Shown: positions 1 to 63,625, counted from the whole stretch's first letter. The stretch: 63,625 bases of DNA, filler included, from Octopus bimaculoides (GCF_001194135.2; 7 parts of 5 records of this genome joined end to end with filler, not necessarily neighbours in it); one strand, 5' to 3'. Translations and numbers: made by a program. Notes: generated by a model not told the origin, from the letters alone.

Positions 1-369
1 GCCAGTGCCCCTGGACTGGTTCTTGTGCGGGTAGTACATGAGATGCACCATTTTGAGCGTGGCCGTTGCCAGTACCGCCTGACTGGCTCCTGTAGGATTT
101 TCGAGCGAGATCGTTGCCAGTGCCCCTGGACTGGCTTGTGCGGGTGGCACATAAAAGACACCATTTCGAGCGTGGCCGTTTTCGTGCGGGTGACACGTAA
201 AAGCACCCACTACACTCTCTGAGTGGTTGGCGTTAGGAAGGGCATCCAGCTGTAGAAACTCTGCCAAATCAGACTGGAGCCTGGTGTTGCCATCCGGTTT
301 CACCAGTCCTCAGTCAAATCGTCCAACCCATGCTAGCATGGAAAGCGGACGTTAAACGATGATGATGAT
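1..369 (+). mobile_element. 3' end of RTE-clade LINE (3'UTR with ~66-bp subrepeats and (GAT)n tail)
   Basis: Ends ...CCAACCCATGCTAGCATGGAAAGCGGACGTTAAACGATGATGATGAT. The same terminus occurs reversed at 4716 (attached to RT coding sequence) and forward at ~8100. Confidence 0.8.
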
Positions 370-1916
370 TACACCCACTATCTCATGGATTTTCTATTTT
401 TACAATAACTTGGTCTCAGTTGACCAGCAAATTTACCAGATGTATGTATTTATTGAAAGTTTTATGGAAGTGGGTAAATCTCTTTTTCAAGTTGCTGATT
501 TTCTGTTGTCTGTTGACAGGCTGCTTGTTCTTATTAGTATTTTTAGATAAGAGCGTTGAATTCTACTTATCTCTCCAAATTGTGATAACAAAATTATTAC
601 CATTTTGATTGTGTTTATCATCACTTTGTTTTTCTAATTTCATTTTATCAATATTTCTTGACATTTTCTGTGGATAAATCTGTTGATGAGAAAAACCTGT
701 CACAAAAAACATGATGACCTAAATAAAATATAGGTTCTAATAAATCAATCATGAATCTGCCTTCCGAAGCATTTTTGTCATTTTATCATAGTAATTTAAG
801 TAGCCATTGTGTGGATCAGCACAAACCCAGACTTTAATACCTCTTTCTTGGTTTTAATGGAATATATTATATGTAAATGCTAATTGGTCCTTATAAGCAA
901 TCATAGATTCAAAAGTGTTTTGCAATATATCCAAGTAAAAAACAAATCACTTGTGCGTGAGTTAATCATGTCTAGGATTGTTCTTCTGGGGTTTTGCTGT
1001 TATAATGAGGAAAATATATCCTTAAATGTTCCTGAGAAAACATTTTATCTAAGATGTATCCAAGCTACAAAGGGTCTATTGTCCCAAATCAATCATATGC
1101 TGGATGTATTTCCATCACAATTACACATCACAGAAGGCTTTCATTTCTTCAGTTGTATCATATCATTTTCCTTACATCTTATATTTGTCCCCATTAGATT
1201 TTGCATAAATATGGAAGGTATATTTAAAATTATTTTTGTCAATATAGTTTTATTAAAATTTCTTGCTTTTTAATTTGATTTTCATTACTACTAATGTCAA
1301 AAACATTGTGTTATCTTTACCAAAACTGAAGCTTTTTTCTCAGTATTTTCAGTATGCTGGAAAGAGAAACTATACAGGGAAACTTGTTGGTCTCAGTCAT
1401 GTAGTGTATTTCATTTTAGAAATAAATGTGCAGGAAAAAGAATACTCAAATTAACTATTATAACTAAAATTGTGTTCTAAAAGTTACTAAGAAATTTTTA
1501 TAGCAACTAAATATATATAAGGGAGGGTAGAATTGGGATTGGCTGTCAATGTACCAGTCATTTTGTTATTAAAACACAATGACATTTTAGCTGTTAGGAG
1601 TTATTTTGTGATTAGTTCAGTTGAGCTAATCTGTTTTCATTCCATCTATATTATTTACTTAAACAATATATCTCTGATTATTTTTTCATTGTTGTTGATT
1701 TCCTATTGCACAAATTTACACTCGTGACATTACCATTATCACCTTTTATTCATTATTCTGCAGCATGTTTCTGCTGGTTTCAATTTCAAAATTTAATTTT
1801 GTTTTCGATTTTCCTGTTTTCTTATATTTTGTGGTTTTTCTCAGTTATGTATAATGATATTTTGTATATTTCATATTAAAACTAACCATTTTATGAATTT
1901 TAATACTTACTTGTAA

Positions 1917-2090
<174 letters not shown>

Positions 2091-2162
2091 TAAACAATTG
2101 AATGCTTAAAAGGTATTAAAGTGTTCTATGAAGTAGTTTAATGATGGCTAAGTTTATTTTAA

Positions 2163-2349
2163 CCCTTTAGCATTCAGATTAATCTATCAAACATGATGTT
2201 TGTTTATTCACATTGTTTTGAGTTAATCATACATTATCTCATAGCTTCAAGCTTTCAACGATGTGATTGTTTATTTTCAGAATGGCATTGTAGGTTAGGT
2301 GTGAGAAGTTGAATCTGGTTAGTTTTTCCATAGTTTTTACATAAAAGGG
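2163..2349. mobile_element. Degenerate piggyBac-type MITE
   Basis: Starts TTAA|CCCTTTAGCA. The right end is only a degenerate AAAGGG. Confidence 0.4.
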
Positions 2350-3286
2350 CTTATCAATATTTAGTAGTCCAAATTTTTAATTGCTGTGGGCACTAGTATG
2401 ACCATATTGTTAAAGTTTCCTTTGAGACTATATGGCTCAGTCTCACTAGGCGGCACCTTCCACATCTTCTACTGTAGCTGCTGAGTGATCAAAGCTGTAA
2501 GAGTGAAGTTTGGTAGGCAGAAATTGTATGGAAGCCCATTGGAATGACCATTTCTGTTTTGGGAGGTACCTTTAACCCATTACTCAGTTTAACTCTACTG
2601 GAGCCCATTCTGTTGAAGGATTCAGACTAGGTCTCCAGCCTTACAATAAATTCTCTTCCTCCCACTAGTCTTAAAGACTTCGGAAAAGGTTCCTGTTACA
2701 TTTTAAATGCAGTGGATGAGCTTGGTTATTTCTAATATGTAACTTAATTTCATCCTTAGTTTCAGAGAAGCACATCTGCATATCATTCTCAGTTTACAGT
2801 CTTGTATGAAATTTGTTTTCAGTAATAAACATTGCCAAAAATCCTTGAACATGATAGGTTGATGGGTGTAGAAAAAGGCTCTCCACAGCATACAAGTTGC
2901 ATTTAGTTGGTTGTGATTACTTGAACATTCCATTGTTTTTACAAAGCTTGCATACCATTGCAATTTTTCATGTGTACCCCTAAATGGGTACTTGTACTCT
3001 GATTTAAGAACCCCTGCTCTATGGACCTCTTTAAATTTATGATCTTTACTAAATGATTTTTGGCAAATGCAGGCTATCACTTAAACTTTAGTTTTTATTT
3101 GCTTTAAACTGCTTGAAATATGTTTAACAGACTGATCATATTTGTATCAGGGTTAATATATATGCCTTGAACATGTTTGAGAGATTAACAAAACTTAATA
3201 AACAGTACAATTTCTTCATTTTATTTCATATTTTATTTATTTTACTTTTTATTTTATTCATTTTACTTTGTGTTTATTTTTTACAG

Positions 3287-3413
3287 AAAACTTCAAGTGA
3301 TAAAGAACGTATATTATTGCTTACAAAAATTCAAAAATTAGAATCCTTATGCAGAGCGCAGCAAGAACGTCTGAGAGCACAGAAAAGTCCTCCTCCCGCA
3401 ACTGAAGCAATTT
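3287..3413 (+). CDS. TXLN: Taxilin exon (KTSSDKERILLLTKIQKLESLCRAQQERLRAQKSPPPATEAI)
   Basis: ttttacag acceptor, GTAAGT donor, phase 0-1. Matches the taxilin C-terminal coil KIQxLExLCRALQxER. Confidence 0.92.
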
Positions 3414-3654
3414 GTAAGTGAGCAATTAAAAAAAAAAAAGTTTTAGAATGTGTAAATTTTAGGATATGCAGCAGCTGCTATTCTCAAAATAGTCATGTGA
3501 ACTGTGGTATCTGAGTAAGGTTAAATTTGAGGATGTCAGACCTCAGTGGTAGAGCTGGCAAGGAGAAATAAATGTTTAAATAAGTGATTGGTGATATCAC
3601 TGCTATCCCCATTGATGCTGATCCTTCAAGGTTTACAAGCCAACTGTCCAGTCA

Positions 3655-3848
3655 GTCAGTCAGTTAATCTGCCAGAAATAGCAAACAAATTTCCCTCATA
3701 TTATATCCCTCCTTCGTAAAAATAAAGAAGGACACATTGGATAATGTAGTTTTTGATATACAAAAAAATAGGATGGTCATAATTGAAAACCCTTCGATGA
3801 AAGATTTGCCTGACTAAAGGCTGAACCAGAGCTAAATGACAACTAAAT
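3655..3848 (+). mobile_element. 3' part of a dispersed SINE-like family (relatives at ~7195-7275 +, ~10497-10690 -, ~11620-11780 -)
   Basis: Shared motifs CTGCYAGAAATAG, GGACACATTGGATAAT, AGGATGGTCA and a CTAAACAACAAC-type tail among the copies. Confidence 0.5.
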
Positions 3849-4584
3849 GATCCAAGTGAAAATGTAATAATGCACTCTTGTTTGCCATTATATTTTATAC
3901 ATTTTTATTGTGCTGGACTAAGTATTCTTATAAAGGTGTAGGTGTTACTCAACTTGTTTTGAGTTTCTAGCACTTCTCTTTAATTCTCATTTAGAGTGTA
4001 TATCAGAGAGGAATCAACATACGCTGGGATCTTTGGTAACAAACCTACTTGGGGGTGTCTTTCTGGTCACTAGCTTGATCTATTAGAAATAAGTCAAATC
4101 TCCCCCAGATCACTCACAAAAGGAAAAACATATTAGAAAATGTAGTAAAAAAAAATGAAAAAACTGCTTGATTCAATTTTTTTTTCATTTTTTTTCTTCA
4201 GCTCTGGTGTTCAGAAAGACAGAAACGAACTCAACACCAGAGCTGAAGACACCTCTGAAAGCGGGGCACTGCCACATCGAAAACGGTAGAGGAGTAGGGG
4301 TCGAAACTGGACGTGGTTCCTCCTGATGGTGTCTTTAGCTACTGGATCTTATGAAGGAGCTCTTGAGGTAGCGAACCATGAAACGTGGTTGGAATTCCTG
4401 GTTGAAAGGTTTTGATATAACTAATAGCCACCTTTCCATCAGATACCTATGACATTTCTCACTTTAGCTATTCTATTTAGTAAATGAAAGGGTTTTCTCT
4501 GTAGCTTTTAAATGTTGTTTGAAGTGTGATTTTATTTTTTCAAATATTTTAGAAATAATTTTTACTCATGTTTTTTGTTTCCAG

Positions 4585-4632
4585 GTCAGAAGTGTAAAAA
4601 TGAATCCATCCCAACTTCACAAAATGTAGATA
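4585..4632 (+). CDS. TXLN: Taxilin 48-nt exon (CQKCKNESIPTSQNVD)
   Basis: ttgtttccag acceptor, GTAAGT donor, phase 1-1. Keeps frame between 3413 and 8169. Confidence 0.75.
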
Positions 4633-4715
4633 GTAAGTATATTATCCTGTTTAAACTTAATTCTTTAATCCTTTAGCAATCGCATTACTCCTTCAAATGT
4701 AATAGTTCTTTTTTT

Positions 4716-6830
4716 ATCATCATCATCGTCGTTTAACGTCCACTTTTCATGCTGGCATGGGTTGGACGGTTTGAGGGCTGGTGAGCCAGATGGCTGCACT
4801 AGGCTACTATCCAATCTGGCAATGTTTCTACAGCTGGATGCCCTTCCTAACGCCAACCACTCTAAGAGTGTAGTGGGTGCTTTTTATGTGCCACCAGCAT
4901 GTGGGCCAGTCAGGCGCTACTGGCATCGGCCACACTTGGATGGTGCTTTTTATGTGCCACTGGCACTGGAGCCAGTCAGGGGGCACTGGCAATGATCACA
5001 CTCGCATGATGCTTTTTACGTGCCACTGGCACGGGACCAGTTAGGCGGCACTGGCATTGACCACGCTTGAATGGTGCTTTTTATGTGCCACCGGCATGGG
5101 TGCCATTCAGGTGGTACTGTCATTGGCCACGATAACGACTTCACTTGCCTCAACAGGTCTTCAAAAGCGTAGTTTATTGCCCAATGATTGAAGGGTACTC
5201 TTAGATGGGCTGGTTATGCTGCACTGGCATAGGCCACGTTTATGATCTCACTTGACTTGCATATCTCCAAAGGTCTCAGTCACTTGTCATTGCCTCGGTG
5301 AGGCCCATCGTTTGAAGGTCGTGCTTCAACACCTCATCCCAGGCCTTCTTGAGTCTACCTCTTCCGCAAGATCACTCTACTGCTAGGGTGTGACACTTTT
5401 TCACATAGCTGTCCTCATCCATACGCAACACATGACTGTATTAGCGCAGTCGTCTCTCTTGCACACCACATCTGATGCTTCTTATGTCCAACTTTTCTCT
5501 CAGGGTGCTTACACTGTCGTGTATGCACACTGACATTACACATCCAGTGGAGCATACTAGCTTCATTCCTTGCAAGGTTACACATGTCCTCAGTAGTCAT
5601 GGCCCTTGTTTCACTGCCATGTAGCATGGCTGTTCGCACACATGCGTCATACAGTCTCCTTTTTACTCTGAGCGAGAGGCCCTTTGTCACTAGCCGAGGT
5701 AGGAACTCTCTGAACTTTGCCCAGGCTCTTATTATAGCAGCTACACTCTCAGAGCAACCACCCCAGCTACTGACTTGGTCACCTAGGTAGTGGAAGCTAT
5801 CAACTACTTGTAGTTTTCCCCCTGGAATTTGACGGAAGCTGTTTTCTGCACATTTTCAGTGATTATTGTCCCTGAGCATTTGCCACACACAAGAAACATC
5901 TTTTCAGTTAGTCTTCCTTTGATATTGCTGCACCTCTTATGTGTCCATAGCTCACACTGGGTACATCTTATGGAGTTTCTACCTACGCCTTTTCTACAGA
6001 TTGAGCAGGGCCATCTATCTACCTGAAGGGATTTGTGGTTTGTCTGCCTTCCTACTTATTAAGACTTTGGTTTTTGCTAGATTGATTCTAAGGCCCTTCA
6101 ATTCTAGACCTTGCTTCCACACCTGAAACTTCTCCTCTAGTTCTGATAGTAACTTAGCTATTTTGAGCAAGGTCATCAACTTAGAGAAGCTCCCAGGGGC
6201 ATACTGTCTTGAATTCCTGTGTTATTGCCTGGAGGACTATGATGAATAAGAGGGGGCTGAGGACTGATCCTTGGTGGACTCCTACTCCTACCCGGAATTC
6301 TTCACTGTACTCATTGCCGACCGTCACCTTACTCACAGCATCCCTGTACATGGCTCACACAGCTCTCACTAACCATTCATCTATCCCTAGTTTCCTCATT
6401 GACCACCAGATAAGGGATCGGGGAACCCTGTCAAAGGCTTTCTCCATGTCAACGAAAGCTAGGTATAGAGGTTTATCTTTGGCTAGGTATTTCTCCTGCA
6501 GCTGTCTTACCTGAAATATAGCATCAGTGGTGCTTTTCCTTGGCACAAACCCAAACTGCATCTTGTCTAGACTGACTCTGTCCCTAATTAGTTGGGCTAT
6601 GACTCTCTCTGTGACTTTCATTACCTGATCCAACAACTTAATACCTCTGTAATTATTCGTATCTAATGCATCACTCTTACCTTTGTAGCAGTTGACTATG
6701 GTGCTGCTACACCAGTCATTCTGTGTGACTCCTTCATGTATCACCTGATTGACTATACGAGTGACTACACTATAGCCGACACTGCTGGATAATTTAAGCA
6801 TCTATGCAGTAATTCCTGATGGGCCAATGA
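4716..6830 (-). mobile_element. 5'-truncated, degraded RTE LINE (RT, C-terminus and 3'UTR) in the taxilin intron
   Basis: NYRGIKLL...QFGFVP..STTDAIF..RQLQEKYL...LAFVDMEKAFDRVPR, then GVHQGSVLSPLLF, LHGSET, and a (GAT)n tail at 4716. Contains frameshifts and stops. Confidence 0.92.
4876..5131 (-). repeat. Four ~66-bp tandem units in the RTE 3'UTR
   Basis: G(G/A)TGCTTTTTA(T/C)GTGCCAC recurs at 4876, 4942, 5008 and 5073. The same unit is on + at 1-220. Confidence 0.85.
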
Positions 6831-7604
6831 TTCATCAATGATTCATTGATGACCACAATACTCTAAGATGTATGTAATTTCATTACATTTTACAGTAATC
6901 TTCCAACTATTGGTGTGTGATACACCATTAGTTATCCTCAAAATAATCCCCTTATCACCAAAATAATCCCATTATTGATGTTTCATACACCAATAAATGG
7001 GTTATTTGTAATGAAGACAGCAGTATCTGTGAGTTGCATCTTTGTGACCATGTATTATTTCCACATCGTTGAGCTAATGATGGAGCACAAGCTATTAAGG
7101 GAGCCTCTAAGTGGGTATCAACTTAGCAAAAATAGCAGATTACACTATGGCTATGAAAAGCAAAGAATTCTATTGCATTAGCAAGGCCTGAGAGATGAAT
7201 AAGATGGTCAGGACCAGAATACCTCAGTTCATAGGTTTGCTCTGTTAGAGCTGATCCTGGACTAAACTGCTACAAAAGCAGCATACTGAGCTGTGTCCAA
7301 TAACACACCTAAAAACAAAGCAATTATGAAATTTAAAAATTAAAAAGAAATTTTATGATTAAATTTCATTATGTTTCTATAAATAATTTTGGTGTATATC
7401 TTTACGGTTGCCTTGTAATGTAGCAATCATTTTTATAATGTTTCAACAATCAATGTTGTTATATTCTTTATAAAAGTATTACTTTGTGCAGTATTACAAT
7501 ATTGACTATTGGAATATAGAATTTTCATTTGCTTCTCTTTCATACTCAGAATATTTTCATTTGGAAACATCCATTGAAATAGCATAAATTTTCTTTCAGT
7601 TGGT

Positions 7605-8102
7605 CATGTAATTCGTTTGAATGAAGACAGTTGCATCAAAAGGTGCCAATCTACTTGTAGAGGGAACATAGGGAAAGGGTAGACTCAGGAAGACATGGGA
7701 TGAAGTGGTGAGAAAGGATCTACTAATGTTGGGACTCACAGAGGGGATGACAGGGAACTGAGACTCCTGGCGGTTTGCTGTGCTTGAAAAGACACGTTAA
7801 GCTAAATAAGAGCGTGGTTGCCTTTGCATACAAGCTTGTCCCCGGCAACTCTCTCCAGCTGAGCATCCATAATCTTGCGGGCTCGCAGGAGCTGGTACCA
7901 TGTAAAAAGTACCTGTGCCCGTGCTGTGTAAAAGCATCCAGTACACTCTGTGAAGTGGTTGGCATTAGGAAGGGCATCCAGCCATAGAACTCATGCCAAA
8001 ACAAACAGGTAGCCTCAACAGCCCTTCAGCTGGTCAGCTCCTGTGAAACCATCCAACCCATGCCAGCAAGGAAAATGGATGTTAAATGTTGATGATGATG
8101 AT
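7605..8102 (+). mobile_element. RTE LINE 3' fragment
   Basis: GKGRLRKTWDEVVRKDL-type C-terminus followed by the same 3'UTR and (GAT)n tail. Confidence 0.85.
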
Positions 8103-8168
8103 AATGGTTTATTTGATTTCATAGAATTATTTCTTCATAAATTTTACTTGATGTTTTTTTTTAAATAG

Positions 8169-8518
8169 GTGAATCGACCAACCAGGCAGCAAATAATGAT
8201 GAAACTGCTATGACTGAAAATGCGGTTTCATCAGGAACAAGTCCTGCTGCAGATCTTAAAGAAGCAACTGCTCAGAAAAACAAAGCTGAAATTTCTTCAC
8301 ACCCTTCTGAGGAAGTATCCTTATCCACTCAAACGTCTGTTGCCACTTGTTCTGAACCTAGCAATGCATGTGAAGAAGCCGCTCAACACATTGAAACTTC
8401 TGATAAAGAAAACTTTAGTGAAACAGAACATTCAAATAATGTGGAAAGCACTTCATCTGGTTGTAATAATGTAGCAGAAGAAGTCAGACAGGTTGAAACG
8501 ACTGCATTGGTATCTTAA
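8169..8518 (+). CDS. TXLN: Taxilin terminal coding exon (acidic Ser/Thr/Glu-rich tail ending ALVS*)
   Basis: ttttttaaatag acceptor, phase 1, open to TAA at 8516-8518. Includes ORF 8210..8518. Confidence 0.82.
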
Positions 8519-8903
8519 TAATTAAAGATCACTGGCAAACTTCTATGTTTGTAGCAAGTTTAGTGAACAGCACAATCTTTTTTTAACTGATTTTAAATCT
8601 CATTTCAGAAAAAAAATCTTAGTTTTTTTTTTAAGAATCTCAGTCTTTTGTTTGCATTAAATTGGCCTTTTAAATCCCCTTTTCTGTTGGTTTATTCTCT
8701 TTTATTTGAACTAAATTATAATAACAAACATTCTCAAAATATTAGTATTGCTATACCGGATATAAAATCAGAACTTGTCCTACCTCATCTGATGGAACAA
8801 TCTAATTTAGCTGAATAGGAAGAAAAAGAAGAAAGCCTTCAATTTTCGTTTTAAAATCTTTCTGCTCTATATATTGTTTAACCATAACCATCTTTCTGAA
8901 CTG

Positions 8904-8909
8904 AATAAA
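8904..8909 (+). promoter_or_regulatory. Candidate poly(A) signal AATAAA (alternative at 9855-9860)
   Basis: Hexamer downstream of the taxilin stop. The background is AT-rich, so specificity is low. Confidence 0.3.
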
Positions 8910-11331
8910 ATTAATTTTCGAAATAGCTGATATGAAACCATATTTGCTATATAATTAAGAAGGAACCTAATCTTTTCTCTTTAAGATAGAAATAACATTA
9001 ACTTAATAAGAAAAGATAGAATACATTCTAAAGTTTTGTATATTTTTATGATCATCATGAAGTTTCAGATGAATAAAAGTATATTAATTGTTCNNNNNNN
9101 NNNNNNNNNNNNNNNNNNNNNNNNNNNNNNNNNNNNNNNNNNNNNNNNNNNNNNNNNNNNNNNNNNNNNNNNNNNNNNNNNNNNNNNNNNNNNNNNNNNN
9201 NNNNNNNNNNNNNNNNNNNNNNNNNNNNNNNNNNNNNNNNNNNNNNNNNNNNNNNNNNNNNNNNNNNNNNNNNNNNNNNNNNNNNNNNNNNNNNNNNNNN
9301 NNNNNNNNNNNNNNNNNNNNNNNNNNNNNNNNNNNNNNNNNNNNNNNNNNNNNNNNNNNNNNNNNNNNNNNNNNNNNNNNNNNNNNNNNNNNNNNNNNNN
9401 NNNNNNNNNNNNNNNNNNNNNNNNNNNNNNNNNNNNNNNNNNNNNNNNNNNNNNNNNNNNNNNNNNNNNNNNNNNNNNNNNNNNNNNNNNNNNNNNNNNN
9501 NNNNNNNNNNNTTGAAATATAACGAAGAATTTCTTTGTTGTCTTATTTTGAGCATGGGAATTTGTTTTCATGCAATATATTTTCAAAGATTGGATGGTTT
9601 TAACATCCAAGCTAAAAAATTTTTTTTTAGTTTAAAAATATGCCTGATTTGTGACCTAAAGAGTCTATTTCAAACTGTCTCTGCCTTCTAAATGTACTTT
9701 TTAAAAAATTTTAAATTTGTTTCTTTTATGTTATCATAGAAGCATGAAAGAAGTTTTGGCTGACTTAAAATTTAAATAATTTCAATTAGTTTGCTGATAA
9801 ATAACTAAAAATCAGCCTCTGGCTTTGTACCTATTTTTATATAATAATGCTTTCAATAAATTTATTTATTTATTGTAATATTTTGCTTATATTTCTTATA
9901 TCCTTCCATTAATGAAACTGCCAGGTTTATTTCTGAATTTTGTTTTGATTTTTTTCTTTGTAGAATCTCTTGCTAACATAATTTCCATGCAACAAATGCA
10001 TAATCTATGAATGTGTTGATGTTTGTATTTATGTGTGTGACTTTTTTGAAAAAAAATAATTGCTAGTGTATAAATCTCCAACACCAGAAAGTTAAGGTTT
10101 ATATATGACATTGGATTCTTTATATTATTGACATTGGATATTTGTTGCTTGTTTCATTTTTCATGTTGATCTCTTAAGATTTACTCTAGTGTCTTAGGAG
10201 ATAATGAACAGAAACCAAGGAATAACAGTTAAAACAAACCCTGTGATATTTATTCAGTCCAAGGCTAGTTATGTATTCTATTACTCATTTAATATGGGAA
10301 TCCATGTACCAAATGAATAAACAATGGAAATATTTAAGTCTCTTCTAATATGTTTTGTTTATTTATTACTGCTTTTTTTTTTACTAAATTAGATTAAAAT
10401 AGAGCATTTTTATTAGTGTTAAAAACTGAATTTTGGTTGGTGTGTTCCATAGTTATTTTCATGTAACAGTTCATCATTATCACTGATAGTGTACGTTGTT
10501 GTTGTTTAACCTCAGGTCAGTTCTATTTAAGCAGACCTATAACCAATCCTGTCTTGACCATCCTGTCTTTTTGTATATTCATGAATATATTATCCAATGT
10601 GTTCTCATTTGAAGGTGGTTGGGTGTGATTTGAGCAAGATTTGGCCACTATTTCTAGCAGGTTCAACCACTGCACATAAGCTTCTCACATTTGGCTTATT
10701 AGATTATATCTTTCTATATTGCTACAACTTTTCAGTTGTCTTCATTCCTCTTGAGATTTTGCACACAGCAAAACTTCTTCAAACCGTAAATAAAAGATTT
10801 TTTAAAATCTTCATTTCCTTATTTTGCTCTTGGCTAGAGATTGCAGTATACTCTTATATTGACTTTTACCTCTGATAAGCCTCTTTTTAACTAATCCCAA
10901 GTCAGTTTGTTTATTTAAGTCAACACCCAGACACACAGCAGTATAGATAATTATCTGTGGGAATTTGAAGAAACTTAGTATTAATTTGTTTTGAGTAAAT
11001 GTTTTAGGTTTGGCTGTTTCATAAGCACATTTGTCTTAATTGCAGTACTAGAAGCTATGTGCATGAGTGATAAGGTGTAGGGAGGTTTAAGCATGTGATT
11101 TGGTTCTAAATTCAGAGTTTATTGGAAAAGTTTAAAATATGGTGCTGAGACTGATTGAACATATAGAAAACTAATTAAAACTGATAGTTACCAGAAGAGA
11201 TGTAAATAATTCTGTTGTGTAAAGGGGAAGTGACTTCATTGGTTGCAAGAGGAGTGAATAAATAAGGAATGCAATTGGTGCATAAGAATCTAATAAAATA
11301 TCAAATACTCTTACAAGGTTTCTATTTTATA

Positions 11332-11507
11332 CCCCTGTGATACCAACCTGTCCAAGATTGCCATTGGTTCTGTGACACAAATTTCCTGCTTAAAGTGTTT
11401 TTAGTTGAAACCTTCCATCAAAATTTATGTACCAAACATTGGCTTAATTTTCAAATTTAATTGAAACAAATGCAGTGTATCTCAACAAAAATATGGTGAC
11501 AAAAGGG
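11332..11507. mobile_element. Degenerate piggyBac-type MITE
   Basis: CCCCTGTGATACC at the left and GGTGACAAAAGGG|TTGA at the right, resembling the TTAA-CCCT...AGGG-TTAA element at 43556. Confidence 0.35.
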
Positions 11508-12189
11508 TTGATGTACAAGATAGCTTAACTGGAAAACAGGAAACTTATATGACTTAAATTCTTGCTATAATACCAGCAATAGGAAGAAGTTGAGAACAGA
11601 ACCACTCTTTAGAGATAACATTTGTTTAACTGCAAGTCAATTCTGATCAAGCAGACTGGGATAAAGTATGACTAACTCAGACACAGAATCCTTTGAATTT
11701 TTTTTTTTTTTGGAGTGGTGTGGTATGAAAGGAATTTAGTTGCTACTTCTAGTTAACTGAGTGACTTCATGGAAACTGCCTTGTTGGCATCATATTTTAT
11801 CTTGATGCAAGTGCTATTGTAATTTAAGTATAACAGTTAAAGACTTACATTATCTGAATATTATATGCTGTGAAATTTGAAAGTCAGCAATCCATAAATG
11901 GTAGCATAAAATTGTTTGAAATAAATAACTTTCAAAAACACAAGTTGTACTTTTGCTTGCATGAGATTTTTCCAAGAACAATCTCTGGCATTGTATAAGT
12001 TGAGTAGCGTATCATTTATAATTCACTGGTTGAAGATTCTGTATTCTATTTTCTGTTGCTCTTGCAAAATTAGAACTTCTGTCCAGAGAGAGAGAGAGAG
12101 AAAGAAAGAAAGAGAGAGTTTGTAGACTGACCTTCACTAAAAATATAAAGAACTAAAATGGAATGAGAAATAGAGCTGAAGTCATTAAT

Positions 12190-13200
12190 AATTAAAAAAA
12201 GGAATCCTCAATTGTATTATGAGATTCTTATTGTGTTGCTTATTGTAAGATTCTGACTGACTGATTAATAGTTGCCAAAAGTCTTTGAACTGTGACAGTT
12301 TGTGATTGTATAGAACAAAACATTAATGACAATTTTAGGTCACTACCACTTATTCTGGGGATGTCATTACTGATAATGTGTATTTGAAAATGCTTTGAGA
12401 CAAATTGCTTCTTTCTGCTTGAAATTTTGGGTGAGTTCCTCAAATAGCTTGTCCTTATTATTGTAATGGCAGTTCTGTGTTAGCATTGAGTCTCATAATC
12501 TTGTTTTTTGCCTCTGAATGTTCAGACTAACCTGTTATGACATTGCGATGAGAGCAGTACAAGGCCATCCACGTAATCAAGATCTTCAAGCATGGTCCAC
12601 TGAACTCATCTTCCTGTCTACTACGATATAATTCTCATTATCCAATTGATTGCCAAAAAAACAACAAAGGCAGGTTTTCACTGAAATTTCTTGTTAATCT
12701 TCCATCATAGAACCCCACAGGATATTCCCTCTCATGGTTTCTGTACACATTTCAGTGAGATACTCTGGTGCTTCACCCATTAGACACAGTAGACACTATC
12801 AAACTCCTTTTCATAAGTCTGAAATTTAAATACAGGAGAGATGATCAAACTATAGACTGATCAACCATAGTTCTCAAAGAAGCTTTCTAATCCGCACATG
12901 ACACGTTCTGATGAAATTCTACTTGCTCTTCCTGTAGACGGGCATTTAGTATTTTTTTGAGCCTTTCCAGAATAACCCGGTGGAGATCTTTCCTGGGACT
13001 GACTACTAGCCTACAGTAGTTTTGTATTTGCTAACATCTTTGGGAACTTCACACGGTAGCTTTCTGTCTAGTCGGTGGAGAATTCCTTCTTGCTCCAAAT
13101 CTTCTGAAAGCAATTATAGCATCTGCATTGTAACCACAGGGTTGATCTCGAGGGCCTCTGTCGAGATATCATATAGAAAGACATGGCTTAATGTGTAGAC
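12190..13200 (-). mobile_element. Old RTE-clade RT relic (second subfamily)
   Basis: Degenerate RVILERLK..LNARLQEEQVEFHQNVSCAD, LEDLDYVDGLVLLS and SPKISSRKK segments. Confidence 0.75.
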
Positions 13201-13445
13201 TGCTGCAATCATTAATATCTGTGTCTGTGTGTATCTCTAAATAGCATTGTATCTGGGTAAATATAAAATGATTATATATCTTTTATTAGTGGAGGAGAAT
13301 CTAATTGACTTGATCCTAGCATGTCGCTGCTGTGTTTTTTATTGATTAATTCAACTCAAGTAGGATTTGAATTATTCAGAAATACGAAACACCAACGAAG
13401 ATTATATCATAAAGCATTAAGCTTGTTTTTATTTTCTTTACTCAG

Positions 13446-13545
13446 GACAATATCTCTGAATTTGCTAGTTATCGACCTATCGCTCTTACTTCCAGCATTT
13501 CAAAGGTCACTGAAACAATTGTTAACAGTTACCTTCTCAGGCCAG
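13446..13545 (+). mobile_element. Short LINE RT fragment
   Basis: Translates SYRPIALTSSISKVTETIVNSYL (RT subdomain 1 motif YRPIALTS). Confidence 0.7.
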
Positions 13546-13559
13546 ATGTACTAGAGATC

Positions 13560-38887: not shown

Positions 38888-41800
38888 GTGTGCATGCGTA
38901 TGAGTGTATATATGTGTTCGGGTATGTGAGTGTGCGTTTAATCAAAGGATACCGTAAACTACAAGCTATCAAAAGAATTCACTGCAGACTAGGAGGGAAA
39001 TTGATAAAGAATTTTTGTTTTCTTTTTATATAAAACTGAATGCTACAAATAGATATTGTTTATCTCTTTATGGGAGGTCGTCAAACATTAAAACAACATT
39101 GTTAATTATTCCATTAAATAGCAAAGGAAGGTGGAGAGAGAGAGGTGAGACGGTTACCTAGCAATCAGAAAAACAATAACAACCACAACATGACAGTAGA
39201 AAGCGACACTTATTTGTAAAGTAAGAAAAGTCATTTCTAGAGTAATAAAGGAATAATAAACCTAACGTACATAAATATAACATTCAACTTCAGGAATGTC
39301 TGTTTCTTCTCTCACAAAAAAAAAAGAGAAGATTCGTGAAGATAATTTTTAAGATACACAAGTGCTCGTATCCAATTAACTTTCAATTCTCTTTTATTTT
39401 TGTTCATGTCTAATAATCTAAAATATTTACATTGTTTTTTTTATTCCTTCTAAATTATAACGTAATTTTTAGTATAATTTTAAATATTTTATTATTATAC
39501 ATCCTTTATTTAAAAATCAATATTATTTTTTTTACAAAGAGCGAACCATCTTATTATTTAAAAGAAACGTAGAACAGAGTTTCATTATTACTTTGCTGCA
39601 GAAAATAAGTGCCATGGCAAAATTTGAACTTACAGCCTAATTAGCGAAAATTATAAGTAATTGAATAAAAATAAATAAAAACCACACCACCTACGGAAGG
39701 TGATTTATTACTATTCTTGCAATTGCTTTTTCCTACACTACAAGGCAACACTGATAGTAATAACAGTGGAAGCTATTTTAATGCCTGATGATCTCTCATA
39801 AGGAATGAAATAATACATATTCATAGAATTCAATAATTTTAAAATGTTTTACACACACACACACACACGTATGGTCACTTTACATGCTTATATAAAATTA
39901 TATATATTTTTCATATTTATATGTAAAGATAAAAAATATAAATATATACCCCACAAAAGAGAATTATTTAACTTTTTGGTGTAATAAATATCAATTTATG
40001 GCTAATCAACCTTTCTTTTTATTGTGGGTAGATATATTCAACGTTCATAATTTGTTTTCTGTCCGTTTGTATAAAATAAATGAGCTCTACATGAAGATTC
40101 GAATAGAGTTCGTAGATTCCATTTACTTAGAGTTTATACCCGGTACTGGAGCACTTTTGAATGCATCTATACAGATGTATTCATACATAATAGTATATGC
40201 ATAAAGGTATGCGAACATAAACATGTACATACACGTGTGTATATATAAATGTGTATGGGCGTTTGCATACAAGGCGACAGTGTATGTTGTTGGCAATTAG
40301 TCTTGCTGCCATTCGAAAAGAGTACGCCATAAGCAGCAACCCAACCTCTGAAACCCTACTACTGATAAACTCTAATACCCAGTATGATATATAGTCTTTA
40401 ACGCATTTTCTTCATACCCGTCTCCCATATCTATATTTCTTTACCAACTTTCCTCTTCTCACTGTCAACACTTAGTATTTTCAGCTTCAGATTACTCTTT
40501 ATACACCATTTCAGGTTCGTGATATTTCCCATTCCCCCATCAGCTGTCATTGCTCGTTAGTAAGTAATTCTATACGCGGGTGGGTTTACACCCACAAAGG
40601 AATGAAAGAGAAAAATCCACCCTTAATTTGGGGGTAATATTTCTGTATTGAGATTTATGCTTTTACTCCTTGAATTTGTTTTCTTAGTATTTGGGGGAAC
40701 TTTTTATTTTCAAGGTTTTATTTCATTCTTTGGGTAACACTTTATATGCTGCCGTTCTGACTGCTTCACCTGATGTTTGTTAAGTACAAAGGGGATGAAA
40801 GAAGGGGGATGAAAGTAGAAGGATGAAAGTAGATATACTAGAAATAAATACTAGAGTATACTCGGGAATGAGAGAGAGGGAGGATGAGGGTGAACGAAAG
40901 AAAAGAAGGCTCATGCGTATATATGTGCGTTGGTATAACATTGATACATCGATTTTCTAATCATGCACAGATGTTCTATCTAAACAGCTAGCTAAGAGAT
41001 TAACATTCTGTCCTTTCATGAACGTGGTTTCACGCCCATGTACAATGCACACAGTTCCCAATATCCTAGCTCTCAAAGCAACTTCTGTGTACGAAATGAT
41101 ACTTATACAGTTGTTGTTAACATTGGTTAGACTTAAAAGAAAGAAGAAAAACAAACACAAAAAGATAAAGAAAGACCTATCTATTGCTAGTGGTAAATAA
41201 TGTCCCAATGTAGGCGAGATTCTTATTGTTTGTTTTATTTTATAACCTTAACAAGCTTCTTCGTTTAAGACCAGCTCCGCAACATTTTGGATTTATTATA
41301 CAAATTTCACACAACTGCAAATATTTGACCAGAAGATTGAGATAGTATACAAACAGAAAACAAAAACGCAGCTAACTTCACTTGCTCGTATATAACATTG
41401 ATTATTAACAAGTAGAGAGTACGAACATAACATTAATTATTGTAAGTACGGGCCACAAATGTATGCGTAATGCATTGTAGACACTGTTTTCTCAAATGAT
41501 ACATTACGCCATATTGTGTTTTTCTGTAGCCCTTATCTAACATAAATCACCAGAGAACAAACGATTTCAGTTGTGCTATACTTAGAAATAGACGTAATGT
41601 TAGAGGCAAGCCTCTTTCTTTTCTTTCCTTCACTAAATTTTCACCATCTCCCAAGCTCTAGTGCATCACATATTATTGTTTTAAAAGTTCAATAATGTAG
41701 TCGAATCTTTCCACAGTCGATAAAATAAAGTATACGTCAAGCTCTGGGATTAACCGACTATACCTTCGATGGCAGTATCGCGTATAGTTGTAACTCTGTG

Positions 41801-42774
41801 AGTGAAGCCAGTGAAAAAGAGAACTCTCACCCCCAACAGAAAAACACTAAATGTACACAAGAAGATTTAGGTATACAAGATAAATAGCTATTTACATAGA
41901 CAAGTTAAAATAGCCACATAGATAAACACATTAAAACGTGCGCAAATGTATTCAAGTATACATATGTGTGTGATTGTGAGTGTTAATAACAGGTACAATC
42001 CATCCAGTGGGTAGAGAGTTTACCTTCACATAATTTCACACACAAGATAACGATTGACCTAAGGCTATAAAAAAAATCACATTTGCGCAAGATAACATAT
42101 AGTGGAATCGAACCCGGGACTTTGTGGTTGCGAGGCAAACTACTAAACCATTCAGCTGTTCTCCGAATACAGACCAATACACATTAAACAATAATATAGA
42201 TATACATAAATATTTAAAACGTTATATAAACCACCTTAGTTCTCTGTCTGTCTGTCTCTGTGTCTCTCTCCACACACGCACGTACACACATACACACATA
42301 AACACACAGACGAATGGATCTACAGCTTGATGAGTGGAGAAACAGAAATGTGGACATGATGAATAGCCAATGACATCCTGTTAACTGTGGCATTTATACG
42401 GCATTAAGGCCATTTTAAAAAAAAAATACTTTTACTCTACTCAAGAAGGTCAACCGAATGAGGTAAATGCTAGAAGGGTAATACAGTACAGTGAGAAGAT
42501 TCAGTGAATGTTAAAAGGCAGATTCTTATCAAAGTGGTGAAATTCTTTATAAGTGGTCGTCTGATATTTTCAGGAAAATCGTGCTGATTTCTAACATAAG
42601 TGCGATGGTTTAACAGCGCTAAATTAAATGCCTAACAGTATTTTAATATCTGTTGATGTTTTGAGATTACATTCCACCAGAATTAGCATTGGCTTTTCTG
42701 GAATAAGTTAAAAATAACTTAGAAGATATCTATTGCGTTAACTCAATAATCCATATATAATATATCCGTTTTAC

Positions 42775-42915
42775 TATTAGCATAAGACCTGAAAATTTAG
42801 GGGAGGGTGTCGAGTCGATTAATACTTTTTCATCGACCCCGAGGAGATAGAAAGGCAAAGTCCTCCTCGGTGGAAGTTGAACTCAGAACATAAAGACAAC
42901 TGAAATGCAGCTATG
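42775..42915 (-). mobile_element. Family A SINE (degenerate)
   Basis: CATCGACCCCGAGG..AAAGGCAAAGTC..GAACTCAGAAC. Confidence 0.7.
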
Positions 42916-42938
42916 TGGGAGCGAAATGATGCTGTCTA

Positions 42939-43551
42939 CGAGGGAGAGTCAAAAATTATATGCACTCTTGTTTTTTCAATGTATTTTACACAAAAGTAGG
43001 GGATAAACAAGTACGTCATTTTTCTACTTCCTTTTCGATGCACTTGGTCCAGCGCTCCACAACCTTGTGTATTCTCTCCAAGAAGAAGATTTTGGTTGGT
43101 CGTGCAATCATTTAAGTACAGCTTCCTTCACATTTTCAGCTGTAGGAAATCGACGACCTCGTAAACCATCTTTAAGCGGTCCAAAGATATGATTGTCGGA
43201 AGGGACGAGATCTGGGTTCTAGGCAGGGTGTTCCAGCACCTCAAAACCCAATTGGTTAATGGTTTCAACGGCCGGGGCGGCCGTGTGTGTGCGTGCATTG
43301 TCATGCAACAACAAAACTTTCTCCGACAATAGGCTTCGGTGTTTGGTGCAAATTGCTGGTTTTAGTTTGTTGGTCAGCAAAGCACTGTATCTTGCACTGT
43401 TGATCGTACATCCCTTTTCCAGGTAGTCTTCCAGTATAGGCCTTTGTGAGTCCCCAAAATAGGTTAGCATCACCTTTCTCGCGGAAGACTGAGTCTTGAA
43501 TTTCTTCATCGCTGGTTAGCCAGGATATTTCCACTCCATAAATCAAATGTT
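42939..43551 (-). mobile_element. Mariner 3' half (DD34D catalytic region plus TIR)
   Basis: GKVMLT-like segment, LLHDNART, VLEHPA and SPDLVPSDYHIFGPLK motifs. TA|CGAGGGAGAGTCAAAAATTAT TIR. Confidence 0.9.
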
Positions 43552-43555
43552 TTAA

Positions 43556-43773
43556 CCCTCCTGGGATACCCAGGCCGATTGATCGATCCAAGTGATGCAA
43601 GCTGAAAGGACTTTGAGGCCAACCCATCGGCCCGATGGAACAAATGTTGAGAATGGTTGGTTTTGAAGTGTAATAACTAACCATAGTTTATCTATTAATA
43701 GATGTATGTCAATAGAAATACAAGTTTGGTCTTTTTGGCTACACATACCAAAACATCGTGTGTCTCAAAAGGG
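43556..43773. mobile_element. piggyBac-type MITE (218 bp) with TTAA TSD
   Basis: TTAA|CCCTCCTGGGATAC ... GTGTCTCAAAAGGG|TTAA. Confidence 0.75.
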
Positions 43774-44719
43774 TTAAACAAAATACAAGGTTAGAAGAAA
43801 CTATACATGTTTCATTGTTGTCTATAAACTCCAAGCATATTAAAGTTTTCAAAATAACCGTTAAAATCTCATGGACATTGTTACTATATACATACATAGA
43901 CATATTATAAGTACGGTCTTGGATTAGATATCACTGTGTGGCACTTTGGACAAATGTAATTTTTTTGTAACCACGAATCAACTCATAACTTTGGGACTGA
44001 AACTGGGAAGTGTACAGAAGCCAGCCGAATAGGTTGCTCAGGTAATTCAAATGGTACACTTTGTTACAGAAACTGAATCATGCTGATTCCGCGTGAAGAT
44101 TATGCAACGGTTACATGTCTCTGTGAAATTCTCAACCAGATAACGCTTTAATTCATGAGCAGGTAATTCAATGGAACGAACGACTGAATCGTTATCGTGG
44201 AGCGATGGAGATCTACCATGTCTATGTATCATATAAAAACAACCCACCACCACTAACAGAAACAAAGCCACAGAAAATCACAGCATGCATTACAATTTCA
44301 AGTAACAACAATAACGACAACTACGACCATCGGCACCACCAGTCACCGGAGAAATGATTAATATTAGCTCATGCGTCGCTTCAATAGGAAATGAAAAATA
44401 ACACTAGACAACAAAGACAAAAACATCACCAAAACAATGGCATGTCATACCAACACCCATTTTGTCTAAGGAGAAGGTCAAGTCAACAGGAAATAAAAGA
44501 CTAAATCAAACAATATAAGAGAAAGTAACAACAGGGGGAAAGAAATTGGGAAGTAATAAAGTATTAGGTGTGTATCATTTAAATTATGTACAAATATTTA
44601 TATACACACAAATACATACATATATCCGTGTGTGTATATATTACATACGTGTGTGGTGTGTATGTATGTATGTATGTGTATATATACTTACCATACAGCC
44701 ACTCCTGCATGTATATATA

Positions 44720-44780
<61 letters not shown>

Positions 44781-44890
44781 GTATATATATTTATGTATAT
44801 GTATACATATGTATATATATGCATATATGTATGTGTACATGTATATATATGTATACATATATGTGTATATATATATAGGTATACATTTGT

Positions 44891-44945
<55 letters not shown>

Positions 44946-45293
44946 NNNNNNNNNNNNNNNNNNNNNNNNNNNNNNNNNNNNNNNNNNNNTTAATTAATTA
45001 ANNNNNNNNNNNNNNNNNNNNNNNNNNNNNNNNNNNNNNNNNNNNTGATGATGATGATGATGATGATGGTGCTAAAGAAAACGATGATGTTTTCGAAAGA
45101 ACAGAAAAGAAAAAAAAAATCTTATACTGACGCAATCGCACAATCACACAGACCCACAAACAGCCAGACAGACTCAGAAATCCCCCGATACACTCACATT
45201 CCCTCATACTTTCTACACAAGGGATACCCCAACGGACGAAATCTTTCACAAATCTGTGATCGGTGGTCAAATTCTCTCTCAGCGCAACAACGG

Positions 45294-45445
<152 letters not shown>

Positions 45446-45915
45446 CCACCACCACTGCTGTTGTTCACGTAGTAGTAGTAGTAGTAGTATAACCTGCTGT
45501 TTTTTTCAGCTATTGCTTAGGTTTTGTAGACGCAGGAGGAGGCGGTAGAGGAGCTGAAGGGGAAGTGCAATGAGCGGTGATCGAGAGGTAACACGGTACA
45601 TGATACACCGTCCGAAATACGCACAGATATTGAAACACTCGCATAAACTCATCCATACACAAAGGGAGACACCCCTTCATACATACACACACACAGACAC
45701 AGAGTCGCAGACACAGAGACACACACATACATATATATGCATGCAATACCTGCTTGCCCTTAATTATCATATTCTCAGTAATACACACTTTGGACAGAAA
45801 GTGTTAGACTAGATAATGGTGAGTGAGGAAAATTAAAATGTAGTGTGAGAACCCATTACATATTTAGCAATAAATCGTCAATGAAGTAATATAAAAATAG
45901 TATTATTCAACTCAC

Positions 45916-45987
45916 AGTTCTGTTAAAGTGGGAAGATTTCGGAATGTTTCTAATTTGATTTCTTTGATATTATTACCACGCAAATTC
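45916..45987 (-). CDS. LRR exon 7: NLRGNNIKEIKLETFRNLPTLTE(L)
   Basis: ttatttatgacag acceptor, GTGAGT donor, 72 nt. Confidence 0.9.
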
Positions 45988-46981
45988 CTGTCATAAATAA
46001 TTGTGTGAAATAAAATTATAAGATGGCGATAATGAAGCAGAATTAAAACAAGTTGTAGAATTAACTGAACTGAAAGATAAATGAAAGGATTAAATGAAGA
46101 AAATTAAAGATGGGAAATAAATAGGTGCAGGAGAAAAGACAGAAAAGATGGAGATGATGATTAAGAAGAAGAAGACGGCGGAGGAGGGGGAGGAGGGGGA
46201 GTAGGGAGGAAATGCAAAAGAAAGAAGAGGGAGAAAAATAATAAGAAAAAATAAGGAGAAGGAGGAGTAGGAGAAAAGGGTGGAGTAACAGAAGCAAGAA
46301 GAGTATGAAAAAAAGAAGAAAAATAATATGCAAAAGCAAGAAAAGCGAAAAAAAAAAGGGAAGAAAAAAGACAAAATAGAACAAGGGAGTGTAGAAAATT
46401 AAGAAGACGAAATAGAAGCAGGAAAATAAGAAGAATAAGTTTAAGAAGGAGAATAGTAGTAGTGGAAGGAGGAATATTTGAAAGAAAGTAGAAAATGGAC
46501 AAGTCAAACGCGAGAAAGAGCGAGGAGGTGGAAAAGAAGTCTAAAATACATTCATATTAATAATGTACTCCTAAAATATGCAATTACTAGGGAGAGCCAT
46601 GGATGGTAAACAACGTTGTTCGAGATATAAACAAAGTAAATCATATACAGATAGAAACAGAAACACAAATAGATACACTCTTAGAGATTCGCTTATAAAA
46701 AAGATACACAGAGACACAGACAGAGACACACACACAGATATATATATATATATATATTCATGTACCTAAACAAAATGCTATACGTACCAATGCATTTATA
46801 TTCAGACACACTCACAGACACTCTTATTTACAGGCATTCACAAACAATCACAGATTTCTATCTGAGGAGATTGAGAATGTAAAGAGATGCAAGGTCGGTA
46901 CGCATTACAAAAAAGGGAAATATTTAATACTTAGTAATATATTCTCAATGAAATATTTTCAACAAGACTTAGCCAACTTAC

Positions 46982-47053
46982 AGATATCTTAAACTGGGAA
47001 GCTCATCAAAAGTTCCTACTTGGATTTTCTCGATTTTATTTTCATTCAAATGT
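46982..47053 (-). CDS. LRR exon 6: HLNENKIEKIQVGTFDELPSLRY(L)
   Basis: ctaacattttatattacag acceptor (with CTAAC branch motif), GTAAGT donor, 72 nt. Confidence 0.9.
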
Positions 47054-47790
47054 CTGTAATATAAAATGTTAGTTGATGAGGTTATCTAGAGAGGATTATT
47101 GTAAAATATTATCAGCAAATGTTTATAAAATATAATGTAAGACGACGAGAAGTGTTTTCTGATGAACTGTAAAATATTGTTAGAAANNNNNNNNNNNNNN
47201 NNNNNNNNNNNNNNNNNNNNNNNNNNNNNNNNNNNNNNNNNNNNNNNNNNNNNNNNNNNNNNNNNNNNNNNNNNNNNNNNNNNNNNNNNNNNNNNNNNNN
47301 NNNNNNNNNNNNNNNNNNNNNNNNNNNNNNNNNNNNNNNNNNNNNNNNNNNNNNNNNNNNNNNNNNNNNNNNNNNNNNNNNNNNNNNNNNNNNNNNNNNN
47401 NNNNNNNNNNNNNNNNNNNNNNNNNNNNNNNNNNNNNNNNNNNNNNNNNNNNNNNNNNNNNNNNNNNNNNNNNNNNNNNNNNNNNNNNNNNNNNNNNNNN
47501 NNNNNNNNNNNNNNNNNNNNNNNNNNNNNNNNNNNNNNNNNNNNNNNNNNNNNNNNNNNNNNNNNNNNNNNNNNNNNNNNNNNNNNNNNNNNNNNNNNNN
47601 NNNNNNNNNNNNNNNNNNNNNNNNNNNNNNNNNNNNNNNNNNNNNNNNNNNNNNNNNNNNNNNNNNNNNNNNNNNNNNNNNNNNNNNNNNNNNNNNNNNN
47701 NNNGAGGAAGATTAAAATGAAATATGGGGACTCATTACATATTTAGCTATATATCGTCATTGAAGTAATATAAAAAAATATTTAACTTAC

Positions 47791-47862
47791 AGTTTTGTCA
47801 ATTTAGATAGACTTCGGAATGCGTTTACTTTGATTTCTTTGAGATTATTATCACCCAAATTC
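47791..47862 (-). CDS. LRR exon 5: NLGDNNLKEIKVNAFRSLSKLTK(L)
   Basis: tttttgacag acceptor, GTAAGT donor, 72 nt. Confidence 0.9.
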
Positions 47863-48252
47863 CTGTCAAAAATAATTAAGTGGAATAGAATTTGTAAGGA
47901 GCTGATTCGTGATGAAAAAAGGAACAAACAGAATTGAGGAGAAACGTGATATGATAGAAATTAGATTGGAAAAAGTTTAAAATTTGAAAAAAAGAAGATG
48001 TAGTAAATGGAAGAGAAAAGGAGACCGAAAAAAAATCGTAGAAGGGTGGGTGGGGTTGGAGTAGAAGGAAACCAAAGAGAAGAAAGAGAAAAAACAAGGG
48101 GACAGAAGAAGATACACATCAACAGAAAGGAAGTAGATGAAGAAAAGAAAGAAAGGAAGAAAGAAGAAGAAAGAGTAAAGGAAGAACACAAACACCGAAA
48201 CAGTCATACCCAGCCACATAAATACACACACTCAAAGCGAACACATGAGATT

Positions 48253-48340
<88 letters not shown>

Positions 48341-49194
48341 AGAGAGAATCAAAGAGAGAGGTTCACAAACATAGGTTCAAGGTCTCAGGTCTGAGGCACA
48401 CACGAACATACATGCACGTGCATGTACAGTGATCCCCACTCAGAAACATTCACGAAGACACCAATGGCAAGAGAATAATAAGAAGGATTTGGGTAGAGAT
48501 TTAGAGAGAGATGGCCACGGAATATAGAAATAGAATTGATGGAATCTCATAAGAAAAGCAGATCAAGAAGGAAATGAAGGAGGAAAAAAGAAGAAGAAAA
48601 AGGACAACAGTAACAACCAGAAGAAATAGAAGAAGCACAGTCTATTCAGCTGTAGGTGTAAACACCGCACATGTTATACAGAACAAGTTACACAGACATT
48701 TTGATACACACGCACATGCACACAAAAACAGAGAAAGACACACACATATTTATATATATGCATACATACAAACATACATACAAACATACATACACACACA
48801 CACATATAGATATATGCATAAAGCCATTTGCTGTAATGTTTTCCGTTAATTGTCACACACTCATATATTTCATATCCAAGGAATAGGCCCTCAATTACAC
48901 TCACAGACATTAACAGACATTAACATACAAAAAGATACAGTTTCAATACGGACAGATTTTACAAATAGACAAGAACATACACAAGCATGCACTAAAGGAA
49001 TCCCCTAATCTATCACGCTCTTATGCATCTCAGATCTAATAAATGGGAACATACTCAGACATCCAGATTTTCAGACAATAAAGCACATCTTTGGAATAAC
49101 GAGTGAGGTAGCTTAAAATGAAGGACAGCAAGATATTAAAGATTTAGAAATATGTTGCAAATGAAATCGTTTCAAGAAGACTTATTCAACTTAC

Positions 49195-49248
49195 ACATAT
49201 TGTACACTGGAGAGATCTCGGAAGGTATCTTCTTTGATTTCTACGATG
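49195..49248 (-). CDS. LRR exon 4 (5' ~18 nt hidden in the N gap): IVEIKEDTFRDLSSVQY(V)
   Basis: GTAAGT donor at 49194, in register with the other LRR exons. Confidence 0.85.
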
Positions 49249-50328
49249 NNNNNNNNNNNNNNNNNNNNNNNNNNNNNNNNNNNNNNNNNNNNNNNNNNNN
49301 NNNNNNNNNNNNNNNNNNNNNNNNNNNNNNNNNNNNNNNNNNNNNNNNNNNNNNNNNNNNNNNNNNNNNNNNNNNNNNNNNNNNNNNNNNNNNNNNNNNN
49401 NNNNNNNNNNNNNNNNNNNNNNNNNNNNNNNNNNNNNNNNNNNNNNNNNNNNNNNNNNNNNNNNNNNNNNNNNNNNNNNNNNNNNNNNNNNNNNNNNNNN
49501 NNNNNNNNNNNNNNNNNNNNNNNNNNNNNNNNNNNNNNNNNNNNNNNNNNNNNNNNNNNNNNNNNNNNNNNNNNNNNNNNNNNNNNNNNNNNNNNNNNNN
49601 NNNNNNNNNNNNNNNNNNNNNNNNNNNNNNNNNNNNNNNNNNNNNNNNNNNNNNNNNNNNNNNNNNNNNNNNNNNNNNNNNNNNNNNNNNNNNNNNNNNN
49701 NNNNNNNNNNNNNNNNNNNNNNNNNNNNNNNNNNNNNNNNNNNNNNNNNNNNNNNNNNNNNNNNNNNNNNNNNNNNNNNNNNNNNNNNNNNNNNNNNNNN
49801 NNNNNNNNNNNNNNNNNNNNNNNNNNNNNNNNNNNNNNNNNNNNNNNNNNNNNNNNNNNNNNNNNNNNNNNNNNNNNNNNNNNNNNNNNNNNNNNNNNNN
49901 NNNNNNNNNNNNNNNNNNNNNNNNNNNNNNNNNNNNNNNNNNNNNNNNNNNNNNNNNNNNNNNNNNNNNNNNNNNNNGAGAATGAAAATGTCATCACATC
50001 ACATCACATCTTCATATATTTCAAATCCAAGGAACAAATCATCACTCATATTCATAGACATCAACATATAAAACATTCAATTTTGACAGAGACAAATTTT
50101 CGAAAAGCATGCACTAAATGATTTCCCTGAACTATCACGCACCCATACATCGCATGTCTAATAAATGGACACACTCCGATGCACACAGATCCACAAACAA
50201 TAATATTTCACAGATAAAAACATCATTGAAAAGAGTGGTGAGGGAATCTAAAATGAAGGATGTCAAGATATTACAGATTTAGAAATATATCTTTAATGAA
50301 ATCCTATAAAATGTCTTACTCAACTTAC

Positions 50329-50400
50329 AGATATATTAAACTGTAGAGATTCCGGAAGATGTCTTCTTTGAGTTCAACGATGTTATTAGAACCCAAGTAT
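50329..50400 (-). CDS. LRR exon 3: YLGSNNIVELKEDIFRNLYSLIY(L)
   Basis: ttttctgttccag acceptor, GTAAGT donor, 72 nt. Confidence 0.9.
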
Positions 50401-51027
50401 CTGGAACAGAAAACGGAGTCAATAAGAAATTGCATGGAACATATTTGTGACAAAATTTGCTTTCGATCATCAGAGAATGGAAGCGATGGAAAGTAGAATA
50501 TGATGATGATTAATTCCATAAAGTTCATGGCGCTGGTGATGATGTTCATGATGATGATGATAATTATGATGATGTGGAGGAGGCGGACCTGCAGTAGAAG
50601 GATGATGGTAGCGGTAGAGTTGATAGCGGATGTTTTGGCGGTGGTTGTGATGAATATGGAGAAGAGACAGTAGGGAAGAGTATATAGTAGATCTGTTAAT
50701 GACTATGATGTTATGGTTCTCAAGATGACGAACTCGAAGAAGTTTATCATTGAGGAAGGTGAGGAATAAAATGAGAAGTATGACGACGATGAGGACATGG
50801 ACCAGGACGTCGACAATTTTCTAAGCAGATCTGGTTTCGATTTACATTGAATAAGATTTAGACGAATAGAGAATCGAAAAGAGAAAGGAGAAACTATAAA
50901 AAAGCATGAGAAAAAGGAAGTGAAAAACAAAGAAAGGAGGAGGATGAGCAGAAGAAAAATGAAGCGGAAGAATTATAGAAGAAGAAGAACGAGAAAAAAG
51001 AAGAAGGAGAAGAAGGAGAAGAAGTAA

Positions 51028-51083
<56 letters not shown>

Positions 51084-51332
51084 AAGGAAGAAGAGCTTGA
51101 ATGGATAAGAACTATCGGGGTTGGGTGGAAAGGAAATGTTTTACATGCCAATATATATTCAGATTCGTACACAGATACATATTTACAGACACAATCAATC
51201 ACACATTTCTACCAAAAGACCGTGAGAATGTAGCGAGGGACAAGGACCTGGATCGAAAAAGAATGGGGAGATTTTAAAGATTTAGTAGAACATTATCTGT
51301 GAAATATTATCAACAAGCTTTATCCAACTCAC

Positions 51333-51404
51333 AGTGTTTGCAATTTGGTCAGGTCATGGAAGGCTGTTTCGTCAATTTTTTCGATACCATTATTGTGCAA
51401 ATAT
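51333..51404 (-). CDS. LRR exon 2: YLHNNGIEKIDETAFHDLTKLQT(L)
   Basis: ttttctgttacag acceptor, GTGAGT donor, 72 nt. Confidence 0.9.
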
Positions 51405-51622
51405 CTGTAACAGAAAATATTAATTGACAGGAGAAAGTATCGAAGAGTTGTATAACATAAAATGTTATCGTTAAACGAATATTTGGTGGAAGAAAAAGCA
51501 AAGTAGATAATGGTGATGGTAATAAGGAGGAGGAGTAAGAGTAGGATGGAGGTGGTGGTGCTGGTAATGATGAATATGGCGATGAGACGAAAGATAGGAG
51601 GTCGATGGTAATGTTGATGAAG

Positions 51623-51827
51623 ATAATCCTTTTTATTATAAGCACAAGACCTGAAATTTGGGGAAGGCAGGTAGACTATTACATCGACCCCAGTACTCAA
51701 ATGTTACGTCTCGAAAGGATGAAAGGTGAAGTCGAACTCGGTGGAAATTGAACTGAGAACGTAACGACGGGCAAAATACCGCTAAGCATTTCGCCTGGCG
51801 TGCTAAGGATGCTGCTTGCTCGCCGCT
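51623..51827 (-). mobile_element. Family A SINE inside an LRR-gene intron
   Basis: Head, core and tail present. Confidence 0.8.
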
Positions 51828-52521
51828 TTGATGAAGGTCATATTATTAATAGCGATTATGATGAAGGTGATATTTGTAATAGTGATGTTGATGAGGAGAA
51901 CTACGGTGATGCTGACGATGATTTTGATGATGATTGTGCTGCTGGTGACGTTTCTGTTGAAGATGATGATGTATAGATCGATAACGATAGTTTCGACGGT
52001 CATGTAGATTGTGCAAATGTTTGTGAGATTGATAATATTGATGATGAAACTGATCATGAAGAATTGAAAATATAAAACAATAGGTAGAAAGATTATGTGA
52101 AAGTCGAGGCAACGGAATAAAGTGAAGGAAGAGCTCGGATAAAATTTTAAAGGGTGTAGGAGAAAAAAGATGATGAAGAGACAGAAGAGATGGAGTGGGA
52201 TGCAGTAGAAGATAAAGAAAAAGAGAAACAGGCCCTCACTCACATTCACAGACATAAACATACAAAAAAAAACATTTTGGACAGATAGAGATTTTAGACA
52301 TAGAAACATATATATGCATGCACTAAATGATTCCGCTGAACTATCACGCCCTCATTCATCTCATAAATACACACACACACTTAGACATAGATTCACCAAC
52401 AAGAAGGCACATATTTGGAAAGACGGTGAGGTGGAGGGCTTAAAATGGAGGATGGTAACATATTACTGATTTAGAAATATATCGCCAATGAAATCCTATA
52501 AAAAAGACTTATTCAACTTAC

Positions 52522-52593
52522 AGATTTGTTAAACTGGACAGACTTCGGAAGGTGTCTGCTTTGATTTCTCTTATATTATTATCACTCAAGTAT
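52522..52593 (-). CDS. LRR exon 1: YLSDNNIREIKADTFRSLSSLTN(L)
   Basis: ttttatgttccag acceptor, GTAAGT donor, 72 nt, phase 2-2, typical LRR LxLxxNxIxxIxxxxFxxLxxL. Confidence 0.9.

Positions 52594-63625: not shown

What the first reader, a model, noticed from the sequence alone, without database searches (positions are those of the whole stretch)
45916..52593. Hidden array of seven duplicated single-LRR cassette exons on the minus strand
Seen: a divergent ~1.0-1.4-kb repeat through low-complexity DNA resolves into seven 72-nt exons (one partly hidden in an N gap), all phase 2-2, with GTAAGT/GTGAGT donors, pyrimidine-rich acceptors where visible, and no stops. They splice into consecutive 24-aa typical LRRs. 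Established: one-LRR-per-72-nt phase-2 exon is the architecture of LGR/RXFP-type receptors, and GRL101-like LGRs are reported as expanded in octopus. Inference: this is the ectodomain of such a receptor or of another LRR sensor. Because every exon is symmetric, any subset splices in frame, so combinatorial LRR isoforms are possible. No signal peptide, LDLa, LRRCT or 7TM exon was recognised in the window.
Basis: partly seen in the sequence, partly recalled or inferred. Interest (0 to 1): 0.75.

Follow-up and report, generated by a model that had tools for sequence, protein, structure and literature searches.

The report
Octopus single-LRR cassette exon array
The seven small exons are real and each encodes one leucine-rich repeat, but they belong to an octopus-specific receptor-like gene family related to adhesion GPCRs, not to hormone-receptor (LGR/relaxin-type) genes; annotated relatives already mix and match such exons by alternative splicing.

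Summary
The minus strand carries six complete AG|72 nt|GT(A/G)AGT exons and one exon whose first 18 nt lie in an N gap. All are phase 2-2, only one frame is open, and each encodes one 24-residue typical LRR. None occur on the other strand or in 200 shuffles.

The LGR/RXFP/GRL101 reading is not supported. The closest relatives are Octopus proteins (55-59% identity). Their gene in O. bimaculoides (locus L001) has the same one-LRR-per-72-nt exon plan and shares intron sequence with the window (65-78%). This family shares its non-LRR ectodomain modules with Octopus 'adhesion GPCR G6-like' proteins (HRM-GAIN-GPS-7tm_2). That matches the octopus-specific adhesion-GPCR expansion described by Ritschard et al. 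2019.

Scaffold positions of the repeats are under purifying selection (pN 0.04 vs pS 0.58). Exposed positions evolve freely (pN 0.37 vs pS 0.31). The exons have no indels, unlike the introns.

The combinatorial-splicing idea has support in paralogues. One O. sinensis gene has 13 RefSeq isoforms that differ by whole 24-aa LRR cassettes. Expression of this particular array, its gene ends and any 7TM region could not be tested. I rate it a new member of a known kind, of moderate interest.

The parts
52522..52593 (-). E1, 72-nt phase 2-2 exon, one LRR (YLSDNNIREIKADTFRSLSSLTN|L), type A
   Evidence: 89% nt identity to the LRR exon at L001:76535
51333..51404 (-). E2, 72-nt exon, one LRR (YLHNNGIEKIDETAFHDLTKLQT|L), type B, GTGAGT donor
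   Evidence: closest to L001:5541 at 75%
50329..50400 (-). E3, 72-nt exon, one LRR (YLGSNNIVELKEDIFRNLYSLIY|L), type A
49195..49248 (-). E4, the visible 54 nt of a type-A LRR exon (…IVEIKEDTFRDLSSVQY|V); predicted start at 49266 lies inside the N gap
   Evidence: ungapped 80% identity to E3
47791..47862 (-). E5, 72-nt exon, one LRR (NLGDNNLKEIKVNAFRSLSKLTK|L), type C
46982..47053 (-). E6, 72-nt exon, one LRR (HLNENKIEKIQVGTFDELPSLRY|L), type B'
   Evidence: 86% and 85% nt identity to L001:38884 and L001:27666; shares IEKIQVGTFD with P0164
45916..45987 (-). E7, 72-nt exon, one LRR (NLRGNNIKEIKLETFRNLPTLTE|L), type C, GTGAGT donor
   Evidence: 82% to L001:78362
49249..49977 (.). Assembly gap that hides the 5' 18 nt and the acceptor of E4 and most of the E3-E4 intron
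47187..47703 (.). Assembly gap inside the E5-E6 intron
51620..51831 (-). Interspersed SINE-like repeat inserted in the E1-E2 intron; not part of the duplicated unit
   Evidence: blastn finds many copies in both orientations in L002, L003 and L004

Best explanation
This piece is an internal segment of an octopus gene for a secreted or membrane LRR ectodomain. The gene belongs to the lineage-specific Octopus family that RefSeq labels inconsistently (toll-like receptor 5, chaoptin, slit-like, decorin-like, adhesion GPCR G6-like).

Full-length members of the family read signal peptide, LRRNT, a variable number of LRRs, an LRRCT-like/Cys-rich region, HRM, GAIN/GPS and 7tm_2. Each LRR is one 72-nt phase-2 exon. 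The array grew by tandem duplication of exon-plus-intron units of three subtypes that are shared with paralogous loci.

Selection has kept exon length, splice sites and the hydrophobic/Asn scaffold intact, while the exposed residues have diverged. Because every exon is symmetric and ends in CT, any subset splices into a continuous solenoid. By analogy with annotated paralogues, the exons probably act as alternatively included cassettes that vary the length and surface of the binding domain.

Shown: the exons, the family relationship, the selection pattern, and cassette isoforms in paralogues. Inferred: expression and alternative splicing of this array, and what lies 5' and 3' of it, including whether a 7TM region is attached.
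For: Exons and controls.

Protein similarity: Pfam LRR_8 at 5.8e-40. Best identities are to Octopus P0165 (59% over 90 aa) and P0164 (56% and 54%).

Shared gene plan: P0164's gene in O. bimaculoides (L001) carries 20 AG|72|GT LRR exons on one strand and none on the other. Its LRRs map almost all one-to-one to 72-nt exons.

Intron homology: the window's exon-plus-intron units match L001 units at 65-78% over 300-680 bp. Corresponding exons reach 82-89%.

Link to adhesion GPCRs: relatives P0169, P0177 and P0189 have LRR_8, GPS and 7tm_2, and HRM and GAIN are also found in P0177. Homologous non-LRR ectodomain exons are present in L001. A full-length gene (L002) uses the same 72-nt LRR exons. An LRR-only gene lies inside the range of a same-strand gene whose product has GPS and 7tm_2.

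Selection: at consensus positions there are 2 nonsynonymous and 8 synonymous changes (binomial P=1.5e-4). At variable positions pN 0.37 vs pS 0.31. There are no exon indels where 8.4 are expected at the intron rate (P=2e-4).

Cassette splicing in paralogues.

Fold: AlphaFold2 on the E4-skipped product gives a regular solenoid, with pLDDT 89 and a beta strand every 24 residues across the artificial junction.

Literature: octopus-specific adhesion-GPCR group 3 with LRRs in 5 of 22 sequences, expressed outside the brain, with octopus-specific expansions highest in axial nerve cord, suckers and skin (PMC6408891).
Against: No annotated protein or transcript containing these exact exons was found, and the window's own genomic address was not located. 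So expression, gene ends and attachment to a 7TM region are untested.

Within the array, exon pairs are no more similar than their introns (0.58-0.80 vs 0.68-0.85). That is expected under diversification but also under relaxed constraint.

In the family, models that bear 7TM/GPS have only 1-4 LRRs, while long arrays occur in models without 7TM. L001 has no GAIN/GPS/7TM exons.

The isoform evidence consists of RefSeq and GenBank annotation models, whose read support I could not inspect.
Confidence: 0.72

Rival explanations
1. Ectodomain of a rhodopsin-type LRR GPCR (LGR, RXFP/relaxin-type or GRL101-like).
For: One LRR per roughly 72-nt phase-2 exon is the plan of gonadotropin-receptor genes (PMC11378527). 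LGR4 and LGR5 ectodomains are among the best PDB matches by sequence and by fold.
Against: Those PDB matches do not discriminate: IGFALS, Nogo receptor, LINGO-1, LRRTM2, VLR, Slitrk and TLR3 score alike. The closest proteins and the only intron-level DNA homology are to the Octopus family whose 7TM members are 7tm_2/GPS. No LDLa, hinge or 7tm_1 sequence is in the piece. The claimed GRL101 expansion in octopus was not found in the literature searched.
Confidence: 0.04
2. A duplicated exon array that is no longer used, or was never used: an unannotated relic or reservoir of LRR cassettes beside a functional paralogue, transcribed little or not at all.
For: No protein containing these exons was retrieved. 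Exons within the array are not more conserved than their introns. In L003, two intact LRR exons (28668, 31667) are used by none of the 13 RefSeq isoforms, so silent intact cassettes do exist in this family.
Against: All seven frames and all visible splice sites are intact. There are no indels despite 20-45% divergence. Nonsynonymous changes are strongly depleted at scaffold positions. Exons are more conserved than introns between loci. The negative protein searches are weak evidence, because the word-index tool returned only proteins up to about twice the query length.
Confidence: 0.17
3. Part of a canonical conserved LRR gene such as Slit, chaoptin, a Toll-like receptor or a small leucine-rich proteoglycan, as the automated RefSeq names of the relatives suggest.
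For: RefSeq names of relatives include slit homolog 1/2/3-like, chaoptin, toll-like receptor 5 and decorin-like. Slit genes are cited as having modular LRR exons with potential for alternative splicing (Little et al. 2002, cited in PMC6642158).
Against: Isoforms of one and the same gene carry different names of this kind, so the names only reflect generic LRR similarity. Pfam finds no EGF, LamG, TIR or other hallmark domains in the relatives scanned. It finds HRM, GAIN, GPS and 7tm_2 instead.
Confidence: 0.04

Closest known systems
Octopus LRR-containing adhesion-GPCR-related family (RefSeq 'adhesion G-protein coupled receptor G6-like' and LRR-only paralogues such as XP_052833921.1; octopus-specific 'group 3' of Ritschard et al. 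2019, PMC6408891)
   Same: One LRR per 72-nt phase-2 exon with (C/T)T|GTAAGT donors. The same LRR flavour (N-x-I-x-E/K-I-x-x-x-x-F-x-x-L). 55-59% protein identity. Intron-level DNA homology to the O. bimaculoides locus L001. Exon subtypes are shared across loci.
   Different: The window's exons are not identical to any fetched locus or protein. No LRRNT, LRRCT, HRM, GAIN, GPS or 7TM exon is in the piece. Long arrays like this one occur so far in models without a 7TM region.
LGR / RXFP / GRL101 leucine-rich-repeat GPCRs (rhodopsin family)
   Same: Typical 24-residue LRRs, roughly 72-nt phase-2 exons, and a solenoid fold (TM-score about 0.9 to LGR4).
   Different: No closer than many unrelated LRR proteins. 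There is no intron homology. The relatives of the window have a secretin/adhesion-type 7TM, not rhodopsin-type. There is no LDLa module.
Brown-algal ROCO genes with shuffled, alternatively spliced LRR exons (PMC11378527); Slit genes (Little et al. 2002, cited in PMC6642158)
   Same: 72-bp phase-2 single-LRR exons in the ROCO genes, tandem exon duplication, diversification at exposed positions, and alternative splicing that changes LRR content.
   Different: Unrelated proteins (an intracellular GTPase, a secreted guidance cue). The resemblance is one of mechanism, not of ancestry.
Arthropod Dscam1 cassette-exon arrays
   Same: Tandem arrays of duplicated, alternatively chosen exons that each encode one unit of a binding domain.
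   Different: Dscam uses Ig half-domains and strictly mutually exclusive choice. Here the annotated isoforms of paralogues vary the number as well as the identity of LRRs, and no regulation is known.

Membership tests
Octopus LRR / adhesion-GPCR-related family (P0164/P0165/P0169-like) | Each LRR is encoded by one 72-nt phase-2 exon with a (C/T)T|GTAAGT donor | tested here: met
   Window. L001 has 20 such exons, L002 has 2-3, L003 has 11 and L004 has 8, all on the coding strand only.
Octopus LRR / adhesion-GPCR-related family (P0164/P0165/P0169-like) | Closest protein similarity is to family members | tested here: met
   P0165 59% over 90 aa, P0164 56% and 54%, P0285 54%, against 40-48% for most other LRR proteins fetched.
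Octopus LRR / adhesion-GPCR-related family (P0164/P0165/P0169-like) | Non-coding (intron) homology to a family locus | tested here: met
   blastn window vs L001: 112 HSPs, with units matching at 65-78% over 300-680 bp that span exon plus intron. Only SINE or low-complexity matches to the more distant loci L002-L004.
Octopus LRR / adhesion-GPCR-related family (P0164/P0165/P0169-like) | Signal peptide plus LRRNT upstream; LRRCT-like/Cys-rich module, HRM, GAIN/GPS and 7tm_2 downstream in the same gene | not testable with these tools
   The piece ends in intron on both sides. tblastn with family LRRNT and LRRCT peptides finds nothing in the piece. The window's genomic address could not be found.
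LGR / RXFP / GRL101 (rhodopsin-type LRR GPCR) | About 72-nt phase-2 single-LRR exons | tested here: met
   The feature is shared with other families, so it is not diagnostic.
LGR / RXFP / GRL101 (rhodopsin-type LRR GPCR) | LRRs attached to a 7tm_1 domain (plus LDLa in type C); nearest relatives are LGRs | tested here: not met
   The nearest relatives carry 7tm_2 and GPS. An LRR+7tm_1 protein (P0089) is only 35% identical to the query overall (domains). There is no LDLa or 7TM coding sequence in the piece. The 7TM region of this gene itself is not available.
Slit | LRR blocks capped by LRRNT/LRRCT, followed by EGF repeats, a LamG domain and a C-terminal cystine knot | tested here: not met
   Relatives named 'slit-like' show no EGF or LamG in Pfam. 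One gene's isoforms carry several different names. The window itself cannot be tested beyond its LRRs.

The most novel reading that the evidence does not exclude
Octopuses may possess a germline-encoded combinatorial LRR diversity system. In this reading, many loci hold arrays of symmetric single-LRR cassette exons (7 to at least 20 per locus) attached to adhesion-GPCR-type ectodomains. Alternative splicing would generate large isoform repertoires with diversified concave faces. These could serve chemotactile, immune or cell-recognition functions in suckers, skin and the axial nerve cord, as an LRR analogue of Dscam1. The window's unannotated array would be one more cassette bank of this system.
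Probability: 0.25. Interest if true: 0.8.

Novelty: new member of a known kind. Interest (0 to 1): 0.52.

Why it matters
Lineage-specific receptor expansions are a leading genomic explanation for cephalopod sensory and neural novelties. This piece shows that part of that repertoire is still hidden in gap-ridden, unannotated sequence. It also shows that the family's binding domain is built from interchangeable single-repeat exons.

Annotated paralogues already show up to 13 isoforms per gene made by choosing LRR cassettes. I found no paper describing this in the library searched. If long-read data confirm it, octopus would have an LRR-based way of diversifying adhesion-GPCR-type ectodomains by splicing. 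That can be tested directly in sucker, skin and nerve-cord tissue.

It also corrects a plausible but wrong family call (LGR/GRL101). And it shows that the automated names in this family (slit, chaoptin, TLR5, decorin) should not be trusted.

Tried and rejected
1. The word-index homologue search with the joined peptide, and with a profile, returned only short unrelated LRR proteins. Every hit was no longer than about twice the query length. So the apparent absence of an annotated protein is not evidence, and I withdrew that inference.

2. The top list of the exhaustive representative search was swamped by giant multi-LRR proteins. Its one useful output was the O. bimaculoides protein P0144, which opened the family.

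3. PDB sequence search and fold search do not discriminate among LRR families.

4. ARAGORN and Rfam on the piece found nothing at threshold. The sub-threshold mir-297 hit lies in TG-rich low complexity.

5. ORF listing found only low-complexity ORFs.

6. tblastn for further LRR, LRRNT or LRRCT coding pieces in the introns and flanks found none.

7. I tried to find the window's own locus by fetching family loci. L001-L004 do not contain it. Look-ups for P0144, P0162, P0165 and P0157 were not on record.

8. The LGR/GRL101 assignment and the claim of a GRL101 expansion in octopus were checked in the literature and not supported.


Full report

Reading the piece on the minus strand and scanning it mechanically for AG|72 nt|GT with an open +1 frame recovers six complete exons. 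They are E1 52593-52522, E2 51404-51333, E3 50400-50329, E5 47862-47791, E6 47053-46982 and E7 45987-45916. A seventh exon, E4, is visible for 54 nt (49248-49195). Ungapped alignment to E1 and E3 places its start at 49266, 18 nt inside the N run.

Donors are GTAAGT in five exons and GTGAGT in two. Acceptors are T-rich tracts ending in CAG or AAG. In each exon only the +1 frame is open. Each exon ends in CT (E4 in GT), so any exon joined to any other gives Leu (or Val) at the junction.

In LRR numbering (LxxLxLxxNxIxxIxxxxFxxLxx) the intron splits the codon of the fourth residue after its second base, which is phase 2. The joined peptide hits Pfam LRR_8 at 5.8e-40.

As controls, the same scan with an LRR pattern finds six exons on the minus strand, none on the plus strand and none in 200 shuffles. 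tblastn with family LRR, LRRNT and LRRCT peptides finds no other coding piece. There are no long ORFs, tRNAs or Rfam families.

**2. The gaps**

On both sides of each gap lies same-strand sequence of the kind expected.

- Before gap 49249-49977 (in transcript order) is 351 nt of intron homologous to the introns after E1 and E4. After the gap is the body of a type-A exon.
- Before gap 47187-47703 is 87 nt that is 85% identical to the intron after E7. After it is 133 nt that aligns to the 5' flanks of three L001 exons right up to the gap edge.

With the stated gap sizes the two introns would be 1062 and 737 nt, against 932-1332 nt for the others. So no hidden exon is required, but none is excluded. 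Because all exons are phase 2-2, the frame does not depend on gap length. E4's acceptor and first six codons remain unseen. The piece ends in intron-like sequence on both sides, so seven exons is a lower bound.

**3. What the array is made of**

Exons and their flanking introns fall into three types (A: E1, E3, E4; B: E2, E6; C: E5, E7), and homology extends into the introns.

Within the array, exon pairs are no more alike (0.58-0.80) than their introns (0.68-0.85). However, the exons have no indels, whereas the introns show 2-7 gap events per 100 nt. At the intron rate, 8.4 events are expected in three independent exon pairs, giving P(0)=2e-4.

A Nei-Gojobori analysis of the three independent pairs separates the positions sharply.

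- At the eight scaffold positions (L, N, I, F): pN=0.04 vs pS=0.58, i.e. 2 nonsynonymous and 8 synonymous changes (binomial P=1.5e-4).
- At the fifteen x positions: pN=0.37 vs pS=0.31.

So the repeats have been kept as foldable LRRs while their exposed residues diverged. A decaying pseudogene would not look like this.

AlphaFold2 on the in-frame E4-skipped product (single sequence) gives a regular solenoid with pLDDT 89 and pTM 0.84. A beta strand falls every 24 residues, including across the artificial E3|E5 junction.

**4. Which family?**

PDB sequence and fold searches do not discriminate. IGFALS, LGR4/5, LRRC15, TLR3/13, LRIG1, Nogo receptor, LINGO-1, LRRTM2, VLR and Slitrk all match alike.

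The exhaustive search mostly listed giant LRR proteins but included an O. bimaculoides protein, P0144 ('chaoptin isoform X4'). Searching with P0144 brought up a large set of Octopus proteins. Many are named 'adhesion G-protein coupled receptor G6-like', and others slit-like, decorin-like, LRRC15-like or toll-like receptor 5.

Local BLAST puts P0165 (59% over 90 aa) and P0164 (56% and 54%) closest to the window's peptide. E6 shares the decapeptide IEKIQVGTFD with P0164.

P0164's gene was fetched as L001 (O. bimaculoides GCA_001194135.2, CM046629.1:10400675-10483064). Its coding strand carries 20 AG|72|GT LRR exons with CT|GTAAGT donors, and the other strand none. P0164's LRRs map almost all one-to-one to 72-nt exons (one LRR exon is 69 nt).

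The window is not this locus (best match 78% identity). But its exon-plus-intron units match many L001 units at 65-78% over 300-680 bp, and corresponding exons reach 82-89%. Shared intron sequence is evidence of recent common ancestry that generic LRR similarity cannot give.

**5. Link to adhesion GPCRs**

Pfam finds LRR_8, GPS and 7tm_2 in the relatives P0169, P0177 and P0189, with HRM and GAIN also in P0177. The non-LRR ectodomain exons of these proteins have homologues in L001 at 46-72 kb, but GAIN/GPS/7TM exons are absent there.

The full-length O. sinensis gene (L002) has a signal-peptide/LRRNT exon, then 72-nt LRR exons, then the HRM/GAIN/GPS/7TM exons. In L004 (O. bimaculoides), an LRR-only 'decorin-like' gene with eight 72-nt LRR exons lies inside the range of a same-strand gene whose product has GPS and 7tm_2.

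Models that bear 7TM/GPS have 1-4 LRRs, and models without 7TM have 7-12. Whether this long array is attached to a 7TM region is therefore open.

The literature fits. Ritschard et al. 2019 (PMC6408891) describe an octopus-specific adhesion-GPCR expansion (group 3) with LRRs in 5 of 22 sequences. [quoted passage not shown]

**6.

The 72-nt phase-2 LRR exon is indeed the plan of gonadotropin-receptor genes. It is also that of brown-algal ROCO genes (PMC11378527), and LRR exon modularity is reported for Slit genes (Little et al. 2002, cited in PMC6642158). So it does not identify a family.

I could not find the claimed report of a GRL101 expansion in octopus. PMC6573481 places the expansion in apple snails, with 0-9 genes in other lophotrochozoans. 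The cephalopod GPCR paper mentions neither LGR, relaxin nor GRL101. Together with section 4, the LGR reading is disfavoured. The fallback 'another LRR sensor' is right.

**7. Combinatorial splicing**

- One O. sinensis gene (L003, scaffold VCDQ01004985.1) has 13 RefSeq isoforms of 409, 385, 361 and 337 aa, in steps of exactly 24 aa.
- Their alignment shows different subsets of whole LRRs.
- On the DNA, the first four of eleven LRR exons are used in different isoform subsets, two others are skipped in single isoforms, and two intact exons are used by none.
- A second O. sinensis gene (525/501/477 aa) and an O. vulgaris gene (489/465/441 aa) show 24- or 48-aa gaps at several positions.
- A fourth gene has isoforms X1-X3 that each lack a different LRR.

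These are annotation models, and I could not inspect their read support. For the window's own array, expression is untested.

**8. Caveats**

The word-index homologue tool returned only proteins up to about twice the query length. My early inference that no annotated protein holds these exons is therefore withdrawn.

The species is inferred, not shown. The evidence is paralogue-level homology to O. bimaculoides and irregular N-run lengths like those in L001 and L004. An interspersed repeat is also shared with the O. sinensis and O. bimaculoides loci.

**9. Verdict**

The best explanation is an unannotated or unlocated paralogue of the Octopus LRR/adhesion-GPCR-related family. It was built by tandem exon duplication, its scaffold positions are constrained, its exposed positions diversify, and it is probably used as alternatively spliced cassettes. 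I rate it a new member of a known kind.

Interest is moderate for the piece itself. It is higher for the family-level splicing phenomenon, which I found annotated in RefSeq but did not find described in the papers searched.

Noticed in passing
window 51620-51831 (E1-E2 intron): An interspersed SINE-like element of about 210 nt, absent from the homologous introns. It has at least 15 copies in both orientations in the 77-kb O. sinensis locus L002, and further copies in L003 and L004 (72-88% identity). ARAGORN sees no tRNA in it. From memory it resembles the abundant octopus-specific SINE.
   Followed up: partly
window ~46130-46500, 47950-48200, 50880-51130 (minus strand): Each intron carries a 250-400-nt C/T-rich low-complexity tract on the transcribed strand, upstream of the next exon. 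The strand asymmetry is strong. The 46.1-46.5 kb tract matches similar tracts in several introns of L003. These could be splicing-regulatory polypyrimidine tracts or merely repeat decay.
   Followed up: no
L003 28668-28739 and 31667-31738: Two intact AG|72|GT LRR exons lie inside the annotated O. sinensis gene but are used by none of its 13 RefSeq isoforms. Hidden LRR cassettes are therefore not peculiar to the window.
   Followed up: partly
L004 (O. bimaculoides CM046629.1:784117-818307): An LRR-only 'decorin-like' gene model lies wholly inside the range of a same-strand gene whose product has GPS and 7tm_2. LRR-only models in this family may be 5' parts or alternative transcripts of adhesion-GPCR genes.
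   Followed up: partly
L001 1-10001: The upstream gene model ends at 9818, just after an LRR exon (9743-9814). P0164's model starts at 10001 without a signal peptide or LRRNT. The two models may be one long LRR array split by annotation.
   Followed up: no
RefSeq names: Isoforms of a single O. sinensis gene are named slit homolog 1-like, slit homolog 2-like, LRRC4-like and LRRC70-like. Paralogues are called chaoptin, decorin-like, toll-like receptor 5 and chondroadherin-like. The names carry no family information.
   Followed up: yes
(tool behaviour): the search for homologous proteins listed only proteins no longer than about twice the query (at most 283 aa and 335 aa for a 168-aa query). It missed P0164, which shares a 10-residue exact word. 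Negative results from short queries with this tool are therefore unreliable.
   Followed up: yes
window 45295-45444, 48253-48347, 51023-51083: Microsatellites: (ACT)50, (AGAG)24 and (AGT)20 in plus-strand notation. The sub-threshold Rfam mir-297 hit at 48747-48819 lies in TG-rich low complexity and is taken as chance.
   Followed up: no
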